The notes under the pieces are model-generated. The model had not been told where the DNA came from. It worked only from the letters and a program-made list of their open reading frames with translations, and ran no database searches. The position numbers were made by a program, and so were the translations under genes. This document shows, one piece after another, positions 1-55,884 of a stretch of 55,884 nucleotides of DNA. How positions within the stretch are numbered: position 1 is the first letter of the stretch; the number at the start of each line of letters is the position of its first letter. The DNA comes from Perkinsela sp. CCAP 1560/9 (lineage: Eukaryota; Protista; Euglenozoa: Kinetoplastea), in contig CBFFSA010000050.1 in NCBI GenBank assembly GCA_965644495.1, positions 1 through 55,884 of the forward strand, given 5' to 3'.

Positions 1-73
1 TTCCGAAGGAATTAGGTCAAAAGCTCTTACAGTGTGTTCTGGAGCCTGGGGGGGGGAACCAGTACCTAGACTG
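1..73. mobile_element. Terminal inverted repeat of a Tc1-like element extending out of the window
   Basis: 3-73 is the near-perfect reverse complement of 107-177; ends ...ctagactg followed by TA (74-75). Confidence 0.75.
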
Positions 74-106
74 TATATACTATATGGAATACTCCTTCCT
101 ACTATA

Positions 107-1438
107 CAGTCCAGGTACTGGTTCCCCCCCCCCCAGGCTCCTGAGCACACCGTAAGAGCTTTTGACCTAATTCCTTCGGCATTCAACAGATCTCGAAAAA
201 GTAGAGCGTTTCCCGTCGTTGTTTTGCCCATCACCCCCCCTGGGTCAAATTTTTTTTGAAAGCACACGAAAAAATAGCATAATTTTAACAAAAAAAATCC
301 AATATTTCAAAAAATTAGGAGTTTTTTATCAAATATGGTTTCTTATTCTATGAATTTGAGGGATACCCCCGTTAAATCTACTAAAGGTCAGTACTCCAAC
401 TCGCCGAAAAACAAGACACCCCCTATTACCCATAAAACTTCGCGATGTGCACTCCCAGAGCGCCTTGAAATTGTCCGCCAATATAGAAAAGGAAATTCGA
501 TTCATACTTTAGCTAAAAGTTTTGGAAGGGACAGAAAGACTGTCCGTGAAATTCTGTCTACGTGGAAGTCTAAAAGTCCACTAGAACCCAAACCCCACCC
601 AGGCCCTGGTTTCTCTGTGTCTACGAAGCCATTCAGGGCGGCACTCGTCAAAGTTGTTGACGATGCTAACAAAACAATCGATGGCTGCCCATCCTTTCCT
701 TGGGTACATAACGAAATGATTAAAAAGGGGTTTCATTGCTCTCTAAGCACAATAAAGAAAACTCTACGTTCATTAAATTACCTAATACAAGCAAAAGCAC
801 CTAGCTGCGAGTTAAAGCAACATCACAAAGAGGCCCGCTTAAGTCTAGCAGAGTCTTTATTGTCCTTTCCCAAAGAAAAATTAGATTCTATAATTTGGAC
901 GGACGAAAAAAAATTTACATGTGGTTCAAAGACTTACTCTCGCTTTTTTATCGGAAAGAAAGGATGTACCAAAATTAAAATGGGGAGAAACAACCGATGG
1001 TTTGGTGGTAAAGGTGTCATGGTATGGATGGGAATCAGTGTGAAACACGGCCCTTTTTTGCATTTGTTTTCATCCCAATCGCAAGGTAAAAAAATTAGGG
1101 ATGTAAGTTCCGTGAAGGGTGAAACGATTCTCGTTGAGTGTCTTTCAAAAAGGGGGGGTATTCTTGAATATTTAGTTGAAAATAGAGAACAAGCGATTGT
1201 GCAAATGGACAATGCGGCCACGCATAACAAAACGAAACGTGTCCTTTTCGAAAAAGGAATTACTCGATTGGAGTGGCCAGCACTCTCTCCTGACCTCAAT
1301 CCGATCGAGAATGTTTGGTCAATAATGGACCGAATTGTGAAAGAAATTCTGAAGCCAGAGTCTGAAACACAGCTCCGGAAGGCAATAAAGAAAGCCTTCA
1401 TGATGCTTAAGCGTCATCCTTATCGTATAGTATACTAT
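107..1438 (+). mobile_element. IS630/Tc1-like element, 3'-truncated
   Basis: TA|CAGTCCAGG left terminus followed by a transposase ORF; homology stops near 1420, just before the Harbinger-like insertion; no right TIR found. Confidence 0.8.
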
Positions 1439-1447
1439 GAGGGTTGA
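335..1447 (+). pseudogene. Tc1/IS630-family transposase (DD32E), C-terminally truncated
   Basis: N-terminal HTH, WTDEKKF, QMDNAATH, WPALSPDLNPIENVW; last ~10 codons read into unrelated inserted DNA. Confidence 0.9.
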
Positions 1448-1687
1448 AACAGGTGGGTGCGGCTGGGTGCGTCCGGGTGCGGCTGAGTTAGGGGAGGGGT
1501 GAATTTTTTTATGTATTTTTCCTCTTTTATTTTTTCTCAATACCTACATATTGGCAAACTCATAATTTCTCATATATTTTTTATAGGGACGTACATAATT
1601 TATATTGGTACTTTTCATATTTTATCATCTCTTTTATCTTTTTTAGAATCCCGTTTTATAACGATACTTTTTTCGAACATATTCCGT

Positions 1688-2650
1688 ATGGACGATTTGC
1701 CCCCCAAGGATAGTGAGGTAGAGGCGTGTTCCTACGGACATGCAGACTCGGAAAAATTTGATCGATTAAGAAATTGGGTGCAACACACCTTAAAGAAGGT
1801 ACTCCACATTCCTTTGAAAAGAGCGGAGAGAGGTTTGGAGTATCTCAAGATGACTCAGGAGGAACGAAACAGTGCCCAATTTGCCCCTGACAGACTTCCT
1901 CCTCAAGAAATCATGGATCGTCTCGAGGACGATATTATTTCGAGGGCCGTGACATGGTTAAACAACCGTCATCATCAGCTCACCACTTCTTCAGTTCCCA
2001 GTATTCACAACACTTTGTGTGGTGTTACACTGGACGAAGAAATCCTTCTCGAGGGTATCATCCTCATTGCAAAATATCGCCAGGTAGGCTTGTTGTTCTT
2101 TTCCGACGCCAAATGCAACGTGCTAAATGGTGTTCGAGAGGAAGAGATGCCAAGTTATTGGCGGTGGAAACACGGGGGTCAATGGTCACTCCCCTCCATC
2201 GAGCTCCCCACAGATGTACTCTCGCAAAACCTAGGTGCCTTCCTGGCCTACCCAGGGTTGTATGAGCCATCCCGCAAAGGCCAAGAGACCATTGCAGAAT
2301 GGTTCCGAACTCTTTGGCGAGGGTTTCGTGGAGAGACCGTTGCGGCGTCGAAAAGACATCGAGAACAAAATCGACTTCTACGCGGCGCGGTTTCTGTAAG
2401 TCAGACCGAGGCAGCAAAGGCGCTCGCTGAAGTAGAAAAGTTGCAAGCGGTGACTAGCCGTCTTGAAGCCAAGGTTGAAAGATTAACTGAGGCTCAACTT
2501 TCTCATCGTCGCGAGACAGACGACATGAGAGCCCAGATCGCATTACTGAAACAAGCAGTAATTGCGAAATCCCGGATCGCAGAAAGCGAAGAGTCTAAAA
2601 CCAAGACGACAGGAAAGAGTAAGTTGTATGATCAGTCGGGTTTACGATAA
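1688..2650 (+). CDS. Accessory ORF1 of the Harbinger-like element; unknown protein with C-terminal coiled coil
   Basis: Open 320-codon frame (likely start MDDLPPK at 1688) inside the TIRs; heptad-like C-terminus; no recognisable Myb/SANT motif. Confidence 0.6.
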   Translation: MDDLPPKDSEVEACSYGHADSEKFDRLRNWVQHTLKKVLHIPLKRAERGLEYLKMTQEERNSAQFAPDRLPPQEIMDRLEDDIISRAVTWLNNRHHQLTTSSVPSIHNTLCGVTLDEEILLEGIILIAKYRQVGLLFFSDAKCNVLNGVREEEMPSYWRWKHGGQWSLPSIELPTDVLSQNLGAFLAYPGLYEPSRKGQETIAEWFRTLWRGFRGETVAASKRHREQNRLLRGAVSVSQTEAAKALAEVEKLQAVTSRLEAKVERLTEAQLSHRRETDDMRAQIALLKQAVIAKSRIAESEESKTKTTGKSKLYDQSGLR

Positions 2651-2812
2651 CCCGATTGTTTCTTTATTCAATAAAGAAAATTTGGATGAAGTAGTAAGTT
2701 TGGATTTGGAAGTCTGAAGTAGTAAGAATATTGAAGCCAAAGTACAGAATATGAAACGCTAGTTACTGTCAGTAAAGCAGAAAATATTGAGCAAAAATCA
2801 CTAAACTTTTGA

Positions 2813-3965
2813 ATGACAACAGAGTTACTTTTCTCATTTTCAACTTCTCGATATGATACTTCTTCCCTGGAAAGACGTTTCACACGCTTTTACCGGGTAT
2901 TGTTTTGATGTGGTTGTAGAGCTGAGCATATCTTTAAAAAGCCCCACGCTTGACGTGTTCTGCGCTCTGGCAATGCTTCATTTGAATCTGACCCATGAAC
3001 AAGCAGCGGCTGTTCTCATTCCTTATGTGGGGGGCCATTATTCAGCACCCCATATATGGAAAAAATTTATTTAGCCGGCCTTGAAGCTTTCTGATGAGGC
3101 TGGCAATCTGGCCGACACAGAGAGAAGATTTTCTATCCGAGAAAAAGCATTTTGCATGGTGTTAAGTATACTCGACGGCGTCCCCATGTACAGCCGTGGG
3201 CCCAGTGAATTATATAACGCGAAAAAGGCCGCGAAGTATTGGACATTTCAAGTTCTTCTCATGATGGACGGTTGCCCTTTGGCCTGGAGTGGACCTTTCG
3301 AGGGTCGGATTCATGACAGCGAATGCTTAGCCCAATCTGACATACCTAGTTTCATGCATCGCCGTGATGAAATGATAATAGCAGACAAGGCATATATCGA
3401 TAACCGTCATTGCTTTTGCCAAGAAGTTGGTCCTGCAATTGACGAAACATTTGATATGGAGTTTCGCCGGATAAGAAACCGTGTAGAAAGGTTTTTTTCC
3501 CATATGGATCAGCACAAGTTGCTGCACTATAATCAGCATCGGAAAGATTTTGCAAGATCTGCTTTCGGGTTGCTCTGGAATGCAGAGTGTACGCACTGGA
3601 AAGTTCACCAGGTAACACTGTACGACGACTCCGTAGAATCTTTGGATTCCACGCATTCCGTCGTTAGAGAATGGGCTTCTCGAGACTTTTGCTCTTGTCA
3701 TTTTCAGAAAGGTGACAAAAAAGATAAAGATGCTATACGAGAGTACCGAGAAGAGGTAAAACAAAATTTACAGCGCACTGGTGTCACAAAAATTGGAAAA
3801 AGCCCTGCTCACGGACGCAAAGGAAGTAAGACGTACAGAAAGTTGACGCAGGCAGAGATGCGTCAGAAGCGAGCTGAGGAGAGCGCTTTGAAGCAAATGA
3901 AGTCAAAGCAGAGAAAGAAGGATCTTGCGCGGGAAAAAAAGGACAACGCCAAATTATTTTCTTAA
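2813..3965 (+). pseudogene. Harbinger/IS5-like (DDE_Tnp_4) transposase with a probable frameshift and an in-frame stop
   Basis: ILDGVP, GPFEGRIHD, IIADKAY, RNRVERFF motifs; TAG at 3072-3074 splits same-frame ORFs 2853-3074 and 3081-3965. Confidence 0.8.
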
Positions 3966-4474
3966 ATTTTATATGTCAATGTAAGGATATAAGGGATATA
4001 CATGTATTCATTTTGTGAAAGGTTTTTAGTCTGCACAGTTCGCACTTTCTTTTGGGTTGCATTCTGCAAAAAAACGCGTATGGTGAAGCACACGTACAAA
4101 TTGACTGAAAAAAAAAGTCATCCCTCTCGGGGAGTATTACCCCGAACCTTCGGGGTTCCTTCTGGATCTCCCAAATTTCGCCAAGTCTTTGCCGTTGAAG
4201 ATGCACTGGGTGCGGGTGGGTGCGGCTGGGTGCGGGTGGGTGCGGCTGGGGATGTTTCAACCCTCTATGTATTGTATACTATAGTATTGTATTGTATACT
4301 ATGTATACAATAATGTATAAAATAATGTATACTATGCATATATACTATGTATAATTTTATAAAGGGGGGGTAAAAATCACCCACTATTGGCAAAAACGTT
4401 TTTGCCTGCTACTTCCCTTCTTATGGGTGGTTTAGGCCGCCTCAAGGATCAACAACGGCCGAGGACCGGACATA

Positions 4475-6079
4475 CAGGGGTGCAAATCAGATGCTGGTGG
4501 GGGTCTAAAATTAGCAATGTTTGCGCAATTTTGGAAAATAATAGCGCATTCGAGAGCTCTCGCAGAGATCTATGTTTTGGCGCCATTACCACGTTAAAAG
4601 AAAACAAATTTGAAAAAGATATTTTTTTTAAAGGTTTTTTACCCCCCTAAAAGTTGCAGATTTTTCAATTTTTGCAGTTTTTTCCGTGTTTTTTTGTTTT
4701 TCAGCTCACTATTATGCCGCAAAAGCGATCCCGCTCTAAGCAAAACAGTAAAAGCTTATCCGATAGATCACATGAACCCCCGGGGCACACAAAATATTCA
4801 CACAGGATGCTTCTCGTTAAAGATTACGAGAATACAAACTCCTACAGTGTCACTTGCCAAAGACAAGGCATCCACGACAGCACTGTTAAGTTGTGGGTTA
4901 AGCGATTTGAGGAAACCGGGGATGTTGAACGTGCTACGCCTCCTCGAGAACGCAGTGACAACGCCGGAGCTTCTTGAGGCATGCCGTGAAATTATTGACG
5001 CGTCCAACGCGACAAGTGCGCGAGGTTGTCCCTCGTGGAGTTTTATTCTTCGTGAGGTTAGGAAAAGGGGTTTCTCCTGCAGCAGGCCGACCCTAGTAAA
5101 TTTTTTGAAGGACGAAGGGATGATCCAACGATCTTTTTCTAAAGGCCTGTTCTTAACTGAAGTTCACAAGGCCAAGCGACTAACATTTGCACTGAAAATG
5201 CAGAAGTGGTCCGTCGCACAGCTTCGTCACATTATTTGGTGTGACGAAAAAAAGTTCACTTGTCAACTTGGGCGCGAAAGCCGTTCTTACATTTGCCGAG
5301 CGAGTGACCCCCCGAAGCCACCCCTAAAAGCTGCGCAAAAATGGTTTGGGGGGGATGGAGTAAACGTTTGGATGGGATAAGCCTTATTTATGGAGTTTTT
5401 TATCACGTCTTTCCCGACAGGGACAGAAATGGGAAAGTTACGATTACTTCAAATGTTTTTAAAGCAGCTATGACAAAAAGGGGGGTTTCTTGAAACGTCA
5501 TAGCGGTACTAGAGTTGCAATGGATAATGCTCCTTGTCACAATGGCACCTTTAAAACCTTTCGAGAAAACCAAGTCTTTGTTTTAGACTTCCCCCAAAAT
5601 CCCCAGATCTTAACCCTATTGAAAACATTTGGGACATCATGGACACCTTTATTAAAGATGGTACAAACCCAGAAAATAGGACTGAACTTTTGTACTCTAT
5701 TGAAAAGGCGGTTGATTACATTAAAACAAATGGTCAAGACATGCTCATAAACACTTTAAACAGCATGCCGCGGCGTTTCGACATAGTAGTAGAAAAAAAA
5801 GGGGAAAGTTGTAATTATTGAACGTACAAAAATTTTCATTCATTTTTTGCATTTTGACGTTTTTGGGCTTCTCCTCAGTTGACTACCCCCTTACACCCCG
5901 GGAAACCGCCTATCCAAATACATAGAAAAAATATCTTTTTCAAATTTGTTTTCTTTTAACGTGGTAATGGCGCCAAAACATAGATCTCTGCGAGAGCTCT
6001 CGAATGCGCTATTATTTTCCAAAATTGCGCAAACATTGCTAATTTTAGACCCCCCCCCAGCATCTGATTTGCACCCCTG
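4475..6079 (+). mobile_element. Full-length Tc1-like element
   Basis: ~150-bp near-perfect TIRs starting CAGGGGTGCAAATCAGATG; TA on both sides. Confidence 0.95.
4714..5821 (+). pseudogene. Tc1 transposase (DD32E group), several frameshifts
   Basis: MPQKRSRS..., WCDEKKF, MDNAPCH, SMPRRFDIVVEKKGESCNY spread over several frames; close paralogue of 34951-35960. Confidence 0.9.
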
Positions 6080-6554
6080 TATGTTTTCAACTAGGGGACC
6101 AACTGACTTTGATAGATGTCACCGTCGTAAATCCTCTTGCTCCTTCTTATGTGGAGAAGGAAGCGAAGTTCCCAGGAAGCACCCTTGAGAAGGCCGAAGA
6201 GCAAAAAGCGAATCAGCACGAAAAAATGGCTTCATCTCGCAGTATGAATTTTTTTCATTTTTTTAACGACCTTGTCGTTCCTGCGCAGATGGGGGAGATT
6301 TACGGAGGATCCTGCAGGTTTTCTCCAACACGCACTTATGGCTCTAGGGGTCGCGGTGCAAAGAGGAAACGCCATGATGAGCTCTTCAGCCATCCATGAT
6401 TGGCGACAGAGCGGGGTTATGTACCCCGCTACTTGTATGTACCCCCCCACTTATAGTGCCGTTTTGAAAAAAAATGTTCGAAAAAAAATGACTGATTTTT
6501 TTGGTCTAAAAAGTACAGTAAACATGGTGGAAATTTCTAACATTGAGTGGCTTA

Positions 6555-6636
6555 GTTAAACGTAGTGGTTGTTTTCAACTTTGAAGTCACTCATGCTGCG
6601 CGCTTAGCGTTGAAAACTACCTCCGCGTTTAACGAA
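6555..6636. repeat. ~80-bp imperfect palindromic dispersed element
   Basis: GTTAAACG..GGTTGTTTTCAA ... TTGAAAACTAC..CGCGTTTAAC; related copies at ~11013-11065, ~20678-20758, ~41970-42015. Confidence 0.65.
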
Positions 6637-6646
6637 GCTGCTAAAA

Positions 6647-6822
6647 CCAGGGCAAAGTGGACGAGGGAGATACCAATAGTTTAGATGCGGCAGTTTCCAC
6701 AGGAAAAACGGAATCTCTACCTTTTTTAGGCGCTTGTCTTCATGCAATAAGGAAGATACCGTTTTTCCTTTGGAAACTGCAGCACCTAAACTATTGGTAT
6801 CTCCCTCGTCCACTTTGCCCTG
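6647..6822. mobile_element. Foldback MITE
   Basis: ~70-bp arms CCAGGGCAAAGTGGACGAGGGAGATACC.../...CCACTTTGCCCTGG around a short spacer. Confidence 0.7.
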
Positions 6823-7349
6823 GGTTACGTAGGAAAAAATATGTTCTCTAGGACTCCTTACAGCTTTCCACGCGAGGAAGTCGTCGTCGCTGCGGCAAAA
6901 GGTCAGAAGGCTTCGCCTTCTGCTTTTTGCATTGCGCCTCCTCCTTCCTCTAAGGTCTTGCGTATCCCAAACCTCAAGTTGAAAAAAGCATATGTGGCAA
7001 ATTGGGGTTTGCAAATCGCTTCCAAAGAAGGGGGTCTCGAGTGGTCGAAAAGGCGCGTTTTTTTACCTAAAACTATACGTTTTAGGAGTCGATTTATCAA
7101 TCACGCATCAATTGCAGTCTCAAAGGAAGAAAGCGCCAGAGAAGCTTTAACAAAGAGCGAAAGGCAATTTTAAGGAAGGTGCACCTTAAATTGTTCCAAG
7201 AAATTAATGGTAAGCATGCAGTGACGTAAAAATTTGTCAAGATAATTTTAGCCTACTAGTCTAGCTATTGCCAAAGAGTTCTAGGTATTTCTAAAGAAAT
7301 GTCTCGACAAGTAGGCCCGACATAGTGGGAAAATGAGCAGAATTTTGCC

Positions 7350-7445
7350 ATTTAAATAGTATAGTGTTATTTAAATAATATAGTGTTAATTTAAATAATA
7401 TAGTGTTAATTTAAATAATATAGTGTTAATTTAAATAATATATTA
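7350..7445. repeat. AT-rich 20-bp tandem repeat
   Basis: TTAAATAATATAGTGTTAAT repeated about 4-5 times. Confidence 0.85.
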
Positions 7446-7880
7446 TCATTTAATATAGTGTCATTTAAATATTATAGCGTTATTAAGTAATATACCATTC
7501 CCCGGGTTATATTGATCCTTATAGTTTTAAAAAAGCCATTTCCGTTGTTCAGGAGATATTTCTTTTTCACTGTGAGGATTTTCCGTCGTTTGAGCCACGG
7601 CCTCTATCCACAGTGTCGCTCTTATGTCCGGGCATATTCAACTAAACCACCGTCCGGGTTATTATACCTAAACGGGGGTACCACTTAATGTACAGGGGGG
7701 GTATAATAAAGCATACCCTGTATATTAAGGGGGGGTATATTCGCTCACCGTTTATACCGGGTGGGGGGTATAATGCGGAGTGGTGGGGGGTATATTAGCT
7801 CCAATGTTTTTTTGCGGTAAACCAAAGAGGACCTGTTTTTTTGCGGTAACCAAAGAGGTTAAAAGGGGCAATACATGATG

Positions 7881-7969
7881 GCACCGTGGAAAACAAGGGG
7901 GTGGGGGGTATAAACGCTCTATTTATTTTGAGCGTTTATACCCCCCACCCCCTTGTTTTCCTCGGTACC
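7881..7969. repeat. Inverted repeat, probably two abutting transposon ends
   Basis: 39-bp arms ...GGGGTATAAACGCTC / GAGCGTTTATACCCC... separated by TATTTATTTT. Confidence 0.7.
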
Positions 7970-8499
7970 CAGGGGGGGTATATTGGGTAGCGATTATACC
8001 CCCCCGGTATACAGGGGGGATCACCAATATCGGGACACCCGTCATTTTTGTGCCATGTGTCCGTTTCACCTGATTTTTGTTGCAAAAGAGAGATCTCGAC
8101 GCGAATATGATCGGAACGACATTTTGCGCGTATTGAAACACACCTAAAAAGGAGGGTGTGTACGACAAAAACGATTTTTTTCAAAATTTGCACATTTGAA
8201 AATGTGGATAAAAATGCCTTAAAAAGCATTGAAAAAGTTATTTAATATGAAATAACCCCTCCGTTACAGTAAAGTAGTTGATAGATGAGTGATAAAAGTT
8301 GCCTTGATAGCCAACAATAGATGATTTTATTGCCGTTCCATCTATTGTTGGTTAAGGGGGGTATAGTATCATCTATTGTTGGCAATCGGCTATTTTTGGC
8401 AAAAAAGTTGCCAACAATAGACGAGCCCCCCCTTTATAAAAAATTCTTTTGTATAGAAAATATCTTTTTCATAGCTGGTATGGGATCCATGCGCAGCGA

Positions 8500-9105
8500 A
8501 CGTCACTTCCTACGTCACTTCCGTAATACTCCCGGAAGCACGTGAAAAGGTTTGCCGTGCGAACTTGCCACGCGGTCTCTCGCCCGTTGTGGACGTCCCC
8601 CAGTTGAAGGGCCACGTTTCGCATGAATTCCAAGGGCGTGGCACCAAGATTGTAGTGCTGCTTCCGTACCCGGTCCTTGATGATGCGATGCGACTCTTCA
8701 GCGGTGTTCGTGTGGTACCCTTGGGAGTTCACAAACTCCACTCTGTGATTCACCCAGAGTAGTGTACGCCCCCCAACAGTCCCTGACCACGGACCTCGCA
8801 CTTGTCAAGTGCGGAAGAATAAAGTTGTGAAGAGTTTCCGAATCTCTTCGGTTCACTAGCTTCCAATGGTTTCTTCCCATTTCTTGACCTCGGATCTCGG
8901 TCACTGTCACAAACCACCGCCCCAGTTTGCGCTGTCGCCTCTCCCGCTGATATTTACATTTTACTATAATTTATAGGTCCGTTATAATAAAGGTTTCATC
9001 AACCTGAATTCGGTAAAATTCATAGTGTTCCATCTGCACTTGAGCAAGGGCTGCGTCCGCCTCCTGCACAGTTCTGCGACCCACCCCTCTATTGTGGCAA
9101 ATCTG
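8500..9105 (-). pseudogene. Merlin / ISXO2 (IS1595-like) transposase remnant
   Basis: IQVDET, KYQRER, VNRRDSETLHNFI, RDCWGAY, VNHRVEFV..GYHTNTAE motifs across frameshifted frames. Confidence 0.8.
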
Positions 9106-9378
9106 GCCGGTGCACGTCTGATTCGCGATGTCGGTTCAGATAGGTGGCAGAATGCTGGGAGTCAGATGGCTGCGCATCGATATGTACGGCTCGAATTTGC
9201 CTTTCTTAATTCTGCAGGCATTTCGAGAGCCAGACTCTCGGTGGTTGAAAATCTGGATACTGTATGAGATTTCCCAGGAACGAATGCTATAATGGCCTTT
9301 GGCATCGCCATACAGCGTGGCAACGCCCAGATCATTTCGGTCGCCACGTTTCAATGGCGGCAAACGGGTATCTTGTAG
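9105..9378 (+). pseudogene. 3' end of an RLE non-LTR retrotransposon ORF
   Basis: AIMAFGIAIQRGNAQII...WRQTGIL* is homologous to ALMALGVAVQRGNAMM...WRQSGV near 6330-6420. Confidence 0.6.
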
Positions 9379-9415
9379 GGAGTAATTATTCATAAATAAC
9401 ATTACTTTATTATTA

Positions 9416-9594
9416 CTGTCCCCCCTCTCCTTAAGAGCACCCGATCAGACCCCCCCGTTTAAGCGCACATAGAGTTGAAGGAAAGAGCCCGGCGCCGCGA
9501 AGCGGCGCCAAATGTTTTTTTACGGAGTGATTCAGACCTCCCCGTTTAAGCGCACTTTTCGCGGAAAACGAGGTGCGCTTAAACAGGGGGGACA
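9416..9594. mobile_element. pogo-like MITE (copy 1 of 3)
   Basis: TA|CTGTCCCCC...TAAGCGCAC termini; central GGCGCCGCGAAGCGGCGCC hairpin; copies at 14430-14607 and 50259-50438. Confidence 0.8.
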
Positions 9595-9630
9595 TTTGAA
9601 AATGTGGAATAAAATGTCTTAAAATGTGGA

Positions 9631-10560
9631 TTAAAAAGCATTGAAAAAGTTATTTAGTATGAAATAACCCCCTTTACACTTTCGTAACTCTTCTAACCGT
9701 TTTGGGAGGCTCTTCAGAGTCTTCTCTAGGATATCCCGCTTTTCGGTTAGGAGATATTCAATAGCCTTGGGTATGACCTCTCGCAATTCATGCCTATTTT
9801 TCGGACGCAAAGAACTATGAATGTAGTCATCCATGATTGACCACAAGTTTTCTATCAAGTTTAAGTCAGATGACTTTGAGGGCAGCAATCCGGCATGACG
9901 GGCTTGCTCATGACCCGGTGCAATAAAAGAGATTTGTATCCTTTAATAGACAATTTGGGTACAGACCACTTATATTGCACCCACTTTCAAAATAATGATA
10001 TGAATGCATTGAAATGTTTTCTTGCGCAGAGTAACTTCACACACTTTATCTCATTTCCTCCTTCCGCCTACGTCAAAAAAATGTTGCAGTATGCTTAAAG
10101 TTCGCCACTTTACACGTCAAATGCCCATGCACAGATAAAATGCCTGCGGGCAGATAAAATGCCACAAAAAGAAAGCTTGGCGTCAGTGCCACATGGCAGT
10201 GGCGGGGAAGACCGCTAGGAGGTCCCATGTTGGACCATGCTGCCCCATGTCAGGGCTGTGGGAAATATAGAGAAGACTCCTAGTTTACCTGTCTGGAGGT
10301 AAGGCCCAACTTTGAGCGTAGCCTACGTCTGTGAGCAAAGCCCAACTGTGGGTGTAGCCCTGAGACAGAATTATATTTTAGCGCCCCCGCACACTGAAGC
10401 GAGTAGGGGCGCGTTCTCAGAACCAACGTTTGTCCCTTCCGCAGGATTGTGTACTTGTGTTCCTATGTTGTGTGACCGGGCGTGTGATCCAGTTGCTTTT
10501 TAGGTTGTGCTGTCCCCTTCAACTCTGTGGCACAGTTTGACTCAAAAAATAGAAAAGTGG
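9631..10560 (-). pseudogene. Decayed Tc1 transposase
   Basis: SDLNLIENLWSIMD...KSLPKRLEELRKCKGGY C-terminus; upstream part badly degraded, 5' boundary approximate. Confidence 0.7.
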
Positions 10561-10810
10561 GTGCAATATAAGTGGGCATTACCCGACAATTTTAACGGGA
10601 TTTGCACAATTTTTACATAAATTTGCATATTTTTTGGAGATTCTTTCTATTTTTTTTATACCATTTTTTACAAGTGTGTTTAAATCGGCGCAAAATGTCG
10701 TTCCGATCATATTCGCGTCGAGATCTCTCTTTTGCAACAAAAATCAGGTGAAACGGACGCACGGCCTAAAAATGGGAGGTGTCCCGATATTGGTGATCAC
10801 CCCTGTATAA

Positions 10811-11240
10811 GAGGGCTGAAACCACCTGGGTTTGCCTAGGTTTGCCTGGGTTTGCTAATTTTCAATATTGTATTAGGCAACTCAATTTCTTCCTTGGCGA
10901 AAAGCACAGTATATTCTTTAATTCTCTTTTCGTGCAATAACTTATTTTCCTTAGATTCACCCAAAAAAATATATTATTCATGATCTTTTGGCGGTTTTTC
11001 TTTTTTAGGCTTTTCGTTAAATGCGAAGGTAGTTTTCAACGCGAAGCGCGCAGCATGAGTGACTGAGGGGTGGGTCACTTTTCATTGGGGGGGGGTTATG
11101 ATTCTGCAAAGTTACATATTAATCTGAAAAGTTACATATAGCCGAAAAAACTCCAAGTACCATTGCCATTGGTTTCTCTTGGGACCTGACTGGGTTTGCC
11201 TAGGTTTGCCTGGGTTTGCATTTTACTGGTTTCAGCCCTC
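10811..11240. mobile_element. Harbinger-like MITE
   Basis: TIR GAGGGCTGAAACCA, TSD TAA, direct-orientation GGGTTTGCCT repeats at both ends. Confidence 0.85.
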
Positions 11241-12347
11241 TAAAAAGGTACCCGGTACATTAAGTCGTACCCCCGTTTAGGAGGTATAATAAGTGTCCCT
11301 AGATATAATAACTTTGCTTTGCAAAAACGACAACAAAAATTTCGCGTTCTTCAAGAACTTCGCGTTCTTTTTCGTATTGCCCACAACATGTTATGATCCA
11401 TTTGCAAGTTTTCCTCTGGCGCCTGCGGAAACGTGCGCGAGTGTGGGGGGAAGATTATTTTCTGGGGCTTCAGGGGTAAAATAACACGAAATGCCACGAA
11501 TACAACCGGCGGAAGTATAAAGGGGGGAGTGACAGTATTTTCGTGGTTACTATACCCCAACTGGTCAAAACTCTTGACAATGTCAATCTGATTTCTTGGT
11601 AAGTTTTCCTCATCAAACGCAACATTGAAATTTACGCGTAGTGAGGGGAAAAGATTGTGTTACTTAGTAGTCGACAACAAAGAGCATGCACCAGCATGCT
11701 TTTACGTGTCCAGGCGAAGAATTAACCCTTTCGGAGTGTTTATGTTAGGGTGATCGTCCGTAATCCCGTCTTTGTGGCATAAATCAGGGGGGAAATCAGA
11801 AAAATTGAGAAAAATGCAAGATTTTGTCTTCCAAAAGACACTGTTCTATGTGCATTCGAAAATAACGCAGAATGCATCAAATAACGCAGATTCTGTGCCT
11901 GCACGTTCATGAACCCTGTTTGAGAGCTCTCGAATGCGCTATAACTTTCCAAAATGGGCCAAATTTTACAAATTTTAGACCCCTCCCACGTCCAAATTTA
12001 CGCTCCTGTAAGTTCTGCACCTGCCTCTGATGCAGTAGGGGGGGGTATAATAAGGACCCTAGGGACACTTATTATACCTAGGAGGTACAATAGGTGTCCC
12101 TAGGTATAATAACCAGGATGATGATTTATTAAAAAAGTGACACAAAATGCACTAATTTTTACCACTCGATATTTTACGACACGAATTTTTACGAGCACTG
12201 TAGTTAATTGTATCAATGCACGAAATGCTTTTCACCTTTGAGTTACTGTCCCCGCTATTTACTATTGCGCGCTCAAAAAAAACTTCTTTACAACTGATAA
12301 TATGTTTTGTGTAATGCTCTTCTTTACTGCTCTTTACACCGTATAGT

Positions 12348-13745
12348 ATGCGTCAAATAGCTTGCTTTGGTGCCGGTCACGTAGGGGGATCTACAATGGC
12401 AGTTCTTGCAAGTTACTGGCCTGAAATAGATGTATATATTTATGATAAGGATCATTCAAAAATCGAAGCCTGGAATAGTTCATCTTTTCCCGTCCATGAG
12501 CCAGAATTATGTAATATAATTGAGTCCTGTCGGGGACGAAATCTGTTCTTTACTACGTGCCTGCCGAAGGCCTTAGAGGGGGCGGACTTGATATTTCTCT
12601 GTGTCGATACACCCCTAAAAACGACCTCGTTTGTCGAGGACGATGGTTGGTCCAATTTAACGCAATGTGTCAAGGACATGGCAGCCTTGTGTACTACAAC
12701 GTGTACGATTGTCCTACGAAGCACCGTACCGGTGGGATGTTGCGACCACCTACGTCGCCTACTCGAGGAGCAAAACCCCACACTCGACTGTAGCGTGATC
12801 GCCAACCCAGAGTTCCTCTCCCTCGGATCCGCCATCCGTGATCTCACCCACCCCACGCGTGTCTTAATCGGCACTGCGGGAGGTGAAAAAGCCGGAGTCG
12901 CTGGGGAGCAGCTCCGTGAGCTGTACCTCCGATGGGTGGATAAATCCCGGGTGTTGCTCACCAACCAGTGGTCCAGTGAGCTGGGGAAACTCGCGGCCAA
13001 CGCGATGCTTGCCCAGCGCGTGTCCACGATGAACACCATCCGCACCCTCTGCGCCACCACAGGGGCAGATATTGATGAGGTAACCCAGTCCCTGGCCCTG
13101 GACCCGCGGCTGGGGTCCCAGTATCTTCGTTCCGGCCTCGGGTTCGGTGGTCCGTGCCTGGAGAAGGACCTGCGCATGCTGGTCTACCTGTGTGAGAATC
13201 TGCACCTGCGGGAGCTCGCGAGGTACTGGACCGGGGTGCTGGAGATCAACGAATTTACGCGCCGACGTGTAACGGAGGCCATTTTAAGAGAGAACGTCCC
13301 AGTACCTCGTGTCGTCGCGGTCCTGGGAATCGGGTTTAAACCCGGGAGCGGGGAATGTACGAATAGTCCAGCGTTACATATTGGCCGGAGATTGCTTGAA
13401 AGTGGGTGTCATATTCGCGTGTTCGATCCGCATGTGGCAACCGCTGACATAGTGCAGGAGTTCAAAAAACTGAACATTCTGCGGATTGAGGAGAGACTTA
13501 TTTACCACGCTCAGTCGGTGGAGGATGCTTGTCGAGGCGCCCACGTGTTGTCTTTCTTAAATTATTGTCAGGATTTTGAGCAGATCGACCTGGACGCTCT
13601 GTACGAGGTGATGCTGCCACCCCGTTTTCTGGTTGACGCGGTCGGAAATTTGGAGAAATGTAGTATAAACCATTCGAAATTTAGATCTGACATGGCGTCA
13701 TTCAAAGAGAAGGAAGTATTGAACATTTTTGGAGGAGCCATGTAA
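12348..13745 (+). CDS. UGDH: UDP-glucose 6-dehydrogenase
   Basis: Rossmann motif GAGHVG, RSTVPVG, NPEFL, SSELGKLAANA, catalytic GFGGPCLEKD; 465 aa, intronless. Confidence 0.92.
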   Translation: MRQIACFGAGHVGGSTMAVLASYWPEIDVYIYDKDHSKIEAWNSSSFPVHEPELCNIIESCRGRNLFFTTCLPKALEGADLIFLCVDTPLKTTSFVEDDGWSNLTQCVKDMAALCTTTCTIVLRSTVPVGCCDHLRRLLEEQNPTLDCSVIANPEFLSLGSAIRDLTHPTRVLIGTAGGEKAGVAGEQLRELYLRWVDKSRVLLTNQWSSELGKLAANAMLAQRVSTMNTIRTLCATTGADIDEVTQSLALDPRLGSQYLRSGLGFGGPCLEKDLRMLVYLCENLHLRELARYWTGVLEINEFTRRRVTEAILRENVPVPRVVAVLGIGFKPGSGECTNSPALHIGRRLLESGCHIRVFDPHVATADIVQEFKKLNILRIEERLIYHAQSVEDACRGAHVLSFLNYCQDFEQIDLDALYEVMLPPRFLVDAVGNLEKCSINHSKFRSDMASFKEKEVLNIFGGAM

Positions 13746-14135
13746 TGACTTTCAACGATTCGGCAGCACTTCCTTATTTGGTTAAAGATTAGTTACAGTA
13801 AAAAAAATCCATTTTTTCACATTTTGTATACCGATTGTGTTTGATGCTTTCTACCTTTACGGGGGCTTATACGTGGGTGGGCGCCTTCGGAGTGGGGAAG
13901 TCCAAATTTTGTATAACTTGTTCAATTTTGGAAAGTAACAGCACATTGGAGAGCTCTTAATATTTTACCCGATATACCGTTACACAGAAACAGTATCTTT
14001 ATCCCAGAGAGACGATTGAAAAGAGATTATTTCAATCACTGCCCGATCTTCTCCCTCTATCTTCCACACCACCTTTCCCGTCCACACCACCTTTCCCCTC
14101 CACACCACCTTTCCCCTCCACACCACGCCACATTA

Positions 14136-14255
14136 CACCCCCGCCAAAAAGTATTGTAATTTATTAGTATCGACCAAAAATTCGTGGTCGATACTAATAA
14201 ATACATTATTTTTTGTGTCGGTCATTTTTGTGGAGAATACTTTTTGGCGGGGGTG
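14136..14255. mobile_element. Tc1/mariner-type MITE
   Basis: TIR CACCCCCGCCAAAAAGTATT, TA TSD, internal palindrome TATTAGTATCGACCA/TGGTCGATACTAATA. Confidence 0.8.
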
Positions 14256-14429
14256 TAACCCTCAACCCCACTCTCACTCTCCTCATCAACCCCCAACTTG
14301 AACCTCAACCTTCAACTTGCAAAGAGATTCTGTTCTGATTTTCAGGTCAAAAAATGCTTCTATTTTGATCGATCCCAACGACACCAACCCCCTACTCCCC
14401 CTCTCATTAATTTTTATAAATATAAATTA

Positions 14430-14607
14430 CTGTCCCCCCATTTAAGCGCACCCGGTCAGACCCCCCCGTTTAAGCGCACATAGAGTTGAAGGACAGAGCC
14501 CGGCGCCGCGAAGCGGCGCCAATTTTTTCTTAATGTAGTGATTCAGACCCCCCCGTTTAGCGCACTTTTCGCGGAAAACGAGGTGCGCTTAAACGGGGGG
14601 GGGGCAG
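14430..14607. mobile_element. pogo-like MITE (copy 2, both ends intact)
   Basis: TA|CTGTCCCCCC...GGGGCAG|TA; highly similar to 9416-9594. Confidence 0.85.
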
Positions 14608-15291
14608 TATGACAAAAATGAAAATTTATATTTATATTTACATTTATAAAAATTAATGAGGACAACACTTTAGCTGATAGGATGAACCAATTAGTTTCGC
14701 TGTAAGGATAGATTGCGGTAAGGTAAAATAGATTGCTGTAAGGTAAAAGAGGATAATAATGAGATGTTAACGATAAATATTTTCTTAAGCGCCCATAGAG
14801 TAATGAAGGGAGGGCTAAGGTACAAAAGGCTGCGGGGTAAAAAAGGCTGCGGTACAAAATGCGCTGCGGGGAAAAATAAAGCCAAGCCCCTTGTCCGAAG
14901 TGGGGTCAAAACATTTCGGGGATATCCCCCTGGTTATCTAGGGAATCCCCCTAGTTATCTGTCACACGTCACCCCCCTAGTTATTTGTCACTTTTTAGCG
15001 CTTCGAATTTTTTTCGTCGACTACCCCCTCCCTCCTAGTTATTTGTCACTTTTTGAAAATGGGTCAAATACTTTTTGCCAAAAAAATCATAAAAAGTTTA
15101 TGAAGTCCAGTCCACTTTGAGCAATCATCAAAAGTGGTGTCGTCCACCACCACCACCTCCTCCTCTCGATAATAACATTGGGACAGTGGACACTAATTCG
15201 GGGACACCGGAAATATTTGCACATGTGGTACTTCCTCTGCTTTTCTCAACTACTTCCCCGTATCTTCGTTCTTGAAATTTATCAAAACATA

Positions 15292-16861
15292 CAGGGGTGA
15301 AAACTTCCATCTGGGGGGGTCTAAAATTTGTAAAATTTGCTCAATTTTGTAAAATAATAGCGCATTGGAGAGCTCTCGCAGAGTTGTATGTCTTTGGCGT
15401 ATTCGGAACGCTCGACTTGAAAGATTTAATCTAATGACAAAAAAATATTTTTTTTTTCTTGTGAAAGTATGGCAATTTTTTGTTTTTCCCCATTTTATGC
15501 CTCAAAAGCGAGTTCGCTCAAGGACTTCCCGTGGTGTTTTGAGAGCACGCTCCTATGCCTCACCAGGGAAGATTAAGGAAAGTCATAGGATGCTTCTTGT
15601 GGCGGACTTTGAGAAAACAGAGTCTTATTCCCGGACTGCCCAAAATTTTGGTGTCCACGAGGGAACTGTGAAACTCTGGGTGGAAAGATTTAATTGCACT
15701 GGCGACGTGGCCAGTCCATCCCCTACGCGCCAACCTAGGGTCACCACCTCTGATCTTATGAAAGTATCTTTAAAGCTTATTGATGACGCTTATCGTGACC
15801 TTCCTTATGGTATCTCCACTTGGAGCGAGCTCTGGAGAGAGGTAAAGCGACGTGGCTTCATATGTTCACTAACATCCCTAAGGAACATGTTGAAAAACTC
15901 AAAAGAAAAAATTGTGCTCAGAACAGCTTTAAAGACCCCTTTCTTATCTAATAATCATAAGGAGCGCAGAGTGCAATTTGCCACTGAAATGCTACAGTGG
16001 AGCGACGCTGCGCTGGAAAATATTATTTTCTGCGACGAAAAAAAATTTACGTGCAAAAGATCCACCCGACCCACGTACCATTGCCGAAAATCTGACCCCC
16101 CCCAAAGAACAAACAGGGGAATTAGAACCCTATCATGGTGGAGAAGGTACTATGGTTTGGATGGGGTGAGCTTAAAGCATGGGTTTCATTTACACGTCTT
16201 TCCTACCCATGATTCTCAAGGAAACAAAGTAACTGTAAAGGGACAAATTTTTTATGAAGCCATGAAAAAAAGGGGGGGTCTGTTCCAATATTTAAGGAGA
16301 CATCGGGCCACAATAGTGATGGACAATTGCCCGGCACAGAATAAGGCTCGTGCCGCGGCCCAAGAAAAGGGTTATTCTTGGCTCCGATGGCCAGCACGAT
16401 CCCCTGATCTAAACCCCATAGAAAATCTTTGGTCAATAATGGACGGGACAAAGGACCAAATTCAACCCAAAAATCAACAACAATTACTCTCCGCAATTCA
16501 TGATTCCTATGATAAACTTAAGACAGAACAAATATCCAAATTTGAGAATACGCTAAAAAGCTTCAGAAAGCGTTGTAGAATCATTGTAGAAAAGAACGGT
16601 GCACATTGCGGATACTAACAGGGGTTACTAACAATCTTTTTGGGGGGAGAAAACGTTACTTTTTAACTTTTTTGTATCATTTTTCAAGTGACAATTCGAG
16701 TTTTTGACCTATTCGGCATTTGTAGTTCCACTTTGATATGTTAAAAGCTACCAGTACGAAGACATACAACTCTGCGAGAGCTCTCGAATGTGCTATTATT
16801 TTACAAAATTGAAAAGTTTTTACAAATTTTAGACCCCCCCAGATGGAAATTTTCACCCCTG
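15292..16861 (+). mobile_element. Full-length Tc1-like element
   Basis: ~110-bp TIRs CAGGGGTGAAAA..TCCATCTGGGGGGGTCTAAAATTTG; TA TSD. Confidence 0.93.
15497..16618 (+). CDS. Tc1 transposase (DD32E); open frame with an apparently compensated double frameshift
   Basis: MPQKRVRS..., FCDEKKF, MDNCPAQ, WPARSPDLNPIENLW; the conserved GGEGTMVWMG block lies in another frame (~16130-16169). Confidence 0.85.
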   Translation: MPQKRVRSRTSRGVLRARSYASPGKIKESHRMLLVADFEKTESYSRTAQNFGVHEGTVKLWVERFNCTGDVASPSPTRQPRVTTSDLMKVSLKLIDDAYRDLPYGISTWSELWREVKRRGFICSLTSLRNMLKNSKEKIVLRTALKTPFLSNNHKERRVQFATEMLQWSDAALENIIFCDEKKFTCKRSTRPTYHCRKSDPPQRTNRGIRTLSWWRRYYGLDGVSLKHGFHLHVFPTHDSQGNKVTVKGQIFYEAMKKRGGLFQYLRRHRATIVMDNCPAQNKARAAAQEKGYSWLRWPARSPDLNPIENLWSIMDGTKDQIQPKNQQQLLSAIHDSYDKLKTEQISKFENTLKSFRKRCRIIVEKNGAHCGY

Positions 16862-19478
16862 TATGAGCAGCACCGACCCGTTATGTCCACTGAGACAGCT
16901 ATTCAAGTTCTTCAGAAAGACGCCCGTGTGCTCAAAGCAGACGTGCAATACCTAGCGGAACAACTCTGGGGACGAATAAGACGTACTGTTGACGAGTATG
17001 CATTTTTTGGTCTAGCAATTGATGCAGACATCGACCCTGTACTCCGCGAACATGTTCTTGTAGCGGTTCTCTATGTGGGACATCATCAATGGCTCATGCC
17101 ACCGATGCATCACCCGAAGTATGGCGCTTTCAGTGGTAAGGATACCGCCGAAATTGTTATACGTGAATTGCAACACTGTCTGGAAGAAGCTCGTCTATCC
17201 AAACTGGCGTATCTCATAGTCGATGGATGCGCAGTGAACCATGTAGCTGTGAACCATGTTGGTCTCGCTATGAAGCGAGTGGTGTGTTACTAAAAGTATT
17301 TGAGAGCATTGTTCCTCTTGGAGATGCAGATTGGAATGACTTTGTGACAAATTTCCAGGCTTCACATCCCCACATTGTCCTAATTCCGTGCATTGGGCAT
17401 CTTCTCAACAACGTTGCGAAAGACGCATCCAAGGATTATGAAGATATTCTTCTTGTCCAGCTACGAAAGTACTACACTCAAGCATTTCATGGTCAAGGAA
17501 CTCGACGAGCGGAGTATGCTGGTGTTGCTCTTGAAGTTCGACTTACTGAGTTTGACGAAACTTCGCAGTCCGCCGAAGAAACCTTGTTCCAGTGGTATGG
17601 AATACTTGGATCAAAGCAATTGGACGAGACTTCAAAGGAACAAGCACTCGCGACCTTGCGGAATGCCCTAACTTCTCTTTCCAGAGTTATCCCCATGGCA
17701 CAAAAATTGCAAGAGGAAGCTAAGCGTGAACGCGTACGTACGACACCTAAACTTGGTGGTGTCACGCGCTGGATAGCGGATAAATTCACGTGGGTTGAGT
17801 ATATATCAACAGAATTGCCAACAATTGCTAAATTTGTAACCCACATAGTTAGCAAACCTACACGCATTCCTCCTGCGTCCATATGCTCATGCTATGACAT
17901 TCTCAAAGTTCCTGGCGCAGTTGACGCAATCATGTCTGAGGGGAAGGCTTTTTTAAAGCGATTGGAACCTCTGCGTACTTCCCCAAATCTCTTTTCTGAC
18001 GAGAACAACGTCGCCATTGCGACGTGTGTTGAAAGCACACTTAGTATGCTTCGTAAGGAAGGGCCTTCAAATCCTCCACTCGCCGCTGCTCTCCAGCACC
18101 ACGAGAGTCGTCTCAACAAAAATCACGCAACTCCATTTTGGAAAGACGTTCGTTGGCTAAGCCCTACATTCATCATATGGACGACACGAACGCAAAATTA
18201 TGCGCCGATCACTTGTGCTCGAGCAAACGATCTTCTAAAGAATAATGCGCCCATGTTTCACTGCACAGAGGCGGCATGGGAAACTTATGTGACACACGAA
18301 AATTAAAAGTGGCCTGGAGGAGCTTGTACGGACATTGAATGGTGGGAGAAAGTAGGGCGCTACGATTTTCCGGAAGTCTACCCTCTTGCGCAACATTATC
18401 TGTTTGTCCCGCCGGTTGTCACATATTGTGATTCTGTGCTTTCAATGATGACACACAAGTACAATTCTAGGCAAGCGTCCATGACCCGGAAACGTTTCAA
18501 TGCAAATGTTTCTTCACGCCAACAGCAAGTCTGTCGCGGAACTCATGGATAGCCATTTTTAGTATTAAGCAGCCAGGTATCAGCAACCCTGTATAGTATT
18601 TTTAGAGCACACATCCACAGCTCTGTTTATAAAATAATAGTATTAAAATCTCTGTTTGTTTCTATCCTCTCATCGTATCTAAGGGTTTCTGTCGTTTGAC
18701 GTGGTGTCGCGAACATGTAATGTTTATCGGTTTTAGTAGTAAGTGACCAGGGATTAGCAACCCTGTAAAATATTTTTAGAGCACACATCCACAGCTCTGT
18801 TTACTTAATTATCCTCCCATCTTATCTAAGCGTTTCTGTGGTTTACCCTAGTGTCGCGAACATGTAATATACAGGATCGAGGGCTAGTGACTAAATGTGT
18901 ATACAATATGTGTATAAACTTATGCATTACATGTACATGTAAACATAATCTAAAATATATTTAAGTTAATATGTATTATATTTTATTACATTCCGTTACC
19001 ATGATATGCTAGTAGAAGTAGTATTAACTTACTCTTACTAAGTAAGAACTCCTTGTTCTCACCCCTTGTCTTCACCCCTTGTCACCGTGCCGTACCATCA
19101 ACCCTTGATATCACTCCTGTCAGCACCCTCGTTAGTACTGTTTCATGAACCATTTCATGAAAACAGTGGTTCATGAAGTGGTTCATTGGTTCATGAACCA
19201 CCAAGGTATGTAAAATGAAGTTTGCATTTTCTCTTTTTGTGTTTCAAGCGAATGGTCGTGCGTGGTGCTATTATTTTTGAGGAATAATAATAAAAGTGGA
19301 ATAGCGTTTTTAGTCGGTGGCGGATTGTCAACACCAACGCACCGCTTTTCTTTCAAACAAGAAATTTTTTTGTCATTTCCAGTGCACCACTTTTTCCTAA
19401 AAACTATATTCTCATTTCCAATGTACCATCAAATATTCAGAGAAGTACTATATTATAATATCCTTCGAATTCATACTA

Positions 19479-20061
19479 AAGGGGGGGCTCGTTTATTGCT
19501 AACAATTTTTTCGAGCAGTTTTTGCTAACAATAATCGAATGTTAACAATAATCGAACTTTTACCCTCCAATGTTAACATTATACGAGTTGCAATGAAAGT
19601 TCGAATGTTGTTAACAATGGGGGGTATTTGGGCACTCCCTGGAGGTCGCTGAAGGTCACTGGCAGTCGCCGGAGCTATTAACGAGTCTCCAATGACACCT
19701 CTTTAGGAACTACGCAGTTTTCAATTGCCACCCAGTTTCATCTAAAACTGAGTTGTGGGAATCGAAGTGCGATGTCGGGTGAGGTACCGTTTACTTGCCT
19801 TCTCAACGTTTTATCTCTGGATGCTGCCATCGTCGGGCGACTGAAAGTCTGTTGTTTCAATAAAATTGTTTCGCATTTCGTTAAGCGCATCATTTTCCTT
19901 ATCATGAACGCTATAAAACATGACCATAGGGAACAAAAAATTCAAAAGTCACACGAGAAAACCGAAATTAATTCATTGTTAACAATAATCGAATGATAAC
20001 AATAAATGAATTTATTGATTGTTAACAATAAACGAATGTTAACAATAAACGAGCCCCCCTT
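19479..20061. mobile_element. TA-flanked non-autonomous element inserted just upstream of the IS30 ORF
   Basis: TIR AAGGGGGG(G)CTCGTTTATTG(C/T)TAACA, TA TSD, internal TTAACAATAA repeats. Confidence 0.8.
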
Positions 20062-20066
20062 TACAA

Positions 20067-20363
20067 ATGCGCCTTTATTCAAGACTTAGTCTTTACGATC
20101 GTAATCGTATTCAATCACTCTTCGCATCTGGCGAGAGTCGGAGGAGCATAGCTCGCATAATTGGCAAAAGTCACAGCACTGTTTGTCGCGAGTTGGTGCG
20201 TAATGCAAGAAGGGGTCAGCGCTATGAGGGGATGAGAGCACAAAGCATTTCAAAACTTGACAAACCGCAGACGAGCAGAAAAGGAGTTTCGGCGTTCGAA
20301 TCCAAACAATTTGCCACACCGCAGAAAAGGCACACCGCAACAAACTTCAACGAACACATTTGA
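20067..20363 (+). pseudogene. IS30-family transposase N-terminal HTH fragment
   Basis: YSRLSLYDRNRIQSL...SRRSIARIIGKSHSTVCRELVRN...RYEGMRAQ is a typical IS30 N-terminal HTH; no catalytic domain follows. Confidence 0.8.
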
Positions 20364-21818
20364 ATGGGAAATCTCGCGCCCTGCCGCACTTCGACCCTGG
20401 AATGCTTTCCCAATGCACTCGGATTCCTCTGTTGCTGAAACATCTTCGTCGAGCTTGACAAACCACAGAGCATTTTGTAAAGGTGAATAAATTCTTGTCT
20501 AATAAAGTTTCATACTCAAATCTTACACGTGTACTACGCTTTATTTAAATACTCTGGGTAAGTTTTTATGGTGAAAGGAAAAAGGAACGATGTTCGACTA
20601 TGGTGAGGCGCAGAAAAAAGGAACGATGATCGACTATGGTGAAAAAAGTGGTGCGCTGGAGTTGAACATCCGGGGGTTCGTTAAACGCAGTGGTTGTTTT
20701 CAAAATAGAAGTCATGCTGCGCGCTTCCCGTTGAAAACTACTTCCGCGTTTGACGAAGTGACAAAAAAAGAAATTGTTCAGGAAGGATTCCAGCCAAAAC
20801 TAGCCGTTTTTTGGGTGGACATACACCCCCTCTCATAAATAATGATAATGATAATAATAAATTTTCTGAGATTATCATTATTACTATCATTATCATTATT
20901 TATGAACGCAATAAGGGGTGATGAGAAACAAACATACATCTGTGTAGTATATTTTTGTCTACGAAGGGAAATTCTTTGTCTACGAAGGGAAATTCTTTGT
21001 CTACGAAGGGAAAAAGTAAGACAAGATTAAAAAGATTACGGAAAAAATCTCGAGCTGACATGGAGGAGTAACGATGGAATGAAAAGATTTTGATAATTCG
21101 CATTTTTTAGTGAGAAATGGCGTGCCATGGCTCCAAAAAGGGCTATCTTGTCGTGCGGTATGCCCTCCACCCATACCCCCCCCCCCATGGACCCCCCCTA
21201 GAGCCCCCATTTTTTTTCGATTTTGGACCACAGGAGACCGCTTTTAATACTTTTATATTTTTTCTTTCCTCTTTAAACGGTGTTACAGGATGACATACCC
21301 CCCGATACGTTATCTTGTTACAGGAATGTTATGCTGTTACAGGTATGTTAACTTTTATGCCATCATTTCTTTGAAGAATATGATTTACGAACTCAAAAAA
21401 TTATGCGTATTTTACTCCTCAATTTCAGGACAACTACGTCTTCGAAAATACTACTGAATTGTAGAGACATAATGAACAACATGACGTTCAACTGTTCTAG
21501 ATTCCGTGGAAGGAGGAGAGGAGCGTTCTTCAGGAGTAATATCCGTTGGTGGTTTGAAAGAGTAAAGAGGAACGCCAGGATACGGATTTGTTCACGGTTT
21601 TTCATCATTTCTTCGGGACTAAGTCTATTGATACACATCTGCTTTTCAGTATTTCATGACCACCGCGAAAGTACACGTACTTCCAGGAACGCCTCCGTGC
21701 TGTAACAGAGAAGTGCAACGGAAGCTTACAAAGACATAAAAGTATTCCTTTGGTGAGAGTGTTTTCGGATTTAAAACTTGTTTGCGAAGAAATTATTCTT
21801 ACGGCCTAATTTGCAGTA

Positions 21819-23182
21819 TATTTAAAATAAACCCCCGCTCACGAATAAGTGACTCCCCCTTATTTTTAGCACAGGGGGGCGTGGGTGGGTTATCATACCA
21901 CTTTTTCGTTCAAAATTTCGAGATCTGCACGTTCCCGCTGTTTTCAGCTCATTTTAAAACTTTAAAATTTAGTCAAAAAAAATAATTGGTTTTTCAACTT
22001 TTTTTTCCAAAAATGACCAAATCACCATATCAGCTCCCAAAAGGGGAGCTTACGGATAGTGGCAAGGTTCTTCTGAAGATGAGACAGGGAGAAGGTGTTC
22101 CGATAAAACAATTATCCCGTGATTTTAACGTCTCTAGAAGGATAACCAAAAAATATCTGAACGAAAAAAAATGTAGTGGGGAATACACTTTGAGTCCTGT
22201 GACCATTAAAAAAATCGAATCTCGCAAAAAGAAAATTGAAAAGATATTGGCTCCTCTCGACCCCGCTGGGGTACCAAAATTCAATTCTTCAAGGCGTATA
22301 AACGGCCAAATGTGTAAAAAAGGTATAAAAGTTTCGCAAAGCAATGTAAAGCGAGATCTACCATAGCTGGATTACAATTATGCCGCTCGGCCAGTATGCC
22401 AAGGGCTTACCGAACGACAAAAGCAAAGAATAGTTCAATTTGCTTTGAATTACAAATTGGATACTGCCCGTGTTATTTTTACGGACGAAAAGATATTTGA
22501 TACCAACGATAGCAGAAGACACATGTGGGTAAAGCGCGGTCAAAAAGCAGCCCCGCGTCAAAAAGTACGTTGGGCACCAAGATGCCAAGTTTGGGGTGCT
22601 GTAGGAGTGGGCTGGAGGTATTTGGTTACTCTACGAAATGACACATTTATTACAAGTGAGATGTACATAGAAACATTAAAACAGGTAGATTTCCCCCCTA
22701 ATAGTGTATTTCAACAGGATGGGGCAACGGCACATACTGCCCGTGCCTCCAAAGAGTATATTGAGAATCGAATGAGTGATGTTTTAAGAAACTGGTCCCC
22801 CAACTCGCCCGACCTTTCCCCAATAGAAAACGTCTGGTCTATGGTCCAAGAGGCGGTAGACGAACAAACGCCATCGGACAAACCTTCACTTATCCGATGT
22901 GTACGTAAAGCATGGTCTTCTTTAACGCAAAAAGTGATCGACAAAACAGTATTAAGTTTTGATTCTCGACTTAAGGAGTGTATAAGATTGGAGGGCGAAA
23001 AAGTGAAAAAATGGTAATTCTTCTCTAAATTGTGCGTATTCGTTTCTTTTTGTCCCATTTCTTCACGCGCAAAGTCCTTGTGTTGAGATCTGCAAAATGC
23101 AACAAAAATCAGCTCAAACGGACATTTGTACGAAAAAAAAGAGGGGGGTCACTTTTCGTGAGCGGGGGTTTATAATTTAATA
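21819..23182 (+). mobile_element. Tc1/IS630-like element (DD35E)
   Basis: TIR core TAAACCCCCGCTCACGAA..AGTGAC..CCCC at both ends in TA context; exact ends uncertain by a few bp. Confidence 0.85.
22013..23017 (+). pseudogene. Tc1/IS630 transposase (DD35E), frameshifted
   Basis: IFTDEKIF, QVWGAVG, QQDGATAH, WSPNSPDLSPIENVW; N-terminal part in another frame. Confidence 0.88.
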
Positions 23183-23567
23183 TACAATCCCCCCCTATAT
23201 AATATCCCCCCTGTATAATATTTAAAATATTACACAAATGCATGTAATTGTGTTGAGTGTAAGTCTAAATTTGCATAGTTGTAGTATTTAATATTTCCAA
23301 GCGCTTAGATTCATGTATCTGAGCCTCGTCAAAGCAAACCCGTTGAATTTATCAAACCAAGGCACGAAATCGCTAGTTAGGCGAGAAATCTCTAGTTCAT
23401 AGTTGGAAATTGTATTCTGCAGTTCATAAAATATCCGTGTCTCTCTTCTGTTCCCTGTGTTCCCGGAACAGAACCAGAGGTATGTTCCCGGAACCACAAC
23501 GTATGTATTTTCTGAAGATTTTTGAAAGTGTGCAATCTTCGCTGGATTTAACCAGCGGCAGTTAGTT

Positions 23568-24590
23568 GAGGGGCTGCGGGTACTTCGACCGAGACCGCAC
23601 CGAGACCGCACCGAGACCGCGGTTCGTATTTTCGGTGGGGAGAGATAGAAAAACAGCCAAAAGTTTACATTTGTTTTTATTTTTAAGTGGAATTTCGAAT
23701 TCGGTGTACGCTTCTAGCTATATTTTTCTTTGTTTCTTTCTCTGTATCATTTTCATCCTTTTTACTAACAACAGCGCGTTTTTCTTTTCCCGTAAACTTT
23801 TCTCCTAAATTTTTATGACTATCGAGAGCAATGACGCATTGCAAGAGCGATTGACTGCTCTTGAGCCTGAGACAAGTGCCGAAGACAAACTCTTCGATGT
23901 CATCAAGGCTTCGACGATCCGGGTCTTTACGAAGAGGCCCGACGTTTTCTCCAAGCCAACGTTTGGAGATAATTTTCTCCAGCCACGTTTGGAGATAAGC
24001 AATGTAGAGCTCAGTAGTAAAATGGATGAAATCGCAGGGCGCGTGTCACGCACGATGGACAACTTCCTACATGTTGCACGCTCTGTGTGTGGCATTGACT
24101 TGACCTCGTGCATCGTGACTCGCGTCCTGTTCCACTTGGTTGACCGCCGGGGCCATCTGCTTCTGAGCGTCCGCCCCCGGAGCGCGTACTTCCTTGGAGA
24201 GGCGACCGCCGATCTTGAAGCGTACCTTCAAGAAGACCCTCTCTTTTCCCCCCATCGCCAAGGTGAAGTGGGCGACTTTGTGGACAGCGTGTGACGCTCT
24301 GTTTCCGGGAAGCGGTCTCGCGTTTGCCAGCAGTGGCGTCAGCGCAAGCGGACCGCTTCTCGTCAAAATGAATCAAGCAGCGGGGCTGAAGTCTCACCAC
24401 CACCCCCATTTTCGATTCGATTAGTTTTTTCATTGAGATTTCCTCTCCAACAATGTCCGGATTCATGTAGCCTCGCCTTCGCCTTCTACTCCCCTGCCCC
24501 CACCCCCCACCCATTCCACACTTTCTGTTCTTGCACTGAGATAAGTTCGTACGCCGCACCGAGACCGCACCGAGACCGCGCAATTGCTAA
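23568..24590 (+). mobile_element. Harbinger-like element remnant with a broken ORF (23815-24424)
   Basis: GAGGGGCTGCGGG left end; direct ACCGAGACCGC repeats at ~23588-23620 and ~24555-24580; right tip missing. Confidence 0.55.
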
Positions 24591-24682
24591 TACCGTTACC
24601 CCCCTTACTTCGCCTCCCCCCTTACTTCACCACATTTAGTCACTGGACGAGTGGTGAAGTAAGAGGGGAGGTCAGATTATTC

Positions 24683-24803
24683 CCCAGGCAACTTACCACC
24701 TCTTTATGCAGCCGGAGGGGTGCACTGCAACCGACCGTTGCATCGGGGTAAGGCGAGGCAGAGCCACGCCCAGTGGTCTTCAAGGGGGGACACAGATGGC
24801 GCA
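24683..24803 (+). repeat. Internal fragment of the structured non-coding element
   Basis: Aligns by eye to ~48554-48672 (CCCAGGCAACT...GAGGCAGAGCCACGCCCAGTGGT..TCAAGGG). Confidence 0.75.
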
Positions 24804-25539
24804 CAAAGAACGATGCACAAAGGTTCTGGGTGCAATTTTCTTGGTGAAGACGACGCCGTCATACCGGGATTTTAAACCACAGTCCGGTTTAACATTCCGG
24901 GGGGGAATGTTAACGGCTACAGGAATACTACGTAGCTGCAGGAATGATAACGTTTGAAGATTGTCTTGGATTCGTCGACGCAACGGGTTGGTAGTAGCAC
25001 GTTGTTGCCGCCTTGTACTAACGAAAACAGGTAGAGGACTTCGGCCTCGAAACTTCCATATCTATCTGTGAAGGGTCTGGCTTGCCAGTGACCCATCGGA
25101 GCAATCCGGAGTTTATCTTTCGTCAATTTTTTCTTCCTTAGCTTCTTAATATTTTTTGCTTCAATCGGAAGATACAGAAATCATGTTACTGGAATTGTTA
25201 TTCTGCAGGACTTAAACGAGGGTTTCGGCATGTAATACACGTTAATAATACATTGTGCTTAGAGGGGTGACTCTGGGTGGGAGCGCCTAGGATCCCGCCT
25301 AGAATTTTTTCCAAATTTTTTCGTGAAAATTCCGAACTTGGCGGACCCATCCTGCGGATACCAGGGGGGGTCACCCCCACGTGGGGGTGGAAAATTTGTT
25401 CACTTTTTTTAATAATCGAGGGTACAGCGGTAGTTAAACAACCATTGCAATACACCTAACGTTAGCACCGTCCAACCGGTGGGCTTTTCTTGGTCGAATG
25501 AGCAGAGCGTTGTAGTATCGTACTGCGTCAGGGACGCCA

Positions 25540-25695
25540 CTCGCACCTTTATAACGCATAAAACTCGCACCCTTATAATGCATAATGCACCCTGATAACG
25601 CATATTGTCCCACTGATAATGCATATTGTCCCACTGATAATGCATAAAAACTCGCACCCTTATAACGCATAAAACTCGCACCTTTATAATGCATA
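25540..25695. repeat. Left subterminal tandem array of the IS30 element
   Basis: 20-25-bp units containing ATAAYGCAT, inverted relative to the right array. Confidence 0.85.
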
Positions 25696-26019
25696 TTTTT
25701 TGCGAGCCCCTCAAAAAAAAAGTGACCCCCCCTCGAAAAAGAAATCGACCCCATGAAAAAAAAGTGGAGGGGGGGAAATAAGTTAAAAAGAAAAAAAGTG
25801 GAGGGGAGAAACAAGTTAAAGAGCTCTAGTATTTCATTCCTGCTCCCGGTGAGGCCCCGGAGTTGCGAGACTCCTCCATACCCGACAACTACCACCTCCC
25901 CCCCCCTATTTAGCGTGGGTCGCGCGAGCGACCCCTGATAAATGGTGGGAAGGTGGTAGTTGTTTTGGGGAATATGAGAGGCCGAACGCACGGAGGGGCC
26001 GGCCGGGCCACTGAGTCTG

Positions 26020-26390
26020 ACGTTAGTGGGAAGCAATTTGCGAAGCCCAACTGTTCCATCATACCCGACCCCTAGGAAAGCCAAGACTTTGTTTACCTCG
26101 TCTGCAAGACAAAAATGTGTGTCGTTAGTGGGAAGCAATTTGCGAAGCCCAACCTTTCCATCATACCCAACCCCTAGAAAAGCCAAGACCTTGTTTACGC
26201 GTCTGCAAGACAAAAATGTGTGTCGTTAGTGGGAAGCAATTTGCGTAGCCCAATTTTTCCATCATACCCAATCCCTTACAAAGCCAAGGCGACTGAAGCC
26301 CAACTTTTCTGACGGAGCCCAACTTTTCTGACGGAGCCCAACTTTTCCACCATACCCAACCCGTAATAAAGCCAAGACCTTTTGAAGCCC
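26020..26390. repeat. ~100-bp tandem repeat (about 3 copies) 3' of the IS30 ORF
   Basis: GTTAGTGGGAAGCAATTTGCG(A/T)AGCCCAA...CCATCATACCC...AAAGCCAAG repeated. Confidence 0.8.
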
Positions 26391-26536
26391 ATACACGTAA
26401 AGAAAACGACATTCAATGCAAGAACGCACACGAAATGCAAATATCCAATGCAAACAAGGCCCGCGCAGTTTCATAGGAAATTAGTGTTTTATGACACAAT
26501 ATTTGAAGGAAGAAGCCCACGCACACGAAAAGAGAT

Positions 26537-27526
26537 TTAAGATTCCTGCGAGCTGTCCAAGATAATTTGCAGTCGAATTTTCCGTAATTTTTGCACAAAC
26601 TCAGATGGGGACTGGTCTTGGAGCACCACTTTCGGTCGAGCATTGATATTGCTGGATACGGAATCAAGGTCTGCTTGGGATATATTACTGAAAGGATGAG
26701 ACTTTGGGTAGAAATCTCTGACGACGCCGTTGAAAATTTCGACACCACCCTTTTCCCAGCTCGCGTACGGTTTACAAAAGTACGACGAGCAATTAAGGGA
26801 ACGATTTACGCTCTCGTGCTTCGCGAATTCCGTTCCATTATCATATGTGAGTGTCCGTACCAAAAAGCCTTGAAGGGCGCTGGTGATAGTCTCTGCTACA
26901 AGAGTCGATTTCTTGCATGATATCTTTTTCAGGATCCCGAAACGACTTTTGCGCTCAACCAGGGTAAGAAAGTATCCACTGTGGCGTGTACCTTCCATTA
27001 GATCACACTCCCAATCACCGTATCGTTCCCGATCGTTAACAATGCTGGGCCGCATATCAATATCTGTACGATTAGGGATGCTGGTACGATTAGTTCCACG
27101 ACGACGGCGTTGTCCACGAATTCCCCCCCGACGGAGGCAACTCTCCAAGTTTTGACTCTTATTCCGACTAATAAAACCATAAATTGCCTTCCGGGAAATG
27201 CTCACACCTTCTTTGCGCAAAGTAACAGATATCTGTTGAGGGCTAAAGCGCCGACGTAACAGAGATATGACACTCTCTTTGATGTCTCCTTCAATTTTGC
27301 TTGCACGGGACTTCCGTTTACTCATTGCTTGGTTGAGTGTTCGTTCAGCCCGCTTCGCGTTGTACACACCATCCCGATCTCCACGTGCCAGTTCTTGACT
27401 AAGAGACGACTGATTTACTTTCAGTTTTGAGGCAATTTGTGCTTGCGAAAAGTTTTCTTGATTGTGGAGAACCTCAATAAGTTTACGATCTTCTGAATTA
27501 ATACGTTTTCTAGATGTTTGACACAT
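26537..27526 (-). CDS. IS30-family DDE transposase, intact
   Basis: N-terminal HTH, FSPQQIS, AIYGFI, IDMRP..VNDRERYGDWECD, LVERKSRF, TYDNGTEF, YFCKPYASWEKGGVE, INARP; D-D33-E spacing. Confidence 0.95.
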   Translation of the reverse strand: MCQTSRKRINSEDRKLIEVLHNQENFSQAQIASKLKVNQSSLSQELARGDRDGVYNAKRAERTLNQAMSKRKSRASKIEGDIKESVISLLRRRFSPQQISVTLRKEGVSISRKAIYGFISRNKSQNLESCLRRGGIRGQRRRRGTNRTSIPNRTDIDMRPSIVNDRERYGDWECDLMEGTRHSGYFLTLVERKSRFGILKKISCKKSTLVAETITSALQGFLVRTLTYDNGTEFAKHESVNRSLNCSSYFCKPYASWEKGGVEIFNGVVRDFYPKSHPFSNISQADLDSVSSNINARPKVVLQDQSPSEFVQKLRKIRLQIILDSSQES

Positions 27527-27552
27527 GGTGCAAGAAAGACAAAAAAAATATT

Positions 27553-27860
27553 ATCCGGTTACATTATGCATTATCAGGTTACATTATGCGTTATCAGGTT
27601 ACATTATGCATTATCAGGTTACATTATGCGTTATCAGGTTACATTATGCGTTATGAGGTTACATTATGCGTTATCGGGTTACATTATGCATTATCAGGTT
27701 ACATTATGCATTATAAGGGTGCGAGTTACTATGCATTATAAGGGTGCGAGTTTTATGCGTTATCAAGGGCACAATATGCGTTATCAAGGGTACAATATGC
27801 GTCATCAGGTTACATTATGCATTATAAGGGTGCGAGTTTTATGCGTTATAAGGGTGCGTG
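27553..27860. repeat. Right subterminal tandem array of the IS30 element
   Basis: TTATCAGGTTACATTATGC(A/G) 20-mer about 8 times, then mixed 20-24-bp variants. Confidence 0.9.
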
Positions 27861-28993
27861 TGCCGACTCTGCTAGCTCACCCGCTAAAACTCCACTATCC
27901 CAGATTGTTGGTCCGGGACGGTCCTGGCTGGAGAAACGAAGTTTTTTGCGCCTCCACTCCTCCGGAGATGGGGTGGGATTCGACCACAGCTTGCACGAGT
28001 GCAGTCCCACCTCCACCGAGGTTACAAGGTTGGCACGCGAGAAAAGGTGGTGCTAACAACGTATTCCCGGAGATGGACATGCCACGCCGTCTTGCAACCC
28101 CGAAGGGGTTAAACCGGAATAGGAATGGACAAATCCCTGCAGCTAGCTGGAAGTCCTTACTTCGGAAGGCTAGGGTCGCCACACCCCATCACCGACGACA
28201 GCCCAACGCCAGTCTCCCTTTCTAACTCTTTGTCATGTTAGCCCAGCATGTTCCATCCAAGGGACATTGAGGATTCCGGACCTCTTTGAGAAAAAAACAT
28301 TTTACCAAGTCGGATCTCCGTAGAAGTTTACTGGGAGCGCCTGGGAGCGCCTGGGAGCGCCCGGGCAGGAGTCACCCCTCTTAGATTCGTTCCCCATTTC
28401 TAATTCAGAACGGTTTTCTTCCATGTCAATTTCATCATCGCTTTGGTCATAAAGTTGCGTCACAGCGTCTTGTAGTTCTAAAATTTAAATTGGTGTTCAA
28501 TAGTTTATGTTCTGCGACATCATTTAAATTTTACGATGTAAGAAATGTTCATGAGGGGAAAGTTAAAAACGCATGGGACATCGTAGACAAGCTAAAAGAG
28601 ACATAAAATATAGAATGTGCAACACGAGGTATTACAACACTCAAGAAAAGGAAATTATGCTCAATGCCGATAGCATAGTGTACTTCAATAATTTGAGGAT
28701 TTCCGAGAGAACTATAATTTGATCGAACTTTGAATCACTTCTTCACCCCCCTTACCTCACCACCCCCCTTACTTCACCACAAAGTACGGGTTTTGGCCCA
28801 AAAAGTGGGGACTAAGTAAGCGGGGGTAACGGTAAGTCCTTCGAGGGTATTTCAATCTATTTTTATCGATCTACACACTTCCTCTTCATCCTTTGCTTTC
28901 CTTTTCCATCCTCTCCCCTCCACTAACAACCCTCTTTTTACCCTTTTCCACCCTCTTTTTTACACCGTTCCCCCCCCGACACGCCACAAAAAA

Positions 28994-29686
28994 ATGTTCC
29001 TCCTCCACCCCATGCGCGACGTCGTCTGTACCCTCCCCCCCCATTTCACCCCCGCCTCCCCCCCTGACGCCCCCTCCCCCCTCCCCACCGCGGCCCTGCT
29101 GGACGCCCTCACCCGGCGCTACTGCGGCACCGTCGTTCCTTCCCTCGGTCTCGTGCTCGCGGTGCCCCGTGTCACCGGGGCCGGCCCCCCGCACGTGACC
29201 CCCACCGGCGGGGGGGCGTGGACGGCGGTGCGGTTCCTCCTCGCGGCCTTCGCCCCCGCCCCCGGGGCCGCGCTCTCGGGGGTGGTCGCGGGGCAGTCCC
29301 CGGGGGGGGGGCTGAGGCTGGTGCCCGGGGGGTGGGCGGGGGGAGGGGGGGAGGCCCCGGTGCGGATGGTGGTGAAGAGGGGGGGGCTACCGCGAGGGTG
29401 GTGGTGGCGGGAGGGGGGAGGGGGAGACACGAGTGACGGAGGGGGGAGGGAAGGGGGGTGGGGGGACGGGGGTCGTAGGGTCGTGGTGGGGGAGGTGGTG
29501 GGGGTGAGGGTGGTGGAGGTGGTGTATTTTAGGAGAAAGGGGGAGGGGGAGGGGGGGGAGAAAGGGGGGAGGGGAAGGGGTGGGGGGAGAGTACCGTTCC
29601 GACCGGGGATTTGTGATGATCCGGAGTTTGAGACGTCGGTGAGGGAGGTGTGGGGGATGGAGGTGAGAGGGGAGTTGATTGTGTAG
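28994..29686 (+). CDS. RPC25: RNA polymerase III subunit RPC25/RPC8 (Rpb7 family), compositionally distorted
   Basis: MFLL..MRDVV..PP.F, RRYCGTVVPSLGLVLAV, GGAWTAVRFLLAAFAP..G..LSG.V..QSP.G, GEVVGVRVVEV.Y follow the RPC25 motif order. Confidence 0.8.
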   Translation: MFLLHPMRDVVCTLPPHFTPASPPDAPSPLPTAALLDALTRRYCGTVVPSLGLVLAVPRVTGAGPPHVTPTGGGAWTAVRFLLAAFAPAPGAALSGVVAGQSPGGGLRLVPGGWAGGGGEAPVRMVVKRGGLPRGWWWREGGGGDTSDGGGREGGWGDGGRRVVVGEVVGVRVVEVVYFRRKGEGEGGEKGGRGRGGGRVPFRPGICDDPEFETSVREVWGMEVRGELIV

Positions 29687-29850
29687 GGTTGTGGGGAACG
29701 TTTGAGTGGGAAGGTGTGAAACGTTCGATTGTAAATGGAAATCCTAACGTTATGACATTGTACGTCGCATATTATTTCACCGAATGAGCACTTTTTACAA
29801 TATTTTGGCATTTCTTTCATTCATCCTACGCATTTGAAGAGTTAACGTTT

Positions 29851-30033
29851 ATGCTTGGCGGTTTCGTTCCACGGACATTCAGTCAATGTGCGAAAGATCC
29901 TGCATGGTGCCTAGGACTGTTTGCACTCACCCTATATTTTGCAGAAAACTACTGGCTCCGCATGAAGTTCAACTGCAACTCATTTTTGTACGACCCGCAC
30001 CGATACCAATATCAACCGAGATTCGAGCATTAG
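29851..30033 (+). CDS. ATPEG4: Small mitochondrial membrane protein resembling euglenozoan ATP synthase subunit ATPEG4
   Basis: LGGFVPR.FSQ...DP.W, one TM helix and YDPHRY match my recollection of Trypanosoma brucei ATPEG4; not verified by search. Confidence 0.7.
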   Translation: MLGGFVPRTFSQCAKDPAWCLGLFALTLYFAENYWLRMKFNCNSFLYDPHRYQYQPRFEH

Positions 30034-30474
30034 ATCGTAGACAGGCTGTGCTATGTTTCATGCAATTTTCTTGAACTATAACTATTGGATGTAGTCTTCT
30101 GAGGTAGTCTCATTAAAGGAACCTAATATTTTTTGGCGAACCAAACACCCGCCCTGCGAAGCAAGTCATGCATTACACCGGCACGGATTTTCATATTTTC
30201 GAGGAATGAACATCTTCGTTTTCTTAATGGTCGATTTTGTCAAACAACCTGATTTTTAAGTATGTGACTGATCAATCCATAATATTGCAAGTGGTTGGGT
30301 AGATCCGTTACCATGATACATATTGACGCACCCCTAAGCGTTTACGTAAGTAGAAACACCCAACAAAAGTACATGCATGTAATTTTGAGTTACAAGCCGT
30401 TTGTAAAGCACCACCATTCGATGTAGTATGATGCGATAGATTTTGTGTGGAATGTGATTATATTTATACAACAA

Positions 30475-31110
30475 ATGCAGCCTCCTTTCCAGGTGATAGT
30501 TCCCGGACACATTCCTTGCACTTCTGGTACTCCATCGGGACAGAATCGTTGGACCTATAGTCTTCCATCAGTAAGAGTACGTGAACTTGTCTGCTGCCTT
30601 ACAAGAGAGCCTTGCCTGCCGCAGGGCTACGTGTTTACGATTTATGTGCAGAGTTGTATGTCAGAAAATTTCTCCTTGGTAAGCTCTTTTCCAGGGTCGG
30701 GCTCGAAAACGATCGATTTTGCTTATGTTGGTTTTGTATCTGACAAGTGTCCATCAAAGATATTGCGTATGCCACGTAGTCACGTCGGAGAAGGGGCAAG
30801 TAGGTCAAATGTGACATTAGGGTTGTGTCTCGAATTAGAGAGTGTGGCATTAAATTTGGAGAGCGCGCATACAGAGGAAGTTGGTTCTCTATATGCTTCA
30901 ACAGTTCAACAGGCAGAAAAGCTAATAAATGATTTCGTCACGTTTGTTGGTTCTTTTGCGAGAAAAGCAACTGACGTTACGTCGGAAATGCTGCAGGGAA
31001 ATCTCGAGCTTGTGGTGTTTCCCATGAATCGACTGATGCACTGGATTGACACAACACTTAAAAAAATGTGGAATCTTAGTTCCGGGAGCAATAGCGCGTT
31101 GATTAATTAA
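30475..31110 (+). CDS. Hikeshi/OPI10-like (DUF775) protein
   Basis: FQVIVPG, LPQGY..TIY, FAYVGFVSDKCPSKI, TLGLCLE, AEKLINDFVTFVGSF, FPMNRLMHW follow the family pattern. Confidence 0.75.
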   Translation: MQPPFQVIVPGHIPCTSGTPSGQNRWTYSLPSVRVRELVCCLTREPCLPQGYVFTIYVQSCMSENFSLVSSFPGSGSKTIDFAYVGFVSDKCPSKILRMPRSHVGEGASRSNVTLGLCLELESVALNLESAHTEEVGSLYASTVQQAEKLINDFVTFVGSFARKATDVTSEMLQGNLELVVFPMNRLMHWIDTTLKKMWNLSSGSNSALIN

Positions 31111-32599
31111 GAAACTCTCTCGTACTAGGGAATTCCAAACTAAACTCTACCTGATGCTATATCCATCCAGGTATATCCACCTATATCCATGATAATTCTG
31201 TATACAGGTACATGTAGATATTCTGTATACAGGTAGTAGATGTAGTCCGTACTATTATTGGCGTGTCCTCCGTCTTAGGATTTCGCTTGCTAGGCTCCAT
31301 TACATTCCTCCAAGGAAAGAACCCACCTTCCTAGTCTGATTTCGTTTTTCTAAAAATGAGGGGGTGATACAAATTAACCCCCTACTTAATAGTCCAAATT
31401 GGCTGACTTTGAAGTAGGGAGGGCAGTATAGTAGATACTAGTGTTCGACTAAGCTAAGGAACATTGTTTTTAAATATTCAGCAATATTTATTAGTAAAGT
31501 GTGACCTTTTTTCCCTTTCCAATTGCGGTAATAAGGGCCTGATTTGCTCATTAAGAGGGTTGAAACCTTTCCAGGCGCTCCCTCAAAAAACGACCATTCC
31601 TGTCAAAATAGCCCTAGAGTATTAAAGGGGGTATCCGCACCCAAGCAACGATCACGAAAAAATTTAGGCGCTATATTAGGTCTTGTATGGCCTGTCCCCG
31701 GGGTTGCTGCCGTAGAGTGCGTGCCTGTTGCGATGGTAAGACACTATTGCGTGCCCCATTGAGGAAGTACCCTCTCGTCGCACCGCGAGAAGGACATAAC
31801 TTCTTGACAGTAGTTCTCCCAAGGATCCATCGTGTGGGTGGAGCCTTCGGTTGCAGTATCCGAACTCGTGGTAGTTCAACGCCTCTTCGCGGAACTCGTT
31901 CTCGATGGAGTCGTAGGCAAAGTAACTTTTCGGGGTTTCATGTATGGAAATATTCGATTGAATGGAAGAGGTTGTAATTTCAATCATGATGTGTTTTTTC
32001 ATGATTCTTCTGCTTCTCGCTTTTCCGTTTCATGTACCTGCATGCATCGGCATGAGTATTCAGCACGTTTTACCTGTTCAATAGTTTCGTATCAAGGCGA
32101 GGCAATATATGGGCAAGATGCTTGTTTGATAGAAGGGCCACTTGTACGATATTTCTGAAGGAGGAAAGTATGGTTTTCAAGCCTTCCTTACTGACCTCGA
32201 CAGTAACTGATTTTACGGTGATCGAGATCGGTGTTCGTAATGTGGTCGAGATTTTAAGGGGTTGAGATCGGTATACTAGGACTCTTTTTCTGGCACTTTG
32301 TAGTTCTATTTCTATGGTTTTCACCTTTCCCGTGTTGAAATTTTGTTGTGGTCCCGTAGAATTTGCTACCATTAGAGAATTTGGTAGAAAAAAATCGAAA
32401 GTTGCTTCAGTTTCACCATCGATTCAATTCTCACTACTTCCGCTTTGGAGCGCAATGGAATTCTGAAGTTGTGACCTCTTTAGTTGTTTTCTTTGAAAAA
32501 AATGTCATTTTTTTCGTCCACGGTACCGTGACACCTATTCAGTATAGAAGAAAATTTCTATATCATAGAACAGAAGTACACAAATAGAAAAGCCATTCA

Positions 32600-33499
32600 A
32601 TGAAACCGTGTGGGTGTCGTCTTCGCCCACGAGTCCCTGGATGGAAGAGCTCTGTAACCACAACCACGCGAGACGCGAAATGGGTTCACTTACAACAAAT
32701 GAAAAACACAAGCGAGGACATTTCCACCGCTGAGATCACAATTCGTGGTCGACCCCGACCACTCTTCGGGGAGGAAATAGGACGAATGTCGAATAGAATT
32801 CCTTTGGACACATCTCAAGAAAATAGCGGAAACAACGAAAAATCGAATTCCCTCACTACCCCTTCCACATCAGATTCCTTACTCCGAGCGGCACACTACG
32901 AAGCATTGGCCGAAATGCGAGCTCGGCCTGAAACCCACTCGGTGAGAACCAATCCTTTTCTCTCCGAGCGCTGTGACAAATCAACTGGGTTTCACCCCCA
33001 CGATCACCCCTTGTTATGTGATCTCGACATTCACCAGGACGCGGCCATGTATGGCACCGGCAGTACCTTTGTTGAAAACATACAAAAAGTACGGCAGCTG
33101 ATTGTGAACCATAAAAAATGGGAACTCAGCGAGCAGAGCTATAAAATAGCTTTGGCGCTTGTCCAATGTGGCTTTGTCGTTACTCTCTATTCGATTTGGA
33201 AACAAACCGCGTTATTGGATTTGTTACTCCATTCGTATGATGATTTTGTGTATCATTTGGAGAAAAAGGAAAAAGAAGCGGAATCTCAACGACAGAAAGC
33301 GCAGGAAAAAGTAAGTGACGTGCTGAATGTGAGAGCGCAATTCAATAAGCAAAGAATGAAGGAGAGGGAAATTGAAGAATTGCAAACGGAACTACGTAGA
33401 GCGCTTCTTCCAACGAGTGAGGATTATCATTCAATTGTTCGTGAGCGTATGCGTAGGTACCATGAGAGAAAACATCACGGGCTCCTGTATCCTGTTTGA
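32600..33499 (+). CDS. Hypothetical membrane protein, possibly mitochondrial
   Basis: 299-aa ORF co-oriented with host genes; Arg-rich N-terminus, one hydrophobic segment, coiled-coil C-terminus. Confidence 0.65.
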   Translation: MKPCGCRLRPRVPGWKSSVTTTTRDAKWVHLQQMKNTSEDISTAEITIRGRPRPLFGEEIGRMSNRIPLDTSQENSGNNEKSNSLTTPSTSDSLLRAAHYEALAEMRARPETHSVRTNPFLSERCDKSTGFHPHDHPLLCDLDIHQDAAMYGTGSTFVENIQKVRQLIVNHKKWELSEQSYKIALALVQCGFVVTLYSIWKQTALLDLLLHSYDDFVYHLEKKEKEAESQRQKAQEKVSDVLNVRAQFNKQRMKEREIEELQTELRRALLPTSEDYHSIVRERMRRYHERKHHGLLYPV

Positions 33500-33997
33500 C
33501 GAGCGAAATACGAGAAATAAAGTTGCGTCGCTGGCGTGCGCAGTGACATGTGCGACTGTACGATCGACCTCTGCAAAGAACAAGATCTGCTCCTTCAGTT
33601 GATTACGACGAACGTAGTCAGGCGAAACCTCAAAGCAACTTTGAAACGGTAGTTTGAAACCAGAGTTGATTTTGCTTGCCAATGAGCCTCCATTGACCGC
33701 GGTTGAAACAATCAAAGTTCCAATCCTCTAGGTTCATTTTACCTATCAAAGAACCACAGATGGACTTGACAATCTGGAGGCCTACATTTCCATGTAACAA
33801 GTTCGCAAGAAAGGATCTTAACCACTTTTTGATCTCATTCGTCAATGCGAAAAAATTATTTTAAGGGCAGCTCTTAAAATCTACGTTACGTCAGAATTTA
33901 TGGCGAATTAGGTAGGTAGGTAGTAATAATTTAGCCCAGTTTGTGAATACCGTATTTCATTTTTTTAATTCCATTATACACTCCCGACTAATTAAAA

Positions 33998-34435
33998 ATG
34001 TTGTCTTCAGACTTCTTCTCACATGAGTTTTTACAGGTCATGAGCTCAAACAGACGAAAACCACGAAGACAATTGTACAACACTCTCATGCGTTCTTTAA
34101 ATGACATTGAATTATTAGATAAGAATTGCAAGACTGCGCTAAACGATTTGAAGGTGCAATATCTTTTGAAGAAGAGGCGCATTAAAACGGCACAACAACT
34201 GAGCAGAGAAAACATGGAACTATATCTGAGACAAGAGGTAATGCGTAGTACTGGAAGGGGAAGAAAAGAACGAAACGGGAAAAACGACTGCCTTTCCATT
34301 GCGTATGACTCATATGTCGGACAGATGCTTGCCTCTCACGTACAGTGGCAAGAAAATTTTGAGAGAGAACAATACTTCAAGCTTGAGAATACGTGTTTTT
34401 CCTGTATCCAACAAAATTCAGATTTGAAATCATGA
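33998..34435 (+). CDS. Hypothetical protein
   Basis: 145-aa ORF on the host-gene strand, basic and helical; no family recognised. Confidence 0.45.
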   Translation: MLSSDFFSHEFLQVMSSNRRKPRRQLYNTLMRSLNDIELLDKNCKTALNDLKVQYLLKKRRIKTAQQLSRENMELYLRQEVMRSTGRGRKERNGKNDCLSIAYDSYVGQMLASHVQWQENFEREQYFKLENTCFSCIQQNSDLKS

Positions 34436-34754
34436 AGAGAATCTTTTCGTAATGTTTCAGCTGTAAATGATGAAAACGGGGAATCCAAAGCGCAAGTTTT
34501 AGTGGAAAAGTACTATCTACAGGTCTCTCCCCATTCATAGCATATCCTGTGCATAGAGCAAAAGTATGAACTGAGTTATCACGTAAAAGATCTTGCCTTT
34601 TTATACGTCCTTTGTATGTCCTTTTGAAACACTTTGATTACCGAAATTTGCTGTTTAGACGATTCTTGATTACCGTTTTTCTTGCACGTCGTAAGCGGTT
34701 TAAACCCTATTGATCGATGGATTAGAATTGACTACTGTCACCCCCCCTCACATA

Positions 34755-36198
34755 CAGGGGGGTAAATCAGATGCTGCGGGGGGTCTAAAAATTGCAAAAC
34801 CTTTCCAATTTTGGAAAATGATAGCGTATTCGAGAGCTCTCGAAGAGTTCTATGTTTTAGAAAAGGCAGTTTCCCGGGGTATAGGGGGGTGTTCAACTGA
34901 CAAGAAGCCCAAAAACGTCAAAATGCAAAAATGAGAAAGGTTTTAGACGACTAATAATTACAACTTTCTCCTTTTTTTTCTACTACTATGTCGAAACGCC
35001 GCGGCATGCTGTTTAAAGTGTTAATGAGCATGTCATGACCATCTGTTTTAATGTAATCAACCGCTCTTTCAATAGAAAACAAGAGTTCAGTCCTATTTTC
35101 TGGATTTGTACCATTTTTAATAAAGGCATCCATAATTTCCCAAATGTTTTCAATGGGGTTAATATCTGGGGATTTTGGGGGAAAGTCCAAAACAACGACT
35201 TCGTTTTCTTTAAAGGTTCTAAAACTGCCATTGTGGCAAGGAGCATTATCCATAGCAACCCGGGCCCCGCTATGACGCTTTGAGAAACTTTAAGAAACCC
35301 ATCCAAACGTTCACTCCATCCCCCCAAACCACTTTTGCGAAGCTTTTAGAGGTGGTTTCGGGGGGTCACTTGCTCTGCAAATGTACGAGCGGCTTTCCTG
35401 TCCAAGCTGGCAAGTGAATTTTTTTCGTCACACAAAATTATGTGACGAAGCTGTGCGACAGACCACTTCTGCATTTTCAATGCAAAGGTTAGTCGCTTGG
35501 CCTTATGAGATTCAGTTAAAAAAAGGCCTTTCGAAAAAGAACGTTGGATTATCCCTGCGTCCTTCAAAAAATTTACTACAGTTGGCCTGCTGCAGGTGAA
35601 ACCTCGTTTCCTGACATCTCGAAGTATAAAATTCCAGGAGGGACAACCGCGTGTGCTTGACGTGTTGGGCGTGTCAATAATCTCGTGGCACGCATCAAGA
35701 AGCCCGGGTGTCGCCACAGTGCGTTCGCGAGGGGGTGTGGAACGTTCAACGTCCCCGGTTTCCTCAAAGCGTTTCACCCACAACTTGACAGTGCTGTGGT
35801 GGACGCCTTCTCTTCGGCAAGTGGCACCATAGGAATTTGTATTCTCGTAATCTTTTACAAGAAGCATCCTATGTGAATATTTGGTGTGCCCAGGGGAGGA
35901 GTACGCCCTATCGGAGAGAGATCCTTTGTTCTGCATAGAACGGGATCGCTTTCGCGGCATAAAACTGAGGCGAAATGGAGAAAAAACGAAAAAATGAGAA
36001 AATTTGGGAAAAACTGCAAATTTTAGAAGGACAAAAAAACTTTTAAAAAAATGCCATAAACAAAATTGCTTTCTTTTGGGGTGAAAATAGCGCAAAAACA
36101 TAGAACTCTGCGAAAGCTCTCGAATGCGCTATCATTTTCCAAAATTTGAAGGGTTTTGCAATTTTTAGACCCCCCGCAGCATCTGATTTGCCCCCCTG
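34755..36198 (-). mobile_element. Tc1-like element (same family as 4475-6079) with an internal deletion
   Basis: ~105-bp TIRs CAGGGGGG(T/C)AAATCAGATGCTGCGGGGGG, TA TSD; inserted in the left TIR of the outer element. Confidence 0.92.
34951..35960 (-). pseudogene. Tc1 transposase (DD32E), frameshifted and internally deleted
   Basis: MPRKRSRS..., LCDEK, MDNAPCH...SPDINPIENIW. Confidence 0.88.
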
Positions 36199-36789
36199 TA
36201 TCCTCGCAAAAGTGGAAAAAAGCGGCCCAAAGCGGATACGTCACCTAGGAGCATAGCTGCAGGATTATTAATAATTCAGTTCGGTAATAATAATTATTAT
36301 TAATAGATTATTAATAAATTATTAATAAATTACTGTGCCCCCCCCACTTATTTGTCCTTTTCGACGAAGCCTAGTGGATTCGGCGCCGCATTCCATCCCT
36401 TATCACATCCCACATCCTCCTCGACCAGCAATTGCTCGACCAGAAATTTCTTAACATAACGTCACTTGTTCCAAACTCACTTGTATAGCGAGTGCATACC
36501 TGCTGGAAGCGAGTACAGCGAGTACGGTACTCCGAGTAATTACTCGCTGTACTTACTCGGGTGAGTACACGAGTACCGTACTCGCTTCATGTATGATACT
36601 ACTACCATAACCTTTTTTCTCTATCGCAAAGTTTTGACTATTGCAAAATTAAAGTGGGCTTGCTTCTGGGCGCAACCCAAAGTGGGGAAGTAAGGTCGGG
36701 ACCTCCTCGTGGTCTTCCCTGGCACTGCTATCTTACTGATGGTACTAACGCTGACCTAAGAAAATTCGTAAGCAGATATTTTTGAAGTA

Positions 36790-39778
36790 CACCCCTGTTC
36801 CACTTTTTTGCCCGCAATTGATTGAGCGCACCAGATGAGCTTTTCGAATAATGTTTTCAGCAAAGTACGTAGATGATTCGCCAGAGCGTGTAAAAAATGC
36901 GTTTTTCACCCCTTGTTTCAGCTGTGGTGACTGAGCAAAAAAGGTTCGTTTTTTCCACGTTTTTCAGTAACAAATTGCATTTTTTTTTGTTTTTTTAGGT
37001 TATTTTACCACAATTTATGTATACTTCTATCTTCCATTTCTCTTTTGAAATGTCCTCATTATTTATTCTATGAACAATACTGCGTTTTTAAGACTCCTTC
37101 GTTTTATTAATAATATTTCTTACTAGTAATGCACAATCGTCACCCAAGTTCTTTATCCCTTGAAGATTTAGTTCGCTCTGGCGAATTGATCCAACTTCAG
37201 AGCGGGAGATATTTTTTATGCGACCGAGATCAGGATGCGTTGCCTACCTTGACCCCTCCACTATCAGATTCTTTCATCTCCTCAGAGCTTCATCTTTCTG
37301 TTTCCTCTTCTTCGGTACCACCTGATACTCCTGTCGAGGGTGATTTAACATTCTTCGTTTCACCTGTGGTTGCTTCTCCTCCTGTCGGAAATCCTCCAGA
37401 CCTTCCTCTCTTAGCATCCGACTTTTCTGATACAGAAAGTGACGACGTATCTTGTACTTCCTCGATTGTTGAGGACAACTGGAGCGAAGAAAAGGGCGTC
37501 GAAGCGTATGCAGCTTCCCTAGGTCATATGAGGGAGGAAGGTGAATCTTTTGAATCATTCGTGACTAGGATGCAAAATTCGGAACCCCCTATGGAGCAAA
37601 CAGGGGAGAAAATGAACCTGATTGACCTCATTACGACTTCTCATGCAGCAGGAGTGGAAGTGAATCTTGTCGAGCACATCACGACTTCACATGGCGTTTT
37701 GCCGACGGAAACGGAAGAAAAATTGAGAGCCGAGTTGAGAGACAGTCGAGACCTTTGTCGGGTTAAAGCCAAAGAATGTACCTCTCTGAGAAAGAAAATC
37801 ACAGCGATGGAGAAAAAGCTCGTATCTTCTCAAAATGAACGAGCGGATATCGTGAAAATGATTAGTGAATTGCGTGAAAGGTGCAGCATCGCTGAAATTG
37901 AAAAAGACAAGGCTGTTCAGTTAAAAGAAGGAGTTACCCTGGAATGCGAGAAAAGAGCCGCTAAAGAAATTAAACTCCTAAATATCTTGAGCTACCTCCA
38001 GCAACGACCCGTCGAAGAAGCACCTTCTTCTGATGAAGGGGATTCAGTTATACGGCGTGGGCGTCCCTTAAAGCGCAAGCGTGGAAGAAAACCGCGAGAT
38101 ACCGATTCTCTACCAATCCTAGTCCACGGAAAAGGGGCGCTCAATGAGGAAGACAAATTTGCCTTCAAAAAGATTCAATCAACGGGACGAGTGCAACGTT
38201 GGGAGTTGGGCTACATGTTTTCTTTGGAGCGCACGACATGTCGGCGGCTCTGGAATTCTCCTCTCAAAGTTTCCACCGGAGAGGAGCAGGGTGAAAGCAA
38301 TTCCATTGTGAAATGGGAACACTACGATGCGGCTACTGACCTTTTGCCGCAAGCAATTTCTATGTACGGCTCGTACCGTACAATTACAGATATTCAATGC
38401 GCGTACGTGAAGCTGACAAACTTCAAGATCGTCCCTTCTCGCAAGAAGGTACGCCAATTATTATTGCACCATAAGTATCACTACGCACCGAAAGTTCATA
38501 CTCTTTGTCTGAGTGTATCAAAGATGGAAGCCCGAGTTCGCTTTGCACAAGAAATGCTGCAAGAGCAGGACAATCGAGACCAAAATTTTTTTTCGCGCCT
38601 AATTTTTTCTGACGAGGTTATGATACAGGCCGGTGACTCATCCAGAAAAACCTGGCAACACCCGGATTCCCCAGTATCCAAATCCCGCACGGACCATCCA
38701 CCTCAAATAATGTTATGGGGCGCTATGGATGTCGACGGGAATTTCCTCCATCACTGGTGTGAATTCAAATCTTTTTACGACGAATATACTCGAAACGGGG
38801 GTCAAGAAGAAATTCCTCCAAACAAAGGGCTCGGAACATTGTATTATCGAAGTTGCATTTTGCAAAAGACGTATCTTCCGTGGGAAAAGATAGGAAACAA
38901 AATTTTTATGGACGATAACGCGCCTGGGCACAAGGCCATACTAACAATCGCCTGGTGGAAATCTCATCCCCGGGTTGAGGCTCTGCGGCTTTGTAAAGAG
39001 GTGAAGAGTGCTCAGACTCTGCCGGATCTAAACCCAATAGAAAATCTCTGGAGTATTCTCAAGCTGTACAAGAATAAACATAGACCAAATACCGTGAGTG
39101 AAATAAGGGAAGTATGCGATCGATACTTGAAGTCTCCTGCTTGTCGGAAGGAATGTTATAAACTGCACCGTACTTTTAAAAAACGAATGGAAATGGTTAT
39201 TTTGTATGGAGGAAAGAAGATCCCTTACTGAAATACTACAGTGAATCTTTCATCCACTTTAGTATTTCGATAGAAATTATGCAATTTTCTGCAAGTTTTA
39301 GTTCAGAGGAACATGTTTAAGTATTTGCATCTCTGTGAAAACCGCGTCTGCCTTTGACAAAATTTTCAAAAAAAAAAAAATTCTTTTTCTTTTCGATGTT
39401 CTTCTTTCAGAGATGACACGTCTTTTGACAAGACACGAGCTTTGATGATGAAATCTCCCCCACCTAAACCAAAGAGGAGGCTCTCACACTCTCCCAGGAT
39501 GGCCTGCAGACTCCTCGGATCTGCCTTTCCTATCAAACCGAGTTATTTTACTTGAAGATGAGATTTTTTGAAAAGTTTCACAGGATTTTTTTCACTGCCC
39601 AGATGAGCAAATTCTCAGATTTTTGCCCTTCCTCCCACGTTTATCGCATGCTGTTTAACTATAGGCATATTTTTCCCTGGTAGGGCATCACCTAATTATG
39701 CCGAAAAACCACTCTTTAGACCCAAATAGAAACTTTTTTTTATCACATAATACCGGGCAAAACAGGGGAACGGGGGTG
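36790..39778 (+). mobile_element. Tc1/IS630-like element with intact long ORF (innermost layer)
   Basis: 25-bp TIRs CACCCC(T/C)GTTCC(A/C)CT(T/G)TTTTGCCCG, TA TSD. Confidence 0.85.
37129..39231 (+). CDS. 700-aa Tc1/IS630-like transposase (DD41E) with a long N-terminal extension
   Basis: IFSDE, IMLWGAM, FMDDNAPGH, PDLNPIENLW, YGGKKIPY; first ~330 aa acidic/Ser-Pro, coiled coil and RRGRP..RGRKP. Confidence 0.9.
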   Translation: MHNRHPSSLSLEDLVRSGELIQLQSGRYFLCDRDQDALPTLTPPLSDSFISSELHLSVSSSSVPPDTPVEGDLTFFVSPVVASPPVGNPPDLPLLASDFSDTESDDVSCTSSIVEDNWSEEKGVEAYAASLGHMREEGESFESFVTRMQNSEPPMEQTGEKMNLIDLITTSHAAGVEVNLVEHITTSHGVLPTETEEKLRAELRDSRDLCRVKAKECTSLRKKITAMEKKLVSSQNERADIVKMISELRERCSIAEIEKDKAVQLKEGVTLECEKRAAKEIKLLNILSYLQQRPVEEAPSSDEGDSVIRRGRPLKRKRGRKPRDTDSLPILVHGKGALNEEDKFAFKKIQSTGRVQRWELGYMFSLERTTCRRLWNSPLKVSTGEEQGESNSIVKWEHYDAATDLLPQAISMYGSYRTITDIQCAYVKLTNFKIVPSRKKVRQLLLHHKYHYAPKVHTLCLSVSKMEARVRFAQEMLQEQDNRDQNFFSRLIFSDEVMIQAGDSSRKTWQHPDSPVSKSRTDHPPQIMLWGAMDVDGNFLHHWCEFKSFYDEYTRNGGQEEIPPNKGLGTLYYRSCILQKTYLPWEKIGNKIFMDDNAPGHKAILTIAWWKSHPRVEALRLCKEVKSAQTLPDLNPIENLWSILKLYKNKHRPNTVSEIREVCDRYLKSPACRKECYKLHRTFKKRMEMVILYGGKKIPY

Positions 39779-41073
39779 TATGCAAGAACTGTAACCCCCC
39801 CACTTAATTGTGATAGCTCCACCCCCCCTACTTATTTGTCCTTTTTTCGAAAAAGGGGTGACAAATAAGTGGGGGGGGGCACAGTATTAATAAATTATTA
39901 TTGGGCTTTTACACTCAGATTTCTCGCCCTTAATTTTGTGTCAAACAATGTTTTCATGCCGAAAAGGACCATTGATGGGGATCTCCTTATGGAGTCGATG
40001 CTGATGCTTCGAGCATCATTATATGCACCTCAACCTACGCGGGAAGTAGGAGCCTACGCCTGACGCAGGTAAATGTGCTGTACCAACAACAACTCCTTGT
40101 GGAGTGCTGATATCGAGGGCCGGGAAATGCCAAACTCTGTATTTGTATGATGTGTCGCAACGAGAATGAGCTTTCTGGATCTCCTCGCGCTCTTCCCTGG
40201 TGCTGCCATCATACTGCTGCAAATGACGCCGACCATATGTCTACATGCGAGGGGCTCCTCATGTGTCACTCGCAGCCCCTCGTGTAAATGCATATTGAAT
40301 TATTAATAATATTAATAATTTGATTTTTTGAATAATAATAATTATTAATAATTATTATTACAAAAATTATTATTGTAGCTATGCCTAGGAGGACAAGTCA
40401 CATAGTACCGACTTCGAGTGTGATACCATACCCCCCCCGGTATGGTACGAGGTCACAGGTATGCTAAACTGGATCCCCGTTTAACTTAATTTGAGTAATG
40501 AAATGAATGTAAATAATCAATCTTAAATAAATAGTGATCTTTGTATTGTCATTGCCCCTGACTTGTCCTCGCTTTCGTATCTTGGTACTAGGTGACATAT
40601 CCTCTCATCGATTGTACAAAGAGGATATGTCACCTAGGAGGACAGGTGAGGGGGGGTGACGGTAAGTAAAATTACAATAAAAAGTCTACTTTCATTTGTT
40701 CTTTGACGAACTTGCATAAGTCGCAGCACAAGCCTGTATGAAAAATGTACAAGGAGTTGGGGGGGGCACGAAAACTGTTACACTTGCACAGCACCGGTGA
40801 CTGCTTGAAAAGAAGTCGTTTAACGAAACGACCAAAAAATTTTTACTACACTAATTAGTTATGTAGGAAAATACTACCAATTGAATCCAGGGTGCGAAAT
40901 AGGGAAGTTGCGGTGGTTGTATTATTCAGTTATTTAGGTTGTATTATTACATACAGTAGTCATATTACATACATTGTAGGCATACAATATAACTACCGCT
41001 CTACCCCTGCTTATTGAAATATAAGTGAAGAAAAACAGTTAAAACACAAGGAGGAATACCGTAATATGATGTA

Positions 41074-41385
41074 CAGTGTGGGGCTTTATTACGGGACGGG
41101 TTAATTAGGGGACACCGCCCCATCAAGGCCAAAGTGCCCCGTACTTAACCGTCCCTTAATTTTCCATTTTTTTCTGAGGCTCTACTATACCTTTTTCTTT
41201 CAATTATCTTCCTTTAATCATCTTACCTTATAAATACGTTTTAGAACCTAAAATCCTAAAAGAATTTGCCCTTTCTCTTGTCCCATTTCAAAGGTACGAC
41301 CCCACCCCCATATTGTCCCTTAAATACCCGTCCCGTCATTAACCCGTCCCGTAATTAACCCGTCCCATAATAACACCACGCACTG
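41074..41385. mobile_element. Tc1/pogo-type MITE
   Basis: TA|CAGTG(T/C)G..TTAT..GGGACGGGTTAATTA termini; TAACCCGTCCC repeats. Confidence 0.7.
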
Positions 41386-41794
41386 TAGATGGTAGCTAGA
41401 TGCACTGTAGATGGTAGCTTTTCATTTACGTCTTGTTGCACCATTGACCGTATGTTTTCAATGGGAGAAAGATCGGGAGAATTTGGGGCCAATTTTTTAG
41501 TAGATTAATTTTTCGTTTGTTCAGGTAATTTATGGTGGCCTTGGCCATATGAGAGGTGGCACCATCTTGAAATATTTTTTTGCGGGGGAAATAAACATGT
41601 TTTCATGTGTCTATGTATACTTCGTGGGTAATAGAGGCCCCGCTGGATTCTTAGAAATAATGGTGTCAATCCTTTTTTTTTACGAGAATTACGTTATTTT
41701 CTGTAGGGATTTTTTTAGACTTTTTTCATCTCAATTTTGGGATGATCACGGAGGTATTTTCTAATGTATTATTATAAATACGCTTTATACATGT

Positions 41795-41880
41795 GAGGGG
41801 CATCATCGTCATTATACATGTGAGTATGCATCATCGAACCCGCACCGAACCCGCGCCGAACCCGCGACCCGCAGCCCCTC
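41795..41880. mobile_element. Miniature GAGGGG-terminated remnant related to the 23568 element
   Basis: GAGGGGC ... CCCGCAGCCCCTC; right end is the reverse complement of 23568-23580; CGAACCCGC repeats. Confidence 0.55.
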
Positions 41881-42107
41881 ATGTGTATATACGCTATATA
41901 CAGTGGTGGGCACTGTTTATACTTTTCCCTCCGCCCACACTTTTGTTTTCTACTTTTGCTACTCCATGCTCAGCATGAGTGACTTCTAAGTTGAAGACAA
42001 CCGCCGAGTGTAACGTAGTGGCTAAAAAAGAATTTTAACATTACTGTTGCTGATGCAACAGGGAAAAACACGATCGTCCTATTAGTAGTCTTTTATACGT
42101 CTTTTAT

Positions 42108-43551
42108 ATGTCTTCTGTCATGTTTTCGACGCTCTGTCTTTTGTCCTCGTGTTGCGACGCAGCGGATGACTATAAGCGCAATGCAGTAGGGAACCGTCCG
42201 AGTAAAGTTCGGGGAGCGAACTTACCGCAGGAATATGAACTTGTACGATTTGTCGAGAACATTTCAAATTGGGATCCATCCTGGACTTCGTCGACACCTG
42301 CTTGCGATTGGACCGGCGTGAGCTGTTATAATTCACAAGTAAGGTATATTCGTTGGAGTTACAGGAAACTTGGGGGATCCTTGCAATGGAAATATTTATG
42401 CGACACAACACGCGAATTTAGGGCATGGCGAAACGAACTTACCGGAAGTGTACCACTCGATGTATTGCCATCCGAGATGAAGGCAATTGACATATCTAGC
42501 AACGGACTGTCAGGAAAAATGAATTTATCGCATTTACCTGACGCAATGGTGACACAGTTTCTGTACCTTGTTGGTACATTTTGCTAGCCCTTCCTTTCTT
42601 TTCCCGGAAACGGGCATATTCTTACTTTTAAATGCCCGTTTCCGGCTGACGGCTAGCTGGAACTGTCCCTCTTTGTCGCGGAAGTAGGGGACGCACTTCG
42701 TACTCTTCACCCCTCCCCGGCTCGCTCTCTTCGAGTGAGCTTTCTTCCCTCCCCGGCTCTCTCCTTCTCGTGCTTTCTTCTCCCGGGAGCTATGCGCCAT
42801 GGTGGCCTCCCTTGAGGACCACTGGGCGTGCTACAGCGGGAGGACACGTTGTATGCGTGTATAGGGGATGCGAACTTGCACCCCTCTCTCCCTACATGCT
42901 GTAGCGAGTGCGGCGGTAACGGACCTCCCCATGATGCATCATGATCCACGATAGACCATCTGACAGCATGAACCCACGGCTTGACCGTGTTGCAGCATGA
43001 ACCATGGCTATACGTGCTGTAGCATGACCGATGGGCGTCTCGTCTCCTACCTCGCACTCCACTCTCTGTGTGACACCCGTCGTATGCGGGTCATGCGCCG
43101 ATGGTATCGGCCGTCACACAGAGAGACGTATCTCTGCGCCACGAGCGTATGATCATGACCTTGAACAGTAACAAATTCGTTCAAAACGTGGATCTCTCCG
43201 AATTGCCTTCAACTTTGACACTTAGATATTCATTCAAATGAGCTTTCTGGGGAGGTTGTCCTTAGTCGCTTACCGAGGAGAATGGAAAATCTAAATATAG
43301 CGCAAAACTTTTTCACTGGACCACTTGACTTACAGCACCTACCCCCATCTCTCCACGCCTTCGAATGTCAGATAAACCTATTTAGTGGTCTGGTGTTGTT
43401 TGATTTTCTTCCAAAACACCTGCGTAGACTTCACTTAAATAGTAATACTGATTTGTATGGTGAATTCGACACGACTCTTCACCCTCAATCATTAAGAGCC
43501 TATGTGGGAGGCACCAATATAATAATGATTGATAATAAAATAGTAGTGTGA
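42108..43551 (+). pseudogene. Secreted/surface leucine-rich-repeat protein disrupted by a 600-bp insertion and a frameshift
   Basis: Signal-like N-terminus, ACDWTGVSC cap, LPxxMxxLxLxxNxLSG repeats; removing 42553-43152 restores LPDAMVIMTLNSNKF. Confidence 0.85.
42553..43152 (-). mobile_element. Structured non-coding insertion element (Helitron/HUH-like, non-autonomous)
   Basis: On - strand starts TCATACGCTCG and ends with hairpin TGTACC-AACAA-GGTACA + GAAACTGTG; inserted A|T; homologous to 48435-48917. Confidence 0.75.
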
Positions 43552-44000
43552 AAAAAAATGTTTATTTAAAAGAAATAAATTAGTAGTGTAGAAATTCTAG
43601 AATAGTGTGAATTTGTTTCTTTAGCGAAGTGTTTCTTAAATAGTTACGAGTTTTTTTATAATTTCTTTTTTCCGAGTTTTGTTTTTTGATTCCTTAAATT
43701 AAATAGCTTAGATTAACGAGCCAGTGCATGTGGCTGTCTCAATTTTGAAATCTAAAAAAAGAATACGTTAAGCTCTCTCTCTCTTCTCTACGTTAAGCTC
43801 TTTTGTATCTTGTGAAGCTCATTAAATTTACATTGCGATCATTTGTTACAAATGTAACAAGCTATTTAAGTAGAAGCTGTTTAAGTAGAATCTCTCAAGG
43901 GATTTGAGTCGCAAGTATTGATTGAGATGTTTTGGTGAACGAGTAGAGATTTTGTTCCAATCAAGCTAGCAACATTAACTGACCAAGGCAAGCTTATATC

Positions 44001-45713
44001 ATGTTCCTTCTGTTCGCATTACTACGTGTTTTCATTGCGTGCAGTATAGCAACATCTTACGTACCAGATGAGTACTGGCAATCCATTGAAGTTGCCTACT
44101 TTGAAGTATATGGTAAAGGGGATCTTACTTGGGAATGGAAGACCGGCTTACGATCCTGCTTGCACGCCCAAATTTATAGTCTGTTATTTTATGTGATTCG
44201 AGGGCTTGGTATTGATACACCTACGGTAATGTTTCTTTCGCCACGCGTTTTGCAAGGCTTATTTTGCGCTTTGTTGGATGTTGCGGTAATAAAACTAACA
44301 TCTGAATTGGCACGCCTAGAATGCCGGGATGCAGAGCACATTCACTCAATCAAAAAAGTTAAAGTAGCAAAAACTCTTGCTCTTAAGTTACTGTTGTTTA
44401 CTTGGAGTCATCCATTTCACGGTTGCCGAACTTTGGTGAATTCCATAGAGGCCTTATTAACCACTTGGGCGGCAATTTTTTGTACCAAAATTTCTTTCAA
44501 CGTTCGTCAGCATACAATTAAAAGTGCCATGTACATTCAGAAAGACTCTGCTTTTCTTCATTTCATCGTCACCGTAGGAATTGCCACTGCACTCCGAGTA
44601 ACGAGTATCCTGTACTGGATCCCTGTAATTTGCTTATATACGTTATCCTCCAAAGCTCGTGCCATCCGTACCTTTGTTATTGGTCTTGTTTGCCTCGCAG
44701 TACTCACCGTGTTAGACTCTCTGTTTTACGGTGAGCTCACGTGCACTCCCCTCCAATTTCTTCTTTTTAATGTGTTCCAAGGTCAATCGGCTATATTCGG
44801 CACCCACCCTTTTACATGGTACCTCACACACGGCCTGTTTATACTTCTGGGCCCCTTGTATCCGATTTTACTGCAAAGTGTTGTGGTTGGTTTATCAGAA
44901 GGACAGCGGTTGCAATCCAAGAAAGCGATTTTATCGTTGTCCGTGTTATGGACGATCTTAGCCTATTCCTTGCTTCCTCACAAGGAGGTTCGCTTTCTGT
45001 ACCCAATTCTTCCGATTGCTATTAGTCTTTGTTCCATCTCGCTTATGGAATACGGTGAAAAAGGTAAACCATGGATACCGAAATGTATTCACCGAGGCGC
45101 TCTTCCCCTCTATGTCATATTGAACTTGGGACTCTTTGTTACACTGGGTTATTTACATCAGAGAGGAAACCTTGCAGCCTTTACATACCTACGAGGATTA
45201 CCTGAAACCATGAGGGGGGCGCAAAACGGCAAAGAGAGGCTTTCTCTTGACATATGGATGGGATGTCATCAAACTCCGGGATATTCCCATCTTCATGGTA
45301 AGATCCACACTTTGAATACGATACAGTGTCCGCTGTATCTCTCGGAAAATGGGAAGGAGAAACCTCCTACCCCACACGCAATATTTATGAAATACCCAAG
45401 AGAGTTCTTGTTGTGGAATTACGCTAATATTAGTTCAAACGATGAACACATACAACAGCAGCTCCAATTGGTCCGATTGAGAGAAAATCGTACCGCAACG
45501 TTTCCAGATTTTGTACTTCTTTATGATGATTTGAGCATGAAAATGATGGATTTTCTGCACGACAATAAATATGTCGAGGTTGGACGTTGGTTTCATACCT
45601 TTTTTCCATTTGAGGAGTCAACAGGGCATTATAGCGTATTATACCGGAAAAAATTGAACAAGGAGACCCTGGAACGTTCAGCGACGAATCGCATTCTAAA
45701 CTTGACTTTATGA
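44001..45713 (+). CDS. PIGB: GPI mannosyltransferase 3 (PIG-B/GPI10, GT22)
   Basis: SYVPDEYWQSIEVA, LTWEW..GLRS, RTLVNSIE, FGTHPFTWY, PHKEVRFLYP, HQRG, CHQTPGYSHLH. Confidence 0.95.
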   Translation: MFLLFALLRVFIACSIATSYVPDEYWQSIEVAYFEVYGKGDLTWEWKTGLRSCLHAQIYSLLFYVIRGLGIDTPTVMFLSPRVLQGLFCALLDVAVIKLTSELARLECRDAEHIHSIKKVKVAKTLALKLLLFTWSHPFHGCRTLVNSIEALLTTWAAIFCTKISFNVRQHTIKSAMYIQKDSAFLHFIVTVGIATALRVTSILYWIPVICLYTLSSKARAIRTFVIGLVCLAVLTVLDSLFYGELTCTPLQFLLFNVFQGQSAIFGTHPFTWYLTHGLFILLGPLYPILLQSVVVGLSEGQRLQSKKAILSLSVLWTILAYSLLPHKEVRFLYPILPIAISLCSISLMEYGEKGKPWIPKCIHRGALPLYVILNLGLFVTLGYLHQRGNLAAFTYLRGLPETMRGAQNGKERLSLDIWMGCHQTPGYSHLHGKIHTLNTIQCPLYLSENGKEKPPTPHAIFMKYPREFLLWNYANISSNDEHIQQQLQLVRLRENRTATFPDFVLLYDDLSMKMMDFLHDNKYVEVGRWFHTFFPFEESTGHYSVLYRKKLNKETLERSATNRILNLTL

Positions 45714-45902
45714 AATGAATCTACACCCGCCGGGAAAATCAAAATAATAAGAATTTACGTACATGGAGAGCTTTGCAAAACAATATTTTTTGCAAAACTT
45801 TTGGACTTTATATTTCCTACCATTCTACTGTAAAGCAAGGTTCAGAAACTTATGATGCAGCCGTATTTTTGAGCCCCTTGTGGGATTCTGCTCCGAAATC
45901 TA

Positions 45903-46892
45903 ATGACTGGTGAATCGAACTTCCTCTATGTGTCGTGGTGCGCATTTTTTGCCGTTGCTTTAGCCCTCCTTCTGTGCTATTACCACAAATCATCCTTCCT
46001 TCGTGATTTACCTCACTACTTTTACGCGGCACACTATTTTACAAACTGTCGTGAATTTGCCCCCATTGAAGACATCAAACTTCGCATGCGGTCGCCGCGA
46101 GGAAACCGCCGCCGAACGGTAACGATTGTCTTCATACGCCATGGTGAATCGATCTGGAACAGCTGCTTTGACCGGATTCATCCCGTATCCTTATTTCGAG
46201 CCTTCCGATTCGCCTGTCAAGAATCGGCACGCATTATCCTCTCCGTCATCCCTCGCGCCTTTTTAGACAGCCCGCTGAGTGCGCACGGACGACAACAAGC
46301 CACAGCCGCGGGAGCCCAACTCGAGCATCTCGGGTTTCACCACTCCCACTCCTATTTACTTCTCTCCTCCAATCTACAGCGGGCGCTGGAGACCGCACAG
46401 TACAGTTTCACCGCGCTGAACCCAGTGAATCACCAGCCCATATGGATTCACTCCGATTTACAAGAAATCTCACGAAACATCGACACCTTCTCCACACTTC
46501 GTTTACCCCAACCCCACGCGACGAACCGTAAAGTGCTGGGGTTCGACCCTTTCGGATTTCTCTCCTACGCGGGGGGGTGGGACATGAAGTATCACGCCGG
46601 GAATAAGGGAATAGAGGAACCCGGGTGGGCCCGGGTCCGTCGATTCGCCTATTGGGCGCTCTCGTGTGACCAACCCCGTGAGGTGGTCTACATTGCGGGA
46701 CACTCCGCGTGGTTAAAAATGTTGCTACGTTTGTTTATTCCGTTAAAGGAGCAGAGAAAGGTGTGTTGGACGGAGAGGAAGCTCTCGAATGGAGGGGTGT
46801 TGGTGTTTGAACTTGTGTCCCAGGAAAAAGACGGTTCTGTGTGGATCCCACCACGGAGTGTTCGTGCGTGTTCCGTAGGACGTACAGAGTAA
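45903..46892 (+). CDS. Histidine phosphatase / phosphoglycerate mutase family protein with N-terminal TM segment
   Basis: FIRHGESIWN, DSPLSAHG..QA, SSNLQRALET, LQEISRN, AGHS, LSNGG. Confidence 0.88.
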   Translation: MTGESNFLYVSWCAFFAVALALLLCYYHKSSFLRDLPHYFYAAHYFTNCREFAPIEDIKLRMRSPRGNRRRTVTIVFIRHGESIWNSCFDRIHPVSLFRAFRFACQESARIILSVIPRAFLDSPLSAHGRQQATAAGAQLEHLGFHHSHSYLLLSSNLQRALETAQYSFTALNPVNHQPIWIHSDLQEISRNIDTFSTLRLPQPHATNRKVLGFDPFGFLSYAGGWDMKYHAGNKGIEEPGWARVRRFAYWALSCDQPREVVYIAGHSAWLKMLLRLFIPLKEQRKVCWTERKLSNGGVLVFELVSQEKDGSVWIPPRSVRACSVGRTE

Positions 46893-47554
46893 AAGTGTGG
46901 GGTCTGTATTTAGAAGTTCACATAGTCGATTCTTCAAATTTCTTATGTTGTCCTTGTACACTTGGGGGGCGTGTCCAATGAAACTATCTTACACCGCAAT
47001 ATGTCCCCGTACATGAACCAGAACGTTACGTAGTGATGAGTCTAGGACAGGCACACGAATTCAAAATCGAGTAGCTTGAGAAGGAAACTTCGCTCGTACC
47101 ATAATTAGGAGTATGTACTGAACTTTACGTACTCCTATTTTTGGAGATAGCATGGAAGTCGGGAGGAACGTTCTCTTTACTGGGAAAAGTAGTATGACAA
47201 AGAATGTCAAGCTTGTTGGAAGGAATCATAGCACCTTTTGGTCACAGAATTCATTAATCATCTGCTCTGTTTTTTTTGACTGCTCTGATCGTGTGGGGGC
47301 AGCATAAGGATACTGGTTTCGTTGCTCGTGAAAGAAAAATGTAGACATTTTTCCGCAACGAAAGCTGGTAGCTAGAAGATCACGAACTTAGCTGTGCTGG
47401 CCTCTCTTCATTGTCATTTTGTTACCCTTAGATTCTCTTCGTTTCTTTTCCTATGGACGGGATGCTACATCGTTCTAATTCCACGCGCAACTCGTGAATG
47501 GATGGATACGTTTTTTAGGAACTCACTTTATAAAAAATGTTTTAACAGCTACTG

Positions 47555-48232
47555 CTAACAGCTGCGCAAACTGACACGGTCATTAAAATCATCTACGTCA
47601 CTTCCGTAATACTCCCGGAAGCACGTGAATAGGTTCGCCGTATTGTGGAGTATGGAGAACACGTGAGGTGCAGAGTAGGTTTGTGGCGACTGCGTTTGAT
47701 TTTCCTCGGCGTGAAACAACGCTTGTGGATTTTGCGTGTGAGCCTGAATACGTGACGAAGTTTTTTCGGCACGGAGAGGTGATGATCTCGGCGAGCCGCT
47801 CTGCACCCGACAAGCTGGGGAGTTGGCTTGAAGAGACATCAGAGGAGACGGAGGGCTGATTTGAGGAGACACTGGAGGAGACGGGGGGTCGACTTGAGGA
47901 GAGCTTGAGGAGAGTGTCCGTGAACTTTCGGAAGCTCTAGGAAGCTCTGGTACCTGCACCAGAGTTTTCGCATAAGGGCGCGGAACTTGCCTCTGACACC
48001 TCCGGCGAACCGGCGCCCTGCCGCCCCCTGAACCCGACGAAACCGGGCGCATCGCCAGCTTCATAGCTTCGGTGGTCTGAACCGCCACGCGCTCCACCGC
48101 GCCTTCCAGGGTCGCCAGTCTCACCTCGTTGATTTGTACCCGGTCTAAATGCTCCTCCACTTTCTTCATCATCAAGGTGTTTTCAGAAAGCTGCTGGGTG
48201 AGGGTGGCGTTAGGGGTCTGACCTTCGGACAT
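47555..48232 (-). other. Chimeric TE-derived ORF (coiled coil + Ser/Pro tract + Merlin C-terminal fragment)
   Basis: ~47593-47640 matches ~8509-8557 (TANLFTCFREYYGSDV); rest unrecognised. Confidence 0.45.
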
Positions 48233-48333
48233 GAAATGTTCGATTTTTGTTGTAAGTTTCCTGGAAAGATATTCCGTAAATAATATTCTATTCCCAGAGA
48301 AACACCAACAGAAATACCTGATTTTTTATACTA

Positions 48334-49277
48334 AAGGGGGGGGGTACATCTATTGTTATAAAATCACCCATTGTTGGTAATCGGTTATTGTTGAGATTTA
48401 ATTGATTTTGATTTTTTTGACTCATGTTCGATGTTCATGCGCTCGTTGGCGCAGAGATACAGCCCTTGATACGACAGCCGATATCATCGGCACAATCTGT
48501 AATGACGGATGTCGCACCAAGGGGATTAGCACGGACTCTGTCGGTAGAGGGGGCCCAGGCAACTCGCCCTCTCTTTACGCAGCCGGAGGGGCGCACTGCT
48601 ACCGACCGCTGCCTCGCGATAAGACGAGGCAGAGCCACGCCCAGTGGTGCTCAAGGGAGGCAAACATGGTGCATGGCTCCCCGGGAAGGAAAGGGCGCGA
48701 AAGGAAGAAATCCGGGGAGGGAAGTAAGCTCACTCAAAGAGTGAGCCGGGGAGGGGTGATGGGGTGGAAGCGCGTCCCCTGCTTCGACGAGAAAGAGGGA
48801 CAGTTTCGGCCTTAGTGCCAGCCGGCAACGGGCATATAAACAGTAAGACTATGCCCGTTGCCGGGGAAAGAAAAGATGAACTAAAGGAAAATGTACCAAC
48901 AAGGTACAGAAACTGTATCTTGTATACAGTTGGTTGTATGTATGACGGATAAACTCCGTCATACATACGGAATCTGCGAAGGTCAAAATTTCCACTTTTT
49001 TCGTAAATTTTCGAAAATTTCCTCTTTTTCGAGGATAGGTAATTGTATACTCGTGTATGTGAGGGGGGGCGACGGTAGTGTAAGTGATAAAAGTAGTTGA
49101 TAGATGAGTGATAAAAGTAGTTGATAGATGAGTGATAAAAGTTGCCTTGATAGCCAACAATAGATGATTTTATTGCCGTTCCATCTATTGTTGGTTAAGG
49201 GGGGTATTGTATCATCTATTGTTGGCAATCGGCTATTTTTGGCAAAAAAGTTGCCAACAATAGACGAGCCCCCCCTT
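48334..49277. mobile_element. TA-flanked AAGGGGGG-terminated non-autonomous element
   Basis: TA|AAGGGGGGGGG...TCTATTGTT and AACAATAGACGAGCCCCCCCTT|TA; related to 19479-20061. Confidence 0.65.
48435..48917 (+). mobile_element. Second full copy of the structured non-coding element
   Basis: Starts TCATGCGCTCGTTGGCGCAGAGATAC, ends ATGTACCAACAAGGTACAGAAACTGTA; same hairpin series. Confidence 0.75.
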
Positions 49278-51052
49278 TATAAAAAATTCTTTTGTATAGA
49301 AAATATCTTTTTCATAGCTGGTACGGGCTCCATGCGCAGCGAACGTCACTTCCTACGTCACTTCCGTAATACTCCCGGAAGCACGTGAAAAGGTTTGCCG
49401 TGCGAACTTGCCACGCGGTCTCTCGCCCGTTGTGGACGTCCCCCAGTTGAAGGGCCACGTTTCGCATGAATTCCAAGGGCGTGGCACCAAGATTGTAGTG
49501 CTGCTTCCGTACCCGGTCCTTGATGATGCGATGCGACTCTTCAGCGGTGTTCGTGTGGTACCCTTGGGAGTTCACAAACTCCACTCTGTGATTCACCCAG
49601 AGTAGTGTACGCCCCCCAACAGTCCCTGACCACGGACCTCGCACTTGTCAAGTGCGGAAGAATAAAGTTGTGAAGAGTTTCCGAATCTCTTCGGTTCACT
49701 AGCTTCCAATGGTTTCTTCCCATTTCTTGACCTCGGATCTCGGTCACTGTCACAAACCACCGCCCCAGTTTGCGCTGTCGCCTCTCCCGCTGATATTTAC
49801 ATTTTACTATAATTTATAGGTCCGTTATAATAAAGGTTTCATCAACCTGAATTCGGTAAAATTCATAGTGTTCCATCTGCACTTGAGCAAGGGCTGCGTC
49901 CGCCTCCTGCACAGTTCTGCGACCCACCCATCTATTGTGGCAAATCTGGCCGGTGCACGTCTGATTCGCGATGTCGGTTCAGATAGGTAGCAGAATGCTG
50001 GGAGTCAGATGGCTGCGCATCGATATGTACGGCTCGAACTTGCCTTTCTTAATTCTGCAGGCATTTCGAGAGCCAGACTCTCGGTGGTTGAAAATCTGGA
50101 TACTGTATGAGATTTCCCAGGAACGAATGCTATAATGGCCTTTGGCATCGCCATACAGCGTGGCAACGTCCAGATCATTTCGGTCGCCACGTTTCAATGG
50201 CGGCAAACGGGTATCTTATAGGGAGTAATTATTCATAAATAACATTACTTTATTATTACTGTCCCCCCTCTCCTTAAGCGCACCCGATCAGACCCCCCCG
50301 TTTAAGCGCACATAGAGTTGAAGGAAAGATCCCGGCGCCGCGAAGCGGCGCCAAATGTTTTTTTACGGAGTGATTCAGACCTCCCCGTTTAAGCGCACTT
50401 TTCGCGGAAAACGAGGTGCGCTTAAACGGGGGGGGACATTTGAAAATGTGGAATAAAATGTCTTAAAATGTGGATTAAAAAGCATTGAAAAAGTTATTTA
50501 GTATGAAATAACCCCCTTTACACTTTCGTAACTCTTCTAACCGTTTTGGGAGGCTCTTCAGAGTCTTCTCTAGGATATCCCGCTTTTCGGTTAGGAGATA
50601 TTCAATAGCCTTGGGTATGGCCTCTCGCAAGTCATGCGTATTTTTCGGACGCAAAGAACTATGAATGTAGTCATCCATGATTGACCACAAGTTTTCTATC
50701 AAGTTTAAGTCAGGTGACTTAAGGCCAATCAATAGTGAGGGCCAATCAATAATGTTTGGGCCTGCTTGCAATCCCGCACGACGGGCTTGCCCATGACCCG
50801 GTGCAATAAAAGAGAATTGTATCCTTTAGTGGACAATATTAACGGGATTGGCACAATTTTTACATAAATTTGCATATTTTTTGAAGATGTTTTTTATTTT
50901 TTTTATACTATTTTTTACAAGTATGTTTAAATAGGCGCAAAATGTCGTTCCGATCATATTCGCGTCGAGATCTCTCTTTTGCAACAGAAATCAGGTGAAA
51001 CGGACCCATGGCCCAAAAATGGGAGGTGTCCCGATATTGGTTATCCCCCCTG
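49114..51052 (+). repeat. Near-identical duplicate of 8271-10805 (Merlin + RLE + MITE + Tc1 cassette), lacking ~650 bp of the Tc1 interior
   Basis: Collinear sequence with scattered substitutions; ends exactly at the Tc1 TIR (CCCCTG|TA). Confidence 0.95.
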
Positions 51053-51315
51053 TATACCTTATTTTATATTTGCTTTTTTTGTAGTAAGTATACAGATAAA
51101 AATTTAAGCTTCCTTTTTAAGGAAGAATGAGAGTGAGAAAGCAGAAAGTCAGAATTCAGAGAAAAAAATAAATCAATTCAGAATGAAAATATGTTACATC
51201 TAACGCGTTTTTAACGCCCCAAGAAAGAATTCATTCAAAAACAAAACAAAAAAAAGTCAAAAAGCGGTCAAAAACACTTTCGATGAAGCCTCATCAAAGG
51301 TCCCCCTAGCCAATC

Positions 51316-51443
51316 CTTTCCCCACCTCCCTTAGCAATTGTATTTACTGTATGAGAATAAATTCAAGGGTAAGAGAAGGCTTTTTCCCCACCTCCCTTGG
51401 CAATTGTATTTACTATATGAGAATAAATTCAAGGGTAAGAGAA
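51316..51443. repeat. ~65-bp tandem duplication
   Basis: TTTCCCCACCTCCCTT(A/G)GCAATTGTATTTACT(G/A)TATGAGAATAAATTCAAGGGTAAGAGAAG twice. Confidence 0.85.
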
Positions 51444-51474
51444 GTCTTTTTACTGAATTATTTGCTATTACGTG

Positions 51475-51864
51475 ATGCCTCGTGTTCGATGGGCGACTTT
51501 TTTGGCAAAATACGTTCTAAATCCACTCATACGGTATCACCAGAGATACGCCCATCGGAAAGCTTCCTTAGATATTTATCTTGAACAGAGATCTATGAGG
51601 GTGAACATTCTGATTGGTGTTACCTTTGGCTCGGTGCTCTATTTCTGTTCCTTGCCTATGCGCAGTTTTGCGGTGGATAGAACAATCCCGCAGCTTAGGG
51701 AGGACACCCGTGAGCTCTATGGGTTACTTCGACCAAACCGAGCAAAAGGACAGATCGAAATCCCGGATAGATGGTACCAAACCAAGCAAGACGAGATTAT
51801 AGCGTCATTATACCAAATCAGAGACGAGGCCCAGGTAAGAAAATTGCTGCAAGGGGAAGGTTGA
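51475..51864 (+). CDS. Hypothetical single-TM protein, possibly mitochondrial
   Basis: 129-aa ORF on the host strand; basic N-terminus and one hydrophobic segment. Confidence 0.6.
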   Translation: MPRVRWATFLAKYVLNPLIRYHQRYAHRKASLDIYLEQRSMRVNILIGVTFGSVLYFCSLPMRSFAVDRTIPQLREDTRELYGLLRPNRAKGQIEIPDRWYQTKQDEIIASLYQIRDEAQVRKLLQGEG

Positions 51865-52577
51865 AGAATTTCTGATTTAGTGCGGTTAGGTAATGTCCAT
51901 ATCTGCATTTTACGCTCGTATAAAAACTCCACTTCTTAGTGAAGTAACGAAACACATCATTTACACAAATAGGAAGTATTCCGATCCCTTTGTCACCCAT
52001 CTTACTCACCGCTAATATTTTGGTATTCATCCAATTATGGTGGGAATCGTCAATTCTGGTGTTCATCTTCTTGAATCCACCGAAATGAGTGAGATACAAA
52101 AAGGGTGGCTGTTGATGTACGCACTCGCACTGTACGGTCTCATGAATACAAAGCTGGTGCGACACTCTCTCGTCGAAATCGTAGTGCACCCACTATGCTT
52201 GGGATGAAAATTCTACACTTTAGTACAGTATGGAGATTGACTCTATTCCAAAAAACTCTATTCTCTAAACTCTATTCTCCAAAAAACGCAGCTATTCAAC
52301 GCATCAAACCGTGTTCCTTAGTAGAATTTTGCGCCAGAAATCAAATTTTGGTGCATACAGTGACAGAAATCAAATTTTGGTGTATGATTCCTTTTAATTT
52401 TCGTTCTACTACTTTTTGACGGTTTTGTATAAAAGGATAACCGCTCTACATGCACAAATACAATGTGCAATGACAATACACTTCATAAATATAAACACAA
52501 CATGTGTCGGAACAGAGTCCCGATTTTGGCCAATGCTGTGACTCGTAAGTCTTATTACAGCCGCGGAAAACCCACCA

Positions 52578-54560
52578 ATGCTCACTAGATTGCAAGCTCG
52601 TGCGGCATACCGCGGACATCTCCAACGCCGCATCACTTCTCCCAAACTGCAGCAATTTAGCACTTCGTCTTCTTCCCGTAGTCTACCATCTTGGAAAACA
52701 ACTGTCTCAAAAGGCTCGGGGCGAAAAACTCAGGTAGACACTTTAACAAATGAGTTAGATATGTACAATGATGCGATGTTGATTTCAGCGAGAAGGAGTA
52801 GACACCGAATAGCTTCCCAAGATCATCGAGATCATGATTCCAGCGCACCGCGAAAGCAGGTTAACGTGTGCTGTAGGTCCAAGAAAGGCAAAGTTTATCG
52901 AAAGAAAATTTCGTCCTTTCTTATTTGGAATTTAGTACAGCGAATAACGCGGTATTCTTTTATTCTTACGTTAGCATTCATTACTAGATTTGATACAAAC
53001 TTAAAGAAGTGTTTTGCAATTCTAGTCCAAATAATTGAAAATAAACTGAGAGTACCTTGTGGAAATCGGAACGAATTTAGGCGCAAATCTTCGAACTTGA
53101 ATAATAAATCGTCGGATGCTGCAGTAGTGGAGCCACAAGAAGTGTGTGCAACGGATTACACATGCACCGGTTCATTTGTGAAGTCAAACGGTCCTCAGGA
53201 TCATCAACCGAACCTCAAAAAAGCAACGATCTACCTGGAAACAACGGTATTGAAGCATTCTGAAGCACGTGCTACCCGATTCCAAAATAGTATAGTATCA
53301 AAAGACATTACACCAGTATGTAGCGATACTTCTGCGAAGATTGAGACGTTGTCGCGCCAGGACGATGAAGCATCTATTCCTTCACCCATTTTACAAAACA
53401 GAACTGAGTGTGTGGAGCCTTCACGTTGTTCCTGGAAGACAGAAAAAGGGAAAAATCGAGATGAAGATGCTTCTCACAACAAAAATTATTCTGTTCAAGA
53501 AAGTGCTGCGCCTAATTCGACTAGGATGACTTTAAAAGAAAGTGTGAAGACGGAGTCTGAGATATCAAACAGATTGCCTGAAAAATGTTCTTCAGACAAG
53601 ACTGCGATGAAATCATGTAGTGAAAGTTCAGCACCAGAACTCCCCAAGATTACTTTGGGCCAGGATGGCGCGAAGAAACCCTTGCTGCGTGCTTGTGACG
53701 TGCAGAAAACTAACGCTGTTCCTTCAATCACGGAAAAAACGAACGATGCGAAATTGAAGCCCGTATCTAAAATTTCAGTTGCAATCTCCCCAAACTCTGC
53801 CTTATTCGCTGACCTAAAAATTAAAACTGGTAAGATATCACAAAGTGAGAATTACCCAGAAAATACAAGCTCCGCATTTGCACGTGCATCATCGCATTCG
53901 AAGCTTGCGAAAGAGGAAACAGAGATCAGAGGCAGCATCAATTTTAACAAAAATAAAGTTTTAACGCATAGTGGTAGTGAAGTTTTATCCCGAGTTACGT
54001 CTACAGCGGTATTCGATTCAGATCGTAGATCTTGTCAACCATGTTCTGCGCCCCATACGTCCCGGTCAGATGCTTCAGTCCGTGTTCTGTCTAGCTCTCC
54101 TGCAATGGGTCCTGAGAGGAAAGAACAAGGCTTGAAATATAACCAATTTCGTACCTCCACTTCTTATTCGTCCAAACGTAGGCTCTCAAATCATAGAAAA
54201 ATAGATTCTCCTGCACTGACTTTATCGCCAGATCTACTGAAACCAGTTCGAATTTTACCATCTGTTTCTTCCTCTGAAGACTCTCAGCCTGTAGAGTCGA
54301 GTAAAAGTTCCCAGAATCGCATGGAAATCCAAGACAATCAATACGAAAAATTATCAGGGGATTCCAAGACTCAACCCAATGACGTGCAAAGGGATTCTCC
54401 CCAAGCGAAAGCAAACGACTCGCGCAGTGATTTCACTAATTTCAAACATGGCTGGCGCAAACGGCCGTACATTTCACAAAACCCGATCAGGAATGCCCAA
54501 TTCAAGAAGAAAGACAGTTATTCGTATAACAGGAGAACACAACGTCTTGGTAGCTATTGA
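52578..54560 (+). CDS. Hypothetical low-complexity protein with N-terminal IQ-like motif
   Basis: 660-aa ORF; LTRLQARAAYRGHLQRR resembles IQxxxRGxxxR; rest Ser/Lys-rich, probably disordered. Confidence 0.65.
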   Translation: MLTRLQARAAYRGHLQRRITSPKLQQFSTSSSSRSLPSWKTTVSKGSGRKTQVDTLTNELDMYNDAMLISARRSRHRIASQDHRDHDSSAPRKQVNVCCRSKKGKVYRKKISSFLIWNLVQRITRYSFILTLAFITRFDTNLKKCFAILVQIIENKLRVPCGNRNEFRRKSSNLNNKSSDAAVVEPQEVCATDYTCTGSFVKSNGPQDHQPNLKKATIYLETTVLKHSEARATRFQNSIVSKDITPVCSDTSAKIETLSRQDDEASIPSPILQNRTECVEPSRCSWKTEKGKNRDEDASHNKNYSVQESAAPNSTRMTLKESVKTESEISNRLPEKCSSDKTAMKSCSESSAPELPKITLGQDGAKKPLLRACDVQKTNAVPSITEKTNDAKLKPVSKISVAISPNSALFADLKIKTGKISQSENYPENTSSAFARASSHSKLAKEETEIRGSINFNKNKVLTHSGSEVLSRVTSTAVFDSDRRSCQPCSAPHTSRSDASVRVLSSSPAMGPERKEQGLKYNQFRTSTSYSSKRRLSNHRKIDSPALTLSPDLLKPVRILPSVSSSEDSQPVESSKSSQNRMEIQDNQYEKLSGDSKTQPNDVQRDSPQAKANDSRSDFTNFKHGWRKRPYISQNPIRNAQFKKKDSYSYNRRTQRLGSY

Positions 54561-55429
54561 CTCACTAGCGCTAGGGGATCCCAAGACAGACAACCATTGT
54601 TTTTATGTCAAAGCCACTGCATTTTTAAAAAAGCTTTTAAAAGCTTTTTTTAAAACGTTTATGTCATAATTTTCGTCCGATAAATGCACGTATTATGATG
54701 TCACTTTCATAATGTAAATCTTGCACGTTATGTTCGTTTTGCAGTAAATCTTGCGCATAATGTTTCCTTTATTACATTTTTCTTGCCTTCATTCAGACCA
54801 TAATTTTTTGCTCACTATCTTTTTATTCCGTATTAACCAACGAGTAGTGCATTTTTTTAAAGATAGAGATCGTAGTGAAGTACTATTGGCTTCAGACTAC
54901 CAGGGACTTCTACAGCCCATGCATAATATAGGCTATATTATAGCCCATGTGTAATATAGCCTAACCCCGCTACTTGAATGTCCTTTTCTCGAAAAGTGGT
55001 GACAAATAAATATGAGGGTCACATTATTTTTGCCATGCTGGTTCACAAACAAAAGTTTAATTTGCTTTACTCAATACCGATTTAAATTATCATGAGAGAA
55101 AATCAGAGGTCGGGGAAGTCACCCGGAAAATGGAGACGCCGCCTCGATCCAAGCGTTTCTCAAAGTGACGTTAGCCGCAAAGAACACCCCCATGGCACAG
55201 AAACTTCAGAGAATCAAGCAATAGCCGAAACGAATCGAACGACACCTCGCGGGATTGCAAAAGTAGAAACAACACCGAGCTCGAAGCCAAGCTCATCGTT
55301 CCCAATTTCGGATACTTTGAAAAGTGATGAAGTACAGCCATTAGACGCTTCACATGTACCCACTGAAAATCCTTTATCATCTGAACGTCATTTCTCCACT
55401 GAGCGTGGAGACCACCTGCCCACTGGAAG

Positions 55430-55884
55430 CTATCTACCCACGTGCACCCATCGTGTACCATCTGAAACTCCTTCACCCACAAAACATCCTTCGCCAACGA
55501 AAAATCCGTTACCCCTTGAAACGCATTCACCCACGACACATCCTTTGCCCACTAAAGAGCCTTTACAGCCCGCACGACGTTTATCCACGGCAAATCCCTT
55601 CCCCACTCCAACTCCTCCACCCACCCAAAACCCTTCACCCCCTACAAATCCCTCACCCCCTAAACCCCCTACGCCCACTCCCACTCCCAGCACCCCCACC
55701 TCCCGTCCTCATCCTACACCCCCACTACACCGTACCCCCCCTCCCCCTCCTCCTTCTCCTCCTATCTTCACACACCCACCTTCCTCTTCCTCTTCCTCCT
55801 CCTCCTCCCACCCCTCTAACACCATCCGTTCCTCCAGGACTACCCCCTTCCCCTCCTCCTCCTCCTCCTCCTCTTCCCCCCACC
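55430..55884 (+). other. C-rich, G-depleted skew tract running off the window end
   Basis: Progressive loss of G and gain of C on the + strand, ending in CCT/CCC runs. Confidence 0.7.

Follow-up and report, generated by a model that had tools for sequence, protein, structure and literature searches.

The 55,884-nucleotide stretch of Perkinsela sp. CCAP 1560/9 DNA analysed here (contig CBFFSA010000050.1, hereafter the window) carries a complete IS30 element, which very likely (probability about 0.88) represents a lineage of IS30 that is resident in the nucleus of a kinetoplastid, has diversified and was mobile recently. Membership of the IS30 family is shown by profile match, catalytic triad, terminal inverted repeats (TIRs), target-site duplication (TSD) and tree; neither circle formation nor targeting is established. 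The features of the window are collected in Table 1.

Table 1. Positions of the IS30 elements, their parts and their surroundings in the window.
Feature	Position	Strand	Remarks
Complete clade I (subfamily A) IS30 element, 2,329 bp	25536..27864	-	Ends set by empty sites
Target duplication GAC, left copy, 3 bp	25533..25535	+	
Target duplication GAC, right copy, 3 bp	27865..27867	+	
IS30 transposase ORF, 329 aa, uninterrupted	26537..27526	-	N-terminal HTH, Arg-rich linker, D175/D229/E263
Upstream end, tip GGCAC	27551..27864	-	About 13 tandem copies of the 20-bp inner TIR motif
Downstream end, tip GCCAC	25536..25695	+	7 copies of the 20-bp inner TIR motif, inverted
101-bp unit	26021..26288	-	2.6 tandem copies
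Non-coding module of ~200 bp with long hairpin	25841..26047	-	z = -5.5; no Rfam match
Target layer, Harbinger-type MITE, ~975 bp intact	25114..28380	.	TWA TSD; internal left-end repeat at 25262
Outer layer, TA-duplicating MITE, ~950 bp when empty	24593..28832	.	Many copies; TA on both sides
Second IS30, clade II deletion derivative	19319..20674	+	GGT TSD; interrupted by TA-duplicating MITE
Neighbouring host ORF, weakly RPC25/RPC8-like	28994..29686	+	Pfam E 0.008; PDB RPC8 E 0.09-0.4

The transposase of the window copy scores 239 bits against the NCBIfam IS30 profile NF033563 (cut-off 80), with IS481 (67 bits against 224), IS3 (31 against 160) and IS21 all far under their cut-offs. Pfam rve is matched below its cut-off, and HTH_38 (residues 5-49, E 1.5e-5) just below. 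An initial annotation had proposed an uninterrupted 329-aa frame with the IS30 hallmarks of an HTH, GDWECD, TYDNGTEF and D-D33-E spacing, and all of this held: both motifs and the D229-x33-E263 spacing are found, and D175, D229 and E263 are each present in 400 of 401 outside rows. The copy nevertheless has private changes at conserved sites, including Q44, where 390 of the 401 rows have K or R, and N264I, which adjoins the catalytic E263 at a position occupied by N or H in 397. At the sites of these changes, contigs from three sequencing runs (X1-X3) have the conserved residues; the changes may be mutations or assembly errors, which are indistinguishable here. Because of such substitutions, N264I beside the catalytic glutamate among them, we judge from sequence alone that the window copy is probably impaired. 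It would be a fairly recent insertion that depends on the enzyme of a sister copy. No solved structure was found for any relative of the transposase, and neither a transcript nor an MMETSP protein was seen when looked for.

The two ends of the element match at 48 of their first 51 bp, and similarity extends to ~120 bp at 87%, so that the predicted ~50-bp TIRs held; relative to the inverted repeats of bacterial IS30 they are longer, and their tips are mismatched. The proposed 3-bp GAC duplication is real and the element ends are exact, because the target MITE has three uninterrupted paralogues (contigs C3, C5 and C10) with a single GAC, which represent empty sites. The empty joint, with 2,332 bases skipped, is also present in runs X1-X3. 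The window junctions are unbridged under a 31-base rule, the best run contig reaching 30 bases inside the element. A second full subfamily A copy in an ENA assembly (2,327 bp, ATT TSD) is 97.5% identical to the window copy. The upstream array of the 20-bp motif is a possible transposase-binding array, a putative role read from the sequence only. The 22-mer core of the 101-bp unit has 167 exact matches genome-wide. An Rfam search of the element gave no match, and sigma-70 promoter matches were at chance level (6 versus 3.9 +/- 2.2). One candidate excision footprint, an empty site with three extra bases in run X2, was rejected; we read it as a Hi-C artefact because the extra bases equal the fill-in and religation product of a GANTC site, and a GATC-type ligation junction occurs in X2 too.

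The element was annotated as the innermost layer, inside a Harbinger-like element that lies inside a pogo-like one. The nesting order of outer MITE, middle MITE and IS30 stands; the two names rest on ends and TSD type alone and remain tentative. Both MITE layers are non-coding. The TA duplication of the outer layer also held, and ~20 uninterrupted copies of this MITE are among the top-scoring genome matches. The TTA duplication claimed for the middle layer failed. Intact copies of the Harbinger-type MITE repeat their left end internally, at a distance of ~190 bp. The window copy has 3 bases (25111-25113) in place of its true left end and ~5 bp of the outer MITE, and the TTA at 25259-25261 therefore belongs to the internal repeat and is not a TSD. 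In the second IS30 of the window the relationship is reversed, a TA-flanked MITE (19479-20061) having inserted into the element just upstream of its ATG. Nesting of IS30 and MITEs thus runs both ways. The distance given for a neighbouring RNA polymerase III subunit gene, 1.1 kb, held (1.13 kb to the ORF at 28994), with the gene call itself weak.

To place this copy in its family we scanned the genome assembly (21 Mb, 110 contigs). The window protein had 117 matches, and the IS30 profile 96 on many contigs, 55 of them over the cut-off; nine proteins score 163-253 bits against NF033563. The ~100 IS30 matches resolve into ~11 subfamilies in two clades, with shorter derivatives besides. Clade I comprises subfamily A, to which the window copy belongs, and seven others, their full-length members being 51-74% identical in amino acids; clade II comprises three. 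Identity between the clades is only 38-45%, about the same distance as from bacteria. The elements are of single-ORF type, at 2.3-2.5 kb (clade I) or 1.42 kb (clade II). The 20-bp motif of clade I occurs 7-22 times upstream and 2-7 times at the downstream tip. Genome-wide, 71 matches to the end pattern of clade I were counted and none in a control, paired ends delimit clade I derivatives of 0.9-1.7 kb, and clade II has 14 left and 13 right ends. Asymmetric tips, GG at one end and GGG or GGC at the other, are common to both clades.

Exact 3-bp TSDs flank all 14 complete copies examined, with 13 different triplets and a chance expectation of 1/64 each; other copies are known by coordinates alone. 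Insertion-site bias is weak (purine at -1 in 11 of the 14, pyrimidine at +1 in 13). The proposed copy count thus returned many copies with distinct flanks and TSDs. Together the empty sites, the 14 TSDs at different sites and the reciprocal nesting with MITEs of eukaryotic type show transposition inside this nucleus, and on the same grounds the claim that the window element transposed there after its eukaryotic hosts held.

Between subfamilies A and B we estimated dS ~2.0 and dN 0.16 (dN/dS ~0.08), and for other subfamily pairs synonymous sites are saturated; the subfamilies diverged under purifying selection on the transposase. At the other extreme, five clade II copies with open frames show 99.4-99.8% identity along their 1,424 bp. 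This subfamily gives the best sign of recent activity, a recent burst. The suggestion that the window copy may still be active is weak given its changes at conserved sites, and applies better to the 1,424-bp subfamily.

The hairpin module lies near the clade I downstream end. It has at least 47 genomic copies, 22 of the 47 in register with a matched right end, and keeps 88-95% identity between clade I subfamilies with saturated synonymous sites. It might act as a cis signal, or be a repeat that recombination has spread; any function is conjectural.

The culture is mixed. Two SSU rRNA genes are present in the assembly, one of kinetoplastid type (C11) and one AT-rich and amoeba-like (C58, the amoeba-type rDNA contig). 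IS30 copies are found on C11, whose SSU rRNA signatures we take to be kinetoplastid, and none is listed on C58. The close protein matches that we traced come from ENA assembly ERZ24900291 and are ~99% identical to genome loci, and one locus is reproduced at >99% in a second assembly. On one ERZ24900291 contig an IS30 copy lies among long intronless same-strand genes. A long trypanosomatid-type uS17m 5 kb from this copy matches entries 7aor, 6hiv and 7ane (E ~1e-105 to 1e-108), which we take to be trypanosomatid mitoribosomes, and a mago nashi 9 kb from it has an identical counterpart among the proteins of Paramoeba atlantica (MMETSP0151/EukProt). In P. pemaquidensis the host is intron-rich and its Perkinsela intron-free (PMC5601477); following this pattern, the intron-free IS30-bearing contig most likely derives from the Perkinsela nucleus rather than that of the amoeba. 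The IS30-bearing genome is therefore likely to be that of a kinetoplastid, the Perkinsela endosymbiont of Paramoeba atlantica. The window contig is linked to it by shared repeats, without a marker of its own. No second host species was found, since all ENA matches above 55% fit loci of the same organism at 92-100%.

Outside this genome the best matches reach 43-51% amino acid identity (protein sets of 5.8 billion and 1.84 billion sequences, GTDB and JGI), and the named ones are mostly IS30s of Verrucomicrobiota. From GTDB, JGI metagenomes, IMG/VR and plasmids the scans returned at most 54% over partial matches and at most 45% over full-length ones, or nothing. The Verrucomicrobiota relatives are 1.21 kb long, start GG(C/T)GG, end CC and make 3-bp TSDs, and GG...CC ends were seen in all 10 bacterial elements that were checked. 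Each Perkinsela clade is supported at an SH-aLRT of 99-100, and both fall at the base of the Verrucomicrobiota IS30 subgroup (95-97), joined as sisters with support of only 70. Among the ~400 nearest rows, neither clade includes a sequence from outside. These are quick maximum-likelihood trees, with named ISfinder references left out. The tip asymmetry shared by the clades tips the balance mildly towards one origin. We propose that the lineage would have come from a bacterial IS30 subgroup now mostly in Verrucomicrobiota, via one or two old transfers, and would then have radiated into ~11 subfamilies and shorter non-autonomous derivatives. Clade II, compact and with bacteria-like ends, and clade I, with its long arrays, have the appearance of two stages in a conversion towards eukaryotic architecture.

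These data allow us to hypothesise how the elements move. The HTH would recognise the motif repeated at the ends, and the DDE core would join these ends to targets with a 3-bp stagger. After a nick at one end, that end would be linked to the other; a circle would be released by host replication and integrate through its junction, and host repair would complete the copy. Such a copy-out-paste-in mechanism is described for E. coli IS30 (PMC9333248), and by analogy we lean towards its retention here. A search of the assembly for circles or end-to-end junctions, limited to the exact clade I pattern, found none. Circles would not appear in an assembly anyway.

Transposase mRNA would probably arise by polycistronic read-through, with trans-splicing at the T-tract that precedes the ATG; both processes occur in Perkinsela (PMC5601477, PMC11613528). 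The start context first described, a T-tract followed by GCACC-ATG, held. In subfamilies B, D and F an AG lies 1-12 nt upstream of the ATG. In A and C the stretch from T-tract to ATG contains no AG, the nearest being 125-202 nt upstream, so their splice site is unexplained. A search for the spliced-leader core pattern gave six scattered matches and no array. The absence of a Shine-Dalgarno sequence says nothing about adaptation, as the closest bacterial relatives have none at the usual distance either.

Three other readings deserve weighing. That the IS30 copies are contamination, or a chimeric assembly from an IS of a co-cultured bacterium, could draw on the mixed culture and on the absence of the exact window protein from the ENA assembly records. 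Against it, copies are spread over numerous large contigs, are found at every stage of decay, differ in their TSDs and nest both ways with host MITEs, and one locus recurs at >99% in a second assembly. Near-identity to a bacterial IS, named at the outset as a refutation, was not found. With outside identity at most 51% and copies on host contigs among kinetoplastid genes, a bacterial contaminant is all but excluded. A subtler alternative holds that the subfamilies arose in unsampled amoeba-associated bacteria and entered the nucleus many times. Synonymous saturation between subfamilies would fit this, as would clades no closer to each other than to bacteria and the weak support for their joint monophyly. 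However, no outside sequence among the ~400 nearest rows interrupts either clade, the derived architecture of clade I is absent from bacterial relatives, and the clades share asymmetric tips where the bacterial elements checked are uniformly GG...CC. We consider repeated entry improbable.

It could also be that the resident lineage has switched to the cut-and-paste route of most eukaryotic DDE elements, with its subterminal arrays as a mark of the switch. The long motif arrays of clade I, its 2.3-2.5-kb elements, its ~1-kb paired-end derivatives and an assembly without end-to-end junctions speak for it. The catalytic motifs are nevertheless as in bacteria, TSD length is unchanged, and there is no true excision footprint, the sole candidate being best read as a Hi-C fill-in product; we find this reading unlikely. 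Our preferred reading remains a resident, diversified and recently mobile lineage. A bolder version of it, namely the first natural eukaryotic IS30 superfamily, derived from a single old transfer, still active through copy-out-paste-in circles and with the conserved hairpin module as a cis element in expression or transposition, is possible but less likely than not.

The claim that no eukaryotic IS30 is known survived our search, in that none was found in the open-access literature, with Repbase and most subscription journals outside its scope; a 2023 list of prokaryote-eukaryote IS pairs has no IS30 (PMC10045372). What is likely new here is an IS30 lineage in a eukaryote, resting on one species, as IS-derived eukaryotic superfamilies are already known. 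It would bring IS30 into the small set of IS families that have entered eukaryotes, with a donor subgroup that can still be recognised. In zebrafish embryos, engineered IS30 fusions were able to insert into plasmids used as targets (as cited in PMC3413126), but no natural case came to light. The lineage described here makes it testable whether copy-out-paste-in, dependent on host replication and repair, can run in a nucleus.

The short IS30s of Verrucomicrobiota MAGs (~318 aa, e.g. MEM7792019.1) share with the Perkinsela elements the same profile, DD33E, a single N-terminal HTH, the 3-bp TSD and the GG tip, and clade II keeps the GG(C/T)GGAT left end. Compact single-ORF IS30 elements span 1.0-1.3 kb. 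In contrast to the 1.21-kb Verrucomicrobiota elements, the Perkinsela copies are nuclear, at most 51% identical in amino acids, 1.4-2.5 kb long, asymmetric at their tips and accompanied by many non-autonomous derivatives, and clade I adds repeated terminal motifs and the hairpin module. E. coli IS30 belongs to the same family, with presumably the same single-strand-bridge chemistry. Its TSDs are 2 bp and its IRs 26 bp long, and it inserts at palindromic hot spots or at its own ends (PMC9333248), whereas in Perkinsela TSDs are 3 bp, flanking bias is weak and no end-to-end junction was seen.

Like IS481EU, IS3EU/GingerRoot, ISL2EU and Merlin (PMC10045372), the Perkinsela elements are IS-derived DDE transposons established in a eukaryote, and IS481EU is likewise restricted to one protist group (PMC10045372). 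They are neither IS481EU nor IS3EU. They belong to another IS family, scoring only 58-67 bits on the IS481 profile (cut-off 224), and differ from the minor IS-like superfamilies in that their ends are not TG..CA or TA..TA and their TSD is 3 bp rather than 4/15/25, 6 or 8. Among kinetoplastids, trypanosomatids have no DNA transposons (PMC12278014). DNA transposons of IS affinity are on record from Perkinsela CCAP 1560/4 and Bodo saltans, as remnants of Merlin (PMC8101967). The Merlin copies of Perkinsela have neither TIRs nor TSDs and were considered inactive (PMC8101967), whereas the IS30 copies are complete and some near-identical, and would be the first complete, recently mobile set of DNA transposons in a kinetoplastid.

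Two repeats lie inside the main IS30 element, which belongs to subfamily A of clade I. The hairpin module is 88-95% identical between clade I subfamilies, although their synonymous sites are saturated, and is present in at least 47 copies, about half of them without a matched IS30 end nearby. The 22-mer core of the tandem unit occurs 167 times genome-wide, with long arrays on contig C19, and read depth over the unit far exceeded that over the ORF.

Features of the window, with forward-strand positions
Feature	Position	TSD
Tc1/IS630-type transposase ORFs (DDE_3)	335-1447, 15365-16618, 22445-23017, 37129-39231	
Harbinger/IS5-type ORF (DDE_Tnp_4)	3081-3965	
Pair of short, near-identical ORFs with HTNT motif	8469-8801 and 49312-49644	
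Clade II IS30, internally deleted, second in window	19319-20674	GGT
997-bp stretch, direct repeats at both bounds, 159-aa ORF within	23584-24580	
Hairpin module	25841-26047	
Tandem 101-bp unit	26021-26288	
ORF, weakly RPC25-like	28994-29686	

The second IS30 copy is ~93% identical to intact clade II copies and carries, upstream of its ATG, an inserted 583-bp MITE with TA flanks. Two further arrangements were observed outside the window: ~10 tandem copies of the N-terminal ~90 codons of an IS30 transposase, spaced 0.5-0.6 kb apart (C20:103428-108246), and a subfamily E copy in which the catalytic E is replaced by K with the frame still open (L006:1411-2430).

One of the Tc1/IS630-type ORFs has a 700-aa product that is greatly extended at its N-terminus. 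The Harbinger/IS5-type ORF might be an autonomous partner of the TWA-duplicating MITE. The short paired ORFs gave no Pfam match; their HTNT motif is Merlin/IS1595-like. The 997-bp stretch has the appearance of one more repeated element. The weakly RPC25-like ORF switches extremely from C-rich to G-rich, encodes a product rich in Gly/Pro and had low read depth in the sequencing runs.

DNA transposons are abundant in the assembly, and among its contigs is at least one with amoeba-type rDNA (C58). The assembly totals 21 Mb, whereas the published size for Perkinsela CCAP 1560/4 is 9.5 Mb, less than half as much.
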